Shown here piece by piece: positions 1 through 64,000 of a stretch of 64,000 nucleotides of DNA (position 1 is its first letter; every line of letters starts with the position of its first letter). A model generated the notes under the pieces. It was not told the DNA's origin and did no database searches. It was given only the letters and a program-made list of their open reading frames with translations. The stretch lies in assembly GCA_039683415.1 (NCBI GenBank), contig JBDKRL010000006.1, forward strand, positions 13,839 through 77,838. The letters are read 5' to 3'. Both the position numbers and the translations under genes were made by a program. This DNA comes from Clostridiaceae bacterium. Its GTDB lineage: Bacteria > Bacillota > Clostridia > Christensenellales > CAG-138.

Positions 1-333
1 CGAAGAATGGACGGTGACGGCGTCTTCCAAACAACGCTCGATCACCTGCTGCATCAGCGCGCGGCCGATTCCTCGCTGCTGAAAACGGCTGTCCACAAAA
101 AAGAGCGAGATATGACCGCCGTTGTTCTTTGTCGCGATCATGCCCGCGAGCGTATCCTCTGCAAACGCGCCATAGATGGCGAGCGCTGATGTAGCCTCGC
201 CGCTGCTGACGAACGCGCGGAACGTTTCGATACCTTCGCTCGAATAGTCGGGAGCAACGTACTGCAGAAACACGTCGAGCGCAAGCGCGAGCGCGAGCGG
301 GCGTTCCAGCGGGGTTAATTCTCTTACTTCCAT
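1..333 (-). CDS. GNAT family N-acetyltransferase (3' end runs off the window)
   Basis: Absent from the ORF track because no stop lies in the window. ATG at 331-333 (minus) with AGGAGG upstream. Translation MEVRELTPLERPL...FFVDSRFQQRGIGRALMQQV carries the GNAT acetyl-CoA loop (QQRGIGRA). Confidence 0.75.
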   Translation of the reverse strand, partial: MEVRELTPLERPLALALALDVFLQYVAPDYSSEGIETFRAFVSSGEATSALAIYGAFAEDTLAGMIATKNNGGHISLFFVDSRFQQRGIGRALMQQVIERCLEDAVTVHSS

Positions 334-367
334 AGATAACTCAACCCGCCTCCTGATTTGTAACTTT

Positions 368-862
368 TCAAACAATCCGGTTCACGAGCGCGAGCAGATC
401 GTTAGAAAACGCTTCAAACGCCTGCGCGAGCGTTTCCGTCAGCACGTCCGGGCGGTCAAAGTCCGGCTCGCCTGCCGCGACGGTTTCGATAATTGCGTCA
501 ACGCCCGGCGCGGGGCTGGTCAAACGGTACTTGCCAAGCGGAACGGCGGCAAGCTTCTGCGCGGTTTCCGCTTGCAGCGCGCGGTTGTTGGCGGCCAGCC
601 AGAGCTCGAAACGGTGCTCGGTATGCAGGTAGACGAGCGCGATTTTGAGCTTTTTATCCCGCAGCGCGGGCGGCGTCAGCGCAAAATACGTCATGTCCAG
701 ATAGCCCTGATACAGCGCGCCGGTAGCGCAGGACGGAAAACGCGCAATCAGCGCGACCTGAAGCGCTGCCATATACGAAAGGATTCCCTTGTACGCGCGC
801 TGGAATTCGCCATCCGAAAGCGCGCCGGTATAGCGGGTGACGGCTTGTTGAAGCGATGGCAT
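368..862 (-). CDS. hypothetical protein (possibly a DUF7000-type family; from memory, unverified)
   Basis: 164-aa ORF co-directional with its neighbours. It has balanced composition, unlike the Arg/Ala-rich shadow ORFs that overlap it. Confidence 0.6.
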   Translation of the reverse strand: MPSLQQAVTRYTGALSDGEFQRAYKGILSYMAALQVALIARFPSCATGALYQGYLDMTYFALTPPALRDKKLKIALVYLHTEHRFELWLAANNRALQAETAQKLAAVPLGKYRLTSPAPGVDAIIETVAAGEPDFDRPDVLTETLAQAFEAFSNDLLALVNRIV

Positions 863-906
863 AGGATTGCCCTCCTAAAAAGAATTATTGTTGATGACCG
901 AACCGT

Positions 907-1467
907 TCAGCCACGCCGCTCTGCCATTTGCTGGAGTGCGGTGAGTGTGTTCCAGTTGCGGACGGTGCCCCGATAGTCCGGCTTTTGCAGTGCTGTGGCG
1001 AGCTTGGAAAGACGGATGCTTTGCTTGAGCAGCAGGTACGCATCCCGCCCGGCGAGCTGGAGTCGGTCGCCGGAAGAATCGGGTTGGTTCCATCGAACCA
1101 GCAGTTCCGCCGGCGGCGATTGGGGAAACAGGCAGACGTACAGACTTTCCGCGCCGGGGTTCGCCGTTTCGGCTGCTGAGATATCATCGCTTGTAAACGG
1201 CAGGTTCCGTATCAGACTGTCGAGTTCGTCTGCTGAGCGGATGACGACCGCGCCGCGGTAACCAAACGAGGCTTCCAGAAGAGATTCCATGCGGGCAACA
1301 AGCGCTTCCTCCGTCTCTTCGGAATCGAACAGGATGTTGCCGCTCTGGATATACGTTTCCACGCGCGTGAAGCCCGCCGCCAGAAGAACGCGCCGCAGGT
1401 CTTCCATCTTCATCCGGTTGCTCGCGCCGACGTTTACGCCGCGAAGCAGGGCAAGATATGGTTGCAT
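907..1467 (-). CDS. DUF1697 family protein
   Basis: Track ORF 907..1548 trimmed to Met28, which has AAGGAG 5 nt upstream. The N-terminus MQPYLALLRGVNVGASNRMKM is typical of DUF1697. Confidence 0.75.
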   Translation of the reverse strand: MQPYLALLRGVNVGASNRMKMEDLRRVLLAAGFTRVETYIQSGNILFDSEETEEALVARMESLLEASFGYRGAVVIRSADELDSLIRNLPFTSDDISAAETANPGAESLYVCLFPQSPPAELLVRWNQPDSSGDRLQLAGRDAYLLLKQSIRLSKLATALQKPDYRGTVRNWNTLTALQQMAERRG

Positions 1468-1501
1468 AACGGCTCCTTGTGTGTTACGGCACGGAGAAAA
1501 C

Positions 1502-1600
1502 GGCGCGCCCGATCGCTTCCGCCAGTCCTGCCGGATTTTTATCATCATTTATGGTTCAAAGTGGATGGCGCGCCCGATCGCTTCCGCCAGTCCTGCCGGG
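1502..1600. repeat. 33-bp perfect direct repeat, two copies (1502-1534 and 1568-1600)
   Basis: ggcgcgcccgatcgcttccgccagtcctgccgg occurs twice, 66 bp apart. The right copy encodes the C-terminal PAGLAEAIGRA of the hydrolase at 1549..2328. Confidence 0.95.
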
Positions 1601-2328
1601 TTATCCCAGGCCATGCCGTGACCGGCGCGGGGGACGATTTCCACGCGGACGCCGTGGTTACGCAATTCGCTTTCGTCGGGGTCGGGCAGGGAGTGCTCGC
1701 CAAAGACGTACGTTTTGGGGCACTGGAGCGCATACAGCGTTTCCCGCCAGGGGATGCTCCCGCCGCGCGCGCCGGAAAGCGCAAACCGGTGCGCCGCAAC
1801 GGGCGACCAGAGCGCAAAAGAAGCGGACCAAAGCGTGCTGCCCGACTGGCGGATTTGCTCGGCGAGCGCATCGAATCCGCCGGAGAGGAATTCCTCCATC
1901 GGCTGGCTCGCAATGCGGCTGCTGAGCACGCCGCTTCCGGCGGTGGGGTCGAGATTGGACTCCGTGAGCACCAGATGCCGGATCCGTTTTTCACAGAGCC
2001 GGGCGAGTGAAATGGCAACCGCGCCGCCCATGCTGTGGCCAAAGAGGACGAAGCTGTCCAGCTCCAGCGCTTCGACAAAGCGGAGCAGATAGTCCGCGTG
2101 ATCTTCCGCGGCGTAACCGAAATCGTCCGGCTTGTCGCTGAAGCCCGCCCCGAGCAAATCCACAAGGATGCGGCGGTGGCCCGACAGCGGCTGCTGCGCA
2201 GCGACGGCGGGGTAGTCCATGGAACTTGCGCACCCCAGACCGTGGAGAAACACGATCGGCGTGCCCCCGCCCGGCAGGTCGTGGTAACGGATTTTATCGG
2301 ACCGGTTGGGCAGAATGAATTCTTTCAT
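1549..2328 (-). CDS. alpha/beta hydrolase
   Basis: Track ORF 1549..2613 trimmed to MKEFILPN (ATG at 2326-2328). Motifs: VFLHGLG oxyanion region, GHSMGG nucleophile elbow, C-terminal AGHGM. Confidence 0.85.
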   Translation of the reverse strand: MKEFILPNRSDKIRYHDLPGGGTPIVFLHGLGCASSMDYPAVAAQQPLSGHRRILVDLLGAGFSDKPDDFGYAAEDHADYLLRFVEALELDSFVLFGHSMGGAVAISLARLCEKRIRHLVLTESNLDPTAGSGVLSSRIASQPMEEFLSGGFDALAEQIRQSGSTLWSASFALWSPVAAHRFALSGARGGSIPWRETLYALQCPKTYVFGEHSLPDPDESELRNHGVRVEIVPRAGHGMAWDNPAGLAEAIGRAIHFEP

Positions 2329-2375
2329 ACGTTTTTTCCCTTCCCGCGGCTGATACTGCGAAGGATCGTCAGGTG

Positions 2376-2939
2376 TTACGCAAGCGTGTCCGCGCGGAGC
2401 CGAGAAAAGACAACCAAGTCCACTACGCCCTTGCCCGTCCAGAAATTCGCCTGCCGCAGAAGGCCTTCGCGCACGAAGCCGTTTTTTTCGAGCACGCGCT
2501 GGGAAGCGACGTTTTGCGGCATCACATACGCCGCAATGCGGTTGAGTCCGACGGTGCTGAACAGATAGTTCGTCAGCGCGCGGACGGTTTGGGTCGCGAT
2601 GCCGCGTCCCCAATACGCTTCGTTGAGGCGGTAGCCGATGGTGGCCATGTTGACTTTTGGGTCAAAGTCGAAGATTTCCGCTGTGCCGATGAGTTCGTCC
2701 GGTTTTTCTGCAAGGCAGATGCCAAGGGTAGCGGTCTTTTTATTGCGAAAGTCGCGTTCAAAATGACCGATCATATTGCGGACGGTTTCTTTGCTCTTCT
2801 TCACTCCGCCGGGAATGAAGGCAAAAACGTTGTCGTTGCGGTAGATTTCATACAGCGCGTCAAGATCGCTCTCGACAATCCGCCGAAGCGTCAGTGTTTC
2901 TGATTCGATCAGCGGCAACTGCGTAAAAGGGCTGCCCAA
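2376..2939 (-). CDS. GNAT family N-acetyltransferase (RimJ/RimL-like)
   Basis: TTG start with GGGAGG upstream. Contains LTLRRIVESDLDALYEIY and YWGRGIATQTVRAL (acetyl-CoA loop). Confidence 0.85.
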   Translation of the reverse strand: MGSPFTQLPLIESETLTLRRIVESDLDALYEIYRNDNVFAFIPGGVKKSKETVRNMIGHFERDFRNKKTATLGICLAEKPDELIGTAEIFDFDPKVNMATIGYRLNEAYWGRGIATQTVRALTNYLFSTVGLNRIAAYVMPQNVASQRVLEKNGFVREGLLRQANFWTGKGVVDLVVFSRLRADTLA

Positions 2940-2977
2940 AGTTTCTACCTCCCTTTGGCAAATCGGTTCTTTCCGGC

Positions 2978-4141
2978 TTAGTTCGCGCTCAGCGGTTCCG
3001 TACCGCGCTGAAACACGCGGATTGCGTTGCGGGTTCGCTTTGCTTCGTAGAGCGCCTGATCCGCATGGATGAAGAGACGCGCTGCGTTATCCAGATCGGG
3101 GTCGTAGAGCGCCGTGCCGAAGCTCGCCGTAAACCGAAGCTCCGGCGCTTCTTCGATGGAAAGTTCCGTTAAATCCGCCTGCGCCAGTTCGCAGAGGGCA
3201 AGAAAGTCGGTTCTGGAAACGCCGTGCATCAACACGCAAAACTCGTCCCCGCCATAACGGTAAACGGAATCTTCCCCAAAACGTGCCTGGAGGACGCGCG
3301 TAAACGCAATTAAGCACAAATCGCCAATGTGGTGGCCGCAACGGTCGTTGACGTCCTTGAAGTTGTCGATATCCGCAATGGCGAACACATACCCATACGG
3401 GGTGATTCCCGTAGTGAGGTCGCGCAGCGCGTCATGCAGCGCTTTTCTGCTGAATACGCCGGTCAGCTCGTCGATTTGCAGCCTATGCTTAAGCGTTGCG
3501 CGTTCAAGTTCCTTTTGTATGCCCGCTTCGTTTTTCTTTTTTTCATAATGAATGATCACCGCGCAGACCGCGCCGCAGCCAAGCAGCACGACCAGCGCGA
3601 TTAAAAAGTCGAACAGCCGCTCCGAACTTTGAAATACGCTGACCTTATCGACATCCCAGCGAATGAACAGTTCGGACACGATCAAGCTGGAAAACGAGAG
3701 CAGCGTGATCACGCCGGTTAAAACATAGTTTGCGTAAATCGTTGTGAGCAGAATGGCGATGCCAAAGAGAAAATACATCGAAACGAACGCGCTGTGCGCG
3801 GTGAAAAGATCAAAGCAGACCAGCGTATACAGGATCGAAACGGCGTAGACTTTAACGCTTTGTTTCACGCGCCTGGAGCGGACAACGAGCGCGCCGATGG
3901 CCACGAGCAGAAAGCTCACCGCGCTGGGAGCGGCAATAAATTTGAGAATATACCGCCCGACGGTCGTTGAAAGAATATCCGACTGCACGACGAGCGCGCC
4001 AAGCACGCACTCCGCGGCCAGCGCGAGAACCGCCAGCGCGATGCTGAGCTTGAAATGGAGCATCAGCCAGTCGTTTTCGATTCGCGAAAGCTCCTGCCGG
4101 ATGGCATTGATATGGATCGATTCGAGGTGTTCCGTTTCCAT
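2978..4141 (-). CDS. diguanylate cyclase (GGDEF) with N-terminal multi-pass membrane domain
   Basis: About 200 aa of hydrophobic helices, a charged linker, then DELTGVFSRKAL...DIDNFKDVND...YRYGGDEFCV. The RxxD I-site position reads FGED. Confidence 0.85.
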   Translation of the reverse strand: METEHLESIHINAIRQELSRIENDWLMLHFKLSIALAVLALAAECVLGALVVQSDILSTTVGRYILKFIAAPSAVSFLLVAIGALVVRSRRVKQSVKVYAVSILYTLVCFDLFTAHSAFVSMYFLFGIAILLTTIYANYVLTGVITLLSFSSLIVSELFIRWDVDKVSVFQSSERLFDFLIALVVLLGCGAVCAVIIHYEKKKNEAGIQKELERATLKHRLQIDELTGVFSRKALHDALRDLTTGITPYGYVFAIADIDNFKDVNDRCGHHIGDLCLIAFTRVLQARFGEDSVYRYGGDEFCVLMHGVSRTDFLALCELAQADLTELSIEEAPELRFTASFGTALYDPDLDNAARLFIHADQALYEAKRTRNAIRVFQRGTEPLSAN

Positions 4142-4281
4142 GCCGCACCTTGCCTCGGCTGAATGCCGATTGTTCTTGCCTTTATTTTAACTGGTATGTG
4201 ATGTGGATGCAACCGCGGCGGTGAACCTGAATGCCCCGCGAGTGATCGACAAAAACATTACTTGATTGGATATATAGGTGT

Positions 4282-4866
4282 CTAGCGCAGGGGGCTTGCT
4301 TCTCTCTGTAAGGTGATCGATCGGGCGCGCCACTCCGAGGCGAGGATTGCGTAGACGGCGTCGTCATGCCAGACGCCCCGCGCAAGAAAACTTAGCAGAT
4401 GATGCGCTTCTTTTCGAAAGCCGAGCGATTCCAACAGGCGGGTCGAGCGCGTATTGTCGGGATCGACGGAAGCAAAAGCCCGGTGTATGCCGTGTGCGAG
4501 CAGAAAAAAGTCCAACAAGGCGGAAACGGCTTCCCGCGCGTAGCCAAAACCCTGATACGCGGGAGACAGCGTATAGCCGAGTTCGATCTGCGCGCCATCG
4601 GGATCAAAATGGACGCCGACGTCGCCAATCAATTCGCCGGAAGGCAGGCAGACGGCGATCTGGAACCAGCAGCCGCTTTGAAACAGGCGCGTTTCTTCGC
4701 TGTCCCGAAGAAATGTCTCGGCCTCGGCTCGGCTCTGCGGCTGCCAGCTTTGATACCGTGCGACTTCCGGCAGCGAACGGTACGCAAAAAGAGCGCCCGC
4801 GTCCGCCAAATTGAGTTGACGCAGACGCAGGCGGGACGTGGTAAGATCGAATGCTTCCTGCGCCAT
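4282..4866 (-). CDS. GNAT family N-acetyltransferase
   Basis: Track ORF 4282..5160 trimmed to MAQEAFDLTTSRLRLRQL (ATG at 4864-4866). The upstream part of the ORF is the shadow of the neighbouring gene. Contains YQGFGYAREAVSALL. Confidence 0.8.
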   Translation of the reverse strand: MAQEAFDLTTSRLRLRQLNLADAGALFAYRSLPEVARYQSWQPQSRAEAETFLRDSEETRLFQSGCWFQIAVCLPSGELIGDVGVHFDPDGAQIELGYTLSPAYQGFGYAREAVSALLDFFLLAHGIHRAFASVDPDNTRSTRLLESLGFRKEAHHLLSFLARGVWHDDAVYAILASEWRARSITLQREASPLR

Positions 4867-4870
4867 TTCG

Positions 4871-5317
4871 TTACGACCAGCTTTGCAGTTCAAGGATGTT
4901 GCCTTCGGGGTCGCGCGCGTAAACGAACGTCGCCTTGCGCCCGTCCTCGTAGACCGCGTGCACCAGCTCGCCCAGCAGGTTCCCGCCGTTTGCCAGCACG
5001 CGTTCCAGCGTGGCTGAAACGTCCTCCACCTCGAACGCCAGATGCGTAATCCCCCGCGTGTTGACCGGGCGCTCCGCCGCGGGCAGCACCTGATCGTAGG
5101 AAAAGATCTCCAGCGTCGGGTGATCCGCGCCGTAGCCGGGCAGGAGCAGGTGCTCGCCAAAGAGATGCGCGTTACGGATGCCGGTCATGCGGTCGAGCCA
5201 TTCGCCGCGCAGATCCCGCGTTTCGCCAATGCTCTGGCAGCCGAACACGGTTTTGTAGAATGCGATCAGTTTCGCGGGGTCGCTCGCGATGATGTTGGTA
5301 TGGACATATCGGGTCAT
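4871..5317 (-). CDS. VOC (glyoxalase/bleomycin-resistance/dioxygenase) family protein
   Basis: 148 aa. HTNIIASDP...HLAFEVEDV...ARDPEGNILEL fits the paired beta-alpha-beta-beta-beta VOC pattern. Confidence 0.75.
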   Translation of the reverse strand: MTRYVHTNIIASDPAKLIAFYKTVFGCQSIGETRDLRGEWLDRMTGIRNAHLFGEHLLLPGYGADHPTLEIFSYDQVLPAAERPVNTRGITHLAFEVEDVSATLERVLANGGNLLGELVHAVYEDGRKATFVYARDPEGNILELQSWS

Positions 5318-5444
5318 ATTGCGTTCCTCTTATCTGTCAGTATTTATTAAAACATATTCAGAAACCATGCTTGTTGAAACTAAGCCGGATGAATATTGCA
5401 GATCTCTTTCTGCCAACGGCGCTTAACAAAACGTCGCCCGGCGC

Positions 5445-6017
5445 TTATTGACGCAAATCCAGCCAGAGCATATGAACGGAACCTTGCGCGGCGATTTCGC
5501 GGTATCCCGCGTCCAGATACATTTGCAGCGTACCGCGGTAGCGCTTCTGCGGGGTTTCCTTGCTTTCGAAAGGCACGGCGATCATCGCGTCGTACCCGTT
5601 CGCGGTAAAATCTTCGATGGCGCGGCAAAGCAGCGCGCGGGCAACGCCTTTCTGACGCCAATCCGGATGGACGACATAGCAGATCGTGCAGCCGACTTTT
5701 TTCTCATCGCAGTAAGGTTGGATGTCGGGATAGATGCGCAGGAATTTTTTTACGTCGTTTGCGCTGCACCAGCCGACGCACCGCGCTCCTTCGAAAGCGA
5801 GATAGCCCGTCATCTCGCCGGATTGAATCGCGGCAACCGATTCGGCGCGGTTTTGTTCGCCCGTGCGCACCATCCAGTCTTCCAGCGGGCAGTCCAGATA
5901 GTAGGAGCGGCAGTAGCAGCTGGCCCAATGCGGTGTTGCCGAAAAATCGACGCTGCCGAGGAACTCCGCAAACGTTTCGGCAAGATCGGGAGAAAGCGGT
6001 TTGATTTCGTAAGGCAT
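5445..6017 (-). CDS. GNAT family N-acetyltransferase
   Basis: 190 aa. YVVHPDWRQKGVARALLCRAIEDF is an acetyl-CoA binding loop. Confidence 0.75.
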   Translation of the reverse strand: MPYEIKPLSPDLAETFAEFLGSVDFSATPHWASCYCRSYYLDCPLEDWMVRTGEQNRAESVAAIQSGEMTGYLAFEGARCVGWCSANDVKKFLRIYPDIQPYCDEKKVGCTICYVVHPDWRQKGVARALLCRAIEDFTANGYDAMIAVPFESKETPQKRYRGTLQMYLDAGYREIAAQGSVHMLWLDLRQ

Positions 6018-6135
6018 GTTGGACTCCTTTCCGGTTTTTGACGTCCGCCGGGGGAAGAAGGCTGCAATTCGTCATGTGCTTTATTATACCATCAGATCAG
6101 ACAAAACATGAATCTGGTTTTTGGAACGAATCTTC

Positions 6136-6186
6136 TTTACATCGGCCCGTTTGCGTGCTATATTGAACGTGACCGAAACGGTCACG
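6136..6186 (+). promoter_or_regulatory. sigma-A type promoter (TTTACA-17-TATATT) plus 8-3-8 palindromic operator
   Basis: TTTACA 6136-6141 and TATATT 6159-6164. The perfect inverted repeat CGTGACCG-AAA-CGGTCACG at 6168-6186 sits over the expected transcription start, 22 nt before the tetR ATG. Confidence 0.6.
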
Positions 6187-6208
6187 AATAGTACGGGAGC
6201 TGGAATCA

Positions 6209-6871
6209 ATGAGTTTTGACGCGCTGGAACTGGAAAAGCAATCGGAAATCCTCAATGCCGCCTGCGAGGTGTTCGCCAAACATGGCTATCAGAAAGCTTC
6301 CATGATGGATATTGCGCAAGCGGCCGGGGTTTCCAAAAGTGTGCTGTTCAAGTACTTTTCGACCAAGGAAAACCTCTACCTCAAAATCTTCCGGCTGGCA
6401 ACGGACGGCATCCTCGCGGCGGACGCAACCGCGCGCGCGTCCTGTCCGGACGGCGCGGACTTGTTTGAGCGGATGCGGAACTCGGTGCGGGAGCGTCTCA
6501 AGCTGTTTGAACGATACCCTTGGGTATTCCGTTTTTCCTACACGGCGGCGTTCGATCCCGATCCATTCGCCCAAGCGCTGGTGCGGGAGGAAATGGCGAA
6601 AACTTACGCGGACTACGAAGCGCGAAAAAAGCGTACGGGTGAGCAAACACTGCCGGAGTACCGCCCGCTGCGAAAGGATATTCCGCCGGATGCTGCGCGG
6701 CAGATGATCCTCTGGGTTTCGCAGGGATTTTTGGAAGAAAAACTGCACGCGGGAACGACGGAACCGAATGCGCTGCGGCAGGAGTTTGAGCACTGGATCG
6801 ACTTACTGGAACTGCTGCTGCGCGAACAACAAACCGAATCCGCAACCGGAGAACAGGAGAAAATGAAATGA
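6209..6871 (+). CDS. TetR/AcrR family transcriptional regulator
   Basis: N-terminal HTH: ILNAACEVFAKHGYQKASMMDIAQAAGVSKSVLFKYF. Confidence 0.85.
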   Translation: MSFDALELEKQSEILNAACEVFAKHGYQKASMMDIAQAAGVSKSVLFKYFSTKENLYLKIFRLATDGILAADATARASCPDGADLFERMRNSVRERLKLFERYPWVFRFSYTAAFDPDPFAQALVREEMAKTYADYEARKKRTGEQTLPEYRPLRKDIPPDAARQMILWVSQGFLEEKLHAGTTEPNALRQEFEHWIDLLELLLREQQTESATGEQEKMK

Positions 6872-7809
6872 ACGAAACAGAATTTACAGTCAAACAAGGC
6901 GGTATCGAGGGAACCGAGGGAGTTCAACATCGGGTGCTCTCCGTTTGCGGCGGGCCTGTCTCGGTCTACGAGGCGGGGGATCCGCAAAATCCCGCCGTCG
7001 TGCTGCTGCACGGGGCGATGTATGACGAGGCACGCTTCTGCTGGGATCAGCTGTTTCCCGAGCTGGCAAAGCAATACCACGTGTTCGCTGTCGATACCCC
7101 GCGGCATGGGGCGTCCCGCCCCTGGAGCGGGACGCTCGAGCGCGCGCGCCTGCTGGACATTCTGGAAGAAACGTTTGCGCAGATTCTGCCGAAGCGGTTC
7201 AGCATCGTCGGCCTTTCCATGGGCGGCGGGCTTGCGATTGAATACGCCGCGCTCCACCCCGAACAGGTTGTTTCGATGGCGCTGTTCGAGCCGGGCGGAC
7301 TGGGCGAAACGGTCACTGGCGAGCTGTTTACGTATCTCTATATCCATACGCCGGGGATGCTGCGCCTGCTCAGTAAGAAATACGTCAAACTGGATCGCGG
7401 CAAAATAGAAAAGCTCCTTCGCTCCATCTACACAGGCGGGTCTGTTCCCACCGACCCGGAGCGGCTGACTGCGATTCTCGAGGACGAAATTCGCGGCAAG
7501 TTCGACAGCGGCGAAAACGATATGGACGACTGGCAGCTCAGCGCAATCGCTCCGTTCCGGCTGAAATGGAACCTGCTTGGCACGATTCCGCTGCTCCGCT
7601 GCCCGACGCTCTGGCTCAGGGGGAACAAGAGCATCCTTGTCAAGCAAAGCGAAATGGAACGCGCGGTCCTGCTCGCGCAAAAAAGCGGCGCAAGCGCGGA
7701 GCTCCTGGTGGTACCGAACGCGGGGCACATCCTGCCGCTGGAACGACCGGAGACGGCGAACCGGGCGGTGCTGGAATTTCTCGGCAGGACAGTGAAACAG
7801 GCAGACTAG
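6868..7809 (+). CDS. alpha/beta hydrolase
   Basis: ATGA overlap with the tetR stop. Motifs: VVLLHGA, GLSMGG nucleophile elbow, C-terminal NAGH. Confidence 0.85.
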   Translation: MNETEFTVKQGGIEGTEGVQHRVLSVCGGPVSVYEAGDPQNPAVVLLHGAMYDEARFCWDQLFPELAKQYHVFAVDTPRHGASRPWSGTLERARLLDILEETFAQILPKRFSIVGLSMGGGLAIEYAALHPEQVVSMALFEPGGLGETVTGELFTYLYIHTPGMLRLLSKKYVKLDRGKIEKLLRSIYTGGSVPTDPERLTAILEDEIRGKFDSGENDMDDWQLSAIAPFRLKWNLLGTIPLLRCPTLWLRGNKSILVKQSEMERAVLLAQKSGASAELLVVPNAGHILPLERPETANRAVLEFLGRTVKQAD

Positions 7810-7822
7810 CGAGATAAGAAAA

Positions 7823-7846
7823 CCCGCCGCGATAAAAAACGGCGGG
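7823..7846 (-). terminator. intrinsic terminator for the minus-strand flavodoxin/FMN-binding operon
   Basis: CCCGCCG/CGGCGGG 7-bp stem. The minus-strand reading is followed by TTTTCTTATC; the plus strand has no T-run. Confidence 0.55.
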
Positions 7847-7940
7847 GGAACGCGCTTCGACCGGCAAAGCGGGATTCGTTTGTTGAGCGGAACCAGGGGT
7901 TAAGCATATTGCCATATGAGGATTATCGCAAAAATACAAA

Positions 7941-8348
7941 TCAAGGCGTCAACGCATCTTCCAGGGCGGCAAAGAACGCGTTACTGTCCGCGGTGGCGCC
8001 GGAAACGGCGTCCACATCCGTCGACTGCGCGGCAAGCACACGGTCAACCAGCGTTTGAATCGTTTCCTCCTTGGCAAACACCTGCGGTTTGGTCTGCCGG
8101 ATGGTTATCATTTCGTGATCCTGAACCGTAACTTCCACGGTATTGCTCCAGCGAAACCCGCTGTAGCGCCCTGTGTATGTTCCGTCGCTGACGGAAAGCG
8201 GGGTTAAGCCGCCGTGCGCAAGGTTCAGGGTTTTTTCCTTGCCCACCAACACAAACGCCGCCATACACCCCGCCAACACGACAAGCGTAATGAGGACACC
8301 GAGCAGCACCCGAAGAAGGGTTTTTAGAACATTTTTCAGTTTGTTCAC
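7941..8348 (-). CDS. FMN-binding domain protein, membrane-anchored, predicted extracytoplasmic
   Basis: Track ORF 7941..8564 trimmed to an in-frame GTG at 8346-8348, which overlaps the upstream TGA (GTGA). One TM helix, then a domain ending in DAVSGATADS (the SGAT flavinylation-type motif of FMN_bind domains). Confidence 0.7.
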   Translation of the reverse strand: MNKLKNVLKTLLRVLLGVLITLVVLAGCMAAFVLVGKEKTLNLAHGGLTPLSVSDGTYTGRYSGFRWSNTVEVTVQDHEMITIRQTKPQVFAKEETIQTLVDRVLAAQSTDVDAVSGATADSNAFFAALEDALTP

Positions 8349-8896
8349 AGCGCTGTTCCTGCTGATTCCGCGAGCAGACCCGACAGGAAGCCAACCAGCT
8401 CTTCCACCGCCGCCGAATCGATCTGCGGCGGGGAAGCGTGCGTTTTGGCGTATTCCTTCAGAATCATGTTCGCCATCGGGATGCCTTTCCCTTTGCGGAT
8501 TTCTCCGCCGAGATGACGGTAATAAACCGAAGCGTTCGTGATGGAAGCGGGAAGCCGCTGCCATAAATACGGTTTGTCTTCCTGCTCCGTGCCGATTCCG
8601 CAGGTGAACAGGATCAGCTTTTTTTGAAGCAGACTCGTTTCGTGAACCGCGCAGAACCGCGAAAGTGCCTTGATGGGCATGCCCATATACATGGCGGTGC
8701 CAAGCGCAATCACGTCGTATCCGCCCAGATCCATCTTTCGCATGGGTCGTTTTTTTGCCGCGCCGGATGCATCGAGCAGCGTTCCGGCAATGCAGTCATA
8801 CCGGTCGCATGCGGAGCCAAACGGTTTTGCCAGAGCATTGGCCGCGTCGCGCGTCGTGCCTGCTTTGGAAGCGTAAACGATGAGACATTTTTTCAT
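8345..8896 (-). CDS. flavodoxin-like protein
   Basis: MKKCLIVYASKAGTTRDAA N-terminal phosphate-binding loop and a YDVIALGTAMY segment. Confidence 0.75.
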   Translation of the reverse strand: MKKCLIVYASKAGTTRDAANALAKPFGSACDRYDCIAGTLLDASGAAKKRPMRKMDLGGYDVIALGTAMYMGMPIKALSRFCAVHETSLLQKKLILFTCGIGTEQEDKPYLWQRLPASITNASVYYRHLGGEIRKGKGIPMANMILKEYAKTHASPPQIDSAAVEELVGFLSGLLAESAGTAL

Positions 8897-8987
8897 ATTC
8901 GATTCCCCTTATCATTCCGGCCGGATTGTCTTGTTTACTGTATAACCGCTGTAAACACGAGGGATTCCGGCATTTTTGCACAAAAGA

Positions 8988-9033
8988 CTAACAATGTTAG
9001 CCTGATTATATGGGGTTGCGAATGCGCTGTCAA
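8988..9033 (-). promoter_or_regulatory. canonical minus-strand promoter (TTGACA-17-TATAAT) with palindromic operator O1
   Basis: Minus-strand TTGACA is the complement of 9028-9033 and TATAAT the complement of 9005-9010. The palindrome CTAACA-A-TGTTAG at 8988-9000 lies just downstream of the -10, at the expected start site. Confidence 0.65.
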
Positions 9034-9106
9034 GCGGTTCTTTTTCAACCGCGGCATCTGCGGGCGCTTCGTAAAAACGGTGTAAAATCGCTTCTGTCAA
9101 AAAACG

Positions 9107-9136
9107 TTGACAATACTAACGACGTTAGTTTAAAAT
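9107..9136 (+). promoter_or_regulatory. tetR promoter (TTGACA-18-TAAAAT) with palindromic operator O2 in the spacer
   Basis: TTGACA 9107-9112 and TAAAAT 9131-9136. Perfect palindrome ACTAACG-A-CGTTAGT at 9115-9129; its half-site matches O1. Confidence 0.65.
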
Positions 9137-9194
9137 GATGAAACCGCGGAAAAGTCAACGGATTTGGCGGCGGGACGAACGACTAAGGAATTGA

Positions 9195-9854
9195 GTGAAG
9201 CGTATGCAGGGCGAACGCAGTTTGACCAATCGAGAGAGAATCTTTTATACGGCAATCGACCTTTTTGCGCAGAAGGGATACGCGGGGGTGAGCCTACGCG
9301 AGCTCGCGGGCGCCGTAGGGATCAAGGCCGCATCAATTTACAACCACTTTGCGAGCAAAGAAGCGATTCTGGAAGAGATTGCATTTGTGTTTCGCGATCG
9401 ATTGATGGAGAAAGTCGTATCTGCTATTCAATCCGCAAAGGCGGAAGATATCCCTTCGTTCATCGGCGTGGTGACGCAGGCAAACGACGCATTTTTTGCC
9501 GACGCGCTGAACGAAAAAATGGGCTGGATCGTGCTGCGGGAGCAGTTTCTCAACGAGAATATTCGCGAAATTTTGCTCGATGTGCTGATCCGCCAGCCGC
9601 GCGAGCTGATTGCGGAACAGTTTGCGCGGTTCATGGAGAGCGGCAGAATGCGGCAGGCCGATCCCGTTGTCGCGGCAAAGGAATACCACGCGTTTTATAT
9701 TTACGAGTTTTACGAAAACGCCCTCTCGCGCGACAACGGCCACTCACCGGAACGCGCGGAGCAGGAGAAGAGCGAGCATATCCGTTTGTTCATACAAAAC
9801 TGGACGTCGGAGGAACCGGAGGAAAGATCAACGGATGCTGGATTTGCCCGCTAA
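9195..9854 (+). CDS. TetR/AcrR family transcriptional regulator
   Basis: GTG start 5 nt after AAGGA. HTH: IFYTAIDLFAQKGYAGVSLRELAGAVGIKAASIYNHF. Confidence 0.85.
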   Translation: MKRMQGERSLTNRERIFYTAIDLFAQKGYAGVSLRELAGAVGIKAASIYNHFASKEAILEEIAFVFRDRLMEKVVSAIQSAKAEDIPSFIGVVTQANDAFFADALNEKMGWIVLREQFLNENIREILLDVLIRQPRELIAEQFARFMESGRMRQADPVVAAKEYHAFYIYEFYENALSRDNGHSPERAEQEKSEHIRLFIQNWTSEEPEERSTDAGFAR

Positions 9855-9898
9855 AAGGAAGTCCAATGCGACCCTGTCGCGAACATGATGCACGGGTG

Positions 9899-10612
9899 TC
9901 AGCTTCCAAAGATCAGCATATACAAACCAACGATGCCGAGCAGAACCGCGACGAATTTCTGGAACCTGCTTTTCTCCATGCGCTGGATGAACCGATTGGC
10001 GGCGAATGTTCCGGCCACCATGGCAGCGCCCATGGATAATCCCAGCAGCAGAGTTTCCGCTGTGAGAAACAACAGCTTGGAATAGATGATGGTTTTGAGG
10101 ATGTGCATGGCGGTGGCGGTGGCCGCCTCGCTGGCGATATACGCAACCGGCGAAAGTCCCAGCGAAAGGAACACCGCCGCGCCGATCGGCCCGCCGCTTC
10201 CGGCAAGGCCGGATAACCCGCCCGTAACAGCGCCGCCGATGAGCAGCGTTTTTTTATTTGCCTTGAGTTCGAACAGCTTGACCATTTGAAAGACGACAAG
10301 AAGAACCAGCGCGCCGCCGATGCAGCGCGTGACGATATCCTTTGGCAGTACGGAAAAGCCAAACGCTCCGAGCGCGGAAAGCGGCAGCGCGGTGAGACAA
10401 AACCAGCCGACCGCGCTCCATTTAATCTGCTTGAAACCAGCCGCCATGCGGGAGAGATTGCCGATGAGCTGCGCCAGCGTAATGACCGGAACCGCCGCTT
10501 CCGCGCCGATGTAGTACGTGATGACCGGCAAGAGCAGCAGCGCGCCGCCAAAGCCCGCCGCGCCGGAGATCAGCGCGGCAAGAAAGCTTGCCAGTATCAG
10601 TACAATCCACAT
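9899..10612 (-). CDS. TauE/SafE family sulfite/anion exporter
   Basis: 237 aa with about 8 TM helices. The repeated GxGGG motifs (SGAAGFGGALLLLP, GLAGSGGPIG) are typical of the family. Confidence 0.85.
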   Translation of the reverse strand: MWIVLILASFLAALISGAAGFGGALLLLPVITYYIGAEAAVPVITLAQLIGNLSRMAAGFKQIKWSAVGWFCLTALPLSALGAFGFSVLPKDIVTRCIGGALVLLVVFQMVKLFELKANKKTLLIGGAVTGGLSGLAGSGGPIGAAVFLSLGLSPVAYIASEAATATAMHILKTIIYSKLLFLTAETLLLGLSMGAAMVAGTFAANRFIQRMEKSRFQKFVAVLLGIVGLYMLIFGS

Positions 10613-10671
10613 AGGCCGCTCCTAACCGTCTTTAAAGAATGGAATCACGAAAAAACGAAGGCAGCCGCAGT

Positions 10672-11370
10672 TTACACGCGCCCGGCAATCCAATCGTTCA
10701 TGAACGTCATCTGTTCTTCGGTATGGAACCAATGCTCGCCGTTTTCCATCACGGTCAGCTCACAGTGGAACCGTTCGGCAAGCGCGTCGATGTCGGTTCG
10801 GTCGGTCAGGTTCTCCAAACTGCCGTACAGCAGGCTGGTGGAACTGTTCCAACGATTGATGGGATGCTGTTTTGCGTAGCAGTAGTATTCCCAGCTCAGC
10901 GTTTGGCCAAAGGCAGTCTCGATGAGCTGCTTTGCTTCCAGCTCCTCTTTTGTGACGCCCGCCCAACCCATCATCTTTTCGATGAGATGCGCCATATCCA
11001 GAACGGGGGAGACGAGAAGGCTTTTTTCGATGCGCTTGGTTTGAAACGCAAGCATGCTGTACCAGGCTCCGATGCTGTTGGCGCGCAGAGCGATTTTGTC
11101 CGGCTTTGACTGCTCCAGAAAATCCCAAACGGCTTGAAGTTCCGGCACGACGATCCAGGGGAGGAACCGCCCGCTTTCGCCGGTTCGTTCGCCATGCTCC
11201 GGCAAGTCGACGCCGACGACCTGCCAGCCCTTGGGCTGAACGATTTCGGCAAAGGCGACGGCTTCCTCTTTGCTGCCGCCCTGTCCGTGGACAAACAGAT
11301 AGACGTTGCCGGAAGGTTCGCCGCAGACGATGGCGGGAATGCCTCCAATGGTTGTTCGTTCGATCTTCAT
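10672..11370 (-). CDS. alpha/beta hydrolase
   Basis: 232 aa. Motifs: LFVHGQGGSKEE, ANSIGAW elbow-like motif, C-terminal GEHWFH. Confidence 0.7.
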   Translation of the reverse strand: MKIERTTIGGIPAIVCGEPSGNVYLFVHGQGGSKEEAVAFAEIVQPKGWQVVGVDLPEHGERTGESGRFLPWIVVPELQAVWDFLEQSKPDKIALRANSIGAWYSMLAFQTKRIEKSLLVSPVLDMAHLIEKMMGWAGVTKEELEAKQLIETAFGQTLSWEYYCYAKQHPINRWNSSTSLLYGSLENLTDRTDIDALAERFHCELTVMENGEHWFHTEEQMTFMNDWIAGRV

Positions 11371-11371
11371 A

Positions 11372-11725
11372 TCACTTAATCCTGCGAATCAGGATTCCTT
11401 TCATGAATCGTGTTTGATTATGAATCTGCCAGATCAGCTCTTTTTCCTGCTCCGTGCATCCGATCAATAGTTTGATCTCCGAATCCCGTTTCATTAAGTC
11501 CACAATGCACATGACCGCGTCGAGCCGTCTGCTTTCGTCGGAACCCAGCCAAACGTCGATTCCGCCGCCGTCCATGGATGCGGTTTGTTCCAAGCAGCCG
11601 TAATCCACCGGATAGATAAAATCCGGATACCGGGGGTGTGCCGTACCCTTTGGACGGTCGATGACCAGCTGAGAATCCTGAATCAGCGTTTCAAACGCCG
11701 TCCAGAACGCGTCGTTTTGTTCCAT
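11372..11725 (-). CDS. small hypothetical protein (resembles proteins annotated as inorganic pyrophosphatase-like; unverified)
   Basis: Track ORF trimmed to MEQNDAF (ATG 11723-11725, GGAGG upstream). Contains DRPKGTAHPRYPDFIYPVDYGCL. Confidence 0.5.
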   Translation of the reverse strand: MEQNDAFWTAFETLIQDSQLVIDRPKGTAHPRYPDFIYPVDYGCLEQTASMDGGGIDVWLGSDESRRLDAVMCIVDLMKRDSEIKLLIGCTEQEKELIWQIHNQTRFMKGILIRRIK

Positions 11726-11880
11726 GGGATGGCCTCCGTACTTTATGAATATGTATTGATGTGAAAAAAGGCAGCAAGTAAAAACCACCGTTAGCTGCCT
11801 GATTCATGCGGGCAAAAAAGGCAGCAAAGACGTACGCCGCCGTTTGCTGCCGGATTCATTAATAAGGCCTACTCGTCATT

Positions 11881-13497
11881 TTATTTCGGCCGTAACACTT
11901 CGAACAGCGCGGTATACGTCGCGTTCCCTTCGACCGTTTCGGAAGGTTCGCTGTCCCAGCCGATGAAGCGCCAGCCGGAGCTCGCTGTCACTTCCGGAAT
12001 GGTGATGGAATCGCCAATCGCCATGCCGCTGAACACCAGCGTATCGCCGGAGGTGCCTTTGTTGTCCAGATTAAACGTAACGGTATAGGTGGTCACCACA
12101 TACTGCGCGGTGTAGACAGCGTTTCCCGTGACCGTCGTAACGGGAGTGGTGTCCCAGCCGTCGAACGTCCAGCCCTCGTCGGCGGTTACGTCCGGAACCG
12201 TGATCGTGTCGCCGGAGGCAAGCCCGCTGAACACGAGCGTATCGCCGGAAGTACCGTGTTCACCCAGAGCAAACGACACCTCAAAGTTTGACGCTTCCGC
12301 GTACTGCGCGACGTATTCCTTGTTCCCTTTTACGGTGGCGGAGGGTGTAACGTCCCAGCCCTCGAACGTCCAGCCGGAATTTGCGGTCACGCTCGGAACG
12401 CGGATATCGGCTCCGTAAGAAAGTCCGCTGAATACGAGGCGATCCGTGGAGGTTCCGTGGTCGCCCAGCAGGAAACGAACGGTGTAGGTGGTCTTTTGGT
12501 ACTGCGCGGTGAACTGCGCGCCGCTTGTAAGCGCAAGCTGGCTGACCTCTTCGGAGCTCAGACACTCGGTGCCGCCTTTCGGCAGCCATCCGGCTAACGT
12601 GTATCCGGCGGGAGGGTTGACCGCTGGAATCTGATCCAGCGCTACCCGCAAGGTGGCCGAAAGGTCCAGCGCGGGCACTTCGGCATTGGTCAGCGACCCG
12701 CGGTCGCCCGCAAGGAAGGTGACTTCCATCGGGGCAAGCCGGAACGAAATCAACTGGGAAGCCCAGTTGCCGCTTCGCCCTGCGGTCAGGGTGCGCGTTT
12801 CAACTGCGCCGGAATCCTGCGTCTGCTCCGAAGCATACAGGACAAAGCCGCCGTCGGTCAGTTCGTTAAAGAGCGTCTGGATCCCTTCCGGATCATCCGG
12901 CGCTGTAAAACTGACAGAATTGTCCGAAATCCCGAACAGGGTGACGATAACAGCGGGTTCTTCCGTCTCGAAGCCGTCCACCGTCAGGTCGGTTCCGCTG
13001 CCGGTTTCGCCGGAAACGGTGCCGATGGGGTTCGTCGGGTCGATTCCACGGCAGATCAGTATCTTGCCGGAAACCTGCGCTTGTTCGTCGTCCGCGTTCC
13101 CGGTTGCGACGAGGAACGGGTACAAGCCCGGTTCTTCCGCAGGATCTTGAATGAATTTGTAGAAGCTTGTCATGCCGATGCCGGCTTCGTTGACCGTCCG
13201 CATGATGATGGTCCAGCCGGAGGCGGTCTCAACGGAAAAGTCTGCCTCACCGACGCAGCAAATCTGCGCAAGCAGCATGTCGCCTGATGACGCGCCGTCG
13301 GGCAGCGCAAGCGAAAGTTCGGTAACCGGCGTTTCCCCGCTTGCTTCGGCGGCGGGGTCCGGCACGGCGGATGGCGTGGAAGGCGCGGCATCCTGCACGT
13401 CCGGCGCACAGGCCAGACAGAAAGCGGCTGACAGGATAAGCAGGACGGCTAAAAGAAAAACGAACAGACGCGGCTTGGCATTGGCTTGCTGCTGCAT
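11881..13497 (-). CDS. secreted lipoprotein with four InlB B-repeat (Listeria-Bacteroides type) domains
   Basis: Trimmed to MQQQANAKPRLFVFLL. Signal peptide with lipobox FCLAC. The C-terminal half has 4 units of about 65 aa, e.g. YTVTFNLDNKGTSGDTLVFSGMAIGDSITIPEVTASSGWRFIGWD. Confidence 0.75.
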   Translation of the reverse strand: MQQQANAKPRLFVFLLAVLLILSAAFCLACAPDVQDAAPSTPSAVPDPAAEASGETPVTELSLALPDGASSGDMLLAQICCVGEADFSVETASGWTIIMRTVNEAGIGMTSFYKFIQDPAEEPGLYPFLVATGNADDEQAQVSGKILICRGIDPTNPIGTVSGETGSGTDLTVDGFETEEPAVIVTLFGISDNSVSFTAPDDPEGIQTLFNELTDGGFVLYASEQTQDSGAVETRTLTAGRSGNWASQLISFRLAPMEVTFLAGDRGSLTNAEVPALDLSATLRVALDQIPAVNPPAGYTLAGWLPKGGTECLSSEEVSQLALTSGAQFTAQYQKTTYTVRFLLGDHGTSTDRLVFSGLSYGADIRVPSVTANSGWTFEGWDVTPSATVKGNKEYVAQYAEASNFEVSFALGEHGTSGDTLVFSGLASGDTITVPDVTADEGWTFDGWDTTPVTTVTGNAVYTAQYVVTTYTVTFNLDNKGTSGDTLVFSGMAIGDSITIPEVTASSGWRFIGWDSEPSETVEGNATYTALFEVLRPK

Positions 13498-13699
13498 GAT
13501 GATCCCCCTGAACACTAAATTGGAATAGTTGGTCGGATGATGCTGAAAAAGAGATCAACTTGTTCAGTGTATGCAAGATAAGTGAAACTTCTATTCAGAA
13601 CTGTAACGGTAAAATTATAACGATTCCATTTCGGCTAGTCAATTTAAAAGAATAAAACGCGTGAAAAATGATAAACGGTAAACAAAAACAAGCCTGCGC

Positions 13700-14584
13700 T
13701 CAGTCGTTTATGGCCTCGACGCCCTGATGCTTGAGCTTTGCCAGATGATCCAGCATGGCCTGCAGCACTTCCGGCGGATGCCCCTGCCAGTCTGTTACCT
13801 CGCCAACCACCTTGAGCGGAAATTTGGTGCGGTAGGAGCGGGTAGGATTGCCGGGGAACCTTTTATCCGTCAGGTTGGGATCGTTTTCAAACGCGCCCGT
13901 TGGTTCCACCCGATAGATGCGCCCGGGAGCGCTGCCCTGCGCAAGTTCCGCGCCCCAAACCGCCGCATCCAGCGTCGCGGTCAGGTAGACGAAGTTCGCC
14001 GTTTTACGTTCCCCGTAGTTGGATTCGTGCCGGGGTTCCAGCAGATCGCCGGGATGTAAATCGGCCTTTGTGCCATGGTAAAAAGGGCCTGCATCGAGCG
14101 GGGGAGCATTTTCGGCTTTTTCACCGAGCGAAAGACTTAAAAACACGGTGCCGGGGACCGGGCAATCGTAGTACGGCGGCACTTCAACAAAGCCCAATTG
14201 CCGGTACATCTTCTGCGCGCGCTCCATATTGGCGAGCGTGTCCAGTACAATCGCCTGGCAGCCGGTCTCCTTTGCGTCCTGAATGACGCGCAAAACAAGC
14301 TGCTTTCCAAGCTGCATACCGCGGAACGAATCGCGCACGTACAGCCGCTTCATCTCGGCGCGCGAAGCATCCAGCCTGCGCATGGCGATGCATCCGGCGG
14401 GTTCGCCTTCGGCCAGCACAAGGTAGAGCCTGCCGTCCGGCCGGGCGTATTTGCCGGGCAGGCTCGCCAGTTCCTCGGCGTAATTCTGGTAACACAAATC
14501 GACGGGCAGCGTGGCGGCGTATTCGCTCAACAGGGTCTTTATGTCGGCAATGCGGTCATAGGCTTCGATGATTTCCAGCTGCAT
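13700..14584 (-). CDS. arr: fusion protein: N-terminal GNAT acetyltransferase domain plus C-terminal rifampin ADP-ribosyltransferase (Arr) domain
   Basis: Residues ~1-150 are GNAT (YVRDSFRGMQLGKQLV). Residues ~160-294 (GPFYHGTKADLHPGDLL...YLTATLDAAVWGAELA...RIYRVEPTGAFENDPNLTDKRFPGNPTRSYR...VTDWQGHP) match Arr proteins nearly motif for motif, from memory of Arr-2/Arr-ms. Confidence 0.8.
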   Translation of the reverse strand: MQLEIIEAYDRIADIKTLLSEYAATLPVDLCYQNYAEELASLPGKYARPDGRLYLVLAEGEPAGCIAMRRLDASRAEMKRLYVRDSFRGMQLGKQLVLRVIQDAKETGCQAIVLDTLANMERAQKMYRQLGFVEVPPYYDCPVPGTVFLSLSLGEKAENAPPLDAGPFYHGTKADLHPGDLLEPRHESNYGERKTANFVYLTATLDAAVWGAELAQGSAPGRIYRVEPTGAFENDPNLTDKRFPGNPTRSYRTKFPLKVVGEVTDWQGHPPEVLQAMLDHLAKLKHQGVEAIND

Positions 14585-14751
14585 TTATTACCTCTTGCTG
14601 TTCATGCAAATCTGCGTTTTGATGATCCTATTTTAACACAAAGTCAATTCGAATTCCCGGAATGGTTTTCTGCAACTGCATGCGAAAAGAGCCTGCTGCT
14701 GCACGAAAATTCCCGGTCATTGCCACAATCGCCGCGCAGATCCGAAAGGCA

Positions 14752-14780
14752 TTGACTTTGTATCCAACATAGATTATAAG
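14752..14780 (+). promoter_or_regulatory. candidate promoter TTGACT-17-TATAAG
   Basis: TTGACT 14752-14757 and TATAAG 14775-14780, about 146 nt upstream of the ATG at 14927. Confidence 0.5.
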
Positions 14781-14926
14781 TTAATTAACCACACGACGCA
14801 GGATTTCCGCCGCAAGGGGGGGGAGGAGCGGCCGGCAAAGGCTATCGTATGGGGCGAACTTATCATTCATACCGCAGCGATCTGCAGGCAACCAAGGGCA
14901 AAAAACAATATAAAAGGGAGGTACAT

Positions 14927-15505
14927 ATGGTCGTTAACATCATCGCAATCGTCATCGGCATCATCGCGTGTCTGTTTGGGTACAAGGTATTTCGAATCTG
15001 GCTTGCTCTGGCGGGTCTGGTGCTGGGCGCAGCGCTGGGCTACTATCTAGGCGGTCTCATTGGCGAGCAGATATGGCCGATCGTCTGCGCAATCGCCGTA
15101 GGGCTGCTGCTCTGCGCGCTGTCCTACTTCCTCTACCGCGTCGGTGCAATCCTGATTGGCGCGCTGCTTGGAGCCGTCTTTACCTCGGTAATTCTCTCCG
15201 CACTCAGCGTGACTGCGCTGCCGTGGATGATCCTCGTCGGCGCCGTTGTCGTAGCCATCATCGCGGGGATCTTCCTCAAGCAGTTCATCATCATCGGCAG
15301 TTCGTTCCAGGGCGCATATATGATCGTTGTTGGCGCTTATGCGCTGATTACGGGCATGACGAGCTATGTCGGGTTTAGCAGCACGATGAACGCCGTCGAG
15401 CTGCCCTGGTATGTGCTGGCGATCGTCACGGTGGTCGGCATCTGCGCCGTCGTCATCCAAAACAGAATCGAGAAAAAGGCGCCCGCAAAGGCTGTTTCCG
15501 CATAA
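14927..15505 (+). CDS. multi-pass membrane protein (DUF4203-like)
   Basis: Track ORF trimmed to MVVNIIAIVIG (ATG 14927, GGGAGG 6 nt upstream). About 6-7 Gly/Ala-rich TM helices. Confidence 0.65.
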   Translation: MVVNIIAIVIGIIACLFGYKVFRIWLALAGLVLGAALGYYLGGLIGEQIWPIVCAIAVGLLLCALSYFLYRVGAILIGALLGAVFTSVILSALSVTALPWMILVGAVVVAIIAGIFLKQFIIIGSSFQGAYMIVVGAYALITGMTSYVGFSSTMNAVELPWYVLAIVTVVGICAVVIQNRIEKKAPAKAVSA

Positions 15506-15797
15506 CGCGGGGAGCCGGAGTTTCTCAACCAAACAGGCAGGAAGGGCTGAATGCGCAGGCGTTCGGCTCTTTTTTTCTGCAGTGAGCCGCCCGGATGAAG
15601 GAGAACGGCTTTCCCGGCATAGCGAAACGGGAGCTTCCAGGAATCAATGCATCCGGCAGGGCAAACGGGAGCGCCAACCGAAAATAAACATTTATAATTA
15701 CATGTGTCGATAAATATGATACGATGAAGTTGAAACTCACCATGCTTGCGCATGAAAACGGAACCCGGAGTGACTGCTTCATCGTGGAGGTGTTTGT

Positions 15798-16769
15798 TTG
15801 ACGATTGGAAAATTGTGGAGACCGGAAACATTTCAGGGGGCGCACCGCAGCAGGGACTATTTCGAAGGGTGGTATTTTAAGCTCATCGATCAGTCCCGCA
15901 GGACGGTGCTTGCCGTCATACCCGGCGTTGCGATAGGCAAAAGCAAACAGGATTCGCACGCTTTTATCCAACTGATCGATGCGGTGAGCGGAAAAACGGA
16001 GTATTTCCGGTTTCCGTTCAGCGATTTTTCGGCGGACAAACGCAGGTTCGATGTTTATATCGGCGCAAACCATTTTTCCGATCAGGGGGTCGAAATCGAC
16101 CTTGAAAACGAGTCGACGCGGATCTCATGCCGCCTTCGGTTCGACCATATCGAGAAGTATCCCTGGTCGTTTTTTAACCCCGGCATCATGGGCCCATTTT
16201 CCTTTATGCCGGGCATGGAGTGCTACCACGGAATCGTGAACATCAGCCATACGATATCTGGTACGCTGTTCCACAACGGCGAGCAAATCGATATGACGGG
16301 CGGGGAAGGATATATTGAAAAGGACTGGGGCAGGTCGTTTCCGGAGTCCTGGATTTGGATGCAGGCCAATCATTTTGAAACGCGCGGCACGTCCTTTTTG
16401 TTCTCGGTTGCGCAGATACCGTGGCTGGGCAGGAGCTTTACTGGATTGATTTCATTTTTAAAAACGCCCTCCGGATTCTACCGGTTCGCGACATACAACG
16501 GCGCAGCGATACAGCGCCTGCGCATCGCCGGCAACAGGATAGAAGCCAGCATCAAAGGCGTGGCACATACCCTTGCGTTCACCGCGGCGTACGCGCGCGG
16601 AGGCATTCTGAAAGCGCCGAAAAACGGCATGATGCACAGAGAGATAGAGGAGAGCATTACGGCGGAAGTGAACGTCACCCTGACCGGGCGAACAGGCAAT
16701 ACCATCTTTACCGGATCAAGCAACCGCGTTGGCATGGAATTATCGGATGCGGGCAAGTTTCTGGGATAA
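15798..16769 (+). CDS. tocopherol cyclase family-like protein
   Basis: TTG start after GGAGG. Contains FEGWYFKLID...GMECYHG...GGEGYIEKDWGRSFPESWIWMQANHF, which matches my memory of Pfam Tocopherol_cycl homologues. Confidence 0.65.
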   Translation: MTIGKLWRPETFQGAHRSRDYFEGWYFKLIDQSRRTVLAVIPGVAIGKSKQDSHAFIQLIDAVSGKTEYFRFPFSDFSADKRRFDVYIGANHFSDQGVEIDLENESTRISCRLRFDHIEKYPWSFFNPGIMGPFSFMPGMECYHGIVNISHTISGTLFHNGEQIDMTGGEGYIEKDWGRSFPESWIWMQANHFETRGTSFLFSVAQIPWLGRSFTGLISFLKTPSGFYRFATYNGAAIQRLRIAGNRIEASIKGVAHTLAFTAAYARGGILKAPKNGMMHREIEESITAEVNVTLTGRTGNTIFTGSSNRVGMELSDAGKFLG

Positions 16770-16850
16770 CCGCCCAGAAAAGCCTGGCGTGCCTGACAAA
16801 AAACATTTTTACGTATAAAGCGAATCAATTGAGAAAGATGGGGACAATTC

Positions 16851-17609
16851 ATGGCGCTGCATTTGGAACAAGGGATTCAACTGGAAGAGGAGGAACGCTT
16901 TCGGGAAGCCATCGCGGAGTATGATTTGGCCGCGCTGGAAGAGCCGGAAAATCCCGTGCCGCTTTATCGAAAAGGTGCGCTGCTCAACGAGCTGGGCGAC
17001 TTTGAACATGCGCTATTGAGTTTGAATGCCGCCTTAACAATCAACAGCCGGGATATCGACGCACTGGCGGCCAGAGGGGATGTTTACTCGTCGCTCAAAC
17101 GATATGAAGAGGCGATCGCGGATTTTTCCATCGTCGTTTCGATCGTTCCGGATGACGTGGATTCATACTACAACCGGGGATTGGCCTATGCGGATACCGG
17201 ACGGATTGAGCGGGCGATTCAGGATTTCTCCACGGCAATCCAGATGGATCCGAACCATGGCGGCGCATACAACAATCGCGGACTTGCGTTTTTCCGATCC
17301 GGGGATTATGCTGCCGCGCTGCAGGATTTTACGCAGGCAATTACGGTTCGCTCGGGATTTGCCTGTTCCTACACCCACCGAGGGCGCGTACAGGAAGCGC
17401 TGGGGGACGCTGGCAAGGCGCTGGAAGACTACGGCAAGGCGCTGGACATGAGTCCAACCGACGCTACGACGTTGTTTTTCAGAGGAGCGCTCTATTTTGC
17501 TCTGAACGAACCTGAACGAGGACGGCGCGATTACGAAGTTTTAATCGAAACCGCACCTCGCGATAATGCGTTTCGTACGCTGGCAATGAAAAAACTGGAG
17601 CTCGTTTAA
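16851..17609 (+). CDS. tetratricopeptide (TPR) repeat protein
   Basis: About 6 tandem 34-aa units with the A..Y..RG.AY....Y..A..DF..AI pattern. Confidence 0.8.
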   Translation: MALHLEQGIQLEEEERFREAIAEYDLAALEEPENPVPLYRKGALLNELGDFEHALLSLNAALTINSRDIDALAARGDVYSSLKRYEEAIADFSIVVSIVPDDVDSYYNRGLAYADTGRIERAIQDFSTAIQMDPNHGGAYNNRGLAFFRSGDYAAALQDFTQAITVRSGFACSYTHRGRVQEALGDAGKALEDYGKALDMSPTDATTLFFRGALYFALNEPERGRRDYEVLIETAPRDNAFRTLAMKKLELV

Positions 17610-17721
17610 CCCGGTTCCGAAAGCGCCGACACGGGCGTTTCCAGCGCCGGGCGCCGTTTTGCGCCCTGCCCAATCCGGAGAGAGCGCGAAACAGGCGGAA
17701 AATGCAGGGATTGCCGACGAG

Positions 17722-19032
17722 TTACGGTGCGGGCGTAAAAAACGCATCCGGCGTCACGGCATTTGGCACATACTCCCAGAACGGCGGGATGTATTCCGGC
17801 GGGGTCAGCTCGAGGTAGAGATCGATCAGCTCGTCCTTGAGGAGCGGGATTTCCATATCGGCGCTGTACGCATCCCAGTCATACCAGGAATCGTTCTGCA
17901 CTTTGTCCAGCAGTTCGTTGCCGTTGTACGCAATATCCCAATTGCGGTAATTGACGATCAAGTCCGCCAGCGTGCCGGAACCAAGAAGGTGCACGCCCTC
18001 CAGCATCGGGCTGCAAGCGCTGTAGTACTTCCACACATCCATGCACGAAAGATTGGCGGGGGCTGTTTCCCAATCAATGTAGTAGGAGAACAGGTATTCG
18101 CCGTTGAACAGGCTGTGCGCGTCGGTCGTGCCTTCAGGTGTGCCGTAGTAGTCAATCGCCCAGATGATGCGCTTAGAGCCGTTCAGCAGATAGTAATATA
18201 TACTGATTTGACCGAATAGATAGCCCTCCTCAAAATCATCATCAACCCCCATTAAAAGGACTGCCTGCTCGCGGGAAAGCGCGGGCATCGGCGTTGCGGC
18301 GGGGGTGGGAGTAGGAGGATTGTCGAAATCAGCCGGCGTCACCGCGTTTGGGACATACTCCCAGAACGGCAGAAGATACTCCGTGGGCGTGGAGCCGATA
18401 TAGGCGCTGAGCATCTTTTCTTTTGTCCAGGGGTACACGCCAAAAGATTCTTCCTCAATATACGAATTGATCACCATAAAAGGATCGCCGATACCGGCGG
18501 CGCTGAGGCTATTTTTGGTAAAAAATTCGTCGATTTCGAGGAGCTTGCCTGATGAGAGGAAGGTGTACTGACTGAAGGAATCGCCGAGTTGGGAGATATA
18601 CTTTGTGTAGGTATTTGGATTCGCCTTGAGCTGGTCTTCCATCGGAACAGTCACCTGAAACAGCAGTTGGCGGTTGAACGCTTCGTAGAAATTGAATACG
18701 CCCTGTGTTGCGCTCGGTTCTTTGATTGCCCAGATCAGGCGGCCTTCGCCATTTAATTCAGCATAGAACAAAATAATATTCGTCGGAGCGTACCCGCTGT
18801 AGTCTTCGCCCATCCAAATCATGATCTTTTTTTGTTCATCGGTGAGCGTCGGCGTCGGCACCGGGGAAGGCGTTGGCGTTGGCGTCGGTTCACTGGTTGG
18901 CGTTAAAACAGCGGTCGTTTCCGGCGTCGCGGCCGACACGGCACTGCTCATGGCACAGCCTGCCGAAAAAAGAGACAGAAAAACAAAGACTGCCGCTGAA
19001 ATGGCGGCGAAATGGCGAGTATTCAGCTTCAT
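17722..19032 (-). CDS. lipoprotein with internally duplicated ~195-aa module
   Basis: Signal peptide with lipobox FSAGC, then a PTPTPTPSPVPTPT linker. Both modules end in PFWEYVPNAVTP; the DNA copies are 585 bp apart (catactcccagaacggc at 17769 and 18354). Confidence 0.7.
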   Translation of the reverse strand: MKLNTRHFAAISAAVFVFLSLFSAGCAMSSAVSAATPETTAVLTPTSEPTPTPTPSPVPTPTLTDEQKKIMIWMGEDYSGYAPTNIILFYAELNGEGRLIWAIKEPSATQGVFNFYEAFNRQLLFQVTVPMEDQLKANPNTYTKYISQLGDSFSQYTFLSSGKLLEIDEFFTKNSLSAAGIGDPFMVINSYIEEESFGVYPWTKEKMLSAYIGSTPTEYLLPFWEYVPNAVTPADFDNPPTPTPAATPMPALSREQAVLLMGVDDDFEEGYLFGQISIYYYLLNGSKRIIWAIDYYGTPEGTTDAHSLFNGEYLFSYYIDWETAPANLSCMDVWKYYSACSPMLEGVHLLGSGTLADLIVNYRNWDIAYNGNELLDKVQNDSWYDWDAYSADMEIPLLKDELIDLYLELTPPEYIPPFWEYVPNAVTPDAFFTPAP

Positions 19033-19137
19033 GGTTCCCCCCGAAACGATGATTTGAGCGAAAGGTCACTTCCGCAATTATGGCATACGGATGGATGAAT
19101 ATTCAACGTTGACTTTTCTTATTTTGAGCGTCCACCG

Positions 19138-20016
19138 TTATCTTCGGCAATCCTGTCGGATAAACGGTTCTTCAACCGTTTCCGAAACGAGCAAACGATA
19201 CTTTTGCGGATGGCGGTAGGCGTTGCCGTGCACTTCTCTGCGGCGGTAATCCCGAATTTCGTCGATGGGGAAATCGGCAAGAAGAATTCCTTCCTCTTCG
19301 CCCGCTTCCACAAGGAGCGTATCTCTGGATTCGGGCAGAGAAGGCTTGTAGGCGATTCCGTCAAACGCGGTGGAATGCCCGTTGCAGTCCGGCTGGCCTT
19401 TGGGGTAGTTCACGGTTGCAATGCCGAGCATGTTTTCAAACGCTCGCGCGCGGAGCTGCGAAATACGGTTGATCTCCATGGGGCAGGCGTTCGGCACGAG
19501 GATAAGCTCCGCGCCTTTGAGCATCAATATCCTTGCGCTTTCGGGAAACTCCCGGTCGTAGCAGATCATGGCTCCAACTTTGACGGTTCCCTGCGCGGTG
19601 TCAAGCTCGGCAACGGCAAAGTCTTCGCCCGCCGTCAGCAGGCGTTCGTCGTCAAAATCGCAGGTATGAACCTTTGCGTAGATCAGTGCTTTTTTGCCGA
19701 ACCGGTCGAACAGGTAAAGGGTGTTTCTCGGCGCGGGCGAATACGCTTCCAGAAACGTAACGCCGATGGCCATCTCCAACTCGCGCGCCAAGTTGCCGAA
19801 TGCGCGGACGAATTCGCAATCGCAGGGGATGGCGCGTTCCTTCATTTCGTTAACGTTGCTGGAAAGCCGGTAGCCAATGCTCCAAAGTTCGGGAAACAGC
19901 GCGATGTCCGCGCCCAGTTTTTTTGCGTTCCGGCAGGCATCCAGCCCCTTTTTAAGATTTGCGTCCGGCGTGTTTTCCGGCAGAAGCTGCATCAGCGCAA
20001 TCCTGAGATTCTTCAT
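19138..20016 (-). CDS. carbon-nitrogen hydrolase (nitrilase superfamily)
   Basis: LFPELW (Glu), AKVH (Lys) and MICYDREFPE (Cys) form the catalytic triad pattern. Confidence 0.85.
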   Translation of the reverse strand: MKNLRIALMQLLPENTPDANLKKGLDACRNAKKLGADIALFPELWSIGYRLSSNVNEMKERAIPCDCEFVRAFGNLARELEMAIGVTFLEAYSPAPRNTLYLFDRFGKKALIYAKVHTCDFDDERLLTAGEDFAVAELDTAQGTVKVGAMICYDREFPESARILMLKGAELILVPNACPMEINRISQLRARAFENMLGIATVNYPKGQPDCNGHSTAFDGIAYKPSLPESRDTLLVEAGEEEGILLADFPIDEIRDYRRREVHGNAYRHPQKYRLLVSETVEEPFIRQDCRR

Positions 20017-20049
20017 TGCTTGCTCCTTTTGACGTTTGAACGGCTCAGC

Positions 20050-20499
20050 TCAGTCGTTTGAGGGCGTTAGTTTTTTACAGAAGCAAATGATGCGGTTTGC
20101 TTCCTGAAACCCGAACTTCACGTGAAAAGCATAGCTGTTCATGTTGGTGATTTCGCAATCGCTGGCAAATTCAACGCAGCCGTTTTCGCGAGCCCACTGT
20201 TCGCAATTTTCCAGTAAACGCGTTGCAATGCCTTGTTTTCGGTGGCTTTCGATGACGAACACGCCTTCCAGATAACCAACCGGGCTGCTGTTTGTTCCTT
20301 CTACATAGTCGTGCCTGAGTTGGCACTGCGCAAATCCGGCGGGAATATCCCGATCGAAATACAGAAAGAACGCGGCGTTCGGATTCGAAAGCAACGCTTC
20401 GATTTCCTGCTTCAGGTCTTCGAACGCATGATTCGGCCACAGCAGAATTGCCAACTGCGCAAGAGCGCTCGAATCGCTGACTGCCGCTTTTCGTAACAT
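20050..20499 (-). CDS. aac(6'): aminoglycoside 6'-N-acetyltransferase, AAC(6')-I-like (GNAT)
   Basis: LWPNH...QLRHDYVEGTNSSPVGYLEGVFV...RKQGIATRLL...GCVEFASDC...GFQEANRIICFCKKL parallels AAC(6')-Iy/-Ib type sequences, from memory. Confidence 0.75.
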   Translation of the reverse strand: MLRKAAVSDSSALAQLAILLWPNHAFEDLKQEIEALLSNPNAAFFLYFDRDIPAGFAQCQLRHDYVEGTNSSPVGYLEGVFVIESHRKQGIATRLLENCEQWARENGCVEFASDCEITNMNSYAFHVKFGFQEANRIICFCKKLTPSND

Positions 20500-20609
20500 G
20501 GATTTTCCTCCTTGCGTACGATCGTAAACTTGGTTGCGCCATGATGTGCGGCATCCGTATGACCTGCGCTATCTGGCGCGAGCAGGCCGGAATGACGCGG
20601 CTAGCATGC

Positions 20610-21167
20610 TCATTTTCCGTGGTGGATGATGACGGGCTTTTTTGCATCCAGTATGATGGACACCATGCCCAGATGATCCGCGTTGTTTCTGGTGTCGAAT
20701 CGGTAAGAACGTCCTATCATTCCATCCGCTTCGTTCCAGTATTTATAGTGAAAATTTCCTTCGGCATCACAGTATTCGAGCAAATCAACAACAAATCCGG
20801 CACGCTCAAAGACTTCCCGAAAGGAGATGTTATCATAGACGATTTTGTGCGTAGAGGCGGGATGCGAGGGGTTCCCGTTTCCACCTGCTTTTACAAGGTT
20901 TTGATACCATTCGTTTCGAAAATTCCGATCAGGCACGGCAACTCGAAGATACCCGCCCTCTTCGAGATAATCATAACAGTTTTTCGCTGCCAGTATTCCT
21001 TCTTCATTTGTCATGTGCTCCCATACGTGTTCGGCAAGCATAGCGGAGATTTTACCATGCTGAGAGATTCGCTCGAAGTCGGAACGGCATAAAACGTTCA
21101 GCTCAGTCTCCTGCGTGCTGATCCAGCCATCTATTGTTGTTTTTCCTGATCCTATGATGATTTTCAT
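20610..21167 (-). CDS. SAM-dependent methyltransferase-like protein
   Basis: 185 aa. IIIGSGKT (motif I-like) and LAEHVWEHM (as in the COG4627-type predicted methyltransferases). Function unknown. Confidence 0.6.
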   Translation of the reverse strand: MKIIIGSGKTTIDGWISTQETELNVLCRSDFERISQHGKISAMLAEHVWEHMTNEEGILAAKNCYDYLEEGGYLRVAVPDRNFRNEWYQNLVKAGGNGNPSHPASTHKIVYDNISFREVFERAGFVVDLLEYCDAEGNFHYKYWNEADGMIGRSYRFDTRNNADHLGMVSIILDAKKPVIIHHGK

Positions 21168-21631
21168 ATTTGCTACCTTGCATCGCGCTAATAAGCGCTG
21201 CTTTTCTTACGCACGGATTAAGCGCTCTCTATCCCCGCCGCGCGTTCCACATGGCGCGGGCAGGCCGGATTACTGTTTTGAGTGCGCTTCTGACTATTTT
21301 CGCCATTGGTACTATCATAGCGCAAATTGATCTATTTAGGAACAGGTTCGGGTCTGCGGTGAACTTGCGCGGGGTACATACAATATGAAAATACGGCGTG
21401 CGAAACGACCCACCGCAATTCATTTCCGAGCCGGTCTTTTCAAAATTGCCAAAGTGATTTTTTGATATACCATTTTGGTATGATCCTAAATGGTGAATCG
21501 TTCGTCTGCATTTAGGAGCTGCGGGCAGACCGGAGACGGCCGTTGATAGACAATAATCGAATAAAACAACGGTTGTGCGGACAAACAAACAGAAAACACC
21601 GATCAATATTGTAAAAATCAAACATATTTAA

Positions 21632-21660
21632 TTGACTTGCGTTTTACAGAGTGCTATTCT
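21632..21660 (+). promoter_or_regulatory. candidate promoter of the peptide ABC operon (TTGACT-17-TATTCT)
   Basis: TTGACT 21632-21637 and TATTCT 21655-21660. An alternative TATAAT lies at 21678-21683. Confidence 0.4.
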
Positions 21661-21741
21661 AAATAAAATATATTGTATATAATTCAACTGACGAGAAGCC
21701 CTAAATCGAGTCCTTTGGATGTATACAAATGGAAGGAGAAA

Positions 21742-23442
21742 ATGGTAATGAAACTGTTCAAACGCTTTGGCGCGATCCTGCTGGTTCTCGCCATGGTAAC
21801 CAGTCTGGCGGCGTGCGGCCAAACGGCAGCCCCCGCGACTGAGGAAACAACTGCCGCAGCGGCAGAAGAACCCGCGGAAGCCGCAGCAACAGAGCCCAAA
21901 ATCGTCAATGTTATGATCGAAGTGGAGGTTGAAAGCCTCGATCCTCAGGTTGCAACAGACGGTACGAGCTTTGAGGTAATCGCGGACATCACGGACGGCC
22001 TCAAGCAGATGGACGCCAACGGCGGCGTTGTCGATGCGCTTTGCTCAGCCGAGACCATCAGCGAAGACGGCCTGACCTACACCTTCACGATTCGTGACGA
22101 TGCGGTTTGGAGCAACGGCGATCCCGTGACGGCGGCAGACTTCGTGTTCGGCTGGCAGCGCGCGGTGGATCCGGCACTGGCAAGCGAGTATTCCTATATG
22201 TTCAGCGACATTGGCCAGGTGAAGAACGCTGCTGCCATCATCGCGGGCACGCTGCCTGTGACCGATCTTGGCGTCACCGCCATCGATGAGAAGACCCTGC
22301 AGGTGCAGCTGGAAGTTCCGGTTGCGTACTTCAATCAGATTCTCTACTTCCCGACCTTCTATCCGGTCAATCAGAAGTTCTTCGAGGCCTGCGGCGACAG
22401 CTATGCCACCAGCCCCGAAACGCTGCTCAGCAACGGCGCGTTTGTGATGACGAGCTATGAGCCCGCGGCCACGAACTTCACGCTGGAAAAGAATCCTACC
22501 TATTATGATGCGGCGCGCATCCAGATTGACGGCCTGAACTATCAGGTCATCAAAGAGAGCCAGCAGGCGCTTCTGAGCTATCAGAGCGGCGACCTTGACA
22601 CCATCCTCGTCTCCGGCGACCAGGTCGATCAGGTCAAGGATGACCCGGCGTTCAAGAGCGTCGGCGCAGGCTATCTGTGGTATATTTCGCCCAACATTGC
22701 GCAGTATCCGGAACTGGCGAACCTCAATTTGCGCCTTGCGATGACCTTTGCGCTGGATCGCCAGACCATTGTGGACAGCGTCGTGAAAGACGGCTCCACG
22801 GCGACCTTTACGGCGGTTCCGCCGCAGTTTGCAACCGGCCCTGCGGGGGATGACTTCTCCGCGGATCAGACCGAGTTTGCGGACGTCTGCGCGTATGACC
22901 TTGCCAAGGCAACGGAATATTACGAAGCTGCCAAGGCCGAACTGGGCACCGAGACATTCACCTTTGAGATGGTTCTGGACGACACCGAGATTCAGCAGAA
23001 CGTCGCCGCCGTCATCAAGGAAATGCTGGAGAGCGCCCTGCCCGGCATGACCATCAACCTCAAAGTGGAACCCAAGAAACAGCGCGTTCAGGACCTGCAG
23101 GACGGCAACTACTGCATCGGCCTGACCCGTTGGGGCCCGGACTACGCCGACCCGATGACCTACCTTGGTATGTGGGTTACCGGCAACAGCAACAACTACG
23201 GTCTCTGGAGCGATGCGGACTATGATGCTCTGATTGCGGAATGCACCACCGGCAGCCTCGCACAGGATGAGACGGGGCGTTGGGCTGCGCTCAAGAGCGC
23301 GGAGAAGATTGCCATGGAACAGGCGGTCATCTTCCCGCTGTATACGCAGTGCAACGCGACCTTGATCAGCCCGAACGTTACGGGCATCGAGTTCCACCCC
23401 GTCGCTCTGAACCGCGTTTTCAAGAACACAGTCAAGAACTGA
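21742..23442 (+). CDS. ABC transporter substrate-binding lipoprotein, family 5 (peptide/nickel, Opp/Dpp type)
   Basis: Track ORF trimmed to MVMKLFKRFGAILLVLAMVTSLAACG (GGAAGGAG RBS, lipobox). Followed by two permeases and two ATPases. Confidence 0.9.
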   Translation: MVMKLFKRFGAILLVLAMVTSLAACGQTAAPATEETTAAAAEEPAEAAATEPKIVNVMIEVEVESLDPQVATDGTSFEVIADITDGLKQMDANGGVVDALCSAETISEDGLTYTFTIRDDAVWSNGDPVTAADFVFGWQRAVDPALASEYSYMFSDIGQVKNAAAIIAGTLPVTDLGVTAIDEKTLQVQLEVPVAYFNQILYFPTFYPVNQKFFEACGDSYATSPETLLSNGAFVMTSYEPAATNFTLEKNPTYYDAARIQIDGLNYQVIKESQQALLSYQSGDLDTILVSGDQVDQVKDDPAFKSVGAGYLWYISPNIAQYPELANLNLRLAMTFALDRQTIVDSVVKDGSTATFTAVPPQFATGPAGDDFSADQTEFADVCAYDLAKATEYYEAAKAELGTETFTFEMVLDDTEIQQNVAAVIKEMLESALPGMTINLKVEPKKQRVQDLQDGNYCIGLTRWGPDYADPMTYLGMWVTGNSNNYGLWSDADYDALIAECTTGSLAQDETGRWAALKSAEKIAMEQAVIFPLYTQCNATLISPNVTGIEFHPVALNRVFKNTVKN

Positions 23443-23647
23443 CCTTTGGTTGTTGATGCGTAAAACTTGATCAGCGAACGCGCCGTGCAGTGGTTTTGAT
23501 CAATAGTCAAGATTGCTGTACGGCGCGTCATTTTTCGGGTGCGCAGGGAAAACGTCCCTGTTTGCATCCTGCAGCAGTGTCTGTTATTACGGCAAGCGGG
23601 CAGCCGCGAAGCCGCGATTTTGTTTTGTGGAGGGAGAAGGGAACGAC

Positions 23648-24583
23648 GTGCGAAGATACGTTTTCAAACGCGTGCTGATTTCCATATTTACCTTGCTTGC
23701 CATTACGCTGGTGCTGTTCATTCTGCTCCAGCTCATGCCGGGCTCGCCGTTTAACGACGAGAAACTGACGCCCGAGCAGCATGCGGCGCTGAACGAGAGA
23801 TACGGCCTTGACCAGCCGCTGATCGTGCAGTTTTTCCGTTACGTGTTTAACATGTTCAAGGGAGATTTTGGCGTCAGTTACAAAATCAGCAAAAATACGC
23901 CGATCAGCCAGCTCATTGAGTCGAGACTGCCCATCAGCATCCGCGTTGGCGGGTTTGCTGTGACGCTCGGCGCTTTGGTTGGCCTGGTGCTGGGGATCGT
24001 TGCGGCGCTCAAGCACAATACGATTTGGGATACGGTTTGCACCATCATCTCCGTTATCGGCGTTTCAATTCCGAGCTATGTGTTCGCGCTGGCGCTGAGT
24101 TATTCGCTCGGCTTTAAGCTGAGCTGGTTTCCCATGCTGTATTCCAATCAAGCGCCGTTTGCTTCCAGCGTGATGCCGAGCATCGCACTGAGCCTGTTTA
24201 CGCTGGCATCCATAGCGCGCTTTACGCGAACGGAGATGCTCGAAGTGCTCAGCAGCGACTATATGCTGCTTGCCGAGAGCAAGGGAATCAGCGGTTCGCC
24301 CCTGATACTGCAGCATGCGCTGAGAAACGCGCTGATTCCGATTGTCACCGTGCTGGCGCCGCTGATTGTTGATCTCATGACGGGCAGTCTGGTTGTGGAA
24401 AAGATATTCTCCATTCCCGGCGTAGGAAGCCTGCTGGTTACGGCGATTCAAAGCAACGATTACAACGTTGTCATCGCGCTGAGCTTTATCTACAGCGCAA
24501 TGTATATCGGCATTATGCTGCTGGTCGATATTCTCTATGGGGTGATCGACCCGAGAATCCGCGTTGCGAAGAAGGGAGACTGA
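23648..24583 (+). CDS. ABC transporter permease (OppB/DppB type)
   Basis: GTG start after GGAGGGAGAAGG. Begins RRYVFKRVLISIFTLLAITLVLFILLQLMPGSPF and has an EAA-like loop. Confidence 0.85.
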   Translation: MRRYVFKRVLISIFTLLAITLVLFILLQLMPGSPFNDEKLTPEQHAALNERYGLDQPLIVQFFRYVFNMFKGDFGVSYKISKNTPISQLIESRLPISIRVGGFAVTLGALVGLVLGIVAALKHNTIWDTVCTIISVIGVSIPSYVFALALSYSLGFKLSWFPMLYSNQAPFASSVMPSIALSLFTLASIARFTRTEMLEVLSSDYMLLAESKGISGSPLILQHALRNALIPIVTVLAPLIVDLMTGSLVVEKIFSIPGVGSLLVTAIQSNDYNVVIALSFIYSAMYIGIMLLVDILYGVIDPRIRVAKKGD

Positions 24584-24584
24584 T

Positions 24585-25658
24585 ATGGCAAAACAGAACA
24601 AACGCAACCTGCCCGCCCCCGCGACGGAAGCGCCGTATCAGTTCCAGCCGGACGATTTTGCGTTCCGCGGCAGCGCGGATGACACGCGCATCGACACCAA
24701 CTTTGCCAGCGAAAACTTCTGGAAAGAGGTGCGCAAGCGCTTCTTTAAAAACAAAGGCGCTGTCGTTTCGCTCATCGTGGTTCTGATCATCGGCTTTTTT
24801 GCCGCATTCGGGCCGAGCATGAGCGGGTACAGCTACTCCGATCAAAAATTGACGCAAAAGAACTTTGCGCCCCGGATTCCCTGGGTGGAAAAGCTTGGCA
24901 TCTTCGATGGCGACGAAACTCTCAACACCACGACCGGTTCCAAAGTGATCAACGGCTATGAGGAACGAAACCTGCCGGATGTTTACTATTGGTTCGGTTC
25001 CGATACGCTCGGCCGTGACATCTGGACGCGCGTTTGGGAAGGCACACGCATTTCCCTCGGCATTGCGCTCTGCGCGGCGCTGATCGACTTTTTGATCGGC
25101 ATGAGCTACGGCCTCATCAGCGGTTATTACGGCGGGCGTGTAGACAGCGTGATGCAGCGCATTGCGGAGATCATCAACGGGATTCCGCGGCTCGTGATTG
25201 TAACGCTCTTGATGCTCGTTTTACCGCGCGGATTTTTGACCATTGTGTTTGCCTTGATGATAACGGAGTGGATCGGCATGAGCCGCATTGCCCGCGCGGA
25301 GATGCTCAAGCTCAAGGAAAGCGAATTCGTGCTGGCGAGCCGCACCCTGGGCGCGCGGGATTTGCATATCATTTTCCGCGAGATCCTGCCGAACATCGTA
25401 GGCCCCATCATTACGCAGATCATGTTCAGCATACCGACGGCAATCTTTACGGAGGCGTTTTTGAGCTTTGTCGGCCTTGGCATACCGGTTCCGATGTGCA
25501 GCCTCGGCAGTCTGATTGCCGACGCGTTCAACAGCTTTACGACGCATTCCTATCAGATTATTCCGCCAATTATCGTGCTGGCGCTTTTGATGCTGTGCTT
25601 CAACATGCTCGCGGACGGGCTTCGGGAAGCATTCGACCCGAAGTTCAAGGGAATGTGA
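24585..25658 (+). CDS. ABC transporter permease (OppC/DppC type)
   Basis: ATG 24585 follows GAAGGGAG. Contains the typical LGTD.LGRDIWTRV segment. Confidence 0.85.
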   Translation: MAKQNKRNLPAPATEAPYQFQPDDFAFRGSADDTRIDTNFASENFWKEVRKRFFKNKGAVVSLIVVLIIGFFAAFGPSMSGYSYSDQKLTQKNFAPRIPWVEKLGIFDGDETLNTTTGSKVINGYEERNLPDVYYWFGSDTLGRDIWTRVWEGTRISLGIALCAALIDFLIGMSYGLISGYYGGRVDSVMQRIAEIINGIPRLVIVTLLMLVLPRGFLTIVFALMITEWIGMSRIARAEMLKLKESEFVLASRTLGARDLHIIFREILPNIVGPIITQIMFSIPTAIFTEAFLSFVGLGIPVPMCSLGSLIADAFNSFTTHSYQIIPPIIVLALLMLCFNMLADGLREAFDPKFKGM

Positions 25659-25668
25659 GGTGAACGAT

Positions 25669-26748
25669 ATGGAAGCAAAGAAACGCAAAAAAGTGCTGGA
25701 GATGCGAAATCTCTCTATTTCGTTTACCACGAATGCAGGGCTTGTGAACGCCATCCGCGGCGTCAATCTGGACGTGTATGAAGGGGAGACGCTGGCCATA
25801 GTCGGCGAAAGCGGCAGCGGCAAATCCGTCACCGCAAAAGCCATCATGGGTATTCTGGACAAGAACAGTGTCGTCAACAGCGGAACCATCCTCTTTCGAT
25901 ACCATCGTTCGGACGGCACGGAGGTGGAGTCCGATCTGGCGAAGCTGGAGAAAAAAGAATTTCGCAAACATATCAACGGCAAGCGCATCGCCATGGTTTT
26001 TCAGGACCCGATGACCAGTCTCGATCCTACCATGACGGTCGGCAGGCAGATCATGGAGGGCATGATCTGGCATTTTCACACACCGGCTGCGGAGGCTAAG
26101 AAGCGCGCCCTCGCGCTGCTGGAAGAGGTTGGCATCCCGGAACCCAAGCGGCGCATGAAGCAATACCCGCATCAGCTCTCCGGCGGCATGCGGCAGCGGG
26201 TGGTCATCGCCATCGCGTTGGCCTGCAACCCGGAACTGCTGATCTGCGACGAACCGACCACGGCGCTCGATGTGACGATCCAGGCCAAGATTCTGGAGCT
26301 GATCCAGCGCATCCAGAAGGAACGCGGCATCAGCATCATCTACATTACGCACGATCTCGGCGTGGTGGCAAAGGTTGCGGACTATGTCAACGTCATGTAC
26401 GCGGGAAAAATCGTAGAAAAAGGAACGATTGACGAAATCTTCTTCGACCCGCGGCATCCGTATACCTGGGGCTTGCTCTCCGCCATGCCGGATCTTGACA
26501 CGCGGGACGAGCGGCTCTATACAATCCCCGGCTCGCCGCCCAACCTGCTGCACCCGGTTTCGGGGGACGCGTTTGCGCCGCGAAATATCTATGCGCTGAA
26601 AATTGACGAGCGCGCAGAGCCGCCGATGTTCCGAATTTCGGAGACGCACTACGCCTCGTCCTGGCTGCTTGATCCCCGCGCGCCGAAGGTGGAGATGCCG
26701 CCGGAACTGAAAGCTCGCATAGAGCGCATGAAAAAGGAGGGGCTGTAA
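25669..26748 (+). CDS. ABC transporter ATP-binding protein (OppD type)
   Basis: Walker A GESGSGKS, signature LSGGMRQR, Walker [13 protein letters not shown]. An in-frame GTG at 25660 is an alternative start. Confidence 0.9.
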
Positions 26749-26752
26749 GCAA

Positions 26753-27700
26753 ATGGCGGAAGCAATTTCAAAAACGCCTCTTCTGGAAGTGAAGGGGCTC
26801 AAACAGCACTTTCGGATCAATCGGAATTTCACCGTCCGGGCCGTGGACGGGGTGGACTTCGTGATCTATCCCGGGGAGACTTACGGGCTTGTCGGCGAAA
26901 GCGGAAGCGGCAAAAGCACGATCGGGCGAACGCTGATTCGCCTCTATGAACCGACCGGCGGCAAAATTCTGTTTGACGGAATGGACATCTCCGGGCGCAT
27001 GAACCGCGCGGATCGAACGCGCCTGCGCATGGAGATGCAGATGATTTTTCAGGACCCGATGGCCTGCCTGAACCCGCGAAAAAAGGTTGAGGATATCATC
27101 GCGCTGGGACTGGATATCCATCACCTCGCAGCCAGTCGCGAGGCTCGGCACGACGCGGTCAGGGAAATTCTCGACAAGGTCGGCCTTGCGCCGGAGCATG
27201 CGAACCGCTATCCGCATCAGTTCAGCGGCGGGCAGCGCCAGCGCGTCGGCATTGCGCGCGCGCTCATTATGAATCCAAAGCTGATCATTGCGGACGAATG
27301 CATCAGCGCGCTGGACGTCTCCATTCAGGCGCAGGTGGTCAACCTCATGCGCGATTTGCAACAGGAGACGGGAACGGCATACCTGTTCATTGCGCACGAT
27401 CTGTCGATGGTCAAATACATCAGCGACCGGATTGGCGTGCTGCATCTGGGGCACATGGTGGAGACGGGAAGCACGGAGGAAATCTTTGACAATCCCGTGC
27501 ATCCCTATACGCGCAGCCTGCTTTCCGCAATTCCGCACCCGAACCCGCGCACGGAGAAAAAGCGCATTGCGCAGGCCTATGACTATAGAACCGAGAACAT
27601 CGACTACACCACAGGAACCCAGCATCATTTTGGAGGCACGCATTACGTGCTTGGAACCGATGCGGAGATCGCCCGTTGGGTTAACGGCGAAAACAAGTAA
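26753..27700 (+). CDS. ABC transporter ATP-binding protein (OppF type)
   Basis: Walker [10 protein letters not shown], signature FSGGQRQR, Walker B LIIADECISALD. Confidence 0.9.
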   Translation: MAEAISKTPLLEVKGLKQHFRINRNFTVRAVDGVDFVIYPGETYGLVGESGSGKSTIGRTLIRLYEPTGGKILFDGMDISGRMNRADRTRLRMEMQMIFQDPMACLNPRKKVEDIIALGLDIHHLAASREARHDAVREILDKVGLAPEHANRYPHQFSGGQRQRVGIARALIMNPKLIIADECISALDVSIQAQVVNLMRDLQQETGTAYLFIAHDLSMVKYISDRIGVLHLGHMVETGSTEEIFDNPVHPYTRSLLSAIPHPNPRTEKKRIAQAYDYRTENIDYTTGTQHHFGGTHYVLGTDAEIARWVNGENK

Positions 27701-27765
27701 AACGGAAGGGCAGGATTCTGCTGCCGCAGAAGAATGCTGCCGGATCACCGCAGCGCATATTCGCG

Positions 27766-27796
27766 AAAAAACGCACCTGTTCCGGGTGCGTTTTTA
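27766..27796. terminator. bidirectional intrinsic terminator between convergent genes
   Basis: AAAAAACGCACC-tgttccg-GGTGCGTTTTT: a 7-bp stem flanked by an A-run and a T-run. Confidence 0.7.
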
Positions 27797-27949
27797 TGTT
27801 GCGTGTGCGGATACAGAATATGCAGATCAATTGCGCCGATCATGTTTTTTACGCCTGGACCGAATCTGTCCTGCCATAACAGGAGCAAGCACCAACGATT
27901 GGTTCCTTTCGGCAAAGCAGGCGGGGGATCAAACATGCTGATTGCATCG

Positions 27950-28579
27950 TTATTGGACGGAACCCATCAGCGCAAAGAAGGATTCGGGTTTGTGCGTCAA
28001 AAAGAGATTGTACCACGCGTCCAGCGTTTCTTCGGAAAACACGCCCAAAGCCCGCAGTACCTGCACGGAGAATTCAAGCGGGGCGACGCCCGCGGCGGTG
28101 ATCAGGTTCCCGTCGGTGACGGCGGGCTCGTAGGAATAATACGCCGCGCCCGCATAGCCGGGGCAGACCATCTGGAGATACTCCAAATCGTTACTCGTAT
28201 GCCGTCTCGAATCCAGCAATCCGGCCTTGGCAAGCCCCATGGTAGCGCCGCAGATTGCCGCGACCAGTACGCCTTGTTCCAAACACCGCTCGGCGAATGC
28301 TAAGACGGGCTGGTGCATGGATTCCAGCCAGGTGTCTCCGCCGGGCAGAAGCAAGGCTGCCGCATGTTCGATGATGCATTCGTCAATCGTGGTATCCGGC
28401 AATATTTTCAAGCCGCCCATGGTTGTTACCGGCGTCTTGTTCATCCCCACGGTTACGATTTTCAGCGGGGCTAAGCCCTTTTTGAAGTACCGTCCGGCAT
28501 TCAGTTCCGCGGTCAGGTAGCCAACTTCCCAGTCCGCCATCGTATCGAACACATAAAGGTACACGACATTGTTATTCAT
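27950..28579 (-). CDS. DJ-1/PfpI family (type 1 glutamine amidotransferase-like) protein
   Basis: Trimmed to MNNNVVYLYVF (GGAGG upstream). Contains LLLPGG and the nucleophile-elbow AAICGAT. Confidence 0.75.
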   Translation of the reverse strand: MNNNVVYLYVFDTMADWEVGYLTAELNAGRYFKKGLAPLKIVTVGMNKTPVTTMGGLKILPDTTIDECIIEHAAALLLPGGDTWLESMHQPVLAFAERCLEQGVLVAAICGATMGLAKAGLLDSRRHTSNDLEYLQMVCPGYAGAAYYSYEPAVTDGNLITAAGVAPLEFSVQVLRALGVFSEETLDAWYNLFLTHKPESFFALMGSVQ

Positions 28580-28684
28580 ACAAAATCCTCCGTCCATTTA
28601 CTGTACCGGGCAAATTTCCGCCGGTACGCAAGGTGTACCCTCATCATAAAACAGATTCACTGACATATACTGTCAGTGAACCCG

Positions 28685-29647
28685 TCAGGATCGATAATAT
28701 TCCGTTAATTCCAACGCAACCGCGGCAAGGCGTTTTTTTAAACTCTGCGGTTCGACGACCTGAACCGCTGTTCCATAGGATAAGAGAAAACTGGGCACAT
28801 AGGCGTGAACCGCTTGCTCGTCCAGCAGAAAGACGGCCTGATGATCCGTTCGCTCCTTCAGATGATGACCCAGGAACCAATGCAGGCACAAATCGTCCAG
28901 CGCCTCCGTCCTGCCTTGGAGTATGACCGGTACCATTTCAGCCTTGCCGTCGGAATCGGGCAGCAGGTTCTGCAGAAAAAACTCCCGTGTGGAGAATGCT
29001 TCCGGCCGCTGAAAGGTCGTTTGGGTGGGCGTAATCCGCAAAATCCGTTCCGCGCGGAAGCTTCGGATTTCGTTTCGGGTATGGCAGAATCCAACGGTAT
29101 ACCATTTGTTGTTCCAGTACAGGATTCCGTAAGGGTCGATTCGTCTTGCCTTGGGCTGTTCTTCGCGGCCGGTTCGGTACTCGATTTCCACGGAAGTTCC
29201 GTTTGCCGCGGCCTTTTCCAGCTCTACCAGCGTTTTGCTGACAGAAGGATCGATGTCCCGGCTGATCACGTCGAAACCGGCTAAATGGCGGTTGAGGATG
29301 CCTTCCTGTTCCTGAGTGGAATACATTCGCAGTTTTTTCGTCGCGCTGTCCAGCGATTCGCTGAACGGATATCCCGCCTCTTTGGCGAAGATCGCGGCGT
29401 GCAGCAACGATTTTTGCTCTTCCAGATCAAACACCAAGGGCGCGTGAATGAAGCTGCTCATTAAGTGATACCCGCCGTTTTGCCCCGCGTCGGAAACAAT
29501 CGGCACGCCGCTGGCACAGAGGGAATCGATATAGCGGTATACGGTTCGGATGCTGATTTCCAGCTTTTCCGCAATCTGCTTTGCGGTGATCTTCGCGCCC
29601 GCATTCAGCATCCATAGAATCGCCAGCATTTGATCGTTTTTTGCCAT
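28685..29647 (-). CDS. HTH plus WYL domain transcriptional regulator (YafY-like)
   Basis: N-terminal ITAKQIAEKLEISIRTVYRYIDSL HTH. Central part contains the WYL-like signature (YWNNKWYTVGFC). Confidence 0.8.
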   Translation of the reverse strand: MAKNDQMLAILWMLNAGAKITAKQIAEKLEISIRTVYRYIDSLCASGVPIVSDAGQNGGYHLMSSFIHAPLVFDLEEQKSLLHAAIFAKEAGYPFSESLDSATKKLRMYSTQEQEGILNRHLAGFDVISRDIDPSVSKTLVELEKAAANGTSVEIEYRTGREEQPKARRIDPYGILYWNNKWYTVGFCHTRNEIRSFRAERILRITPTQTTFQRPEAFSTREFFLQNLLPDSDGKAEMVPVILQGRTEALDDLCLHWFLGHHLKERTDHQAVFLLDEQAVHAYVPSFLLSYGTAVQVVEPQSLKKRLAAVALELTEYYRS

Positions 29648-29709
29648 GGATGCCTCCGTTCAGTCGTTTTCCACAGGAATGAAATCTGAGTTCTCCGGTT
29701 TGGCCTGCG

Positions 29710-30132
29710 TCAGGACTGCGGACTTGCAATCTCAAGGGCAAAATCAACTGCGTTTTTCAAATCCTTCGCGTTGGGATGAGGCAGCGAAACAAACAGGATG
29801 GCGCCCTTGCAGACGAACTCGTCTATCACTGGAATCCCTTTTTCTTCGAGGATTTTACGCAAGGCAGCCTGCCGCTGTTTGCCCGAAGCGCAGTTTGTGA
29901 TCAGCGCAGCGCGTTTGAGCGCGGGCGCTTCCATCGCGGTTACAAACGTCAACAGCTCCGGCATGCTGACCCCGCCGTAAATACCGCCAACGATAAACAG
30001 CAGTTCGATATCCGTTAAGTTCGGGTTTTCCGTAATGTTTTGCGCTTTCACTTCTAAAGCCGAACCGACTGCTTCCGCAAGTTTCTTTGAGTGCTGTGTT
30101 TTGGTCGCATATAAAACGGCAACCTTTTCCAT
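29710..30132 (-). CDS. flavodoxin family protein
   Basis: 140 aa. Contains MEKVAVLYATKTQHSKKLAE and FIVGGIYGG. Confidence 0.7.
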   Translation of the reverse strand: MEKVAVLYATKTQHSKKLAEAVGSALEVKAQNITENPNLTDIELLFIVGGIYGGVSMPELLTFVTAMEAPALKRAALITNCASGKQRQAALRKILEEKGIPVIDEFVCKGAILFVSLPHPNAKDLKNAVDFALEIASPQS

Positions 30133-30193
30133 TTTGAATACCTCCTGTGATATTGTGTTGTTTACCTTATTAAGCGAGGCTGTTTTCGATTCT

Positions 30194-30661
30194 TTATTCG
30201 CAGATTTCCATGATGATCGGCTGCGAACTCGTCAAATTTTCATCAGGCCCAAAGCCTTCTCTGATTTTCCAGAAGCGAAGTGTAAACGATAAAGAAAAAT
30301 CAGACCCCTCCGCTAATTCGCTTCCATCGTCAAACGAAGCAAGAATGACGAATCGCTCATGGGGGTAATTCTGCTCCAACTGCGCGCGCCAGCTTTTGAT
30401 GACACCGACTGTTTTGAGATAAACCTCTACAAGATTATCCTTAAGTGGAGTATCGATCCTTATCTCGTTTCCGTCCCATTCCAGCCAGGAAAGATCAGTG
30501 CTCTCCGGGATGTGTTGATCGAGATTCCAAAAATCGGACACCCCGTAGTATGTTCTTCCAAATGCGTCCGTCTTTTGCCAGATTAAGTATTCGTCATCAA
30601 CAGGAGCATCTTCGGTCGAAATCGCCCCGAACAAAACTATCGCACGTTCGTTCAGTATCAT
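30194..30661 (-). CDS. hypothetical protein
   Basis: Track ORF trimmed to MILNERAIV (GGGGA upstream). Lies in an AT-richer region and no family was recognised. Confidence 0.5.
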   Translation of the reverse strand: MILNERAIVLFGAISTEDAPVDDEYLIWQKTDAFGRTYYGVSDFWNLDQHIPESTDLSWLEWDGNEIRIDTPLKDNLVEVYLKTVGVIKSWRAQLEQNYPHERFVILASFDDGSELAEGSDFSLSFTLRFWKIREGFGPDENLTSSQPIIMEICE

Positions 30662-30771
30662 TGAATCGTTCCCCGCATAAAAGAATTCAAATAGGCACAT
30701 ATTTATTAGAGAAATATAAAGTACGACATATGCTATATCTTGGTAGTTGCGAGAATTTGCAGAAGCAGTTA

Positions 30772-31023
30772 CTATTTTTCAAGAATTGAAGAAATTAAGT
30801 AAATAATCAGCATCAAAATAAACAAACCTACCGCCACGTAAGTTTTTTGCATATCCTGCTTCTGTTCAAGCTCTTTATTTTTTCGCTTTTCTTCTTGCTT
30901 GATTTGGTACCTTGTTTTCTTAGCAGGTTTCTTTAAGTTGTAATCTAGGCTCTTCTCTACCATGCCCTCGACATCGGTTTCGATGCTTGCCTCTTTTTTC
31001 AAAAAACTAAAGCTGAGTTTCAT
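30772..31023 (-). CDS. small tail-anchored membrane protein, hypothetical
   Basis: Trimmed to MKLSFSFLKK (GGGAGA RBS). Lys/Glu-rich region, then one C-terminal TM helix (YVAVGLFILMLIIYLISSIL). Confidence 0.45.
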   Translation of the reverse strand: MKLSFSFLKKEASIETDVEGMVEKSLDYNLKKPAKKTRYQIKQEEKRKNKELEQKQDMQKTYVAVGLFILMLIIYLISSILEK

Positions 31024-31163
31024 AATGTGTCTCCCTGCAATATTTTTTGCCCCAAAAGTCACTTAGAAAACATTAAAGGAACGCAATACATTCAAATCAA
31101 AAATGCAGACTGTTTGATTTCAGATTTTTAGGTGTCATACTCGACAAATTAAGTAATAATACT

Positions 31164-31240
31164 CTAATTACGTCGTTCCATCCTCACCACGCACTCCACA
31201 TGTCCCATCCACGCGAACCTGTCATCGCAACGTGCGGCGC
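31164..31240 (-). pseudogene. 3'-terminal relic of a RumA/RlmD-type 23S rRNA methyltransferase gene
   Basis: Minus-strand translation ...DDRFAWMGHVECVVRMERRN* parallels the C-terminus of the intact gene at 32698 (...VDMFPQTCHVECVVLMVRN*). There is no upstream body; it abuts the stop of the next gene. Confidence 0.6.
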
Positions 31241-31630
31241 TCACTTGAGCCGGATCAGCTCGCCTCGGCGCTTGACGATGTTTTTGTAATCCCACTGAAT
31301 TCGTTCCGCTTCATCGAGCCAGATGGCCAGCGAAACCGGATCGATCTCGGCAGCGTCGGTATACCGCGCTTCGGCTGCCTTGAATTTTCCAACGGGGGTC
31401 AAGCCCGCTTCGTCAAACGACTGCCCGCTCCAAAAAAGCAGCTGAACGTGCGTTTTGAGCTTGCAGTAGCCGACGATCGGGTTTCCGTCGATGAACCAGG
31501 CGGGGCTGCCGTGCCAAACTTTGCTCACGGCCTGCGGCAGGCGCTGTTCGATTGCATCCATCAATACCTGACAAATCTGCCGGTCGTGTTTAGTCAGCGA
31601 CGCGGTATAGCTTGCAATATCCGGATTCAT
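31241..31630 (-). CDS. DUF1801 (YdhG-like) domain protein
   Basis: Trimmed to MNPDIASY (AGGAGG upstream). Contains VWHGSPAWFIDGNPIVGY. Confidence 0.7.
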   Translation of the reverse strand: MNPDIASYTASLTKHDRQICQVLMDAIEQRLPQAVSKVWHGSPAWFIDGNPIVGYCKLKTHVQLLFWSGQSFDEAGLTPVGKFKAAEARYTDAAEIDPVSLAIWLDEAERIQWDYKNIVKRRGELIRLK

Positions 31631-31707
31631 GCTCAACCTCCTGTTCAACAGTTGTGGCCAAAAACCGAGGAGCTTACTTACGGAACTCGCTGTTGGGCAT
31701 TGGGTTT

Positions 31708-32145
31708 TTATTGTATTTTTTCCGCCAGAGTTTTTATACGCTCCAGAGCTTTGGGAAACCTGATTTGAAATATTTCTTCTTGTTCTTGCGGAACATCGGT
31801 TTTAACAACCAATGTAGTAACTCCATTTTTTTCGGTAAGAGAATAACTCTCCGTCCCGCCGGTCCATTCTTTTTCGCGTTCCTGCTGCCCGCTTTCTTTT
31901 GTGTCCGCACCATGCCTGAACAATACAAACGCATTCGGATTCAGCTTCTCGACCAGATCGGTCACGCCGTAACCATTTACGGATGATATGAACTGGATTT
32001 CGTTTCCTTCCTTCATAACTCCCTGCATATAGGTGCCTTCATCAAGGATACTTGCCCAGTCACGGAAGGTTATATCTTCCCAAAGAGTTGTCCAGACTCT
32101 TTCTGTTGAAGCGTTTATTTCGATTGAGAATTGCAGTTTCTTCAT
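31708..32145 (-). CDS. SRPBCC / AHSA1-like domain protein
   Basis: MKKLQFSIEINASTERVWTTLWEDITFRDW is a typical Aha1/SRPBCC N-terminus. Confidence 0.7.
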   Translation of the reverse strand: MKKLQFSIEINASTERVWTTLWEDITFRDWASILDEGTYMQGVMKEGNEIQFISSVNGYGVTDLVEKLNPNAFVLFRHGADTKESGQQEREKEWTGGTESYSLTEKNGVTTLVVKTDVPQEQEEIFQIRFPKALERIKTLAEKIQ

Positions 32146-32214
32146 ATTTTCCTCCTCAATATAAAATGTTTTACAGATTGAGAAAGGGCTTGAAAACGGA
32201 AAAAAACCGTACAG

Positions 32215-32670
32215 TTACTTGAAATAGTACATCAGATTGAGGCAGCTCGGGCAGTTGTCGTCGATATAGCCGGTGTCCTGAAATTCCGCCTTTTCATACA
32301 TCCGAAGGGCGGGGGTGTCCGACTTGTGAACGCAGACCTCGACGCAGGCATATTTCCCTTCCTGCTGCAGCATCGCCAGAATCAGCGACAGCGCTTGACA
32401 GCCGTAACCCTTATGCTGGAATTGCCGGTCAATCATGAACTGCTGCAAATCGTAGCAGGCGGGTTCTTCGTCCAAGTCTCTGACCAACGCAACGCCGATC
32501 ATCGTTTGATCGTCGGCAATGCCGATGACCCTTGCGTTGGAAGCGCGGTAAACATATCCTCTGGCGAGAATGCCGACGGAGCTGTCGAGAAAAGCCCGCT
32601 GGTTTTCCTCGACGCTGAGGCGCGCGACATCCTGCCAGTTGTCTTCGGTTATGTCGGTTAGTCGAATCAT
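32215..32670 (-). CDS. GNAT family N-acetyltransferase (diamine/spermidine acetyltransferase-like)
   Basis: Contains MIRLTDITEDNWQDVARLSV and FMIDRQFQHKGYGCQAL. Confidence 0.8.
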   Translation of the reverse strand: MIRLTDITEDNWQDVARLSVEENQRAFLDSSVGILARGYVYRASNARVIGIADDQTMIGVALVRDLDEEPACYDLQQFMIDRQFQHKGYGCQALSLILAMLQQEGKYACVEVCVHKSDTPALRMYEKAEFQDTGYIDDNCPSCLNLMYYFK

Positions 32671-32697
32671 AAAAAATCCTTTTTTAAGCTTGAGTTA

Positions 32698-34056
32698 TCA
32701 GTTTCGTACCATCAGCACCACGCACTCCACGTGGCACGTCTGCGGGAACATGTCCACCGGCTGGACGGCGGAAAGCGAAAAGCCTTTGGCGGCGAGGATT
32801 TTGCAGTCCCGCGCGAGGGTGGCGGGGTTGCAGGAAACGTAGACCACGCGGTTTGCGCCGCTATCGGCAATGGCTTCCAGCGCGGCGGGTTCGCAGCCTT
32901 TGCGCGGGGGGTCGAGCACGATGGCGTCGATCTTCGTCTGCTCACCGACGAGGCGGGGGAGGACGTCCTCCACATTGCCGCAGAGAAACGTTGCGTTGGA
33001 AATATGGTTGGCAACGGCGTTTTGCTTGGCGTCCGCAATCGCGGGTTCCACCTGCTCGATGCCGATCACCTGACGGCAGTGATCCGCCAGAAACAGCGAA
33101 ATCGTGCCGACGCCGCAGTACGCGTCCACGACCGTTTCTTCCGGCTGGGGGTCGAGGAACGCGGCTGCCGTTTCGTATAAAACGCCCGTCTGCACACGAT
33201 TGACCTGCAGAAAGCTCTGCGGGCTGACCGAAAAGCGCTTGTCCCCGATGGTTTCCGTGAGCGTCGGCCTGCCGGAAAGCAGCGTAAAGCGCTCGCCGAA
33301 CACGACGTTGGTATCCCTGGGGTTTTCGTTGTGCCAAACGCTGTCGCAGCGGTCGAGATAGGCCAGCAGTTCGTCGGTTCGCTTGAGCGCGCCGCGCGTA
33401 ACGACGACGACCATCAGTTCGCCGTCCGCCGTGGTGCGGGCAACGACATTGCGGAGCTGGCCTTTGCCGGTTTCCTCGTCATAGACCGGCACGCCGCAGT
33501 CGTTCGCCCAGGCGGCGACTTTACGCGCGGACTCCACAATCTGCTCGTCCTGAATCGGGCAGTCGGCAAACGGAATCAGCCGGTGGCTGCGCTCGGCAAA
33601 AAAGCCGAACACCACGGCGCCGCCCATCGTGCCGAACGGGAAACTCCCTTTATTGCGGTAGCGAATGGGTTCGTCCATGCCGATAATCGGGCGCATGGGC
33701 ACGGAAGCAAAGCCGCCGAGGCGGGTGAGCGCGTCGGCAACCCACTGCTGCTTTTGCGCAAGCTGCGCGGGGTACGAAAGGTGCCATAGATCGCACCCGC
33801 CGCACTGCGCGAACACGTCGCATCTGGGGGACACGCGGTCTTTGGAAGGCGTGAGGATTTCCAGCAGCTTGGCAATCGCGTAGGAAGGCGTTACTTTAAT
33901 GATGTGCGCGCGGACGGTTTCACCCGCAAGCGCGCCAAGCACGAACACGGCATATCCTTCCACGCGGGCAACGCCCTGACCTTCGTTGGAAAGCGCGGTG
34001 ATGTTCAGGGTGAGGTCGTCGTTCTTTTTAACCGGGGGACGGGGAGTTGGGGCCAT
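32698..34056 (-). CDS. rlmD: 23S rRNA (uracil-C5)-methyltransferase, RumA/RlmD family
   Basis: Trimmed to MAPTPRPPVKK. TRAM-like N-terminus, Cys cluster (C..QCGGCDLWH), SAM motif DAYCGVGT, C-terminal YVSCNPATLARD...HVECVV. Confidence 0.85.
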   Translation of the reverse strand: MAPTPRPPVKKNDDLTLNITALSNEGQGVARVEGYAVFVLGALAGETVRAHIIKVTPSYAIAKLLEILTPSKDRVSPRCDVFAQCGGCDLWHLSYPAQLAQKQQWVADALTRLGGFASVPMRPIIGMDEPIRYRNKGSFPFGTMGGAVVFGFFAERSHRLIPFADCPIQDEQIVESARKVAAWANDCGVPVYDEETGKGQLRNVVARTTADGELMVVVVTRGALKRTDELLAYLDRCDSVWHNENPRDTNVVFGERFTLLSGRPTLTETIGDKRFSVSPQSFLQVNRVQTGVLYETAAAFLDPQPEETVVDAYCGVGTISLFLADHCRQVIGIEQVEPAIADAKQNAVANHISNATFLCGNVEDVLPRLVGEQTKIDAIVLDPPRKGCEPAALEAIADSGANRVVYVSCNPATLARDCKILAAKGFSLSAVQPVDMFPQTCHVECVVLMVRN

Positions 34057-34116
34057 AATGGTTATCCTTTCCGCGCGGAACGGTTCCGGGCGAGGCAAAT
34101 TTAAGATGAGAATCAG

Positions 34117-37531
<3,415 letters not shown>

Positions 37532-37539
<8 letters not shown>

Positions 37540-38455
37540 GCTTTATCTCCCTTGCAATGCGAATCAGCCGTTCCAACCGGTGATTCATGCCGCTCTTGCC
37601 GATTTCCGCCATTTCCGCCAGCTCCTGCAGCGTCGCTTCCGGATGGTTCATCCTGAGCGTTGCCGCTTCAAACAGCGGTGCGGGCAGTCGGCTCAGCCCC
37701 ATATGCTCCTCTATGGTCTCAATGGCGCTTCTCTGGAGCGCGGAGGCGTTGACGGTTTTGCCGATGTTCGCCGTGTCGCAGTTGTTGGTGCGATTAACGT
37801 AGTTGCGAAAATCCCGCTCGGCGCGGACGTTCTCAAAGGCGAGCGCGGGGGCGTTTGCGCCGATGAGCGCCAAAAACCCGGCGACGTCCTCGCCTTTTAA
37901 ATACACGATCGTGCGGTCTTTGCGCGGCATGATCCTTGCTTCCGGCCCGCCGGCGGAGATCAGCGACGCGATTTGCCTGGCCAGTTCTTCGTTCCTTGCG
38001 ACGATTTCCAGATGGTAGCCGCGGTAGGGATTTGCGCAGGAACCGCTGCCAAGGAACGTCCCGCGCAGAAACGCGCGCCGCTGCTCCTCGCTTTCCAGAA
38101 CCGCTTGCGGTGCGGTGCTGCCCATGCGGAAGCCGTCGGCTTCGCTCACGAGCAGGCCGGTATCCAGCAGCAGGCGCTCCGCGTCCGTGCCAAGCAGCGT
38201 AACCACCGTGAGTGGCCTTCGCTGTTTGCACTCGCTGAGTTCGATGACGGATTCCAGCTCGTAAAGAGAGCTTGCCAGCGAAAGAATCTGTTTGCCGACC
38301 GCGAGCGTCTCCGACGCATAGGTTACTCCGCTGCCGCGGGCAACGTAAAGCGCGCCGCAGGTCAGCGTCAGCCCGGAGAGCTGAGAAAGGCGCGCGCCGC
38401 GTGTGCGGATGCGTATTTTGGCAAGGTCTTCCTTGGCTCGGCTGGAAAAGGACAT
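37532..38455 (-). CDS. whiA: DNA-binding protein WhiA
   Basis: MSFSSRAKEDL, LAGLIDADG-derived middle and a C-terminal HTH. Its stop overlaps the dnaE start by 8 nt. Confidence 0.9.
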
Positions 38456-38639
38456 GAAGTAAGCACTCCATTTCTCATTTAGGCTTGGCGCAGCTTAGCT
38501 TTGCCGGTAGAGAAAAAAACAAGCACTCCGTTTTGTTTTTTCCGGCAACCCATTTCTGGAAATGTTCGCCGGCGTTCAGGGCGTTTTGCAAAAGCAGTCC
38601 ATATGAATTATAACATAAAAAAAGAAAAACTCCCGATTG

Positions 38640-39527
38640 TCAGGAGTTTTCAAACCGCTCCTTGATCTCCGCCGCTTCGGAGTTGAGATCTCGGTGATAG
38701 ACCCTAACGTTCATGCCGCGCTTGGCAAAGCGCTTGGCCATCTCCTCCGCCGCGGCAACTGAGCGGTGACGCCCGCCCGTGCAGCCAAAGCAGACGCGCA
38801 GAATATGCTTATCCTGCTCGATATAGAGCGGAATCATGTCCGCGAGCATGCTCTCAACGCCGTTGAAGAACTCCGGCACGAGCTTCTGCGAAGCAACATA
38901 GTCCTGCACCGCCGTATCCATGCCGGAAAGCGAACGCAGCTCTTCGTTATAAAACGGGTTCGGCATAAAGCGCATGTCGAGCACAAAGTCCGCGTCCACC
39001 GGAACGCCGCGCTTGTAGCCGAAACTGCAGAACAGGAGCGTAAAGCTCTTGCTTTCAAATTCCGGCAGCACTTTGGAAATCAGGCAGGGAAAATCCTTTG
39101 GCTTGACGTCGCTGGTGTCGAGAATATAGTTCGCGCGGTTGCGCAGCGGCTGCAAAAACACGCGCTCGCGCTTGACGCCTGTGGTTGCGTCGCCCGATTC
39201 GCCAAGGGGATGGCGGCGGCGGACTTCGTTATACCGTTTTTTGAGCACGTCGTCCCGCGCGTCGAGAAACAGGATTTCAAACGGCGCGTCGAGGGCGTCG
39301 AACGCGTCCGTGATGGAAGAGGAACTGCGCGAGAGCAGGCTTTCGCGGCTGTCTATCGTGACGGCGGCCTTCTGGATGGGAGGATCGGCTTTTTGGCAGA
39401 GCAACACGAATTCTTTGAGCATGGAGGAAGGCAGATTGTCCACGCAAAAATACCCCTGCTCCTCCAAACAGCGGAGGGCGAGGGATTTTCCCGCGCCGGA
39501 AAGACCGGTAACGACCAATAAGTACAT
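38640..39527 (-). CDS. rapZ: RNase adapter protein RapZ (YvcJ)
   Basis: MYLLVVTGLSGAGKSLALRCLEEQGYFCVDNLP with a C-terminal CTGGRHRSV. Confidence 0.9.
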   Translation of the reverse strand: MYLLVVTGLSGAGKSLALRCLEEQGYFCVDNLPSSMLKEFVLLCQKADPPIQKAAVTIDSRESLLSRSSSSITDAFDALDAPFEILFLDARDDVLKKRYNEVRRRHPLGESGDATTGVKRERVFLQPLRNRANYILDTSDVKPKDFPCLISKVLPEFESKSFTLLFCSFGYKRGVPVDADFVLDMRFMPNPFYNEELRSLSGMDTAVQDYVASQKLVPEFFNGVESMLADMIPLYIEQDKHILRVCFGCTGGRHRSVAAAEEMAKRFAKRGMNVRVYHRDLNSEAAEIKERFENS

Positions 39528-39582
39528 GAGTAACCCTTCTATCTGTCCCGAATAGGGAGTGCGGCAATTAAATTGCGGGTTT

Positions 39583-40497
39583 TTATAATTCGGAAAGTAA
39601 CCTGAGTTCGCGCTCCAGGCGCACGCCGGAATCGTCGAATACGCGCTGCTGGATGATCGAAACCAGCTCCAGTACGTCCCGCTCGGTAGCGTTGCCGGTG
39701 TTGACGATGAAGCCCGCGTGCAGCGGACTGACTTGCGCGCCGCCGACGGAGAACCCTTTCAGCCCGCAGCTTTCGATCAGCGCCCCGGCAAACCGCCCGT
39801 TCGGGCGCTTGAATACGCTGCCTGCGCTCGGGTAATTGAGCGGCTGCTTTTCTTTGCGCTGGCGCGTGGTTTCGAGCATGCGCTTTTTTGCTTCGCCGTC
39901 GTCGCGCTCGAGCTGGAACGTTGCCGAAAGGACAATGACCCCGGGCGCTGCGAACTTGCTTTCGCGGTAGCCAAAATCGGACTTTTTTGTATCGACGTCC
40001 AGCACACGGCCGTTTTTGAGGATGCGGACGCTCTTAATCAGGTGCCTTATCTCTGCGCCGTACGCGCCCGCGTTCATCGCAACCGCGCCGCCGACCGTTC
40101 CCGGTATGCCGGAGAGGGATTCCATACCCATCAAGCCGTTGACAACCGAGTCCCGCGCCAGCACGGAAAGCGCGGTTCCCGCCGGGCTGGTCACGGTGGT
40201 ATCCACAAACAGCGGCGTCGTCATAGGCGTATCGATGCGGATGATCACACCCGGGTAGCCCGCGTCCGGCGCTAGCACGTTGGTGCCGTTGCCCAGCACG
40301 CAGTACGGGCAGCCGAACTGACTGCAGGCTTGTATGGCGCGCCGGATATCCTCCGCGCTCCGCGGGCGCAGCACCATGGCCGCGGGCCCGCCGATGCGGA
40401 AGCTCGTGAGCGTGGAAAGCGGAATATTGCATTTTACGTTCAGCCCCTTGAGCGCGGCATAAACGCGGTCGAGCATATTCTCCATATTTGCTATCAT
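39583..40497 (-). CDS. murB: UDP-N-acetylenolpyruvoylglucosamine reductase
   Basis: FRIGGPA, LGNGTNVL and GGAQVS..HAGFIVN motifs. Confidence 0.95.
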   Translation of the reverse strand: MIANMENMLDRVYAALKGLNVKCNIPLSTLTSFRIGGPAAMVLRPRSAEDIRRAIQACSQFGCPYCVLGNGTNVLAPDAGYPGVIIRIDTPMTTPLFVDTTVTSPAGTALSVLARDSVVNGLMGMESLSGIPGTVGGAVAMNAGAYGAEIRHLIKSVRILKNGRVLDVDTKKSDFGYRESKFAAPGVIVLSATFQLERDDGEAKKRMLETTRQRKEKQPLNYPSAGSVFKRPNGRFAGALIESCGLKGFSVGGAQVSPLHAGFIVNTGNATERDVLELVSIIQQRVFDDSGVRLERELRLLSEL

Positions 40498-40612
40498 AAC
40501 AAATTAGACATATTTTAACAACGTATTCAAACACAAAAATACCATGCTGACATGGATTTTATAAGTTTTTTCGTCGATTTATGCAGGCAGGGAAGTGATA
40601 AAACGGCTGTTC

Positions 40613-41098
40613 TCAGCCCAAAAGCGCTTTCGCGTAAGCGCGCGCAAGGCTGCTCAGGGACATTTTCGCGTTCGCGGCGCTGGGCGAGGGGAGCGCCGTA
40701 CAGGCAAGGTTCGTTATCGGCTCGACGAGCGCGCGGTAAAGGCGCGCTGCGGCAGCGCCCGTGCAGAGCACGCGGCGGATAGAAGAGTGCGCAATCAGCG
40801 CGGGGATGTCGTTGGCAACGGGGTTACGGATGCTGGCGTCACTGGCGCCGGTGATGTCGCAGCTATGGAGCACGTCCCAGAGCGCGAGGCGGTGATTCAG
40901 CAAAAAAGCGGTCTTTTCTTCGACCGTTTGGGGCGGCTTACCGCCGTAGACCAGCGCAAGCGCGGGCCAGAACCGGTTCTGCGGGTGCGCGTAATAAAAC
41001 GCGGCCTCGCGCGATTTCGGCGAAGGCATGGTGCCGAGAATCAATATTTCGCTCTCGCTTGTGAACACCGGAGGGATGGTATGAAGCACTGTTTCCAT
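40613..41098 (-). CDS. DNA-deoxyinosine glycosylase (UDG superfamily)
   Basis: 161 aa. ILILGTMPSPKSREAAFYYAHPQNRFW matches that family. Confidence 0.7.
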   Translation of the reverse strand: METVLHTIPPVFTSESEILILGTMPSPKSREAAFYYAHPQNRFWPALALVYGGKPPQTVEEKTAFLLNHRLALWDVLHSCDITGASDASIRNPVANDIPALIAHSSIRRVLCTGAAAARLYRALVEPITNLACTALPSPSAANAKMSLSSLARAYAKALLG

Positions 41099-41244
41099 AG
41101 TGACAGATTACTCCGTTTTACTCCGGCGGTCAAACAGCGCAGGCGCTGATGCATCCGGAAGATCTATGCCGTTTCCGCATAATATAAAATCGATGTTAAG
41201 CCGGTTTGGTTGATTCATTTTGCCGGTTCTGATAATATGGTCGC

Positions 41245-42981
41245 ATGAGTAATATCAAACGCTTTCTTTCCTATTACAAACCGCATATCGGTTTATTGGT
41301 GCTCGATCTAGGCTGCGCGTTTACCATCGCAGCCATCGACGTGGCTTACCCGCTGATGACGCAGTATATCCTGCGCACGCTGCTGCCGGAGATGGCGGTC
41401 AACTCCGCCATGGTGCGGGTGTTTGTGCTGCTGATTGCGGGCGCGCTTCTGGCGTACGTCGTGCGCGCGCTGCTGCTGTATGTGATCAACTACTGGGGGC
41501 ATCGCCTCGGCATCCTGATGGAAGCGGATATCCGCAAGGACATCTTTTCGCATATTCAGCAGCTCTCGTTCAGCTTTTTCGACAAGGTGCGCACCGGCAA
41601 GCTCATGAGCCGCGTGACCACGGACTTGTTTGACATCACCGAACTGGCGCATCACGGCCCGGAAGACGTGCTGATTTCGATCACCACGCTCATCGGCGCG
41701 TTTGTCGCCATGGCGGTGCTGGACTGGCGGCTGGCGCTGGCGCTTTTGTGCATCGTTCCGGTCGGAGTATTTTACGTGATGCGCCTCCGCATCAAAATGC
41801 GCAAAGCGTCGCTGACGGTCAAGGAGCGCGTTGCCGAAATCAACGCCGATATCGAATCCTCCATCTCCGGCGCGCGCGTTGCCAAAGCCTTTACCAACGA
41901 AGAACATGAACTGAAAAAGTTCGACAAAGGCAACCAGAGCTTTGTGCACGCCAAGGATCGCTTCTATATGTATATGGCGTTCTTCAACAGCGGCATGGAG
42001 TTCTTTATCGGCCTGTTCAACCTTGTCGTTCTCGCGGTCGGCGGGTATCTGATTTACAAGAGCAGTCTCGACCCCATCCTGCTGGTGACGTTTACGCTCT
42101 ATATCGCAACGTTCGTCCAGCCGCTCAAGCGCCTGGCGAGCTTTACGGAGCTGTATATCCTCGGCATGGCGGGGTTCTCGCGCTTTTGCGAAATTATGGA
42201 TATCGAGCCGGATATCAAGGATCGCCCGAACGCCAAGCCTCTCGAAAACATCAAAGGCGACATCTGCTTTACGGATGTTTCGTTTGCCTACGAAAGCGGC
42301 AGAAGCGTGCTTTCGCATGTCGATCTGGATATTCCCGCTGGGAAAACCCTTGCGTTGGTCGGTCCCTCCGGCGGCGGAAAGACGACGCTCTGCCATTTGA
42401 TTCCGCGCTTTTATGAACTCAGAAGCGGCTCCATCACCATTGATGGAACAGACATTCGGGATATCACCCTCCAGTCGCTGCGCCAGAACGTCGGCATTGT
42501 GCAGCAGGACGTGTTTCTCTTTGCCAGCACGGTGCTGGAGAATATCCGCTACGGGCGCATTGACGCAACCGACGCGGAGGTGGTGGAAGCCGCAAAGCGC
42601 GCGCATATCCACGACGAGATCCTGCTGTTCCCCAACGGGTACGAAACCGAGGTGGGCGAGCGCGGCATCATGCTCTCCGGCGGGCAGAAACAGCGCGTTT
42701 CCATTGCGCGGCTGTTCCTCAAGAACCCCCGCATTTTGATACTGGACGAAGCCACCAGCGCGCTGGACACGATGACCGAGCACGACATTCAGCACGCGTT
42801 CGAGGAGCTTTCCGTAGGCCGCACCACGTTGGTGATTGCGCACCGGCTCTCGACCGTCAAGCACGCGGATGAAATTGTCGTGCTGGACGAGCAGGGCGTG
42901 CGCGAACGCGGCACGCACGAAGAACTGCTTGAGCGGGGCGGCCTGTACGCGCAGCTGTATCACGCGACGATGATCGAGTAA
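41245..42981 (+). CDS. ABC transporter permease/ATP-binding protein (MsbA-like half transporter)
   Basis: 6-TM N-terminal domain. Walker A GPSGGGKTT, signature LSGGQKQR, Walker B ILILDEATSALD. Confidence 0.9.
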   Translation: MSNIKRFLSYYKPHIGLLVLDLGCAFTIAAIDVAYPLMTQYILRTLLPEMAVNSAMVRVFVLLIAGALLAYVVRALLLYVINYWGHRLGILMEADIRKDIFSHIQQLSFSFFDKVRTGKLMSRVTTDLFDITELAHHGPEDVLISITTLIGAFVAMAVLDWRLALALLCIVPVGVFYVMRLRIKMRKASLTVKERVAEINADIESSISGARVAKAFTNEEHELKKFDKGNQSFVHAKDRFYMYMAFFNSGMEFFIGLFNLVVLAVGGYLIYKSSLDPILLVTFTLYIATFVQPLKRLASFTELYILGMAGFSRFCEIMDIEPDIKDRPNAKPLENIKGDICFTDVSFAYESGRSVLSHVDLDIPAGKTLALVGPSGGGKTTLCHLIPRFYELRSGSITIDGTDIRDITLQSLRQNVGIVQQDVFLFASTVLENIRYGRIDATDAEVVEAAKRAHIHDEILLFPNGYETEVGERGIMLSGGQKQRVSIARLFLKNPRILILDEATSALDTMTEHDIQHAFEELSVGRTTLVIAHRLSTVKHADEIVVLDEQGVRERGTHEELLERGGLYAQLYHATMIE

Positions 42982-43030
42982 GCGGCCGGTAAAACAGACG
43001 AACACGTTTGCTTGAGTTGGGGGGATTGAC

Positions 43031-43612
43031 TTGAAGGGGATCGGAATCAAAAAACGCACGCTTGCGGTTATCGTCATCGTCTTGATCGTTCTCGCCGCGC
43101 TCTGGTTTCTGCGCGGGCAGACGACGGACGAACACGCGGCGATCTCCCCGCAGGCAACAAGTTCGCTGGTTGCGCTTGACGGCGCGGAAAGCGCCGCCGA
43201 ACCAGCGCAGCAAACCGAAGAACAAGCGGCGGCAAAAACGGCTGACCCGGAAAACGAAACCGCCCCGGACGAATACGGAGAATACACGGCAAAGGAAGAT
43301 ATTGCCGCGTATCTGGTCGCTTACGGGAAGCTGCCGGAGAACTTTATAACCAAATCCGAAGCGCGCGCCCTCGGTTGGGACGGCGGTGGGCTGGACGACT
43401 GCGCCTACGGCAAATGCATCGGCGGCGACGAGTTCGGCAACTATGAAGGCTTGCTGCCGGAAGAAGCCGGACGCACGTATTACGAGTGCGACGTCGATAC
43501 CCTGCATCAAAACGAACGCGGGGCAAAGCGGATCGTCTTTTCCAGCGACGGGCTGATCTACTATACGGACGACCATTATGAGTCGTTTACGCAGCTTTAC
43601 CCAACGCCGTAA
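43031..43612 (+). CDS. barnase-like secreted/anchored guanyl-specific ribonuclease
   Basis: TTG start, N-terminal TM/signal and an acidic linker. The C-terminal 110 aa parallels barnase: ITKSEARALGW, GGDEFGNYEGLLPEE..RTYYECD, RIVFSSDGLIYYTDDHYESF. The positions of K27, E73, R83, R87 and H102 are all conserved. Confidence 0.85.
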   Translation: MKGIGIKKRTLAVIVIVLIVLAALWFLRGQTTDEHAAISPQATSSLVALDGAESAAEPAQQTEEQAAAKTADPENETAPDEYGEYTAKEDIAAYLVAYGKLPENFITKSEARALGWDGGGLDDCAYGKCIGGDEFGNYEGLLPEEAGRTYYECDVDTLHQNERGAKRIVFSSDGLIYYTDDHYESFTQLYPTP

Positions 43613-43633
43613 CAAAGAGAAGAGGGGATGCGC

Positions 43634-43921
43634 ATGCAAAGAAGACGAGTCGTCGTGCTCAACGGAAAGCGGATGGACACGCGGGAACACGCGCATTCGC
43701 ACCTGGCGCGACGTCTCCGCCTGCCTTCCTGGTACGGCAGGAATCTCGACGCGCTCTGTGACTGTCTGGCGGAGATTAACGTTCCGACGGTGATTCTGCT
43801 TCGGCATGTACAGACGCTCAAGGACTCCCTGGGCGATTACGGCGGGAAACTGCTTTCGGCGCTTTCCGCCATGACGGGCGAAAATCCAAATATCACCCTT
43901 GTGGTGCACCGAAAATTCTAG
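43634..43921 (+). CDS. barstar-like ribonuclease inhibitor
   Basis: LRLPSWYGRNLDALCDCLAE parallels barstar [20 protein letters not shown] (D35 and D39 conserved). ATG 43634 follows GAGGGG; ATG 43628 is an alternative. Confidence 0.8.
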   Translation: MQRRRVVVLNGKRMDTREHAHSHLARRLRLPSWYGRNLDALCDCLAEINVPTVILLRHVQTLKDSLGDYGGKLLSALSAMTGENPNITLVVHRKF

Positions 43922-43956
43922 ACCGACGCGTGCCGTATCCAATCGGCGCGCGTTTT

Positions 43957-43983
43957 GTTTGCGGGTACGCAAAACGTTTTTTT
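43957..43983 (+). terminator. intrinsic terminator after barstar
   Basis: GTTTGCG-GGTA-CGCAAAC followed by GTTTTTTT. Confidence 0.75.
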
Positions 43984-44296
43984 ACGCGCAACCAAGCGGA
44001 TACGCCGCTGTTGACCGGAGCACGAACCACAGGGTATACTGTCAGGGTAGATATTTAAACTGAAATTCGCTTTTTCGGTCGGTCGGCGCTTCCACATCGG
44101 GCTGACGGCAACGATATACAGCAGAAACGTACGGCATTGTCAACGAAATGAACAGTGCAAAACTGTGCATAAGCGTTTTGCGTTTGCATCCCCGCTGGAT
44201 CATTTGACTATCGGGAGCAATCAAACCGAAACAGAATTCTACCGGACGCGTATACTGATCCGGAAAAATAAAAACAGAAAGTGAGGGGAAGCCGAC

Positions 44297-45649
44297 ATGG
44301 GTATGGTGCAGTCGCTGATAGACGGGCTAATCGTCTTTATGGCGGCAATCCTCCTGTTGTTTGCGGCGCTGCTTGGCGCGCTCCGCTTTTCGCGGGCGGC
44401 CAAAAGCAGACAGATTCAAAAGATGCGGGAACGTCTCATCTGCCTGCTTTCGAGGGAAGCCGAAACGCAGCGGATGAAAAACGGGCTGATCGATATGGTC
44501 AGGCCGGGCGGAAAAGAAATCTCCGCCGGTTCGATGAGCGGCAGCGGCGGCATAGAAGGCATCCGCGGCATTCGCTCCCTGCGGGGCTTGCAGGTGATTT
44601 CCGAAACGGCGGACGAACTCACCTCGCCGCAGGAGCGCGCGCGCCTCGCGCTTGCGGTCGGCGGGGAATGGTACGCGCGATACCTCAAAAAAACGCTGAT
44701 TGGCGGAACCGTCGATTCCATCGTGCTGGCGCTCAAGCTCACGGGTTCGCTGGGGCTTCGGCAGTTTGTGCCCGACATACTGACCCAGATTTACTGCTAC
44801 CGTTCGACCACGCAGGTTCAGCATATCGGCATGCTTTCGCTCTGCCTGCTCGGCGCGGAAAAGGAACTTGTCTCCATCTGCCGCGACCAGACCGTTGCGT
44901 CCCTGCTGTCGTTCCGCACGCTGGAAGAGCTGTTTGACCGGTATCAGGGCGACCGTGAACGGCTCTGCAAGGCGCTCATCGATAGCGCGGCGGATCAGTA
45001 CATCCGGCGCACCTGCATCAAAACCATCGGCGAACGCGGATATGCGCGTCTTGCCGCCAGCGTTCAACGCTATCTGACCTGCGGCAAACCGAATGTTCAA
45101 ATAGACGCGGTCCGCGCGCTGGGACAGCTGCGTTACCGGCCAGCTTACGAACAAATTCGCTCCTTTGCCTCGGATGAAAATTGGGAAATGCGCCTGACCG
45201 CCGCAACGGCGCTCGGGCTTTACGGCGTGGAGGAGAATATTGAGCCGCTCCTTTTCCTGCTCTGCGACAGTCAGTGGTGGGTGCGGTGCCGCGCCGCGGA
45301 AGCGCTGACGCAGTACCCAAACCGGGAAGAACTGCTCCGCCGGGTGGAAGCGACGAACGACCGCTTTGCCGGGGAGATGATGCGCTTTGCGCTGGATAAG
45401 GATGCTCTTTTTCAAATGGAAGCGGCCGGCGGCCGCTCTGCCGGGGAGGCGACGCCCTCTGCGCTGGATAAGGACACGCTGTTTCAACTGGAATTGGCCG
45501 GTAGCCGCTCTGCCGGGGAGGCGGCGCCCTCTGCGCTGGATAAGGACACGCTGTTTCAACTGGAATTGGCCGGTAGCCGCTCTGCCGGAGAGGCGACGCC
45601 CTCTGCGCTGGATAAGGAAGCTCTGTTTCAAAAGGAGGCGGAAGAATGA
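44297..45649 (+). CDS. membrane-anchored HEAT-repeat protein with C-terminal 24-aa tandem repeats
   Basis: N-terminal TM helix (LIVFMAAILLLFAALLGAL). HEAT-like units (DAVRALGQL, DENWEMRLTAATALGL, DSQWWVRCRAAEALTQ). Ends with 3.6 copies of ALDKDTLFQLELAGSRSAGEA(A/T)PS. Confidence 0.7.
   Translation: MGMVQSLIDGLIVFMAAILLLFAALLGALRFSRAAKSRQIQKMRERLICLLSREAETQRMKNGLIDMVRPGGKEISAGSMSGSGGIEGIRGIRSLRGLQVISETADELTSPQERARLALAVGGEWYARYLKKTLIGGTVDSIVLALKLTGSLGLRQFVPDILTQIYCYRSTTQVQHIGMLSLCLLGAEKELVSICRDQTVASLLSFRTLEELFDRYQGDRERLCKALIDSAADQYIRRTCIKTIGERGYARLAASVQRYLTCGKPNVQIDAVRALGQLRYRPAYEQIRSFASDENWEMRLTAATALGLYGVEENIEPLLFLLCDSQWWVRCRAAEALTQYPNREELLRRVEATNDRFAGEMMRFALDKDALFQMEAAGGRSAGEATPSALDKDTLFQLELAGSRSAGEAAPSALDKDTLFQLELAGSRSAGEATPSALDKEALFQKEAEE
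45389..45649 (+). repeat. 72-bp in-frame tandem repeat, about 3.6 copies
   Basis: Copies start at 45389, 45461, 45533 and 45605 (partial). The middle copies are near-identical. Confidence 0.95.
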
Positions 45650-47238
45650 ACCTGATTCTGCGTGAAACCGTCCTCGTTTTGAACTATCTGCTTTTGTTTG
45701 CCGCTCTCGCAGGCGGGACGGTGTATTTTATCGAGCTTTGCTTCTCCGCCGTAAAAACAGGCAAGTACGTCCGCTCGCTTTCGTATGTCGATTACCGCAG
45801 GTTTTTGGATTCCGAACATATGGTTCCGGTTTCGCTGATCGTTTCCGCGCGAAACGCCGCGGGCGAACTCGTTGAAACGGTGAATAACCTGCTCGCGCTC
45901 GATTTTCCGCAATACGAACTGATTGTGGTCAACGACGGCTCGGATGACGATACGCTTGTCCGTTTGATACAGGCGTTCGGACTGCTGCCGTTTCAGCAGC
46001 CGTACCGGAAACTGCTGGAGACGGGCGAAATACATACCGTTTACCGCGCGGCAAAGGACGCGCGCCTGATTGTGCTGGACAAAGCCCGTGCCGGACGGGC
46101 GGACGCGCTGAACGCGGGGATCAACCTATCTTCCTACCCGGTGATCGTTGCCGCGAACGCGGGCGTCCGTTTTGAAAAAAGCGCGCTGCTGAAAATCATG
46201 TATTCGTTTGTGAGCGATCCTTCCTGCGTCGCCGTCGGCGGCATGGTGCGCTTGGACTGCGGGCAGGGAACAGGTCAAGAAAAACTGAGCGAAACAAAAG
46301 CAGACAAACAGGGCGAAATAATAGAAGAAAAACAGAGCGAAACGACAGTTGGAAAACAAAGCGGAACAATAGAAGAAAAACAGAGCGAAACGACAGTCGG
46401 AAAACAAAGCGGAACAATAGAAAAAAAACAGGGCAAAATAAAAACAATAAAAAAACCGGTGATCGCGCTGCGCACGGTGGCCAATCTCCGCGCACGCATG
46501 ACTGGTCGGCTCGGCTATCATCTGCTCGGCGTCCATCCGCTGGTTCCGGTTGCGTTTTGCGCGCTGAATAAAGCGGTGGTCGTGGAAGCGGGCGGCTACG
46601 CGCCGGACTGCGCCGGAGAGGATATGGAGCTGCTGCTGCGCGTGCATACGCTGCTGCAAAAGAAAAAGAAGAAATACGCCGTGCGTTTTCTGCCGGATCC
46701 GGTTTGCCGGGTCTGCTCGCCGGAACGGCTCACGGACGATCAAAAGCTGCAAAAACGGCTCCAACTGGGATTGAACGACAGTCTGCGGGCGCACAGGCGC
46801 ATGGCGCTGCGCGCCGCGTACGGCAAAATCGGCATGTTCTGCCTGCCGTATTACTGGCTGTTCGGCTGCGCGGCTCCCGTACTCGAAGCATTCACGCTGG
46901 TGTTCGTTGCCCTTTCCTGCGCGCTCGGCATTGTCAGCGTATGGTTCATGGTTTCGTTCTACCTGATGGCGGCGCTTTGCCGGACGGTGCTTTCGGCGGG
47001 CGCGCTGCTGACGGAGGAAAACACGTTTTTGCTGCGTCCCAATCCCGATCGGCTGCTGCGGCTGTTTTTCTATGCGGTCATGGAAAACGCAGGGTTTCGG
47101 CAGATCAGCGCGTTCAGCCGTACGTTTGCAATCCTGGGGTACCGCGCCGAGAAAAACCGCTGGCGGGCGCAGGGGAGACCGGACGTTTTTGAGGACCTGC
47201 TGAAAAGCACAGAAAAAACGCCGAAACAACAGCATTGA
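45646..47238 (+). CDS. family-2 glycosyltransferase-like membrane protein (IcaA/PgaC/NodC-like fold, apparently degenerate active site)
   Basis: ATGA overlap with the upstream gene. Retains VNDGSDDDT, GRADALNAGI, GEDMEL and a C-terminal TM bundle. The DxD position reads VAANAG and the QxxRW position reads QKRLQL. A Lys/Glu/Gln-rich repeat insertion lies mid-domain. Confidence 0.8.
   Translation: MNLILRETVLVLNYLLLFAALAGGTVYFIELCFSAVKTGKYVRSLSYVDYRRFLDSEHMVPVSLIVSARNAAGELVETVNNLLALDFPQYELIVVNDGSDDDTLVRLIQAFGLLPFQQPYRKLLETGEIHTVYRAAKDARLIVLDKARAGRADALNAGINLSSYPVIVAANAGVRFEKSALLKIMYSFVSDPSCVAVGGMVRLDCGQGTGQEKLSETKADKQGEIIEEKQSETTVGKQSGTIEEKQSETTVGKQSGTIEKKQGKIKTIKKPVIALRTVANLRARMTGRLGYHLLGVHPLVPVAFCALNKAVVVEAGGYAPDCAGEDMELLLRVHTLLQKKKKKYAVRFLPDPVCRVCSPERLTDDQKLQKRLQLGLNDSLRAHRRMALRAAYGKIGMFCLPYYWLFGCAAPVLEAFTLVFVALSCALGIVSVWFMVSFYLMAALCRTVLSAGALLTEENTFLLRPNPDRLLRLFFYAVMENAGFRQISAFSRTFAILGYRAEKNRWRAQGRPDVFEDLLKSTEKTPKQQH
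46276..46455 (+). repeat. 48-bp in-frame A-rich tandem repeat, 2 near-perfect copies plus 2 degenerate copies
   Basis: 46321-46368 and 46369-46416 differ at one base (IEEKQSETTVGKQSGT). Degenerate copies flank them on both sides. Confidence 0.9.
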
Positions 47239-47248
47239 ATTTTTAATC

Positions 47249-47274
47249 CGCCGGGGCAAAACTCCGGCGTTTTT
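47249..47274 (+). terminator. intrinsic terminator after the GT2-like gene
   Basis: CGCCGG-ggcaaaact-CCGGCG followed by TTTTT. Confidence 0.65.
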
Positions 47275-47401
47275 GCTGCAAAGCGGCATACCGTTCGTTC
47301 TGTTTGAGATGATCACAGCCGTTTTCTCTCCCCCAGTCATCTGCGGGTGACAGCCCCCTTCGTCAGATGTGGCCAATTGATGAGGGCTTCTTAAACGCTA
47401 A

Positions 47402-47429
47402 CGCCGAGGCAACAGCTCCGGCGTTTTTT
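47402..47429 (+). terminator. second, diverged copy of the same terminator-like element
   Basis: cgccgaggcaacagctccggcgTTTTTT; about 38 bp similar to 47248-47285. Confidence 0.45.
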
Positions 47430-47481
47430 GCTGCACTGCGGCGATTCAAAAATGCAGGTAAATAATATATAAAAAAATCAT

Positions 47482-47510
47482 TTGGCAGTAGCAGATTCTT
47501 CTTGTATACT
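47482..47510 (+). promoter_or_regulatory. promoter TTGGCA-17-TATACT
   Basis: TTGGCA 47482-47487 and TATACT 47505-47510, with an A/T-rich UP-like region upstream. Confidence 0.6.
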
Positions 47511-47670
47511 ATATTTGGTGAAGATTGGCATGCTTTCATCGGTAAGCGCTCAATGATTTCTTTCCGGAAGCATATACAAGCGCCGTTCCCGCCGCGAGGC
47601 GGCAAGGCCGGAGTCCATCCGGAACATCCGACCCGCCGGGAGGCGGCATCTTTTGAAACGAGGAAAAACT

Positions 47671-48396
47671 ATGCTGCGGCTGCAGAAATATCTTGCGGAG
47701 GCGGGCGTCGCTTCCAGGCGCGCGGGCGAAGAACTGATCGCAGCCGGACGCGTCAGCGTCAACGGCGAAGTGGCGCATATCGGCATGAGCGTCGATCCCG
47801 ATCACGATTCGGTTGCGCTGGACGGAAAACCCGTCAGCAAAAAAGAGCCGACCATCACCGTTGCGCTCTACAAACCCAAGGGCGTCGTGAGCACGTCCGA
47901 CGATCCGGAAGGACGAAAGACCGTTCAGGAGTATGTGCGCAACATCCCCGCGCGGCTCTATAACGTCGGCAGGCTCGACATCAACTCCGAAGGCCTGCTG
48001 CTGATGACCAACGACGGCGAACTGGCCTACCGCATGACGCACCCGAAATTCGCGGTGGAAAAGACCTATTACGCCATCTGCGACGGAAAGCTCGCGGCTT
48101 CCGAAATTGCGCTGCTCGTCAACGGCGTTCAGTTGGAGGACGGCATGACGGCTCCGGCAAAGGTGGAGCATGTCCGCGCGACAAAAACAGGGGATACGTC
48201 CTTTAGCATTACGATTCACGAAGGCAAAAACCGCCAGATCCGGCGGATGCTGGAAGCGGTCGGCCACCGCACCCTGCGGCTCAAGCGCGAACGGTTCGGG
48301 CCGATTACGCTCGGCGAAATGCAGCCGGGGGAAGTGCGCCAGCTGACGGAACGGGAAGTTGCCGCGCTCAAAAGGGATCTCGTCCCGAAGAAGTAA
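47671..48396 (+). CDS. pseudouridine synthase, RsuA/RluB family with S4 domain
   Basis: Trimmed to MLRLQKYLAEAGVASRRAGEELIAAGRVSVNG (S4 domain). Catalytic GRLDINSEGLLL. Confidence 0.85.
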   Translation: MLRLQKYLAEAGVASRRAGEELIAAGRVSVNGEVAHIGMSVDPDHDSVALDGKPVSKKEPTITVALYKPKGVVSTSDDPEGRKTVQEYVRNIPARLYNVGRLDINSEGLLLMTNDGELAYRMTHPKFAVEKTYYAICDGKLAASEIALLVNGVQLEDGMTAPAKVEHVRATKTGDTSFSITIHEGKNRQIRRMLEAVGHRTLRLKRERFGPITLGEMQPGEVRQLTEREVAALKRDLVPKK

Positions 48397-48490
48397 ACGA
48401 ACTGCGAAAAGGCAAGCTTTTCAAGCAGCTTTTCGAGGGTTTACAGCCGAAGGACGGAGAAACTACGAATCTCAGAAGCCGCTGAAAAAA

Positions 48491-48625
48491 GGCAGAGAAA
48501 CTGCCGAATCCCCGTAAAATTTTTTATAGTATTCCAGGCAGGAACGACAGGGGATCTGTCGAATATCTGCGAAATTATTATAAAATCCCAGGCAGGAACG
48601 ACAGGGGATCTGTCGAATATATAGA
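48491..48625. repeat. 54/55-bp tandem repeat (about 2.4 units) carrying three spaced palindromes
   Basis: Units 48501-48555, 48556-48609 and 48610-~48625. Palindromes GGCAG-agaaa-CTGCC (48491-48505) and CGACAG-gggat-CTGTCG (48545-48561 and 48599-48615). Confidence 0.9.
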
Positions 48626-48688
48626 ACATGGGATAGGATGATGATCTGCTGATCCCTGTTTGAGCAATAATTCTCTGGAGGTAAACAT

Positions 48689-48985
48689 ATGGACTTCTTA
48701 CATTTAACCATCCTGGTCGGCGGAGTGATCGGCGTTGCGCTCGTGGCTTCCATCCTCGGCTCCAACGCGATCCAAAAGCAAATTCTTCAAGAGCTCCGCG
48801 CAGGCAAAGATTTCTCGACCGCGCATGCAGCCCTTGCGCTGCCGCAGGAAGCGCCCGCGCAGATTGCCGCCGCGCCGATTCCGAACCGTAACGAAATCCT
48901 CGCCATCGCCGCGCCCTGCATCGCGGAAGTGATGGGTAAGGATATTTCCGGTCTCAGGATCGTCTCCGTCAAGCGCGTCGGCTGA
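48689..48985 (+). CDS. OadG family (sodium-pump decarboxylase gamma subunit-like) protein
   Basis: 98 aa. N-terminal TM helix and a C-terminal IAAPCIAEVMG-type tail, located directly upstream of the BCCP and carboxyltransferase genes. Confidence 0.6.
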   Translation: MDFLHLTILVGGVIGVALVASILGSNAIQKQILQELRAGKDFSTAHAALALPQEAPAQIAAAPIPNRNEILAIAAPCIAEVMGKDISGLRIVSVKRVG

Positions 48986-49120
48986 TGCGGCCATCTAGCA
49001 GGAACAGACAACAATGAACTCTGCATTCGAAACAAACCACCGCATACGATAACAGGATCGGAACCACACCAATCAGCAAACACAAAAAATTTCACATAGA
49101 GGAAAATATCGGAGGTATTT

Positions 49121-49513
49121 ATGCGTAATTTCTTAGTCAATATCAACGGAACCAGCTACGAAGTCAGCGTCGAAGAAATCGACGGAAAAACCGCACCCGC
49201 CGCGCCCGCGCCCGTTGCAGCGCCCAAAACCGCAGCCGCTCCCGCAGCGCCCAAAGCAGCGGCCGCTCCCGCAGCGCCCAAGCCCGCCGCGTCCGTCAGC
49301 GGAACCAAGGTTCTCTGCCCGATGCCCGGCACCATCGTTGCCGTCAACGTCAAGGAAGGCGACGCGGTCAAAGCCGGACAAGCGATCTTCTCGCTGGAAG
49401 CCATGAAGATGGAGAGCGACATCACCGCGCCCGTCGACGGTGTGGTTGCCAACCTCGCCGTCCGCAAGGGCGACACAACCGAAGCCGGCAGCCTGCTTTG
49501 CTCCATCGAGTAA
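49121..49513 (+). CDS. biotin carboxyl carrier (biotinyl-domain) protein
   Basis: Ala/Pro/Lys linker, then the [11 protein letters not shown] biotinylation motif. Confidence 0.85.
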
Positions 49514-49674
49514 GGCACAACGCCAAAGCGCAGCAAACTACCGGCAGACGGTCCCATGCCATCGGCGCTTCCGGCGCCGTGCTGGCCTGCCGGACAATTG
49601 GCGAACAACCTACCGCAACGACGCGCGCGCCGCTCAATGACCCGCGCCGCGCCGCGTAAAAGGAGTAATACAGC

Positions 49675-51108
49675 ATGAGTAAACTATTCATTACCGATAC
49701 CATCCTCCGCGATGCGCATCAGTCCCAGGCGGCGACGCGCATGCGCATTGAGGATATGCTTCCGGCTTGCGAAGTGCTCGATTCCATCGGATACTGGTCG
49801 CTGGAAGTCTGGGGCGGCGCGACCTTTGACGCCTGCCTGCGCTTTTTGAACGAAGACCCTTGGGAACGCTTGAGAAAGCTCAGAAAAGCGCTGCCCAACA
49901 CCAAGCTGCAGATGCTCTTCCGCGGCCAGAACATCCTTGGCTATAAGCATTATGCCGACGACGTGGTCGAGCAGTTCTGCAAAAAGGCGATTGAAAATGG
50001 CATCGACGTGGTCCGCATTTTCGACGCGCTCAACGATATCCGCAACCTCGAAGCCGCCATCCGCTTTACCAAAAAGTACGGCGGCATCTGCGAACCGGCC
50101 ATCAGCTACACCGTTTCCCCCGTGCATAACGAGGACTACTTTGTGGCCATGGCAAAGGAGCTTGTCCAGATGGGCGCGGATACGATCTGCATCAAGGACA
50201 TGGCAAACCTGCTTCTGCCGTACGACGCGTTTCAGCTCGTGACGCGCCTCAAGAAGGAAGTCAGCGTCCCGATCCATCTGCATACCCACAACACCACCGG
50301 TACCGGCGACATGGTTTACCTCATGGCCGCACAGGCGGGCGTTGATATCGTGGACACCGCGCTCTCTCCCTTTGCCAACGGAACCGCGCAGCCCGCGACC
50401 GAACCGCTGGTTGCAACCCTGGCCGGAACCGACCGGGACACCGGGCTGGATCTGCGCAAGCTTTCCGACGCGGCGGCGTTTTTCCGCCCCATTGCGGACC
50501 GCATGCTCGCGGACGGTACGATTTCCGTCAAAGCCCTTGGCGTGGATACCAATACGCTCTTGTATCAGGTTCCCGGCGGCATGCTGAGTAACCTGATTTC
50601 CCAGCTCAAGGAAGCGGGAAAATCCGACCGGTATTACGACGTGCTGGAGGAAGTGCCGCGCGTTCGCAAAGACTTCGGCTATCCGCCGCTGGTCACGCCC
50701 ACGAGCCAGATCGTCGGTACGCAGGCTGTTTTGAACATTATCAACGGCGAGCGCTACAAGGTCTTCACCAAAGAATCCAAAGCGCTGCTGCGCGGCGAGT
50801 ACGGCACGCTGCCCGGACCGGTGAACGAGGAAGTCCGCAAAAAGGCAATCGGCGACGAAACCGTCATCACCTGCCGCCCGGCGGATCTGCTCAAGCCGGA
50901 GCTGGAAAGCTACCGCGAAGAGATCAAGGATCACATCCGTCAGGAAGAAGACGTGCTGAGCTACGCGCTGTTCCCGCAGGTTGCGCTCAAGTTCTTTGAA
51001 GCGCGCGAAGCGGCGGAACGCAAAGCCGCCGAACCGGCACCGCAGCCGCAGGTTCCGGCGCAGGATACCGGCGTACGCACGTTGTACGTGGAGGACATGG
51101 GGGCGTAA
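49675..51108 (+). CDS. oadA: oxaloacetate decarboxylase alpha subunit-type carboxyltransferase (no fused biotin domain)
   Basis: ITDTILRDAHQSQAATRM...LEVWGGATFD...HLHTHNTTG are the conserved carboxyltransferase motifs. Confidence 0.8.
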   Translation: MSKLFITDTILRDAHQSQAATRMRIEDMLPACEVLDSIGYWSLEVWGGATFDACLRFLNEDPWERLRKLRKALPNTKLQMLFRGQNILGYKHYADDVVEQFCKKAIENGIDVVRIFDALNDIRNLEAAIRFTKKYGGICEPAISYTVSPVHNEDYFVAMAKELVQMGADTICIKDMANLLLPYDAFQLVTRLKKEVSVPIHLHTHNTTGTGDMVYLMAAQAGVDIVDTALSPFANGTAQPATEPLVATLAGTDRDTGLDLRKLSDAAAFFRPIADRMLADGTISVKALGVDTNTLLYQVPGGMLSNLISQLKEAGKSDRYYDVLEEVPRVRKDFGYPPLVTPTSQIVGTQAVLNIINGERYKVFTKESKALLRGEYGTLPGPVNEEVRKKAIGDETVITCRPADLLKPELESYREEIKDHIRQEEDVLSYALFPQVALKFFEAREAAERKAAEPAPQPQVPAQDTGVRTLYVEDMGA

Positions 51109-51648
51109 ATGCGACATCTGCCGAACATTCTATCCGGTTTGCGCTTGGTACTGGTCGGCGTTTTCGTCTGGCTCTTTCGGGCGGGCAGTTATCTGCCTGC
51201 CCTTTGCGTATTCGTTTTCGCGTTTTTTACGGACGTGCTGGATGGCCAGATTGCGCGCGCAAACGGCTGGGTCACCAACCTTGGCAAGCTGCTCGACCCG
51301 CTGGCGGATAAGCTCATGACGCTGGCTGCGCTGGTCTGCATCTACCTTGGCAAGCATAAGCCGATCTATTTCACGCTGTTTTTGCTTATGGCGGTCAAGG
51401 AAACGCTCATGATTATAGGCGGCGTGTTTATGGCACGGCGCAACGTTGTTGCCATGGCGGACTGGCCGGGCAAGATCGCTACGGGGCTGTTCGCCGTTGG
51501 CGTGATGCTCTCGCTGCTTTCGTTTTTATCGCTGCAGGTTGAGCCTTGGAATCTATACATCCTGGGCGGTGCGGTGGCGGTTTCGTATTTTGCGATGATA
51601 TTTTATGGCGCAACCCAGCTGCCGAAAGCGTTTTCGAAAAAGAGCTAG
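51109..51648 (+). CDS. pgsA: CDP-diacylglycerol--glycerol-3-phosphate 3-phosphatidyltransferase
   Basis: The CDP-alcohol phosphatidyltransferase motif DVLDGQIAR...G..LDPLADK. Confidence 0.85.
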   Translation: MRHLPNILSGLRLVLVGVFVWLFRAGSYLPALCVFVFAFFTDVLDGQIARANGWVTNLGKLLDPLADKLMTLAALVCIYLGKHKPIYFTLFLLMAVKETLMIIGGVFMARRNVVAMADWPGKIATGLFAVGVMLSLLSFLSLQVEPWNLYILGGAVAVSYFAMIFYGATQLPKAFSKKS

Positions 51649-51780
51649 TCGTTTTATAAAGGATCGCCCGCGCAATAAAAAGTATTTCCGAAAAAAGTAC
51701 GAGCCGTTCCGGATTGCGTCGCACGCGCACACGAACCTGTTTTGGCGCGGGAAAACCGCGCAGGACGGGCGAAAATCTTC

Positions 51781-51809
51781 TTGCAATCGCGGACTTGGGG
51801 TGCTATACT
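51781..51809 (+). promoter_or_regulatory. promoter TTGCAA-17-TATACT of the rimP-nusA-infB operon
   Basis: TTGCAA 51781-51786 and TATACT 51804-51809. Confidence 0.6.
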
Positions 51810-51840
51810 TCCAGTTGTTGGATGTGTGAACTTGAAGCGG

Positions 51841-51870
51841 AGAGTGGGCAAAACCCACTCTTTCGTTTTG
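51841..51870 (+). terminator. leader terminator-like hairpin upstream of rimP (candidate attenuator)
   Basis: AGAGTGGG-caaaa-CCCACTCT followed by TTCGTTTTG. It lies ~30 nt downstream of the predicted -10 and ~120 nt before rimP. Confidence 0.55.
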
Positions 51871-51991
51871 AAGGGTCCTTTTTTAGCGCTCACGCGAAGG
51901 AAAAACGGCATACTGCGCCCAATACAGCCCGGTTTTGAACGCTGTTTCGGAACCGGGATGAAATGACCCCAAATTATCGGAGGATGTTGGA

Positions 51992-52444
51992 TTGAAAACA
52001 ACGCAGCGCGTGGAAGAGCTGGTCAAGGGCGTCGTAGAGTCGCTCGGATTTGAGCTCTGCGACGTGGAGTACCAAAAAGAATACGGCAGCTGGGTGCTGA
52101 CGCTCTATATTGACCGCGCGGAAGGCGTCACCATTGACGACTGCGAGCGCGTGAGCAAAGCCGTGGATCCCGTCCTCGACGAGGCGGATCCGATCGAGCA
52201 GGCGTATTACCTCTCCGTTTCGTCGCTGGGGCTCGACCACCCGCTCAAAAAGGACGCTGATTTTGCGCGAAACCTCAACAAACGCATCGAAGTAAAGCTC
52301 TTTGCGCCGCAGAACGGCAAAAAGGAATTCGTCTGCGAACTGGTTTCGTTTACAGAGACAACGGTGACGGTTCGCCTCAATGGCGAAGAACTGACGCTGG
52401 AACGCAAGAGCATTGCGCTGGCGCGTCCGGAACTGGTCTTTTAG
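51992..52444 (+). CDS. rimP: ribosome maturation factor RimP
   Basis: TTG start after GGAGGA. Contains VEELVKGVVESLGFELCDVEY and LSVSSLGLDHPL. Confidence 0.9.
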   Translation: MKTTQRVEELVKGVVESLGFELCDVEYQKEYGSWVLTLYIDRAEGVTIDDCERVSKAVDPVLDEADPIEQAYYLSVSSLGLDHPLKKDADFARNLNKRIEVKLFAPQNGKKEFVCELVSFTETTVTVRLNGEELTLERKSIALARPELVF

Positions 52445-52549
52445 TCCGGCGTTGCATAAAACCCGGCAAAATTAAGATTGATATCGCGGCTCGGCGGAAA
52501 AAACCGCCCCGCACGCAGGAAACGGGAATCTTTTTAAGGAGTATGAGAG

Positions 52550-53644
52550 ATGAACACTGAGTTTGTCGAAGCACTGAGCGCGCTGGAGAAGGAGCGCGGC
52601 ATCAGCAAGGAAGTTCTGATTCTGGCGATCGAAGCGGCGCTGACTTCCGCTTACAAGCGCAACTATGGTTCGACGGCGAACGTCCGCGCGGAAGTTGACC
52701 CGAACAGCGGCGAGTTCCGTATTTACGCATCCAAAACGGTTGTGGAAACGGTAGAAAACCCGCTCAACGAAATTTTGCTTGCCGATGCAAAGCGCGTCAA
52801 CATGCTCTACGAAGTGGGCGACGTGCTCGAAGAAGAAGTGAAAGCCAAGGAATTTTCGCGCATTGCCGCGCAGACGGCCAAGCAGGTCGTCGTTCAGCGC
52901 ATCCGTGAAGCGGAACGCGGCGTGATTTACGAAGAGTATGTGGAAAAAGAAAACGAAGTGCTCACCGCCATCGTCCAGCGCGTGGAAAAAGGCAACGTCT
53001 ATGTCGAACTCGGCAAAACCGACGGCATCCTGACGCCGAACGAAATGATCCCCGGCGAAACATACGAAAACAACGACCGCATCAAGGTCTATGTGCTCGA
53101 AGTGCGCAAGGACAGCAAGGGCCCGCAGGTGCTCGTTTCGCGTACGCACCCCGGTTTGGTCAAGCGGCTTTTCGAACTGGAAGTGCCGGAGATTCAGAGC
53201 GGGGTGGTGCAGATCAAGTCCATCGCGCGGGAAGCGGGCTTCCGCACCAAGGTCGCCGTGCATTCCAACGACATGCAGGTGGACGCGGTCGGCGCCTGCG
53301 TGGGTCAGCGCGGCGCGCGCGTGGAGCGCATCGTGGCCGAACTGCATAACGAAAAAATCGACATCATCGAGTGGGATTCCGACTCGGCGGTGTATATTGC
53401 AAAAGCCCTGAGCCCCGCCAAGGTGCTCATGGTCTACATCAACGAAGAAGAAAAGGCCGCAAAGGTCGTCGTGCCGGACTCGCAGCTTTCGCTTGCCATC
53501 GGCAAGGAAGGGCAGAACGCGCGGCTCGCCGCCAAACTGACCGGCTGGAAGATCGATATCAAGAGCCAGACCCAGGCGGAACAGGTGATGGATTCCATCT
53601 ACGAAGAGGACTATCCCGCCGACGATGCCGAAAGCGAGGAGTAA
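52550..53644 (+). CDS. nusA: transcription termination/antitermination factor NusA
   Basis: N-terminal domain, S1, KH1/KH2 ([33 protein letters not shown]). Confidence 0.95.
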
Positions 53645-53647
53645 GCC

Positions 53648-53929
53648 TTGGCAAAAAAGATTCCGATGCGCATGTGCGTTTCCTGCCGCGAAATGCGGGC
53701 AAAAAAGGAGCTGACACGCGTGGTGCGAACGCCCGAGGGAACGGTGGTCATCGACCCCACCGGGCGCGCAAACGGGCGGGGCGCATACCTCTGCCTCAAG
53801 ACCGCATGCCTCGACAAGGCCGTCAAGTCCCGCGCGCTCGAACGCGCGCTGGAAACGAAGATTGAACCCGAGGTATACGAAGCGCTCAGAAAGGACTGTC
53901 TGAATGCCGCAGCCGAACAAGCTGACTAG
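53648..53929 (+). CDS. ylxR: YlxR (RnpM, DUF448) family RNA-binding protein
   Basis: TTG start. Contains PMRMCVSCREMRAKKELTRVV and GRGAYLC. Confidence 0.85.
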   Translation: MAKKIPMRMCVSCREMRAKKELTRVVRTPEGTVVIDPTGRANGRGAYLCLKTACLDKAVKSRALERALETKIEPEVYEALRKDCLNAAAEQAD

Positions 53930-54224
53930 TGCGATTGGGTTTGCGATGAAGGCGGGAAAGATCGTTTCGGGGGATTTCTCCGTTGAAAAAATCGCTCGTT
54001 CGGGCAGGGCGCGTCTGCTGCTGCTGGACGATACCGCATCCGGCAACACGAAGGAAAAGTACAAGGCGCTCAGCGCGTCGAAAAACGTGGAATTGATTGA
54101 AATAGCCGCTTTAGGCAATTGGATCGGGAAACCCGGCCGCATGGTTGCGGCGGTGACCGATGAGAACTTTACAACAATGATCAAACGCGCCAATGCGGAG
54201 GCCAAATCCGCGGCAGGCGAATAA
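53904..54224 (+). CDS. ylxQ: L7Ae/L30e family RNA-binding protein (YlxQ)
   Basis: [15 protein letters not shown] and [12 protein letters not shown] parallel B. subtilis YlxQ. Overlaps ylxR by 26 nt. Confidence 0.8.
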
Positions 54225-54243
54225 CGCGGGGGTAACGACTGAA

Positions 54244-57200
54244 ATGGCAAAAACGAATTTTCTGGAATCGGCAAACGGAATGCAGAAGGGCGCTTCGGAT
54301 ATTCTGGAGCGGCTTACGCTGACGCAGTCCGCCGTGGGCGAACTGTTGGTTTCGGTGCGACATTCCGAGAGCGAATTACTGGAAAAGGAAGAGCAGTCGC
54401 GCAAAGCGCGCGAAGAGCGCGAGCGCATGGAGCGCCTGCGCGAAATGCTGGATTCCGACCATGACTTGGCCGTTCACGCCGGCGGAAGAGACGACGACGA
54501 GGTGGAAACACCCGTAACGAAATCTGCCGCGGAGCCCAAAAAGGCCGAGGCAAAACAAACTGAATCAAAACAGGCTGAATCGAAGAAGGCTGAATCAAAG
54601 CAGTCGGATTCGAAGCAGCCTGAAGCGGTGCAGGCTGAAGCAAAACCGGCCGAAGCAAAACCGGCGGAAGCAAAGCAGGTTGAATCGAAGCAGGCTGAGC
54701 CCAAGCAGGCTGAGCCCGCCGCAGATATGCCGGAATCGGCGCAGAAGAATAGCGCCGAACCCGCGCGAAAGAGCGAACCGGCAGCAAAAGCCGAGTCCGC
54801 GCAGCCTGCGGAAGCGTCCGTAAAAACCGAGTCTTCCGCGGAGACTGCCGCGGCGGCAGCGCCGCAGGCCGAACAGCCCAGAAGGCCGGCCGGCAGCGGT
54901 TACGAAGCGCACCCGATCAGCCAGCGGGACGACCGCAGACCCCCGCAGCAGCAGGGGCAGACGAGCGGTTATTCGCAGCAGGGCGGTTATACGCCGCGTC
55001 CGCAGCAGGGCACGCAGGGCGGTTATACGCCGCGTCCCCAGCAGGGCGGCTACCCGCAGGGCGGCAACGGTTATACGCCGCGTCCGCCGCAGGGCGGCAA
55101 CGGTTACACGCCGCGTCCGCCACAGGGCGGCAACGGTTACACACCGCGTCCGCCGCAGGGCGGTCAGGGCGGTTATACGCCGCGTCCGCCGCAGGGTGGA
55201 CAGGGTGGCTACGCGCCGCGCCCGCAGGGCGGTCAGGGCGGTTACACACCGCGCCCGCAGGGCGGCCAGGGTGGCTACACGCCACGCCCGCAAGGCGGAC
55301 AGGGCGGTTATTCGCCGCGTCCCCAGGGCGGACCGGGTGGCTTTACGCCGCGTCCCGGCGGACCGGGACCCCGGCCTGCAGCCGCGGGAACCGTGCTCCC
55401 CGCAGCGGGAACAAAAGAGCGCGTGAGCAATTACGATCCCAACAAGAGCGCGTATGTCAAGCCGCGCGAAAGCGATAAAAAAGCAAAAAGCAAAAAAGCG
55501 ATTGCGCGCGAAACTGCGCCCAGCGCAAAGAATTGGGATGAGGATTCCCCGACGGGAAGCCGCAGACCCAGACGCGGCGGCAAGCTGCCTGTTCGCAGGC
55601 CGGAACCCGTCGTGATCGAGAAAGCGGTGATCACAACGGAAACCATAACGGTCAAAGACCTTTCGGAACGGATCGGCAAACCGGCTTCGGAGATTATTAA
55701 GAAGCTCTTCATGCTCGGCATGCCGACCACCATCAATCAGGAAATCGATTTTGACACCTGCGAACTGATCGCGGCGGATTTTGGAATCGAACTCGAACTG
55801 CGCATTGCCAAGACGTTTGAAGAAGTGCTTTCCGACAGTGCCGCAGGCGAAGCCGACGCCCCCGAACTGCTCCAGCCCCGGCCGCCGGTGGTCACCATCA
55901 TGGGTCACGTCGACCACGGCAAGACGTCGCTTTTGGATGCAATTCGAAACAGCAGCGTCACCGAAGGCGAAGCGGGCGGCATTACGCAGCATATCGGCGC
56001 TTACACCGTGTTCTGCAAAAACCGCCAGATAACGTTTATCGACACGCCGGGTCACGAAGCGTTCACCTCCATGCGTGCACGCGGCGCGCAGGTGACGGAT
56101 ATCGTCATCCTCGTTGTCGCGGCGGACGACGGCATCATGCCGCAGACGATCGAAGCGATTAACCACGCCAAGGCCGCCAAGGTGCCGATTGTCGTTGCCA
56201 TCAATAAAATGGATCGTCCGGAAGCCAACCCCGAACGCGTCAAGCAGCAGCTCACCGAATACGAGCTGGTTTCGGAAGAATGGGGCGGGCAGACGATTAT
56301 CGTACCCGTTTCGGCCAAGACGCAGATGGGCCTGGATACGCTGCTCGAAATGGTTCTGCTCCAGGCGGATGTTCTGGAACTCAAGGCCAACCCCGGCCGT
56401 CTTGCCAAGGGCACGATTATCGAAGCAAAGCTCGACAAGGGCCGTGGCCCGCTGGCCACCGTGCTGGTGCAAAACGGCACGCTGCGCCGCGGCGATACCA
56501 TCGTCGCGGGCACGGCATACGGCAAAGTGCGCGCTATGGCGGACGACAAAGGCCGTCCGGTCAACGAGGCAGGTCCTTCCATGCCGGTCGAAGTGCTTGG
56601 TTTTTCGGAAGTGCCGGACGCCGGCGATATTCTCAACGTGGCTGAAGTCGACAAGCTCTCGCGGCAGGTTGCCGAAGAACGGCGCGATAAGATCAAAGCC
56701 GCTCAGCTCAAGAGCAAGAGCCGCGTCTCTTTGGACGAACTCTTTACGCAGATGGCCGCCGATGAGCTCAAAGACCTCAACATCATCGTCAAGGCGGACG
56801 TGCAGGGCTCCGTCGAGGCCGTCAAACAGGCGCTCGAAAAGCTCAGCAACAACGAAGTTCACGTTCGCTGCATCCATGGCGGCGTCGGCGCGATTACGGG
56901 CACGGATATCATGTTCGCCTCCGCTTCCAACGCCATCGTCATCGGCTTCAACGTGCGTCCGGATTCGGCCACGCGTGCCATGGCGGAAAAGGAAAATGTG
57001 GACGTCCGTACCTACCGTGTGATCTACAACGCCATCGACGACGTGACCAACGCCATGAAGGGCATGTTCAAGCCCGTCTTCAAGGAAGTCGAGCTTGGCC
57101 GCGCGACCGTACGCGAAGTCTTCAAGGTTTCCGGCATCGGCACCATCGCGGGCGCCTATGTCAACGAGGGCAAGATCACCAGAAGCGCGCAGGTTCGCAT

Positions 57201-57378
57201 TGTGCGCGACGGCGTGGTGATCCACGTTGGCAAGATCGCTTCTCTCAAACGCTTTAAAGATGACGCCAAAGAAGTCCTCACGGGCTTTGAATGCGGCATC
57301 GGCATCGATAATTTCAACGACTTGAACGAAGGCGACGTGATTGATGCGTTCGTCGTAGAAGAAGTCAAACGCACCTAA
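54244..57378 (+). CDS. infB: translation initiation factor IF-2
   Basis: Trimmed to MAKTNFLES. Long low-complexity N-terminus, then the GTPase domain ([21 protein letters not shown]) and C-terminal domains. Confidence 0.95.
54982..55350 (+). repeat. coding tandem repeats, 11 copies of G-G-Y-T-P-R-P-(P)-Q-G in the IF-2 N-terminal region
   Basis: Repeated ggcggttatacgccgcgtccgc... units of 27-33 nt, read directly from the sequence and its translation. Confidence 0.9.
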
Positions 57379-57442
57379 TCTGAGGGTATCGCCGGGTTGA
57401 GCCGCCGCTTTCGGCGCGCGCCGCGGCGGGGAAGGAATCACC

Positions 57443-57802
57443 GTGACAGCGTTTCGTTCTGACCGAATGAACGAAGAGGTCAAAAAAACGATCAGCGCGA
57501 TTATCCGCGAAATGAAGGACCCCAGAATTTCGCCAATGACCACGCTGACCGTCGTTGAGGTTACCAAAGACCTTAAATTCGCAAAGATCAAAGTATCCGT
57601 TTACGACGAGGATGAAGCCAGCCGGATCTCCAGTGTGGAAGCGCTCAACCACGCGGCGGGATTCATCGGGCATGAGCTTGGCGCGCGCATGCGCATCCGC
57701 TGCATCCCGAGCATCAAGTTCACGCTCGACCATTCGATTGCCTACAGCGTTCGCATTTCCGAAATTCTCAACGGACTGCATAAGGACGAAGGGAAGGAGT
57801 GA
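57443..57802 (+). CDS. rbfA: ribosome-binding factor A
   Basis: GTG start. Contains RMNEEVKKTISAIIREMKDPRI, VEVTKDLKFAKI and IPSIKF. Confidence 0.9.
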   Translation: MTAFRSDRMNEEVKKTISAIIREMKDPRISPMTTLTVVEVTKDLKFAKIKVSVYDEDEASRISSVEALNHAAGFIGHELGARMRIRCIPSIKFTLDHSIAYSVRISEILNGLHKDEGKE

Positions 57803-57808
57803 AGCGGC

Positions 57809-58771
57809 ATGCTGCTCGACGCCGTCCGTTTTTTGCGGGCAAACGATGATATTCTGTTAATCGCGCATGTTTCTCCGGATGGCGACACGCTTGGCAGCAG
57901 CTTTGCGCTCTTTGGCGCGCTGCAGGATCTGGGCAAGCATGTGCAGGTGGTCTGCGAGGATCCCGTCCCCGCGATCTACCGCTTTTTGCCGTATTCCGAC
58001 CAGCTGATCCCGCCCGAACAGGCCAAACCCGCCGAAGCGGTGGTCTGCGTTGACTGCGCGGACGTTGCGCGCGCGGGGCGAAGCGAACCGCTGTTCCGCG
58101 CGGCGAAAGCTACGCTCAACATTGACCACCACGGCACGAACGACCGCTATGCGGACGAAAACTTTGTCCAGAAGGCGGGCGCGACCGGCGAACTGGTGTT
58201 CAACGTTCTGGCAAGCCTCAAAGTGACCCTCAATAAAAACATCGCAAGCTGCCTGTACGCGGCCATTACGACCGATACGGGCAATTTTTCGTACTCCAAC
58301 ACCACGCCGGACACGCTGCGCATCGCGGCGGAATTGCTGGATGTTGGTATCAACCTGCCGTACCTCAACCAAAAGCTGTTTCGAACGGTGCCCTTCCATA
58401 AGCTCAGGCTGCATGCGCTGGCGGTGACGAAGGCGCAGCTCTACGAATACGGGCGCATCGGCATTTCCATGCTCACGCTGGAGGAGATTGTTTCCTGCGG
58501 CGCGAGCGGCGAGGATACGGAAGGCATTATCGACTCCATTCGGGATATCGACACGGTGGAGGTTGCGGCGCTTCTGCGCGAGAGCGAGGACGGGCAGGTT
58601 CGCGTGAGCCTGCGCGGAAAAAGCTGCGCGGACGTCAGCCAGATTGCGACCAAATACGGCGGCGGCGGGCATAAACTCGCCGCAGGCTGCACCCTTAAAC
58701 CCCCGCTGGAAGAAGCGGCGGCGCAGATATTGGAAAGCGCCATAGAACTGCTGCATGGAGAATGCGTCTGA
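57809..58771 (+). CDS. nrnA: DHH/DHHA1 family phosphoesterase (NrnA-like oligoribonuclease/pAp phosphatase)
   Basis: HVSPDGDTLGS, DHH (NIDHHGTN) and GGGHKLAAG motifs. Confidence 0.75.
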   Translation: MLLDAVRFLRANDDILLIAHVSPDGDTLGSSFALFGALQDLGKHVQVVCEDPVPAIYRFLPYSDQLIPPEQAKPAEAVVCVDCADVARAGRSEPLFRAAKATLNIDHHGTNDRYADENFVQKAGATGELVFNVLASLKVTLNKNIASCLYAAITTDTGNFSYSNTTPDTLRIAAELLDVGINLPYLNQKLFRTVPFHKLRLHALAVTKAQLYEYGRIGISMLTLEEIVSCGASGEDTEGIIDSIRDIDTVEVAALLRESEDGQVRVSLRGKSCADVSQIATKYGGGGHKLAAGCTLKPPLEEAAAQILESAIELLHGECV

Positions 58772-58772
58772 T

Positions 58773-59639
58773 ATGGACGGCGTTGTCATCCTGCTCAAGC
58801 CGCCCGGCATGACCTCCAGCAACGCGGTGTTCGACGCAAGAAAGCTCTTTGGCGAAAAGCGCGCGGGGCACCTCGGCACGCTCGACCCCGCGGCGGCGGG
58901 CGTTCTGCCCATCTGCCTTGGACGGGCAACCCGGCTGTTTGACCTGCTGGTGGATAAGGACAAGGAATACGTTTTTGAAATCGCGTTCGGAACCAAAACC
59001 GATACGCAGGACGCGTATGGAAAGGTGCAGGCAACCGATCTACGCGTGATCACGGCGGAAGAAGTCGCTTCCGTTCTGTCCTCGCTGCTCGGTGAACAAG
59101 CGCAGGTGGCCTCCATCTACTCCGCGCTGAAAGTGGACGGCAGAAAGATGTACGACCTGGCGCGCGCGGGCGAGTTTGTGGAACCGAGGACGCGGGACGT
59201 CCGCATCGATTCCCTCGAACTGCTACTGCAAACGCGTGAAAACCGGTTTTTACTGCGGGCGGTCTGCTCGCGCGGCACGTATATTCGCTCGCTCTGCGAG
59301 AGCATTGCGGAGCGTCTTGGCACCGTTGCCTATATGCCGTTTCTGCTGCGCACCCGCACGGGGCCGTTCTGCGTCGAGCAGGCGGTGAGCATCGGCGATC
59401 TGGAACACGCAAAAGCAGAAGGATTGCTCGAACGCGCGGTGATTTCCTGCGAAAAAGCGGTTTCGTTTCTGCCGGAGGTGCGCCTGCCGGAGGATCGTAA
59501 AACTCCTTCGAAAAACGGGTTGGAAACGCATAGCAAAGGCATTGCCGATGGGTACTGCCGCCTGTATGCAGGGGAGGAATTCCTCGGCGTCGGCCAGACG
59601 ATAAACGGCGGGCTAAAGCTCTGGATTCACTTATATTGA
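58773..59639 (+). CDS. truB: tRNA pseudouridine(55) synthase
   Basis: Trimmed to MDGVVILLKPPGMTSS. Catalytic GHLGTLDPAAAGVL. Confidence 0.9.
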   Translation: MDGVVILLKPPGMTSSNAVFDARKLFGEKRAGHLGTLDPAAAGVLPICLGRATRLFDLLVDKDKEYVFEIAFGTKTDTQDAYGKVQATDLRVITAEEVASVLSSLLGEQAQVASIYSALKVDGRKMYDLARAGEFVEPRTRDVRIDSLELLLQTRENRFLLRAVCSRGTYIRSLCESIAERLGTVAYMPFLLRTRTGPFCVEQAVSIGDLEHAKAEGLLERAVISCEKAVSFLPEVRLPEDRKTPSKNGLETHSKGIADGYCRLYAGEEFLGVGQTINGGLKLWIHLY

Positions 59640-59736
59640 CAACTGGATAGGTGAATAATCGTCTCAGGCACTGGATTCACTAGAATTGACAGGCGGTTAG
59701 GCGAACGGCCTTTATGAAGTTAGAAGGTTAATAAAG

Positions 59737-60618
59737 ATGGAAGAACTCACTCCCGCCGTCGTGGCTCTGGGCATGTTCGACGGCGTGCATCTTGGCCACA
59801 GGGCACTGCTCGGCCGCGCGGTGGAGCAGGCAAAGGCGCTCCGCGCCGAACCCGCGGTATTTACATTTTCCAACCATCCCATGGACGTGCTGGGCGGCAG
59901 TGTCAAGCTGCTCTCCGGCATGAAGGAACGAAACGCGATGATCCGCTCGCTCGGCATCGAAGAGCTCATCAGCGAGCCTTTTACCTGCGCGCTTGCCGCG
60001 CTATCGCCGGAAGCGTTTGTGGACTTGCTGCAGGCGCGCTGGAACGTTCGCGCACTGATTGCAGGATACAACTATACGTTTGGCGATCACGGCCTCGGCA
60101 CGCCGGAAACGCTGGAGCAGCTCGGCCGCGAGCGCGGCTTTGATGTGCTCGTTGTGCCGCCCGTGCTCTACGAAGGCGAACCCGTCTCCAGCACGCGCGC
60201 GCGGGAAGCCGTCGAGCGCGGGGATATGGCGCTGGCGGAAGCGCTGCTTGCGCGCAAATACTCGCTCTCCGGGCGCGTGGTGCGTAATAAGCGCATCGGC
60301 CGCAGGATCGGTTTTCCAACCGCGAATATCGACGCCGACCCGCGGCGCGTGCTTCCGCCCAACGGCGTTTACGCAACGTTTGCCTATGTCGGCGGCTCTG
60401 CCTACCGCGCGGTGACCAATATTGGCAACAACCCGACCGTGCAGGGCGAAAAGCTGACCATTGAAACGTACATACTGGACTTTGATTCGGATATCTACGG
60501 CGAGGAGCTGACGGTTGCGTTCCGCAGTTTTCTGCGCGGAGAAATCGACTTTGACAGCATGGAAGCGCTCAAAGCGCAGATCGAACGCGACGTGCTGCAG
60601 GCTTCCGCGCTCCGCTAG
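59737..60618 (+). CDS. ribF: bifunctional riboflavin kinase / FMN adenylyltransferase
   Basis: GMFDGVHLGH N-terminal motif. C-terminal kinase part GFPTANI...TNIGNNPT...E.YILDF. Confidence 0.9.
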   Translation: MEELTPAVVALGMFDGVHLGHRALLGRAVEQAKALRAEPAVFTFSNHPMDVLGGSVKLLSGMKERNAMIRSLGIEELISEPFTCALAALSPEAFVDLLQARWNVRALIAGYNYTFGDHGLGTPETLEQLGRERGFDVLVVPPVLYEGEPVSSTRAREAVERGDMALAEALLARKYSLSGRVVRNKRIGRRIGFPTANIDADPRRVLPPNGVYATFAYVGGSAYRAVTNIGNNPTVQGEKLTIETYILDFDSDIYGEELTVAFRSFLRGEIDFDSMEALKAQIERDVLQASALR

Positions 60619-60675
60619 ACGAGAGTTCAACCATTGCGGCGCGTTGTGAACGGAGCGAAAAGTTTAGGCGCGCTG

Positions 60676-60704
60676 TTTACAAGCGTTGTGGGATATGCTA
60701 TAGT
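60676..60704 (+). promoter_or_regulatory. rpsO promoter TTTACA-17-TATAGT
   Basis: TTTACA 60676-60681 and TATAGT 60699-60704. Confidence 0.6.
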
Positions 60705-60794
60705 ACATAAGTAATTTTATGGCCGCTTACCGGGCAGAGCGACGCTCCGACGCTCCGACTCAGTTTGCGGCGAATAGAAAAAAGGAGAAAGACA

Positions 60795-61052
60795 ATGGAA
60801 AAACAGGATATCATCGTAAAATACGCGCTACACGAAGGCGATACCGGCTCCCCCGAGGTGCAGATTGCTCTTTTGACCGAGCGCATCAACCACCTCAACG
60901 AGCACCTCAAGCTCCACCCGAAGGACCATCACTCCCGCCGCGGGCTGCTCAAGATGGTCGGTCAGCGCAGGGGTCTGCTCAACTACCTCAAGGAGAAGGA
61001 TATCGAGCGTTACAGAACGATTGCTGCAAGCCTGAACATTCGTATCAAATAA
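60795..61052 (+). CDS. rpsO: 30S ribosomal protein S15
   Basis: Trimmed to [10 protein letters not shown] (AAAGGAG RBS). Contains [44 protein letters not shown]. Confidence 0.95.
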
Positions 61053-61059
61053 ATGGGAG

Positions 61060-61088
61060 AGGCGGGCTGTTCCCGCCTTTCTTTTTTA
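61060..61088 (+). terminator. intrinsic terminator after rpsO
   Basis: AGGCGGG-ctgtt-CCCGCCT followed by TTCTTTTTT. Confidence 0.85.
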
Positions 61089-61192
61089 TACGAAACAGGT
61101 TCGCGCTGCTCCCGCTATGCGCCAAAATACCCAAATACCGTGCTCGTTTTGCGGTTTTGCAACGCTTTGGGTGAATCTCTTGGCAACTATTT

Positions 61193-61221
61193 TTGCGGGA
61201 GCGCATCAATACGGTTATAAT
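61193..61221 (+). promoter_or_regulatory. candidate pnp promoter TTGCGG-17-TATAAT
   Basis: TTGCGG 61193-61198 and TATAAT 61216-61221. Confidence 0.45.
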
Positions 61222-61261
61222 TAAAAAGAAGATAAAGAAAAAAAGGAGCAAACAAAAAAAC

Positions 61262-63358
61262 ATGGAAAGAATCTTCCAAATGCAGCTTGGCGGCCGCGAG
61301 CTCATCGTTGAGACCGGCAAGTACGCCGAACAGGCTGGCGGAAGCTGTCTCGTCCGTATGGGCGACACGGTGGTGCTGGTCTGCGCGACGCTGGCAAAGA
61401 CCGCGCGCGACGGCGTTGATTTTCTGCCGCTGAGCGTGGAGTTTCAGGAGAAGCTCTACGCGGTAGGCAAAATCCCCGGCGGGTTCATCAAGCGCGAAGG
61501 CCGTCCGACGGATCGTGCCATTCTGACTTCCCGTCTGATCGACAGGCCGCTGCGTCCCTTGTTTCCCAAGGGATTTTACAACGACGTGCAGGTGGTTGCC
61601 ACCGTACTCTCCGTTGAACAGGACGTCCAGCAGGACATCCTGGGCATGATCGGTTCCTCCATCGCACTTGCCATCAGCGAAGCGCCGTTTTCGGGGCCTA
61701 CGGGTTCTGTTGCGGTCGGCCTTGTGGACGGCGAATATGTGGTCAACCCCGACTGCGCGCAGCGTGAAAAGAGCCGTCTTGCACTGATCGTTGCCGGCAC
61801 CAAAGACGCCGTCTTGATGGTCGAAGCTGGCGCAAACGAAATCACCGAAGAAGAAATGCTTGGCGGCATTCTCTTTGCCCACGAGCATATCAAAAAGATC
61901 GTCGCGTTCATCGCGGATATTGCCGACCAGATCGGCAAAGAGAAGATCGAACCGGTTGTGTACCATCCGGACGAAACGCTTGGCGAAAAGGTTCGTGCGT
62001 ACGCGTTCGACAAAGTCGTCTGGTCGCTGGATACCTTTGACCGCAAAGAGCGCGAAGTGCGTTCCGAGCAGGTCAAAAAGGAAACCATCGAGGCGTTCAA
62101 GGCGGAATATCCGGAAGGCGCGAAGGATATCGACGCGATTCTGTATTCCATCACCAAAGAAGTCGTCCGCGACAAGATCATCAACAAGAAGACCCGTCCC
62201 GATGGGCGCGCGCATGACGAGATCCGCCCCATCTGGAGCGAGGTCGGCGTTCTGCCGCGCACGCATGGCAGCGGCGTATTCACCCGCGGTCAGACGCAGG
62301 TTCTGACCATTGCCACCCTCGGCACGATTTCGGAAGCGCAGTCGCTCGACGGGCTCTCGCTCGAAGAGAGCAAGCGCTATATGCACCAGTACAACATGCC
62401 GCCGTTCAGCACCGGCGAAGCAAAGCCCATGCGTGGAGTAGGCCGCCGCGAAGTCGGCCACGGCGCTCTTGCCGAGCGCGCGCTCGAACCGGTTCTGCCG
62501 AGCGAAGCGGAGTTTCCGTACTGCATGCGGCTGGTGAGCGAAGTCATCAGCTCAAACGGTTCCACCTCACAGGCTTCCATCTGCGCGAGCACGCTGGCGC
62601 TGCTGGATGCGGGTGTTCCGATTAAAAAGTCCGTTGCGGGCGTTGCCATGGGGCTCATCAAGGACGACTCCAACGGCAACATCGCGATTCTGACCGATAT
62701 CCAGGGCCTGGAAGATTTCCTTGGCGACATGGACTTTAAGGTCGCCGGCACGCGCGACGGCATCACCGCCATCCAGATGGATATGAAGATCAAGGGCATC
62801 GACCGTGAAATCCTGACCCGCGCCCTCGAACAGGCACGCAAAGGCCGCATGTTCATCCTCGACAAAATGGACGAAACGCTGCGCGAACCGCGCGCGGAAC
62901 TCTCGCCCTACGCGCCGCGCATCATCACCTTCAAGATCAATCCGGACAAGATCCGCGAAGTCATCGGCAGCGGCGGCAAGGTCATCAACAAGATCATTGC
63001 CGATACCGGCGTCAAGATCGATATCGAAGACGACGGCACGGTGTACATCGCCTCTCCCGACTCGGCTGCCGCGGCGGAAGCCAAGCGCATCATCGACGGC
63101 ATCGTCAAGGAGATCGAAGTTGGGGATGTGTACCTTGGCACGGTCGTCGGCATCAAGGAGTTCGGTGCGTTCATCAACCTCAAACCCGGCACGGACGGGC
63201 TGCTCCATATTTCCCGAATCGCCAACAAGCGCGTCGAGAAGGTGGAAGACGTCCTCTCCATGGGTGAGCAAGTGCTTGTCCGCGTCATCGACATCGACCC
63301 CAAATCCGGCAAGATCAGCCTGACCCGCAAGGACATGCTGCCGCCGGACAAGGACTAA
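61262..63358 (+). CDS. pnp: polyribonucleotide nucleotidyltransferase (PNPase)
   Basis: Trimmed to [14 protein letters not shown] (AAAGGAG RBS). Two RNase PH domains, then KH and S1 ([15 protein letters not shown]). Confidence 0.95.
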
Positions 63359-63380
63359 CGGTTCCCGCAGGGCAACGTTC

Positions 63381-63407
63381 GGGCGCAGCGGCAACGCTGC
63401 GCCCTTT
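63381..63407 (+). terminator. hairpin after pnp (weak T-tract)
   Basis: GGGCGCAGCG-gcaa-CGCTGCGCCC followed by TTTCAC. Confidence 0.5.
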
Positions 63408-63741
63408 CACGTGCCTGCTATCAACGCGAAAAACACGGCGCAAAAACACCACAGCGCCGCCCGGCAAACCGAAAATGCCTTGATTTGATCAAGATGTATT
63501 ACATTTTTGTAATCGCTTTATCAGGTCGATGTATGGTAAAATACTTACTTAGTACGAAGCACGAAGAAAACCTGCGTGAAGGTTCGTTGAAAAACCACGA
63601 ACGTATCGCGCGCAAAAAACCCGTTTGAAGGTTCGTTGAAATAAAAATAGTAAGATATCGGGTTATCAAGGCGCGGGCAGGCCGACGCGCGAAACAAACT
63701 CATCGGCCGCCTCGGCGAATATGCCGAAAAGGAAACAGGAA

Positions 63742-64000
63742 ATGATTTTACAAAAAACACTGCCGAACGGGATTCGGCTGATCTATGAGCGCATGGACTC
63801 CGTTCGCTCGGTTGCGATGGGTATTTGGGTGGACACCGGTTCCGTGCGGGAAACGCCGGAGACGGCGGGCGCTTCGCACCTGATCGAACACATGGTGTTC
63901 AAGGGAACCGAGAAACGGAGCGCCGAGCAGATTGCAATCGAGATGGACGCCGTCGGCGGCAACCTCAACGCTTTTACGAGCAAGGAGTGCACCTGTTTTT
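63742..64000 (+). CDS. M16 family (pitrilysin/insulinase) zinc peptidase, 5' part only
   Basis: MILQKTLPNGIRLIYE...GASHLIEHMVFKGT carries the inverted zinc motif HxxEH. The ORF runs off the window. Confidence 0.8.
   Translation, partial: MILQKTLPNGIRLIYERMDSVRSVAMGIWVDTGSVRETPETAGASHLIEHMVFKGTEKRSAEQIAIEMDAVGGNLNAFTSKECTCF

Follow-up and report, generated by a model that had tools for sequence, protein, structure and literature searches.

Known Arr (NAD+--rifampin ADP-ribosyltransferase) enzymes, such as Arr-ms of Mycolicibacterium smegmatis (structure 2HW2) and ARR-2 and Arr-3 of integrons, have in common an H-Y-D catalytic triad and the HGT, SN[Y/F] and DPN[V/L] motifs, and a single domain of approximately 140-150 aa is typical of them, although not strictly defining. 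Among composite resistance enzymes, AAC(6')-Ie-APH(2'')-Ia is a single chain in which an N-terminal GNAT acetyltransferase is followed by another enzyme that modifies antibiotics; its two halves target one class of drugs, and pathogens carry the gene on transposons. An acetyltransferase gene also lies directly upstream of arr in the catB3-arr-3 cassette pair of Enterobacterales plasmids, but these are separate genes on separate cassettes and CatB3 belongs to the hexapeptide acetyltransferases rather than to the GNATs; their adjacency illustrates how co-located resistance genes could fuse. The literature searched contained no description of a GNAT-Arr fusion, which agrees with the preliminary description of this locus, nor of any other Arr fusion or of rifamycin acetylation, and the Arr surveys in it did not mention Arr as a recurrent C-terminal fusion module.

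Here, we analysed an arr gene in a window of 64,000 nucleotides (the whole stretch of DNA under study) from a member of the Clostridia. Its product shares with the Arr family the motifs listed above and the rifampin-capping C-terminal helix, but carries an additional 153-aa GNAT domain at its N terminus, so that it is 294 aa long, and it is encoded on a chromosome in Clostridia rather than on a plasmid or integron. As in AAC(6')-Ie-APH(2'')-Ia, two complete catalytic domains are predicted in one translated polypeptide; however, the partner of the GNAT is an ADP-ribosyltransferase, and the chromosomal gene lacks the mobile-element or plasmid carriage of the AAC(6')-APH(2'') type.

Domain architecture of the fusion gene

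The preliminary description had read the locus as a single ORF with an N-terminal GNAT and a C-terminal Arr, and this reading was borne out in full (Table 1). The ORF begins with an ATG, its stop codon lies inside the annotated span, and every motif that had been quoted was found, namely RLYVRDSFRGMQLGKQLV at aa 80-97, GPFYHGTKA at 166-174, VWGAELA at 209-215, YRVEPTGAFENDPNLTDKRFPGNPTRSYR at 224-252 and DWQGHP at 265-270. Judged as sequence matches, the scores of the two halves against Pfam, NCBIfam and 2HW2 far exceed chance.

Table 1. Coordinates of the fusion gene, its parts and the neighbouring signals in the window
Feature	Position	Strand	Remarks
Complete GNAT-Arr fusion gene	13700..14584	-	294 aa; stop codon at 13700-13702
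GNAT acetyltransferase domain, aa 1-153	14126..14584	-	PF00583, PF13508, fold, conservation, dN/dS
Interdomain linker, aa 154-163 (GEKAENAPPL)	14096..14125	-	Variable block; without stop or frameshift
Arr domain, aa 164-294	13703..14095	-	NF033144, 2HW2 identity, dN/dS
Shine-Dalgarno sequence AAGAGG	14591..14596	-	6 nt upstream of the full-length ATG; read from sequence
Possible extended -10 element TGTTAAAAT	14630..14638	-	~46 nt upstream of the ATG; weak, inferred from sequence
Promoter-like site TTGACT-17-TATAAT (11/12)	13614..13642	-	Consensus match only

The N-terminal half matched Acetyltransf_1 (PF00583) at aa 42-132 (E-value 2.7e-18; 66.8 bits versus 20.7) and passed two further GNAT models of Pfam, PF13508 (1.8e-13; 51.1 versus 27) and PF13673 (35.3 versus 23.6). 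An AF2 model based on a 15-sequence alignment showed the expected order of strands and helices for aa 1-153 with a pLDDT of ~85 (<50 for the Arr half), and the top Foldseek matches were all GNATs (2Q7B, 3D8P, 1TIQ and 1GHE; target TM 0.66-0.77). As a source of clues to the substrate, this fold search returned only generic or uncharacterised GNATs; the solved structures nearest to the family are YsnE (1YX0), 3D8P and 2Q7B. Of the 47 positions that are conserved among 115 stand-alone orthologues, the fusion keeps every one, R84, R88-G89, G93 and Y127 among them; the pattern R88-G89-x-x-x-G93 and the motif B tyrosine Y127 do not vary among the fusions and reach a conservation of at least 97% in these orthologues. 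Where the canonical motif A (R/Q-x-x-G-x-G/A) has its central Gly, Q, R or K is found here, a change that is probably tolerated because the pyrophosphate loop binds through backbone amides. When the GNAT half was compared with the curated antibiotic- and toxin-resistance GNAT models of NCBIfam, covering AAC(6'), Sat4, ArsN1/ArsN2, PaiA and RimI, none was passed; the bit scores against the respective cut-offs included 33.4/86.4 for RimI, 28/250 for PaiA, 26.7/170 for ArsN1, 24.5/140 for AAC(6') group E and 16.4/380 for Sat4.

The C-terminal half matched the Arr-ms model PF12120 over its entire length (aa 168-266, model positions 1-99 of 99; E-value 2.7e-49, 165.9 bits versus 25) and passed the NCBIfam equivalog NF033144 (rifampin_ARR) with 206.6 bits where 130 are required (aa 165-294, model positions 2-131); its 131 residues are 57% identical to Arr-ms in structure 2HW2 (E-value 3e-46). 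The catalytic triad H170/Y200/D235, which corresponds to H19/Y49/D84 of Arr-ms, is invariant in 15/15 family members, as are G171, T172, S188, N189 and Y190 of the NAD-site motifs HGT and SN[Y/F]; the SNY, DPNL and M277-L-D-H-L281 sequences are likewise invariant in the fusion family. Using the functional residues and roles published for Arr (PMC6092378, PMC8120803), we found 17 of the 25 NAD- and rifampin-site positions to be identical and seven more to be motif-allowed or conservative (24/25 in total), the sole non-conservative change being A139 to E. At the rifampin site, the fusion has DPNL, K/R242, F243, P247, S250, M277-L-D-H-L281, L284 and I292 where Arr-ms has DPN[V/L], the K91/L92/P96/S99 loop, the M-x-x-x-L of helix alpha2, L133 and I141, and the MLDxL form is shared with the proven enzyme ARR-2. 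The N-terminal contact residue F9 of Arr-ms falls on linker position P/S160 in the fusion and is not conserved. These results identify the C-terminal module as a true Arr, which, as predicted from family membership, should inactivate rifamycins; the earlier suggestion that it had been recruited to a different substrate is disfavoured, since the triad is kept and 24/25 functional positions are identical, permitted by the motif or conservatively substituted.

Gene model and independent occurrence of the fusion

In the NCBI record of this genome, the gene is cut to a 148-aa Arr (MEN6594482.1) that starts at an internal GTG (V147), and a second metagenome-assembled genome (MAG) carries the same call (MEN6339777.1). 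In addition, one ENA contig has a frameshift that splits the gene into products of 110 and 175 aa (P0182, P0124). These records would fit a situation in which there is no real fusion, either because assembly or annotation created it or because translation yields just the 148-aa Arr while the N-terminal half decays as a remnant. However, 14 clusters at 90% identity (48 member sequences), derived from separate ENA, Logan, JGI and NCBI assemblies and at least eight independent samples, have the same gap-free 294-aa frame with no indels; the exact protein of the window also occurs on an independent Logan contig, and the locus is chromosomal and syntenic across independent metagenomes. The dN/dS ratios of 0.09-0.18 for the GNAT half and 0.10-0.15 for the Arr half indicate purifying selection on both. 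Moreover, a Shine-Dalgarno sequence is present at the full-length ATG, with a GAGG core at a spacing of 6-7 nt in 4/4 lineages examined, whereas the V147 GTG has none, the corresponding codon of L086 and L082 is no start codon, and the 148-aa call opens within the last beta-strand of the GNAT. An artefact at the junction near position 14100, for which the preliminary description had advised a check as a possible merger of two genes, was thus ruled out, the frame across the linker being open, and the reading of the locus as no real fusion is effectively refuted. The truncated calls mean that resistome surveys relying on them miss multi-domain Arr proteins.

The linker is the only variable block of the family alignment and has a low pLDDT. 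In five of six pairs its dN/dS was 0.4-1.4, consistent with a flexible tether that makes no fixed interface; its length never varies in the family, possibly because the geometry is constrained.

Regarding transcription, the possible extended -10 element TGTTAAAAT was not called by a consensus promoter scanner, and a TATAAT is present at a similar distance upstream in the relatives L085 and L086. The promoter-like site further downstream sits between the fusion gene and a 544-aa gene, suggesting that the two are not co-transcribed. No conserved operator was found in the upstream regions, no terminator-like site in positions 13300-15000 of the window, and no RNA element in an Rfam scan of positions 9000-20000.

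Arr fusions at large and the origin of the GNAT-Arr gene

The preliminary description held that Arr enzymes normally stand alone. Among 78 arr loci from GTDB, this applied to the 61 with ORFs of 120-180 aa, but approximately 17 were longer, and tandem Arr-Arr proteins were widespread. Arr is a frequent C-terminal fusion module whose partners include Vat, GNAT, hydrolases, dehydrogenases, SRPBCC, HxlR and Arr itself, so that GNAT-Arr is one among many Arr fusions and not a new kind of system. The closest parallel is a 344-aa Vat-Arr fusion found in Lutispora saccharofermentans m25 (L002, 7361-8395) and in four MAG species, both halves of which pass curated resistance models. It also has an acetyltransferase at the N terminus and Arr at the C terminus, occurs in Clostridia, and its Arr half is 80% identical to that of the window; its partner, however, is a hexapeptide-repeat Vat streptogramin A O-acetyltransferase with a fold unrelated to GNAT and a known antibiotic substrate. 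The logic of two modifying enzymes on one chain, drawn earlier by analogy with AAC(6')-APH(2''), has a direct parallel in Vat-Arr; the GNAT half itself matches no curated antibiotic-acetyltransferase family.

A general linkage between GNAT and arr genes was not observed. When ORFs flanking arr at the 78 GTDB loci were compared with control ORFs ~4 kb away, GNATs made up 3/140 and 2/95 (2.1% versus 2.1%), indicating no enrichment beside arr; the ORFs were taken by a crude longest-ORF rule, which limits sensitivity equally in both sets. In two other Clostridia (L004 and L013), an unrelated GNAT gene lies immediately upstream of arr.

The spread of the fusion, which had been recommended for a database search, proved to be narrow: the family accounts for a single 50%-identity cluster out of 1.84 billion representatives, and the 294-aa fusion is absent from the best 80 arr loci of GTDB species representatives, among which the source genome may not be included. 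A phmmer search for independent GNAT-Arr fusions returned only the same family among its best 150 matches; proteins of ~310 aa that matched in two stretches, considered as further candidates, proved to be GNAT-GNAT proteins. None of the PLSDB plasmids searched carried the fusion, no signs of mobile elements were seen at the locus, its GC content is native, and synteny is kept among members that are 74-81% identical. The hosts are uncultured anaerobic Clostridia from bioreactor-type metagenomes, whose exposure to rifamycins is uncertain.

The N-terminal half has stand-alone orthologues of 153-160 aa (for example P0130/P0131, and P0140 on the Christensenellaceae chromosome OY762290.1) that are 62-77% identical to it, are not joined to Arr, and end at positions 153-160, coinciding with the start of the fusion linker. 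To judge from these proteins, the GNAT half descends from this stand-alone family. Their neighbourhoods differ, with PhnB/VOC, FMN reductase and PLP decarboxylase genes downstream in L037 and L076, and the sister lineage L088 has a stand-alone GNAT without arr in a partly syntenic block. These data indicate a single origin in the common ancestor of one narrow, uncultured group of Clostridia, where arr became attached behind a GNAT gene already resident on the chromosome, at its 3' end, and vertical inheritance of the fusion thereafter.

Possible functions of the two-domain protein

We favour, with moderate confidence, the view that this single, vertically inherited fusion encodes a detoxification enzyme with two activities in intact, independent modules. 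The results above show the architecture, its conservation, the selection on it, its origin and the gene model; both catalytic activities and their independence are what we infer from these comparisons. In this proposal, the polypeptide would consist of two independently folding catalytic modules on a flexible 10-residue linker. The Arr module would transfer ADP-ribose from NAD+ onto the C23 hydroxyl of rifamycin and thereby inactivate it, as its family membership predicts, and the GNAT module may acetylate a different small molecule, possibly an amine, in an acetyl-CoA-dependent manner. The likeliest benefit would be that a single promoter and a single ribosome-binding site suffice to express both detoxifying activities together, with no shared reaction. 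The absence of a GNAT-arr linkage and the many unrelated partners of Arr were counted in favour of domain independence. For the GNAT half, a resistance role is conjectural, since it lies below all curated cut-offs and GNAT genes are not enriched beside arr.

Alternatively, Arr may modify an endogenous or environmental molecule other than a rifamycin, with the GNAT in the same pathway, the protein being a housekeeping or stress enzyme with a native, non-antibiotic role. In favour of this, the gene sits at a syntenic chromosomal locus of anaerobes, has been passed on vertically and shows no signs of mobile elements, and the partners of Arr elsewhere include the non-resistance domains HxlR, SRPBCC/AHSA1, SDR, Zn-ADH and PLP aldolase. 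Reviews hold that rifamycin may not be the primary substrate of Arr (PMC8120803, PMC8492726), its rifampin function perhaps being secondary, and point to DNA-damage and stress-response roles (PMC8120803, PMC3138739, PMC8492726). We nevertheless consider such a role unlikely, because the rifampin-contact residues are kept as in proven enzymes, the NF033144 equivalog is passed and GNAT is not enriched near arr; rifamycins are, according to a preprint (bioRxiv 10.1101/2025.02.20.639278), the sole known small-molecule targets of Arr. The two domains might instead carry out coupled chemistry, both modifying the same rifamycin or other ansamycin, or the GNAT acetylating the ADP-ribosylated product, with double or irreversible inactivation as the outcome. 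Selection on both halves, the fixed linker length and the unrelated GNAT genes directly upstream of arr in L004 and L013 are compatible with this idea; however, adjacency occurs at the background rate, the ancestral GNAT is widespread without Arr and in differing neighbourhoods, and the sequence of the linker is unconstrained. Furthermore, GNATs mostly acetylate amines, whereas at the Arr site rifamycin offers hydroxyls as its reactive groups. The N-terminal segment of Arr-ms, with F9, touches rifampin (PMC6092378), which would place the tethered GNAT close to the rifamycin cleft, so that the domains could interact, but acetylation is not among the known modifications of rifampicin (PMC10719064). 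On balance, coupled chemistry appears to us quite improbable. In its specific form, in which one ansamycin is both ADP-ribosylated and acetylated, or the product is acetylated to block removal of the ADP-ribosyl group, we give cooperation only a slim chance; if true, it would represent a previously unknown chemistry of rifamycin inactivation by a composite enzyme.

Many GNATs are dimers, and the GNAT half might serve mainly as a scaffold or regulator that dimerises, or senses acetyl-CoA or another ligand, and thereby controls or stabilises Arr; Arr is also fused to the ligand-binding or regulatory SRPBCC and HxlR and to itself. Constraint on catalytic residues ought to weaken in a scaffold, whereas all family-conserved GNAT positions, including R88-G89...G93 and Y127, are kept and the dN/dS of this half is as low as that of Arr, which leaves this explanation very doubtful in our view.

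If the GNAT half of the favoured two-activity enzyme detoxifies a second compound, the protein would combine two resistances in one compact determinant. For the Vat-Arr fusion, which a cultured isolate carries, resistance to both streptogramin A and rifamycin from one gene is predicted. Because the GNAT-Arr fusion is limited to a narrow, uncultured clade and is non-mobile, its immediate clinical relevance is low. The recurrent fusions of Arr provide a handle on the question of what role Arr plays in environmental bacteria.

Gene model of the fusion

Open reading frame analysis, Pfam, NCBIfam and comparison with solved structures confirmed the GNAT-Arr reading frame of the preliminary description, correctly located and beyond chance, and every motif quoted there was found in the 294-aa protein. 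Pfam placed PF12120 (Arr-ms) at residues 168-266 (E = 2.7e-49) and three GNAT models at residues 42-135 (PF00583, E = 2.7e-18; PF13508, E = 1.8e-13; PF13673, E = 1.3e-08). NF033144, the curated NCBIfam equivalog model for NAD(+)--rifampin ADP-ribosyltransferase, was covered over its full length at 206.6 bits (cut-off 130), and the C-terminal 130 residues aligned without gaps to solved structures of the mycobacterial enzyme Arr-ms (2HW2, 9IAF; E = 3e-46, 57% identity) and of the integron-type enzyme ARR-2 (9IBA; E = 5e-41).

Among 5.8 billion clustered proteins, the same 294-aa architecture recurred in 14 clusters (48 member sequences, 74-98% identity), whose sources are ENA, Logan and JGI assemblies plus one NCBI 'bioreactor metagenome' entry. 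The junction, for which an assembly check had been advised, is supported by these 14 clusters, as the 15-sequence family alignment showed zero indels and only one variable block (residues 154-161, between the domains), and by an independent Logan contig carrying the exact protein of the window. Among four lineages, the GNAT half showed pairwise Nei-Gojobori dN/dS values of 0.09-0.18 and the Arr half values of 0.10-0.15; in the 10-residue linker they were 0.13-1.4 (0.4-1.4 in five of six pairs).

The NCBI annotation of this genome instead gives a 148-aa Arr protein (MEN6594482.1, window 13700-14143; neighbouring gene MEN6594469.1) starting at an internal GTG, V147, and the same call was made in a second MAG (MEN6339777.1). 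This GTG falls inside the last GNAT beta-strand and is preceded by no Shine-Dalgarno sequence (2/6 match), and two of the four lineages compared have no start codon at that position, whereas a GAGG core precedes the full-length ATG by 6-7 nt in every lineage. This evidence indicates that the public annotation hides the fusion, which is real, with the full-length 294 aa as the correct gene model. The GNAT half is absent from the protein record MEN6594482.1. In a relative of the matched protein P0002, a frameshift close to codon 87 (between RLYVRQAF and SRAPNRQ...) apparently divides the fusion gene into P0182 (110 aa) and P0124 (175 aa), for each of which the longest contig measures 38,595 bp (ENA). 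Either the sequence is in error there, or the GNAT has been knocked out naturally, with an Arr-containing product remaining that starts at M120.

The Arr half and other Arr fusions

Published functional features of Arr-ms comprise the catalytic triad H19/Y49/D84 (PMC8120803), the motifs HGT, SN[Y/F] and DPN[V/L], and residues K91, L92, P96, S99 and M126/L130/L133/A139/I141 (PMC6092378). When 25 published positions were mapped onto the fusion family, 17 were identical and 7 carried motif-allowed or conservative replacements (F39Y, V87L, K91K/R, L92F, R127L, Q128D, G129H), with R127L matching ARR-2 (MLDSL); A139E was the only non-conservative change. The N-terminal contact F9 corresponds to linker residue P/S160 in the fusions and is not conserved. 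Judged by sequence, rifamycin ADP-ribosylation by the Arr half is as likely as for any protein above the equivalog cut-off.

The spread of the fusion, raised in the preliminary description, proved narrow: when 1.84 billion representatives at 50% identity were searched exhaustively with phmmer, a single one among the matches listed (P0007, from the fusion family) spanned residues 1-294, and the fusion was absent from the best 80 GTDB loci. Two-stretch matches of ~310 aa, considered as further GNAT-Arr fusions, were rejected as GNAT-GNAT tandems. At two clostridial loci, an unrelated GNAT gene lies directly upstream of arr as a separate ORF (L004, 7380-8723; L013, 7677-8849), at L013 in the same frame with one stop codon between. 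GNAT-arr pairing as a general rule was nevertheless rejected, because across 78 arr loci GNAT adjacency was not above background: 3 of 140 arr-flanking ORFs (from L001-L080) versus 2 of 95 control ORFs ~4 kb from arr. The families recurring beside arr were GyrI-like/Cass2 effector-binding proteins (6 and 4 of 140), SAM methyltransferases (6/140) and NTP_transf_2 nucleotidyltransferases (6/140), none of them among the 25 most frequent families of the control set, which suggests that arr is located in small-molecule defence islands.

Most top matches to the query (P0015, P0030, P0062, P0091 and most of P0015-P0120) were tandem Arr-Arr proteins of ~240 aa; among the matches listed, such tandems are very common in many metagenomes as well as in cyanobacteria and Longimicrobiales. 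Their NCBI name is plain Arr, and several of them, P0091 included, have a first copy that lacks parts of the PGNPT/SYR loop, suggesting a degenerate partner domain. In every fusion with another domain, among the GTDB loci and representatives listed, Arr was the C-terminal part, which fits the capping of the rifampin site by its C-terminal helix (PMC8120803).

The Vat-Arr proteins join a streptogramin A O-acetyltransferase to Arr in a cultured isolate, Lutispora saccharofermentans m25 (L002, NZ_JAJEKE010000012.1), and four MAG species representatives. In the L002 protein, the only one scanned with curated Vat and Arr models, the N-terminal half scored 319.7 bits for Vat (NF000311, cut-off 300) and the C-terminal half 216.5 for Arr (cut-off 130), and Vat-Arr is predicted to be a single-gene dual resistance determinant. 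The Arr halves of the Vat-Arr proteins, 80% identical to that of the window protein, are the closest GTDB relatives of the latter in the best 80 loci. In clinical integrons, catB3, a related hexapeptide acetyltransferase gene, lies directly upstream of arr-3 as a separate cassette. The Arr literature searched makes no mention of Arr fusions and, as the preliminary description had supposed, none of a GNAT-Arr fusion.

Features of the window and Arr fusions at other loci
Sequence	Coordinates	Strand	Feature	Remark
Window	11881-13515	-	544-aa secreted protein, Listeria-Bacteroides (Flg_new) repeats	downstream of fusion
Window	13642-13614	-	strong promoter-like site	between fusion and 544-aa genes
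Window	13700-14584	-	GNAT-Arr fusion gene	single 294-aa ORF, ATG start, stop codon included
Window	14849-15505	+	TM7S3/TM198-like membrane protein	
Window	15798-16769	+	tocopherol-cyclase-like protein	PF14249, E 9.5e-19
L002	7361-8395		Vat-Arr	344 aa
L003	3279-4313		Vat-Arr	344 aa
L005, L006, L035	7365-8399 (each)		Vat-Arr	344 aa
L032			Vat-Arr	partial
L052	6939-8429		PLP aldolase (GntG-like)-Arr	
L077	1301-2506		alpha/beta-hydrolase-Arr	
L017	3414-4268		DUF3795-Arr	Pfam
L007	about 7600-8420		DUF3795-Arr	similar Cys-rich sequence
L001	4721-5440		HxlR HTH-Arr	
L012	7647-8408		120-aa domain-Arr	unassigned domain
P0254, P0259			SRPBCC/AHSA1-Arr	
P0277			isochorismatase-Arr	
P0264			SDR-Arr	
P0284			Zn-ADH-Arr	
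P0285			Imm5-like-Arr	

Origin and setting of the GNAT half

Residues 1-153 were modelled with a pLDDT of ~85 (AF2), and their best Foldseek PDB matches, the uncharacterised GNATs 2Q7B and 3D8P, PaiA (1TIQ) and the tabtoxin-resistance protein (1GHE), are only 17-23% identical and so too distant for a substrate call; all curated NCBIfam models of resistance GNATs scored far below cut-off. A search with this half returned many stand-alone proteins of 153-160 aa (identity up to 77%), none with a specific name. At all 47 positions at least 85% conserved in 115 stand-alone GNATs the fusions share the majority residue, and the C-termini of these 115 map to fusion residues 153-160. The closest, P0131 (75% identity), is encoded in a block that is partly syntenic (abhydrolase, TetR, glyoxalase, GGDEF) but without arr, and its tail (LPLDRAGNPA, then stop) resembles the fusion linker. 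As stand-alone GNATs end at the linker and the P0131 block lacks arr, the fusion thus came about when a resident GNAT gene gained arr at its 3' end.

Downstream of the stand-alone orthologues (62-67% identity) at L037 (8564-11700) and L076 (4322-7453), three genes recur; they encode a PhnB/VOC-fold protein (PF06983), an NADPH-dependent FMN reductase and a PLP-dependent decarboxylase, and hint weakly at an amine as the acceptor acetylated by the ancestral GNAT. Domains closely related to the GNAT half (59% identity) also sit second in Acetyltransf_3-GNAT tandems (P0253, 365 aa; P0256, 520 aa), one with an extra AAA_18/zeta-toxin-like kinase domain, indicating that the GNAT family itself is prone to fusion.

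The neighbourhood is conserved among family members, with local rearrangements, in the order WYL regulator, DJ-1/PfpI, tocopherol-cyclase-like, second GNAT, CN-hydrolase, 437-aa protein, fusion, abhydrolase, TauE and TetR. The GC content at the fusion gene is native, no fusion was found on plasmids in PLSDB, and the fusion is non-mobile and chromosomal. Neither Rfam elements around the gene (Rfam scan) nor an upstream operator shared among family members were found. Given the promoter-like site before the downstream 544-aa gene, the fusion gene is probably monocistronic. The slot of that gene varies among relatives, with a Flg_new protein in some and a GGDEF sensor in others. The tocopherol-cyclase-like and TM7S3/TM198-like genes occur here in an anaerobic Clostridia genome, in a block inverted or relocated with respect to the related loci L085 and L086.

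Two proposed activities in one protein

We somewhat favour an enzyme of two activities whose modules work independently, namely a genuine Arr and a predicted active GNAT, which would have been fused once and then kept for co-expression of both activities. That both domains serve a native function unconnected with rifamycin is unlikely, the Arr half being above the rifampin equivalog cut-off. We doubt still more that both domains act in coupled chemistry on one substrate, which has little support; since acetylation is absent from the known rifampicin modifications (phosphorylation, ADP-ribosylation, glycosylation, hydroxylation; PMC10719064), this reading would be new chemistry. Slightly less probable again is a GNAT serving as scaffold or regulator, set beside its full retention of the conserved GNAT positions. 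An artefact, or the Arr-only product annotated from V147, is very improbable beside the indel-free family and the start-codon evidence.

Beyond the two-activity reading, the most useful by-products are the annotation error and the wider catalogue of Arr fusions, Vat-Arr above all. What is new here is an Arr enzyme carrying an added GNAT domain, rare and non-mobile.

Follow-up and report, generated by a model that had tools for sequence, protein, structure and literature searches.

A displaced rlmD 3' end as a probable recombination scar in an accretion hotspot of small accessory genes in uncultured Clostridia

The tail of the rlmD (rumA) gene is already known as a landing site of mobile DNA in Firmicutes. 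The elements that target rumA include the vanG elements, ICE-r, ICESp2905, ICE_rumA of the Tn5252/Tn1549 type, and CTn5 (PMC4120198, PMC4701971). The serine-integrase crossover in rumA is the GA of a GAG codon that precedes the stop codon by about 11 codons (PMC4120198). When such an element is inserted, a replacement tail is fused to the gene, and the displaced 11-codon tail is left at the far end (PMC4120198, PMC4701971). The original prediction for the DNA described here had named rumA-type genes as integration hot spots, and this is confirmed by PMC4701971, PMC4120198 and PMC11578063, the last of which calls the rumA site an integration hotspot.

The locus that we analyzed shares with the rumA-targeting serine-integrase ICEs and prophages of Firmicutes the same gene, the same GAG codon, the replacement tails and the displaced original tail, and it also shares with them the tandem occupancy of a recognised hotspot. 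However, the rumA ICEs are 16-100 kb in size and carry an integrase at the right end together with conjugation or phage genes, whereas the units found here are 0.5-2 kb in size and consist of one to three small promoterless genes without a recombinase. In addition, rlmD-like sequence of 30-172 nt is still present left of the GA in many of the relics here, and the host belongs to an uncultured environmental Clostridia clade, unlike the hosts of the known rumA ICEs. No conjugation, mobilisation or phage module was found; the cargo consists of a GNAT gene, an SRPBCC gene, a DUF1801 gene, and two ORFs without a family.

Three other systems are comparable. In the SCC and SCCmec elements of staphylococci, large serine recombinases insert at the 3' end of orfX (rlmH), the direct repeats contain the gene end, and tandem arrays occur that include recombinase-less pseudo-SCC units. 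The present locus resembles them in that the 3' end of an rRNA methyltransferase gene is the target, but the target gene and the recombinase family are different, the window has no ccr genes, and its cargo is much smaller. That is, the combination of Ccr with rlmH/orfX that marks SCC was not found: the target is rlmD, and the recombinases of this clade, which match the CcrB models best, reach 97-131 bits against a cut-off of 900. At the att sites of ICESt1/ICESt3 (CIMEs) and in the ssrA islands of Dehalococcoides, att-flanked units without a recombinase accrete in tandem at the 3' end of a gene. Such units are in principle mobilisable in trans; their targets are fda and ssrA, and the ICESt elements use tyrosine recombinases. 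The present locus likewise has a tandem series of units that lack a recombinase of their own and follow the 3' end of one gene, but that gene is rlmD instead of fda or ssrA, and mobilisation in trans is putative. As indirect support for it, modules recur in different positions in the window and its relatives (GNAT, DUF1801, MBL and a 116-aa ORF take different array positions between loci), and one relative, L007, has an imported tail with a foreign flank. Integron arrays are similar in that co-oriented, tightly spaced and apparently promoterless genes with a recurring site lie downstream of an expressed platform. Here, however, IntI, attI and Pc are absent, rlmD itself serves as the platform, and the recurring site is a gene-end fragment and not an attC hairpin. 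No attC-like hairpins were found, and the single-strand DNA of the relics folds no better than shuffled sequences (z = -0.96 to +0.86).

The window is the whole stretch of 64,000 nt that we analyzed. Its positions are used as coordinates throughout, and L-numbers denote the fetched comparison loci of relatives (L083 is an IMG/VR contig). From the conserved right flank to rlmD, all the features named below lie on the minus strand. The intact rlmD gene, which encodes a rumA-type 23S rRNA U1939 methyltransferase, occupies 32698-34056 from its ATG. Its product has the TRAM and tRNA_U5-meth_tr domains, scores 428 bits against TIGR00479 (cut-off 184), and ends with ...VDMFPQTCHVECVVLMVRN and the stop codon. 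No identical RlmD protein was found in exact-protein look-ups with either start codon. The gene is preceded by dnaE (34117-37539), and the dnaE-rlmD synteny was seen in all of the related loci that reach upstream of rlmD. The conserved right flank (27950-30132) consists of a flavodoxin gene (29710-30132), a WYL regulator gene (28685-29647) and a DJ-1/PfpI gene (27950-28597), and it is syntenic in L001, L002, L056, L134, L171 and L176.

Between these two conserved sides lie co-oriented, closely spaced small genes with relics of the rlmD tail between them. The GNAT module (32173-32709) comprises the last rlmD codons (..VRN and the stop), a 27-nt spacer, the GNAT gene (32215-32670), and a short hairpin. 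Next come the SRPBCC-type gene (31708-32145), whose match to Pfam AHSA1/Polyketide_cyc2 is weak (E ~ 0.006), and the DUF1801 gene (31241-31648, probable ATG at 31630; Pfam PF08818), the stop codon of which abuts rlmD-like sequence. These three Pfam matches agree with the gene content originally given for the interval. Beyond the relic, an AT-rich block (30194-31062) contains orf96 (30772-31062) and orf168 (30194-30700), neither of which matched Pfam, NCBIfam or PADLOC; the other cargo without an assigned family also gave nothing with PADLOC or NCBIfam. This block varies between relatives. Among the compared loci, orf168 is also present in L001 and L020, orf96 occurs in the window only, and the block is missing from L134, L056 and L002. 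The AT-richness that had been noticed by eye holds for SRPBCC (42.9% GC), orf96 (35.7%) and orf168 (45.4%), but not for GNAT (54.2%) and DUF1801 (55.9%), which are ordinary against the window mean of 56.4%. The spacers between the window genes are 27-69 nt, and from rlmD to the relic the minus strand has no terminator-like site. The cargo probably depends on read-through from rlmD for its transcription.

The relic itself, at 31164-31240, is a non-coding remnant of 77 bases, in which the last ~25 codons of rlmD survive in decayed form. It has three parts: a left arm, a GAG codon (31194-31196), and a tail (31164-31193) of nine codons after the GAG, which gives CVVRMERRN and a stop codon. The left arm is in two pieces, of which one (~31225-31241) resembles rlmD positions -172 to -156 and the other (31197-31224) encodes DDRFAWMGHV. 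The resemblance of the translation of 31164-31240 to a methyltransferase end, on which the original prediction was built, was borne out. The ORF at 31164-31295 ends with ...CDDRFAWMGHVECVVRMERRN and the stop codon, and with a DNA profile (nhmmer) built from the last 185 nt of rlmD of 49 relatives, 31167-31239 was the second-best match in the window (E = 0.0075). The 15-mer CACCACGCACTCCAC, which reads GTG GAG TGC GTG GTG in codons, lies at 31185-31199 and 32716-32730 as originally described, and nowhere else in the window even when up to two mismatches are tolerated (0.12 matches expected by chance). Its identity extends into a direct repeat of 51 nt (31173-31223 and 32704-32754, 78%). The upper copy is the recombination-prone core inside rlmD, with the codons DMFPQTCHVECVVLM, and it contains the GAG (Glu of HVE) at 32725-32727, whose GA is the published rumA crossover (PMC4120198).

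One could think that this similarity is due to chance, to codon constraint on the HVECV motif, or to an assembly artefact, and in fact the window relic scored only 9.6 bits when the protein profile was used alone. These readings are refuted, and we give them practically no weight. The nhmmer E value of 0.0075 speaks against chance, syntenic relics in independent assemblies speak against an artefact (the copy in L001 reaches 30 bits, E = 7e-7), and of the 170 other loci examined for it, just 3 contain the exact 15-mer. Codon constraint is also inapplicable to the relic because it is non-coding.

The relics are not limited to the window. Among the 36 related loci for which at least 2 kb of downstream sequence was available, 13 contain relics of the rlmD 3' end according to the DNA profile, 17 in total. 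Every one of these lies on the rlmD strand and downstream of the gene, and none was detected in 316 kb of upstream flank; further relics are present in L171-176. A locus has up to three or four relics, each confined to the last 172 nt or less of rlmD, and in most of them no more than 30-50 nt are left, at 80-90% identity. In the left arms, the rlmD-like sequence reaches 95-172 nt, and its start point varies. Two unrelated classes start at -170 to -172, one after DUF1801 and the other after an alpha/beta hydrolase gene (L003, L030), and others start at -146, -95, -84 and -60. The relic lies directly 3' of DUF1801 in three relatives, among them L001 and L134 (decayed), and the junction of the DUF1801 stop codon with rlmD position -172 is common to the window, L001, L134, L020, L103 and L011. 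Alignment of the window relic with the relics of L020 and L103 showed an internal deletion of ~100 nt.

The original prediction also considered a decayed rumA paralogue or tandem duplication overwritten by other genes. The DUF1801-relic junction is indeed old, being common to lineages with ~75% RlmD identity, and it might in principle go back to a single ancient duplication. Nevertheless, in ~55 related loci no further intact copy of rlmD lies within 10 kb, the several relics of a locus all fall within the last 172 nt, and relic tails match the working tails of other genomes. The paralogue reading is thus largely refuted, and we consider it very improbable.

The exchange of tails became clear by comparison of the relatives. 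The working tails that follow HVE.VV are hypervariable among close relatives, and what is the working rlmD end in one genome can be a relic in another. The tail of the window relic, CVVRMERRN, matches the one with which the rlmD of L056 now ends (47 nt, 85%), and it belongs with the sequence to its left, on the orf96/orf168 side. Conversely, the working tail of the window, M.RN(G) and stop with its spacer and GNAT, follows the full-length rlmD in the window and L172-175, and follows a relic in L171 and L176. In the latter two loci GNAT adjoins the flavodoxin gene, and therefore the order in the window cannot be taken as a simple accretion in which the newest gene is nearest to rlmD. The GNAT module is missing from L001, L101 and L134, and these three loci and the window have in common an older unit, of which SRPBCC (73-75% amino acid identity) is the first gene. 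These results show that the window contains at least three pieces: the working tail with GNAT; SRPBCC, DUF1801 and the left arm, which form the older unit; and the relic tail with orf96/orf168. GNAT, SRPBCC and DUF1801 did not arrive as one insertion; they represent two or three modules at the least. Of the insertion footprint originally proposed, the att-like duplication that restores the gene end is supported in substance by the recurrent relics, the tail interchange, the crossover-centred repeat and a serine recombinase in L008, but the single bracketed three-gene insertion is not, because GNAT travels with the working tail. As for the proposal that relatives may show an empty site, near-empty states were found in L056 (whose rlmD ends CVVRMER.. 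without GNAT, SRPBCC or DUF1801) and in L134 (rlmD, SRPBCC, DUF1801, relic, flavodoxin), but an rlmD followed directly by flavodoxin was not found.

The breakpoints lie close to the published crossover. Homology to the window rlmD ends at 32714 for L001 and at 32709-32710 for L134, L101, L002 and L056, which is 12-17 nt past the GA. Taking all breaks together, the repeat is centred on GTG GAG TGC of rlmD and the breaks lie 7-17 nt past the GA, with a resolution no finer than ~10 nt because the core is conserved. The break at 7 nt comes from L007, a further case for a near-empty state, in which a block of two genes makes the difference from L006, L019 and L009. The relic of L007 is read as its displaced native tail because it is similar to the working tails of L006 and L004, and along with the imported tail came 22 nt of flank native to another lineage.

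Searches of the window gave neither a serine recombinase nor a strict tyrosine-recombinase motif, as originally noted, so that the rlmD landing site occurs here without an integrase. A faint tblastn match to a serine recombinase at 52082-52189 was antisense to rimP and was rejected as spurious. No recombinase was seen in the small relic-bounded units of the relic-bearing loci either, with the sole exception of L008, although the broad Pfam scan gives the 25 commonest families only and could hide single hits. In L008, rlmD is followed by a glyoxalase gene, a serine recombinase gene (Resolvase and Recombinase domains), a P arm AATAGCCTAAAAATTTCACGTGGAG, and the native tail with the native flank; L083 also has this P arm, there behind a related recombinase. 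Thus, a recombinase beside a displaced tail was seen in L008 and L083 only. The second relic of L020 has a split architecture like that of the rumA-tail mimics on viral contigs bearing serine recombinases. Paired 521-aa serine recombinases lie near rlmD in L013, L025, L098 and L091. The L013-type pair is a doubtful candidate for the responsible enzyme: the native rlmD tail and flank are intact in L013, so its element is not at the GAG site, and the rumA-tail mimics on viral contigs have the orientation opposite to that which this pair would require. No close relatives of DUF1801 and GNAT were found on IMG/VR viral contigs.

Tyrosine-integrase islands whose attP contains up to ~170 nt of the rlmD 3' end, like islands that target tRNA genes, could also leave scars of this kind. 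Identity blocks that reach the gene end are typical of such islands, and two unrelated relic classes start at -170 to -172. However, the other relics start elsewhere, no strict box II motif was found in the window or L001-L037, and tyrosine integrases are not among the 25 commonest Pfam families of a broad scan of 80 downstream ORFs, in which single integrases could be hidden. An origin from such islands therefore seems improbable.

A more serious alternative accepts the same hotspot and scars but needs no dedicated recombinase. That is, RecA-dependent exchange of array segments between related genomes, or Campbell-style loop-out and re-insertion, might have used the rlmD ends and relics as portable homology. 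The left arms of 95-172 nt with varied starts go beyond what a serine-integrase half-site needs and fit homologous exchange better, and the absence of a recombinase from the window and the small units, L008 excepted, counts against our preferred reading and for this one. It is also favored by the relics of L007, L009 (relic 2), L020 (relic 1) and L096, each of which resembles the rlmD of some other genome more than that of its own genome, and by the 22 nt of foreign flank in L007; the outcome of the concerted-evolution test, which asks whether a relic is always closest to its own rlmD, was mixed. Identity profiles against L056, L001, L002, L101 and L134 showed no discontinuity inside rlmD at -170. 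On the other hand, the usual relic of 30-50 nt at 80-90% identity is a poor substrate for RecA, the breaks cluster near the GAG used by serine integrases (PMC4120198), L008 is a recombinase-borne insertion at the GAG site within the clade, and homologous exchange is unable to create the first duplication. We regard this alternative as quite possible, although we lean against it.

Taken together, these results show that accessory genes were repeatedly inserted into the rlmD tail, and that the interval between rlmD and flavodoxin is an accretion hotspot in this clade, because relics and tail swaps occur in the relatives, the repeat lies at the published crossover, and L008 carries a recombinase. 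We read 31164-31240 as a real recombination scar, namely an rlmD 3' end that was displaced, is now dead and has no function of its own, and we favor the following explanation as a whole at a rough probability of 55%. According to this reading, DNA bringing its own replacement tail would have recombined into the ...DMFPQTCHVE/CVV... coding segment and left the scar. The exchanges would have occurred at or within ~10 nt of the GA in the GAG (Glu) codon, which is the site of rumA-specific large serine recombinases, and the enzyme may have been supplied in trans or since lost. If so, the segment between rlmD and the relic could be excised as a loop and inserted again as a unit with the structure [tail - gene(s) - left arm]. 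At present the units of the window look fixed, and we infer that the modules moved either by a serine recombinase in trans or by homologous exchange. A further speculation, which we offer tentatively and ourselves find doubtful, is that in this clade the rlmD 3' end serves as a cassette-acquisition platform, comparable to an integron or an SCC array but based on the end of a gene, in which small promoterless modules [replacement tail - gene(s) - left arm] would be captured, reordered and exchanged at HVE/GAG by serine recombinases acting in trans, each capture giving RlmD a new tail and the cargo being expressed by read-through.

The rumA/rlmD hotspot was known from pathogens, among them streptococci, enterococci and C. 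difficile, and these findings add a Christensenellaceae-like clade that is uncultured and environmental. They show what such a hotspot looks like after long use, that is, tiny accessory genes, no integrases, scars of gene tails, and an RlmD C-terminal tail that is swapped between close relatives. For annotation, rlmD relics are reliable markers of island boundaries, and they account for both the hypervariable rlmD C-terminus and the genes downstream. The cargo of the relatives includes GNAT, a metallo-beta-lactamase-fold gene, an Arr rifampin ADP-ribosyltransferase, a TIR/8xMP gene and an Erm-like methylase. If the modules are mobilised in trans, the locus would represent a simple cassette system based on a gene end and carrying genes of the resistance and defence types.

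The rlmD/RumA methyltransferase gene of the window lies on the minus strand at 32698-34056 (counted from ATG; TIGR00479, 428 bits; TRAM and U5-methyltransferase domains), and its product ends in ...VDMFPQTCHVECVVLMVRN. The minus-strand ORF at 31164..31295 ends in ...DDRFAWMGHVECVVRMERRN. The 15-mer shared by the two 3' ends (codons GTG GAG TGC GTG GTG) occurs at 31185-31199 and 32716-32730 only, with two mismatches permitted and a chance expectation of 0.12, and is embedded in a 51-nt direct repeat with 78% identity. When both translations and the 15-mer sites were rechecked, the coordinates and sequences of the original prediction proved exact, and the three genes that it had placed between the repeats were found as GNAT, a weak SRPBCC-type match and DUF1801. 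The rlmD-like copy at 31164-31240 (minus strand), here called the relic, scored 9.6 bits against the protein profile, which is marginal taken alone, and was significant with a DNA profile built from the last 185 nt of rlmD of 49 relatives (E = 0.0075, the second-best match within the window). A perfect 15-nt inverted repeat on the palindrome TTCCGCGCGGAA, with copies 5 kb apart within the WYL gene (29045-29059) and just upstream of the rlmD start (34069-34083), is probably due to chance.

That the relic is real was settled by the relics of relatives. A genome scan and a metagenome scan gave Christensenellaceae-like and Clostridia MAG loci, in which the dnaE-rlmD synteny is conserved and the content downstream of rlmD is highly variable. 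The closest relatives (L001, L101 and L134) have the gene order rlmD, SRPBCC, DUF1801; directly after DUF1801, L134 carries a decayed relic and L001 one that is far better preserved than that of the window (RDAFPQTCHVECVVRMARES*, 30 bits). The DNA profile detected 17 relics in 13 of the 36 clade loci that extend 2 kb or more beyond rlmD, all downstream of rlmD and on its strand, and none in 316 kb of upstream flank; additional relics are present in loci L171-176. A decayed rumA paralogue, the second alternative offered for the relic in the original prediction, does not fit these data, because no second intact rlmD lies within 10 kb in any related locus, relics never extend past the last ~172 nt of rlmD, and one locus can hold up to three or four of them (L009, L020). 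Of the 170 other loci searched for the exact 15-mer, only 3 contain it, so that generic codon constraint on the HVECV motif does not explain the match; besides, the relic does not code for protein.

The working tails after HVE.VV vary in sequence and length, even between close relatives. In the relative L056 (RlmD identity 91%), the intact rlmD ends in CVVRMER..., that is, in the relic tail of the window (47 nt at 85%). This locus has none of the three cargo genes, and its rlmD is followed by an AT-rich 335-aa ORF, a decayed relic and then flavodoxin/WYL/DJ-1. In L172-175 the working tail of the window (..LMVRN*), its spacer (TAAAAAAGGAT.TTT.ATG) and GNAT come after a full-length rlmD; L171 and L176 have this tail as a relic ahead of GNAT, and there GNAT abuts flavodoxin. 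Because of this GNAT-flavodoxin adjacency, the order in which the window was built up is not simply readable. A two-gene block sets the related locus L007 apart from L006, L019 and L009, and the homology of L007 to L006 ends 7 nt past the GA of GAG. The L007 relic is similar to the tails that complete rlmD in L006 and L004 and is thus read as the displaced native tail, and the imported tail of L007 comes with a 22-nt stretch of flank native to L019 and L009.

Compared with L001, L134 and L101, the window is homologous up to 32709-32714, shortly beyond the 15-mer. The tail and GNAT (32713-32156 versus L001) lack homology; it restarts at the SRPBCC ribosome-binding region, covers DUF1801 and enters the relic (as far as 31178 with L001), is lost again over orf96 (30772-31062), and is back at orf168 (30194-30700) and flavodoxin. 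The DUF1801 stop adjoins rlmD-like sequence from about -172 in the window, L001, L134, L020, L103 and L011, and an internal deletion of about 100 nt is common to the window, L001 and L134. These homology breaks and the shared DUF1801 junction show that the window holds not one insertion but at least three pieces: the working tail with GNAT; SRPBCC and DUF1801 with the left arm, the rlmD-like sequence before GAG; and the relic tail with orf96/orf168. The insertion footprint that had been proposed at the rlmD 3' end is supported in substance, but the single three-gene insertion is not. The proposed AT-richness likewise holds only for SRPBCC (42.9% GC) and the block of orf96 (35.7%) and orf168 (45.4%); the mean of the whole window is 56.4%, and GNAT and DUF1801 do not stand out from it. 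Neither orf96 nor orf168 had a match in Pfam, NCBIfam or PADLOC. The former is lysine-rich with one predicted hydrophobic C-terminal segment, and the latter also occurs in L001 and L020, adjoining a 296-aa ORF. The sole other strongly AT-rich spot (21300-21750, ~40% GC) surrounds a short ORF and an intergenic stretch; no tRNA was found anywhere in the window, this spot included.

In streptococci, enterococci and Roseburia, ICEs with serine integrases enter rumA behind the GA of GAG, the 11th codon counted back from the stop. Often they bring an alternative tail (ECVALLVKA, among others), with the original 11 codons left at the opposite end of the element, and the site can be occupied in tandem (PMC4120198). 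The rumA-specific class consists of single serine integrases, and CTn5 of C. difficile likewise inserts in rumA (PMC4701971); in Dehalobacter the rumA 3' end is described as an established hotspot (PMC11578063). These reports bear out the rumA hot spots mentioned in the original prediction. Among the relatives, L008 has the order rlmD, glyoxalase, small ORF, serine recombinase (308 aa, Resolvase and Recombinase domains), AATAGCCTAAAAATTTCACGTGGAG, native tail and native flank, the last two being homologous to the rlmD tail and flank of L013. The arm AATAGCCTAAAAATTTCACGTGGAG also follows a related recombinase on the IMG/VR contig L083. On viral contigs that have a recombinase-153 aa-recombinase module, rumA-tail mimics (CHVETVVLMSRVDK*) lie behind variable cargo (L083-L090; e.g. 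L084 15825-15983, L090 16988-17133, L083 12746-12860 and 14908-14943), and the split architecture of these mimics recurs in one L020 relic. The mimics consist of two VDMFPQT motifs, a 54-nt spacer and CHVETVVLMSRVDK*; the cargo between module and mimic includes Erm-like rRNA adenine methylase, GIY-YIG and HEPN genes, and in L083 a small second recombinase is nested between two mimics. In L013 (12113-18623), L025, L098 and L091, a 949-aa Ppl-type defence gene (PHP and ATPase) with paired 521-aa serine recombinases lies 1-5 kb downstream of rlmD and convergent with it; the rlmD tail and flank of L013 are intact, so the attachment site of these recombinases is elsewhere. L018 has a recombinase remnant (12537-12806).

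As had been noted for integrases, no recombinase was found in the window, nor in any small relic-bounded unit, for which the Pfam scan of relatives is only partly informative. In addition, the left arms of relics attain lengths of 95-172 nt and begin at varied positions, and several relics resemble the rlmD of other genomes more closely than that of their own. These points speak against serine integrases as the sole agents, and RecA-mediated exchange through the rlmD repeats therefore stays a serious rival, which may well act side by side with the recombinase. Against RecA alone stand the serine recombinase beside the displaced native tail of L008 and the clustering of breaks near the GAG that serine integrases use (PMC4120198).

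At present the relic probably has no function: a folding test gave no attC-like fold in it, no terminator is predicted there, and its decay rate differs between lineages. The cargo genes run in the direction of rlmD, with spacers of 27-69 nt and no terminator-like site between them, an arrangement that makes their expression by read-through from rlmD plausible.

GNAT, DUF1801, a 116-aa ORF and a TIR/8xMP gene recur at different array positions among relatives; we nevertheless think it unlikely that rlmD arrays form a cassette-like modular system, and the resemblance of the window to integron arrays is superficial only. The TIR and 8xMP (octameric membrane protein) gene forms a single-gene unit between two of the three relics of L009 (5650-8295) and also lies directly after rlmD in L021. 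The array of L172 (3706-6511; same content in L173 and L174) runs GNAT, relic, GrpB, metallo-beta-lactamase-fold gene and Arr-ms, a rifampin ADP-ribosyltransferase; rlmD arrays thus carry resistance-type genes. The 'closed' MAG chromosome OY762290.1 holds two complete dnaE-rlmD loci ~75% identical to the window (L006 at 3.64 Mb, L011 at 1.06 Mb), which reflects a genuine large duplication or else chimerism of the assembly.

Taken together, the observation behind the original prediction was confirmed and its interpretation partly supported. The defining recombinase and the transfer module are missing from the window, and its units are therefore not ICEs, IMEs or prophages; they behave like accreted, recombinase-less att-flanked units such as CIMEs and pseudo-SCC elements. 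In its target, codon, displaced tail and replacement tail, this locus agrees with the known rumA/rlmD 3'-end hotspot, of which it is a member.

Follow-up and report, generated by a model that had tools for sequence, protein, structure and literature searches.

Two overlapping genes in a 64,000-nucleotide stretch of a Clostridiaceae genome (the whole stretch analysed, hereafter the window) encode a membrane-anchored HEAT-repeat protein and a family 2 glycosyltransferase (GT2) of the processive-synthase type whose catalytic motifs have degenerated. The two genes are best explained as a self-contained, translationally coupled operon. This operon probably derives from a three-component machine, has lost the gene for a glycoside-hydrolase-like (GH-like) component, and keeps its GT2 as a selected, non-catalytic pseudo-synthase for the HEAT protein.

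Layout of the gene pair and its HEAT protein

The pair lies between two terminator-like hairpins, with the following features.

43925-43954, plus strand: terminator-like hairpin after the barstar gene (11-pair stem, then a T tract), the upstream limit of the two-gene unit
44011-44040, plus strand: candidate sigma-70-like promoter, TTGACC, 18-nt spacer, TATACT (predicted by consensus scan, 10/12 matches)
44297-45649, plus strand: gene for the HEAT-repeat protein, 450 aa, single-pass membrane (ORF, Pfam, hydropathy, alpha-Rep matches, orthologues)
45361-45641, plus strand: in-frame 72-nt tandem repeat, 3.9 copies, at the C-terminus of the HEAT protein (TRF)
45630-45649, plus strand: predicted translational-coupling junction, with Shine-Dalgarno sequence AAAAGGAGG at 45630-45638 and ATGA stop/start overlap at 45646-45649
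45646-47238, plus strand: gene for the degenerate processive-type GT2, 530 aa (ORF, AF2 model, Foldseek, homologues)
46277-46443, plus strand: in-frame 48-nt tandem repeat with a 24-nt sub-unit in the GT2 gene (TRF)
47249-47269, plus strand: intrinsic-terminator-like hairpin 11 nt past the GT2 stop (8-pair stem, 7 of them GC, then TTTTT), the downstream limit of the operon

The first-pass annotation had described the TGA of the HEAT gene as overlapping the ATG of the GT2 gene, with a short sequence element 7 nt upstream. Both the ATGA and the 7-nt gap from GGAGG to ATG were read directly in the sequence. Stop and start codons also overlap or abut in six other loci (L001, L002, L004, L005, L089 and L091). 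The identical HEAT/GT2 arrangement occurs in an independent assembly, L089 (98% amino acid identity), and the pair in the window is therefore not an assembly artefact. No Rfam matches were found in 43800-47800 and no PADLOC defence-system matches were obtained. An anti-phage or phage origin was rejected, as the locus is a syntenic chromosomal housekeeping context.

The upstream protein, annotated as one N-terminal transmembrane (TM) helix followed by HEAT repeats, proved to be exactly that. Hydropathy gave a single hydrophobic N-terminal segment (aa 1-35), Pfam returned HEAT_2 (2.3e-17) with HEAT and HEAT_PBS also matching, and consensus alpha-Rep HEAT proteins matched aa 221-366, so that the repeats occupy approximately these residues (nt 44957-45394). 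The positively charged stretch after the TM helix suggests that the HEAT domain is cytoplasmic. The 72-nt repeat encodes a 24-aa unit, ALDKDTLFQLELAGSRSAGEAxPS, which is species-specific and variable in copy number (the L089 orthologue has 426 aa as compared to 450 aa in the window); it was not found in L002, L004, L005 or L009.

A link to c-di-GMP was sought within the pair. Pfam and NCBIfam searches returned no match to PilZ, GGDEF, EAL or MshEN among the recognisable domains of either protein, in agreement with the first-pass view that the pair has no c-di-GMP receptor domain. A search for a c-di-GMP motif across the HEAT proteins showed conservation at generic HEAT-repeat consensus positions only. 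The GGDEF gene reported at 2978-4141 is real; it lies on the minus strand, 41 kb away.

Fold and catalytic motifs of the GT2

The resemblance of the GT2 to processive family 2 synthases, noted by eye, is borne out by structure comparison. The protein comprises an N-terminal TM segment (aa 2-45), a GT-A domain (about aa 61-360), interface helices and a C-terminal TM bundle (about aa 390-497). Its AF2 model (pLDDT 84, pTM 0.84) had its best Foldseek matches, at E-values of 1e-8 to 5e-12, among hyaluronan synthases (HAS), BcsA and chitin synthases, the matched structures including Cv-HAS, XlHAS, BcsA and Chs1. In the model, the GT-A domain is joined to a channel-type TM bundle, as is characteristic of processive synthases. 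The top matches were the Chlorella virus class I HAS (7sp7) and chitin synthases (E 5e-12, TM about 0.55); these share only 10-14% sequence identity with the window GT2 and, unlike it, are single-subunit and catalytically complete.

Pfam GT2 models matched weakly and in pieces. The best-scoring curated family was PgaC_IcaA (TIGR03937), which gave the window GT2 70.9 bits against a cut-off of 422.3; motif-intact relatives scored 129-160 bits against the same cut-off (422), and no NCBIfam equivalog was assigned at cut-off, motif-intact family members included. When the sequence of the window GT2 was searched against the PDB, only marginal N-terminal matches appeared. As this was insufficient for mapping motifs onto BcsA, a family profile HMM was aligned to BcsA instead. 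The 48-nt tandem repeat gives rise to an inserted loop rich in Lys, Glu and Gln and about 60 aa long (aa ~206-270, pLDDT <50) that the alignment places in L089/P0001 only; it is absent from all other homologues.

Alignments with about 190 homologues, together with the profile aligned to BcsA, gave the following motif positions.

45931-45942, plus strand: N96-D97-G98-S99, kept; equivalent of the UDP-binding DDG/NDGS (alignment)
46156-46164, plus strand: N171-A172-G173 at the DxD equivalent, both aspartates lost (family D-A-D-S aligns with BcsA DADH)
46615-46623, plus strand: G324-E325-D326, kept; equivalent of the BcsA TED catalytic-base motif (alignment, profile)
46747-46761, plus strand: L368-Q-K-R371-L372 at the QxxRW equivalent, Q and W lost, R kept (family QRkRW against BcsA QRGRW)

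The degeneracy that had been described from the sequence thus survived profile- and structure-anchored alignment of the DxD, TED and QxxRW sites. At the metal/UDP-binding DxD no acidic residue is present (N171-A-G173-V in the window GT2, D-A-D-S in the family). The (T/L)xEY-type loop is degenerate as claimed, with RTVAN at the QTTEY position, and VPVAFC stands at the ISGAFG position. For QxxRW the loss had been recognised correctly, but the register was off by one and R371 is in fact kept. Retention of VNDGS, GRADALNAG and GEDMEL was confirmed. Of the processive-synthase signature, the first Asp and GED are present, whereas DxD and Q(Q/R)xRW are not.

The intact family and the loss of its third component

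A HEAT protein paired with a GT2 marks out a very large synthase family that spans multiple phyla and is apparently uncharacterised. Among the best 80 loci of a genome scan, about 75 had a HEAT orthologue preceding the GT2 gene; the window likewise has its HEAT gene directly upstream, with overlapping codons. The pairing, which the first-pass annotation could not match to the synthase architectures familiar to it, is a hallmark of the family and not a peculiarity of the window. In more than 120 canonical sequences from many phyla, NDGS, GKADALNAG, D[AG]DS, Q..EYLRAF, ISGAFG.F, GEDMEL and QR.RW..G are nearly invariant; from the last six of these the window GT2 keeps ADALNAG and GEDMEL only. Family loci occur, for example, in Geobacillus, Anoxybacillus, Paenibacillus, Clostridium, Henriciella, Lysobacter and the Christensenellaceae (L009 and L010), and they often adjoin GGDEF and receiver-domain genes. 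No description of a HEAT + GT2 synthase module was found in the literature, nor any curated family, and there was likewise no evidence there that the two-gene module is an already characterised polysaccharide locus.

The family has a third, extracytoplasmic component, which in Gram-positive members is a protein with the glycoside-hydrolase fold of clan GH-A (no Pfam match) and in Gram-negative members a TPR/YaiO barrel. Natural fusions among relatives join GH to HEAT, HEAT to GT2 (15 representatives), GT2 to GH, and all three as HEAT-GT2-GH. Fusion in several combinations ties the HEAT, GT2 and GH-like proteins into one machine.

Known synthases offer partial parallels. Like BcsA-BcsB, the window GT2 has a membrane-integrated processive fold with a C-terminal TM channel by Foldseek, the family motifs map one-to-one onto HAKAGN, DADH, TED and QRGRW of BcsA, and canonical relatives have a single-pass partner, an extracytoplasmic component and adjoining c-di-GMP genes. 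In contrast to BcsA-BcsB, the window pair lacks PilZ, and in place of BcsB it has a TM-anchored, putatively cytoplasmic HEAT solenoid; the extracytoplasmic component of the family has a clan GH-A fold, and the window GT2 lacks DxD and the Q and W of QxxRW. PgaC and IcaA depend on a small membrane protein (PgaD or IcaD). They share with the window GT2 the domain order TM, GT-A, TM bundle; however, the window partner is different, no deacetylase gene accompanies it, and the score is far under the PgaC/IcaA cut-off. A possible lead comes from a Lysobacteraceae locus (L067) with the order HEAT, GT2, TPR/YaiO barrel, 334-aa protein. It can be likened, by gene order only, to xagABCD of Xanthomonas, a four-gene biofilm polysaccharide operon with a glycosyltransferase in second place and a polymer of unknown nature. 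Xanthomonas was absent from the best 120 homologues of the L067 GT2, and a "HEAT repeat" literature match in that genus was the effector XopN, not a HEAT/GT2 module.

Comparison at the same locus shows what the window lineage has lost. In L009 and L010 a GH-like gene, a HEAT gene and a motif-intact GT2 gene lie between barstar and rluB, the exact position of the window pair. The window shares the HEAT partner and the stop/start coupling with the family at large, and its GT2 is 48-54% identical to motif-intact Christensenellaceae members. The GH-like gene is present in 11 of 11 motif-intact loci of the Christensenellaceae group and absent from all eight degenerate syntenic loci. Neither a remnant of this gene nor a TPR/YaiO barrel gene nor a second family member was found in the 64-kb window. 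Within the degenerate clade, whose monophyly rests on a neighbour-joining tree prone to long-branch attraction, motif loss is stepwise: sister lineages at the same locus additionally lose NDGS, GED and RW, with the ORF and the HEAT partner staying. No motif-intact paralogue was seen for two degenerate assemblies (L045 and L085) among the best 80 loci of one scan, a set to which the window's own assembly does not belong.

With DxD, QxxEY, SGAFG and the Q and W of QxxRW lost and the GH-like gene deleted, the window GT2 most probably no longer polymerises or translocates glycan. Some residual nucleotide-sugar binding or atypical activity may persist, as D97, E325/D326, R371 and ADALNAG remain, unlike in more decayed cousins. 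It is unlikely, however, that the GT2 is still an active enzyme with an unorthodox site, metal-independent or non-processive and transferring, for example, single sugars or short oligosaccharides onto lipid or protein. Some GT-A enzymes do function without DxD, using basic residues instead, and in the syntenic orthologue P0038 an Arg replaces the first DxD Asp; the retained residues and the purifying selection on the GT2 are also consistent with activity. Against this stand the combined motif losses, which include both the Q and the EY of QxxEY, the deletion of the GH-like partner, and the fact that the acceptor/translocation region decays fastest. That sister lineages drop further motifs yet keep the ORF and HEAT partner argues that the conserved property is not catalysis. 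The first-pass annotation had left the choice between a pseudoenzyme or scaffold and an unorthodox active site; stepwise loss, faster GT2 evolution, GH-like deletion, purifying selection and the near-invariant motifs of relatives favour the former.

Selection on the pair and its possible role

Proteins encoded next to the pair (ABC and OadA) are 80-94% identical across the compared genomes. Motif-intact GT2 proteins are 82-97% identical as compared to 37-58% for degenerate ones, and HEAT proteins show 49-61% in every comparison. The GT2 of the degenerate clade thus evolves several-fold faster, and the constraint on the HEAT protein is unchanged. Decay is strongest in the QxxRW/interface-helix region, TM1 and the C-terminal tail and weakest in the N-terminal half of GT-A.

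The GT2 is nevertheless under continued purifying selection. Between the window and L089, the Nei-Gojobori method gave 17 synonymous and 11 non-synonymous differences in the GT2 gene (omega 0.21), and a direct codon tally, 16 synonymous as compared to 11 non-synonymous, rejected neutrality (P=1.5e-4); the HEAT gene gave an omega of 0.05. In deeper pairs, where dS is near saturation, omega was 0.10-0.30 for degenerate GT2, 0.03-0.10 for motif-intact GT2 and 0.10-0.17 for HEAT. ORFs are intact in the window, L089, L002, L004, L005, L045, L085 and more than 40 metagenomic relatives. With intact ORFs and omega below 1, a pseudogene was rejected.

These data also make it very improbable that the pair is a functionless relic in slow decay after its exopolysaccharide pathway was abandoned. 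Such a relic would be compatible with the missing GH-like gene and catalytic motifs, the accelerated GT2, and the low-complexity tandem-repeat insertions of variable copy number in both proteins. It would not be expected to leave full-length ORFs in more than 40 distinct degenerate sequences of 37-58% identity, nor omega values of 0.1-0.3 for the GT2, with neutrality rejected, and 0.05-0.17 for the HEAT protein, its constraint unchanged. The stop/start coupling, Shine-Dalgarno sequence and terminator are conserved, and 40 motif-defective GT2 sequences, most of them from the window's clade, share 77 positions with a conservation of at least 85%.

Another alternative is that the GT2, without catalysis of its own, still serves glycan export as a channel or co-subunit that translocates or organises the polymer of an active glycosyltransferase encoded elsewhere. 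The TM bundle and synthase fold are kept in a model of high confidence, and the motifs LLEE and EN.GYRQ, which lie within the TM bundle and beyond it, are conserved in degenerate and canonical members alike. The segment at the channel entrance (QxxRW/interface helices) is, however, the least conserved of all, at 14-35% identity; the extracytoplasmic partner has been deleted, the window holds no other family member, and no second locus was seen for L045 or L085 among the best 80. A channel role appears very improbable.

The preferred reading is that of a retained pseudo-synthase. The pair would descend from a widespread exopolysaccharide machine made of a GH-A-fold extracytoplasmic protein, a HEAT adaptor and a GT2 synthase. 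Christensenellaceae-like Clostridia form the clade to which the window belongs; this lineage deleted the GH-like gene, and its synthase lost both DxD aspartates together with the acceptor-site motifs QxxEY and SGAFG and, within QxxRW, the Q and the W. The fused genes of relatives and the conserved coupling point to a physical association, and the single-pass HEAT protein and the GT2, with its processive synthase/channel fold, may form a membrane complex. The GT2 would then be kept as a non-catalytic membrane partner, a scaffold or anchor with a possible regulatory role, for a HEAT protein whose function persists.

More tentatively, the entire clade of these gut and anaerobic-digester Clostridia may have turned the synthase into a conserved non-catalytic protein that, with HEAT, has a new function in signalling, ligand sensing or envelope organisation, and the conversion may have been repeated in the family. 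Motif loss does recur: at least one of four motif sets checked is missing from 27 of the 150 nearest cluster representatives, and an independent motif-defective GT2 from soil retains its HEAT partner. Non-catalytic or moonlighting proteins with glycosyltransferase folds include B. subtilis EpsE (the clutch), streptococcal GtfB and plant GAUT7. In these, too, the fold is retained for a structural or regulatory role independent of catalysis, but they belong to other folds or families, and a processive membrane synthase paired with a HEAT protein is not among them. We know of no bacterial pseudoenzyme derived from a processive synthase.

The phylum-spanning system of HEAT adaptor, GT2 and GH-A-fold protein may represent a new class of biofilm-matrix machinery. 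The window's lineage represents a natural experiment in which the enzyme was probably inactivated and a subunit deleted while the pair remained under selection, which argues for a second, non-catalytic role of the HEAT-synthase complex. Degenerate and intact versions at one locus in close genomes make comparative genetics straightforward. If the clade-wide conversion is true, it would give bacterial processive polysaccharide synthases their first described pseudoenzyme lineage, and it would indicate that the ancestral machine had a moonlighting role dependent on its partner.

The HEAT-GT2 unit and its two proteins

The genes for the HEAT protein and the family 2 glycosyltransferase-like protein (GT2) are arranged in the window as follows.

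Features of the HEAT-GT2 unit
43925-43954: strong hairpin terminator after barstar, the upstream bracket of the unit
44011-44040: promoter-like site upstream of the HEAT gene
44297-45649, same strand as the GT2 ORF: HEAT protein ORF, 450 aa
45646-47238, same strand as the HEAT ORF: GT2 ORF, 530 aa
47249-47269: hairpin and T tract, 11 nt past the GT2 stop

Because a terminator, a promoter-like site and a 3' hairpin bracket the unit, the two genes look like an independent bicistronic operon among housekeeping genes, with whiA, rapZ, murB, an ABC transporter and barnase/barstar upstream and rluB, oxaloacetate decarboxylase genes, pgsA, rimP and nusA downstream. L089, an independent assembly, has an identical arrangement at 98% protein identity. 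The junction, read directly as AAAAGGAGG-cggaaga-ATGA, contains the overlap of HEAT stop and GT2 start, and the Shine-Dalgarno sequence 7 nt upstream, that the first-pass annotation had described. The genes directly upstream of the operon encode a barnase-type ribonuclease (43031-43612) and its barstar inhibitor (43628-43921), a pair whose synteny is kept in all related genomes. The spacer of ~380 nt between the GT2 terminator and rluB (47270-47652) carries more hairpin/T-tract elements, at about 47405-47430 (by eye) and at 47633-47646, and had no Rfam match.

The first gene had been read as a membrane HEAT-repeat protein with one N-terminal helix, and this holds: a single hydrophobic helix occupies aa 1-35, the protein matches Pfam HEAT_2 (2.3e-17), HEAT and HEAT_PBS, and consensus alpha-Rep HEAT proteins match aa 221-366. 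The GT2 was matched only piecemeal by Pfam GT2 models and scored 70.9 bits against PgaC_IcaA, so it fails that cut-off (422). An alignment of 84 sequences gave an AlphaFold model of the GT2 that is confident except for the loop at aa 206-270 (pLDDT 84.3, pTM 0.84). Foldseek searches with this model returned processive membrane synthases, namely Chlorella-virus and Xenopus hyaluronan synthases, BcsA and chitin synthases. Both genes contain in-frame tandem repeats specific to the window species, one at the HEAT C-terminus (45361-45641, 72 nt x 3.9) and one in the GT2 loop insertion (46277-46443, 48 nt x 3.5). The HEAT protein differs from that of L089 (426 aa) by one 24-aa unit of its repeat.

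As the first-pass annotation had noted, neither protein contains a recognisable c-di-GMP receptor domain. The GGDEF gene it reported at 2978-4141 was also confirmed (Pfam 3.3e-30); it is the only one in the window, lies 41 kb from the operon on the opposite (minus) strand and is unlinked to it.

Catalytic motifs of the GT2

Seven motifs hardly vary among the canonical homologues, which number more than 120 and come from many phyla: NDGS, GKADALNAG, D[AG]DS, Q..EYLRAF, ISGAFG.F, GEDMEL and QR.RW..G. Their identities are fixed by alignment of the canonical-member profile to BcsA, in which they correspond to HAKAGN, DADH, (FFC)GS, TEDAET and QRGRW. The window GT2 keeps N96-D97-G98-S99 and G324-E325-D326, and the lysine of GKADALNAG is replaced by arginine. 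The DxD position reads N171-A-G173, the QTTEY position RTVAN and the SGAFG position PVAFC, and all three are lost. The Q-R-K-R-W position is mostly lost and reads L368-Q-K-R371-L372. The degeneracy that had been seen by eye is thus borne out, including that of QxxRW, for which the register proposed earlier was off by one.

The window GT2 works, or once worked, like the synthases of the BcsA, HAS and PgaC type, but it fails two of the defining catalytic features of this class. We rate it as a probable pseudo-synthase, a derivative of processive synthases that is most likely non-catalytic. That it might instead be an unorthodox but active enzyme is favored by the retention of D97, ED and R371, but this reading fits less well.

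The canonical three-component family

The 80 best loci of a genome-wide scan come from Bacillota (Bacillus, Geobacillus, Anoxybacillus, Paenibacillus, Clostridium and Christensenellaceae), Bacteroidota, Gemmatimonadota, Pseudomonadota, Actinomycetota and Acidobacteriota, and also from Treponema. A HEAT homologue lies immediately upstream of the GT2 in ~75 of the 80, and HEAT pairing is a signature of this GT2 family. Clustering of neighboring genes identified a third conserved component of 700-1100 aa with an N-terminal lipobox or TM segment (GH-like), which has at least 4992 homologues and no match in a Pfam search. Its AlphaFold model (pLDDT 87) resembles TIM-barrel hydrolases of clan GH-A (GH157, GH2, GH5), followed by beta-sandwich domains. 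Since TNW stands where clan GH-A enzymes have the acid/base NE, the component may itself be non-hydrolytic. Examples (L009:2571-4850, L001:4599-6803 and L040:7224-10451) are extracytoplasmic and lipoprotein-like; some databases label the family 'family 2 glycosyl transferase'.

Natural fusions speak for one machine of three parts. The 150 nearest cluster representatives include 15 HEAT-GT2, two GT2-GH-like, one GT2-HEAT and one HEAT-GT2-GH-like fusions, and GH-like-HEAT fusions also occur (e.g., P0196, 1111 aa). Other fusion-bearing database proteins are P0369, P0375, P0389 and P0485. From the pairing, the third component and the fusions, we conclude that the canonical system is a synthase-dependent polysaccharide machine with three components. 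For this system no NCBIfam equivalog reached its cut-off, and a literature search found no published description of a HEAT/GT2/GH-like module; the parent system is apparently undescribed.

In Bacillaceae the operon order is Hpt-GGDEF-REC, HEAT, GT2, GH-like, REC, and in Gram-negatives HEAT-GT2 goes together with a receiver protein and a beta-barrel protein of the TPR/YaiO type. Genes for Hpt-GGDEF-REC cyclases, hybrid histidine kinases or receiver proteins that stand alone border the canonical operons (e.g., Anoxybacillus L040:3229-4839 and L040:10451-10825; Henriciella L007:1890-5610), which suggests that the parent system is controlled by c-di-GMP or a phosphorelay. The Agrilutibacter/Lysobacter niabensis locus (L067:4787-9780) encodes HEAT, GT2, TPR/YaiO barrel and a 334-aa protein, an order that resembles the four-gene Xanthomonas biofilm locus xagABCD; the Gram-negative form could possibly be identical with xagABCD.

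Loss of the GH-like gene, motif decay and selection

The window GT2 belongs to the HEAT-associated family by descent, but without the third component and the family motifs. Degenerate-GT2 loci syntenic with the window are L002/L003, L004, L005, L045, L085 and L089. The two Christensenellaceae chromosomes with L009 and L010 share this synteny and carry GH-like, HEAT and a motif-intact GT2 between barstar and rluB. The GH-like gene is absent from all eight degenerate loci and present in all 11 motif-intact loci of the Christensenellaceae group. Neither a GH-like remnant nor a second family member was found in the 64 kb of the window. The proposal that the GT2 is a non-catalytic channel for the product of another enzyme fits less well than the pseudo-synthase reading.

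Across the window-syntenic genomes, the ABC transporter and OadA that flank the unit share 80-94% identity. Motif-intact GT2s share 82-97% identity among themselves; degenerate GT2s share 37-58%, both among themselves and with motif-intact ones. HEAT identity is 49-61% in all comparisons, motif-intact lineages included. In a neighbor-joining tree all syntenic degenerates group in a single clade with a long branch, and the motif-intact Christensenellaceae are its sister, a placement in which long-branch attraction is possible.

Motif decay is graded. NDGS and GED are kept in the window GT2 and in the database protein P0038; a second group has VVYGE / DP.. / GEE, and a third has VANS / YPDL / AE.AD and no RW. 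Decay is strongest in TM1, the C-terminal tail and the QxxRW/interface-helix segment, and weakest in the 46-60 linker and the N-terminal half of the GT-A domain. Of the 150 nearest representatives of 50%-identity clusters, 27 are without one or more of four motif sets and ~20 without several, in a sample biased by the degenerate query. P0106, an unrelated degenerate GT2 from a soil metagenome, keeps an overlapping HEAT partner. The soil-metagenome locus L091:1171-3455 holds an independent degenerate GT2 (CDDG / DPG / CED / PRQRW) with an overlapping HEAT partner. P0031 (33 member sequences) has GEA for GED at the catalytic-base position and otherwise canonical motifs; this may be a further inactivation that arose independently, or a variant of the sequence.

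The HEAT-GT2 pair is still under selection. Between the window and L089 the GT2 has 17 synonymous and 11 non-synonymous changes (Nei-Gojobori, omega 0.21) and the HEAT gene seven and one (omega 0.05). When codons of the GT2 were tallied directly (16 synonymous, 11 non-synonymous), neutrality was rejected (P=1.5e-4; P=6e-4 without the repeat insertion). That the pair is a slowly decaying relic fits less well.

Omega in deeper pairs, for which dS is close to saturation
Degenerate GT2: 0.10-0.30
Motif-intact GT2: 0.03-0.10
HEAT, degenerate lineages: 0.10-0.17
HEAT, motif-intact lineages: 0.05-0.25

The rank of the partners is flipped, the GT2 evolving more slowly in motif-intact lineages and the HEAT protein in degenerate ones. 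Of the GT2 positions, 77 show conservation of 85% or more across 40 motif-defective sequences, which come mostly from the window clade and in a few cases from other lineages; ADALNAG, R202, GG316-317, LLEE455-458 and R485 are among them.

The most economical reading starts from an ancestral GH-like/HEAT/GT2 machine for polysaccharide at this locus, from which the extracytoplasmic subunit and the chemistry of polymerisation were lost. The function of the HEAT protein would have been kept after this loss, and the GT2 would have been retained as its non-catalytic membrane partner, under constraint that is weaker but real.
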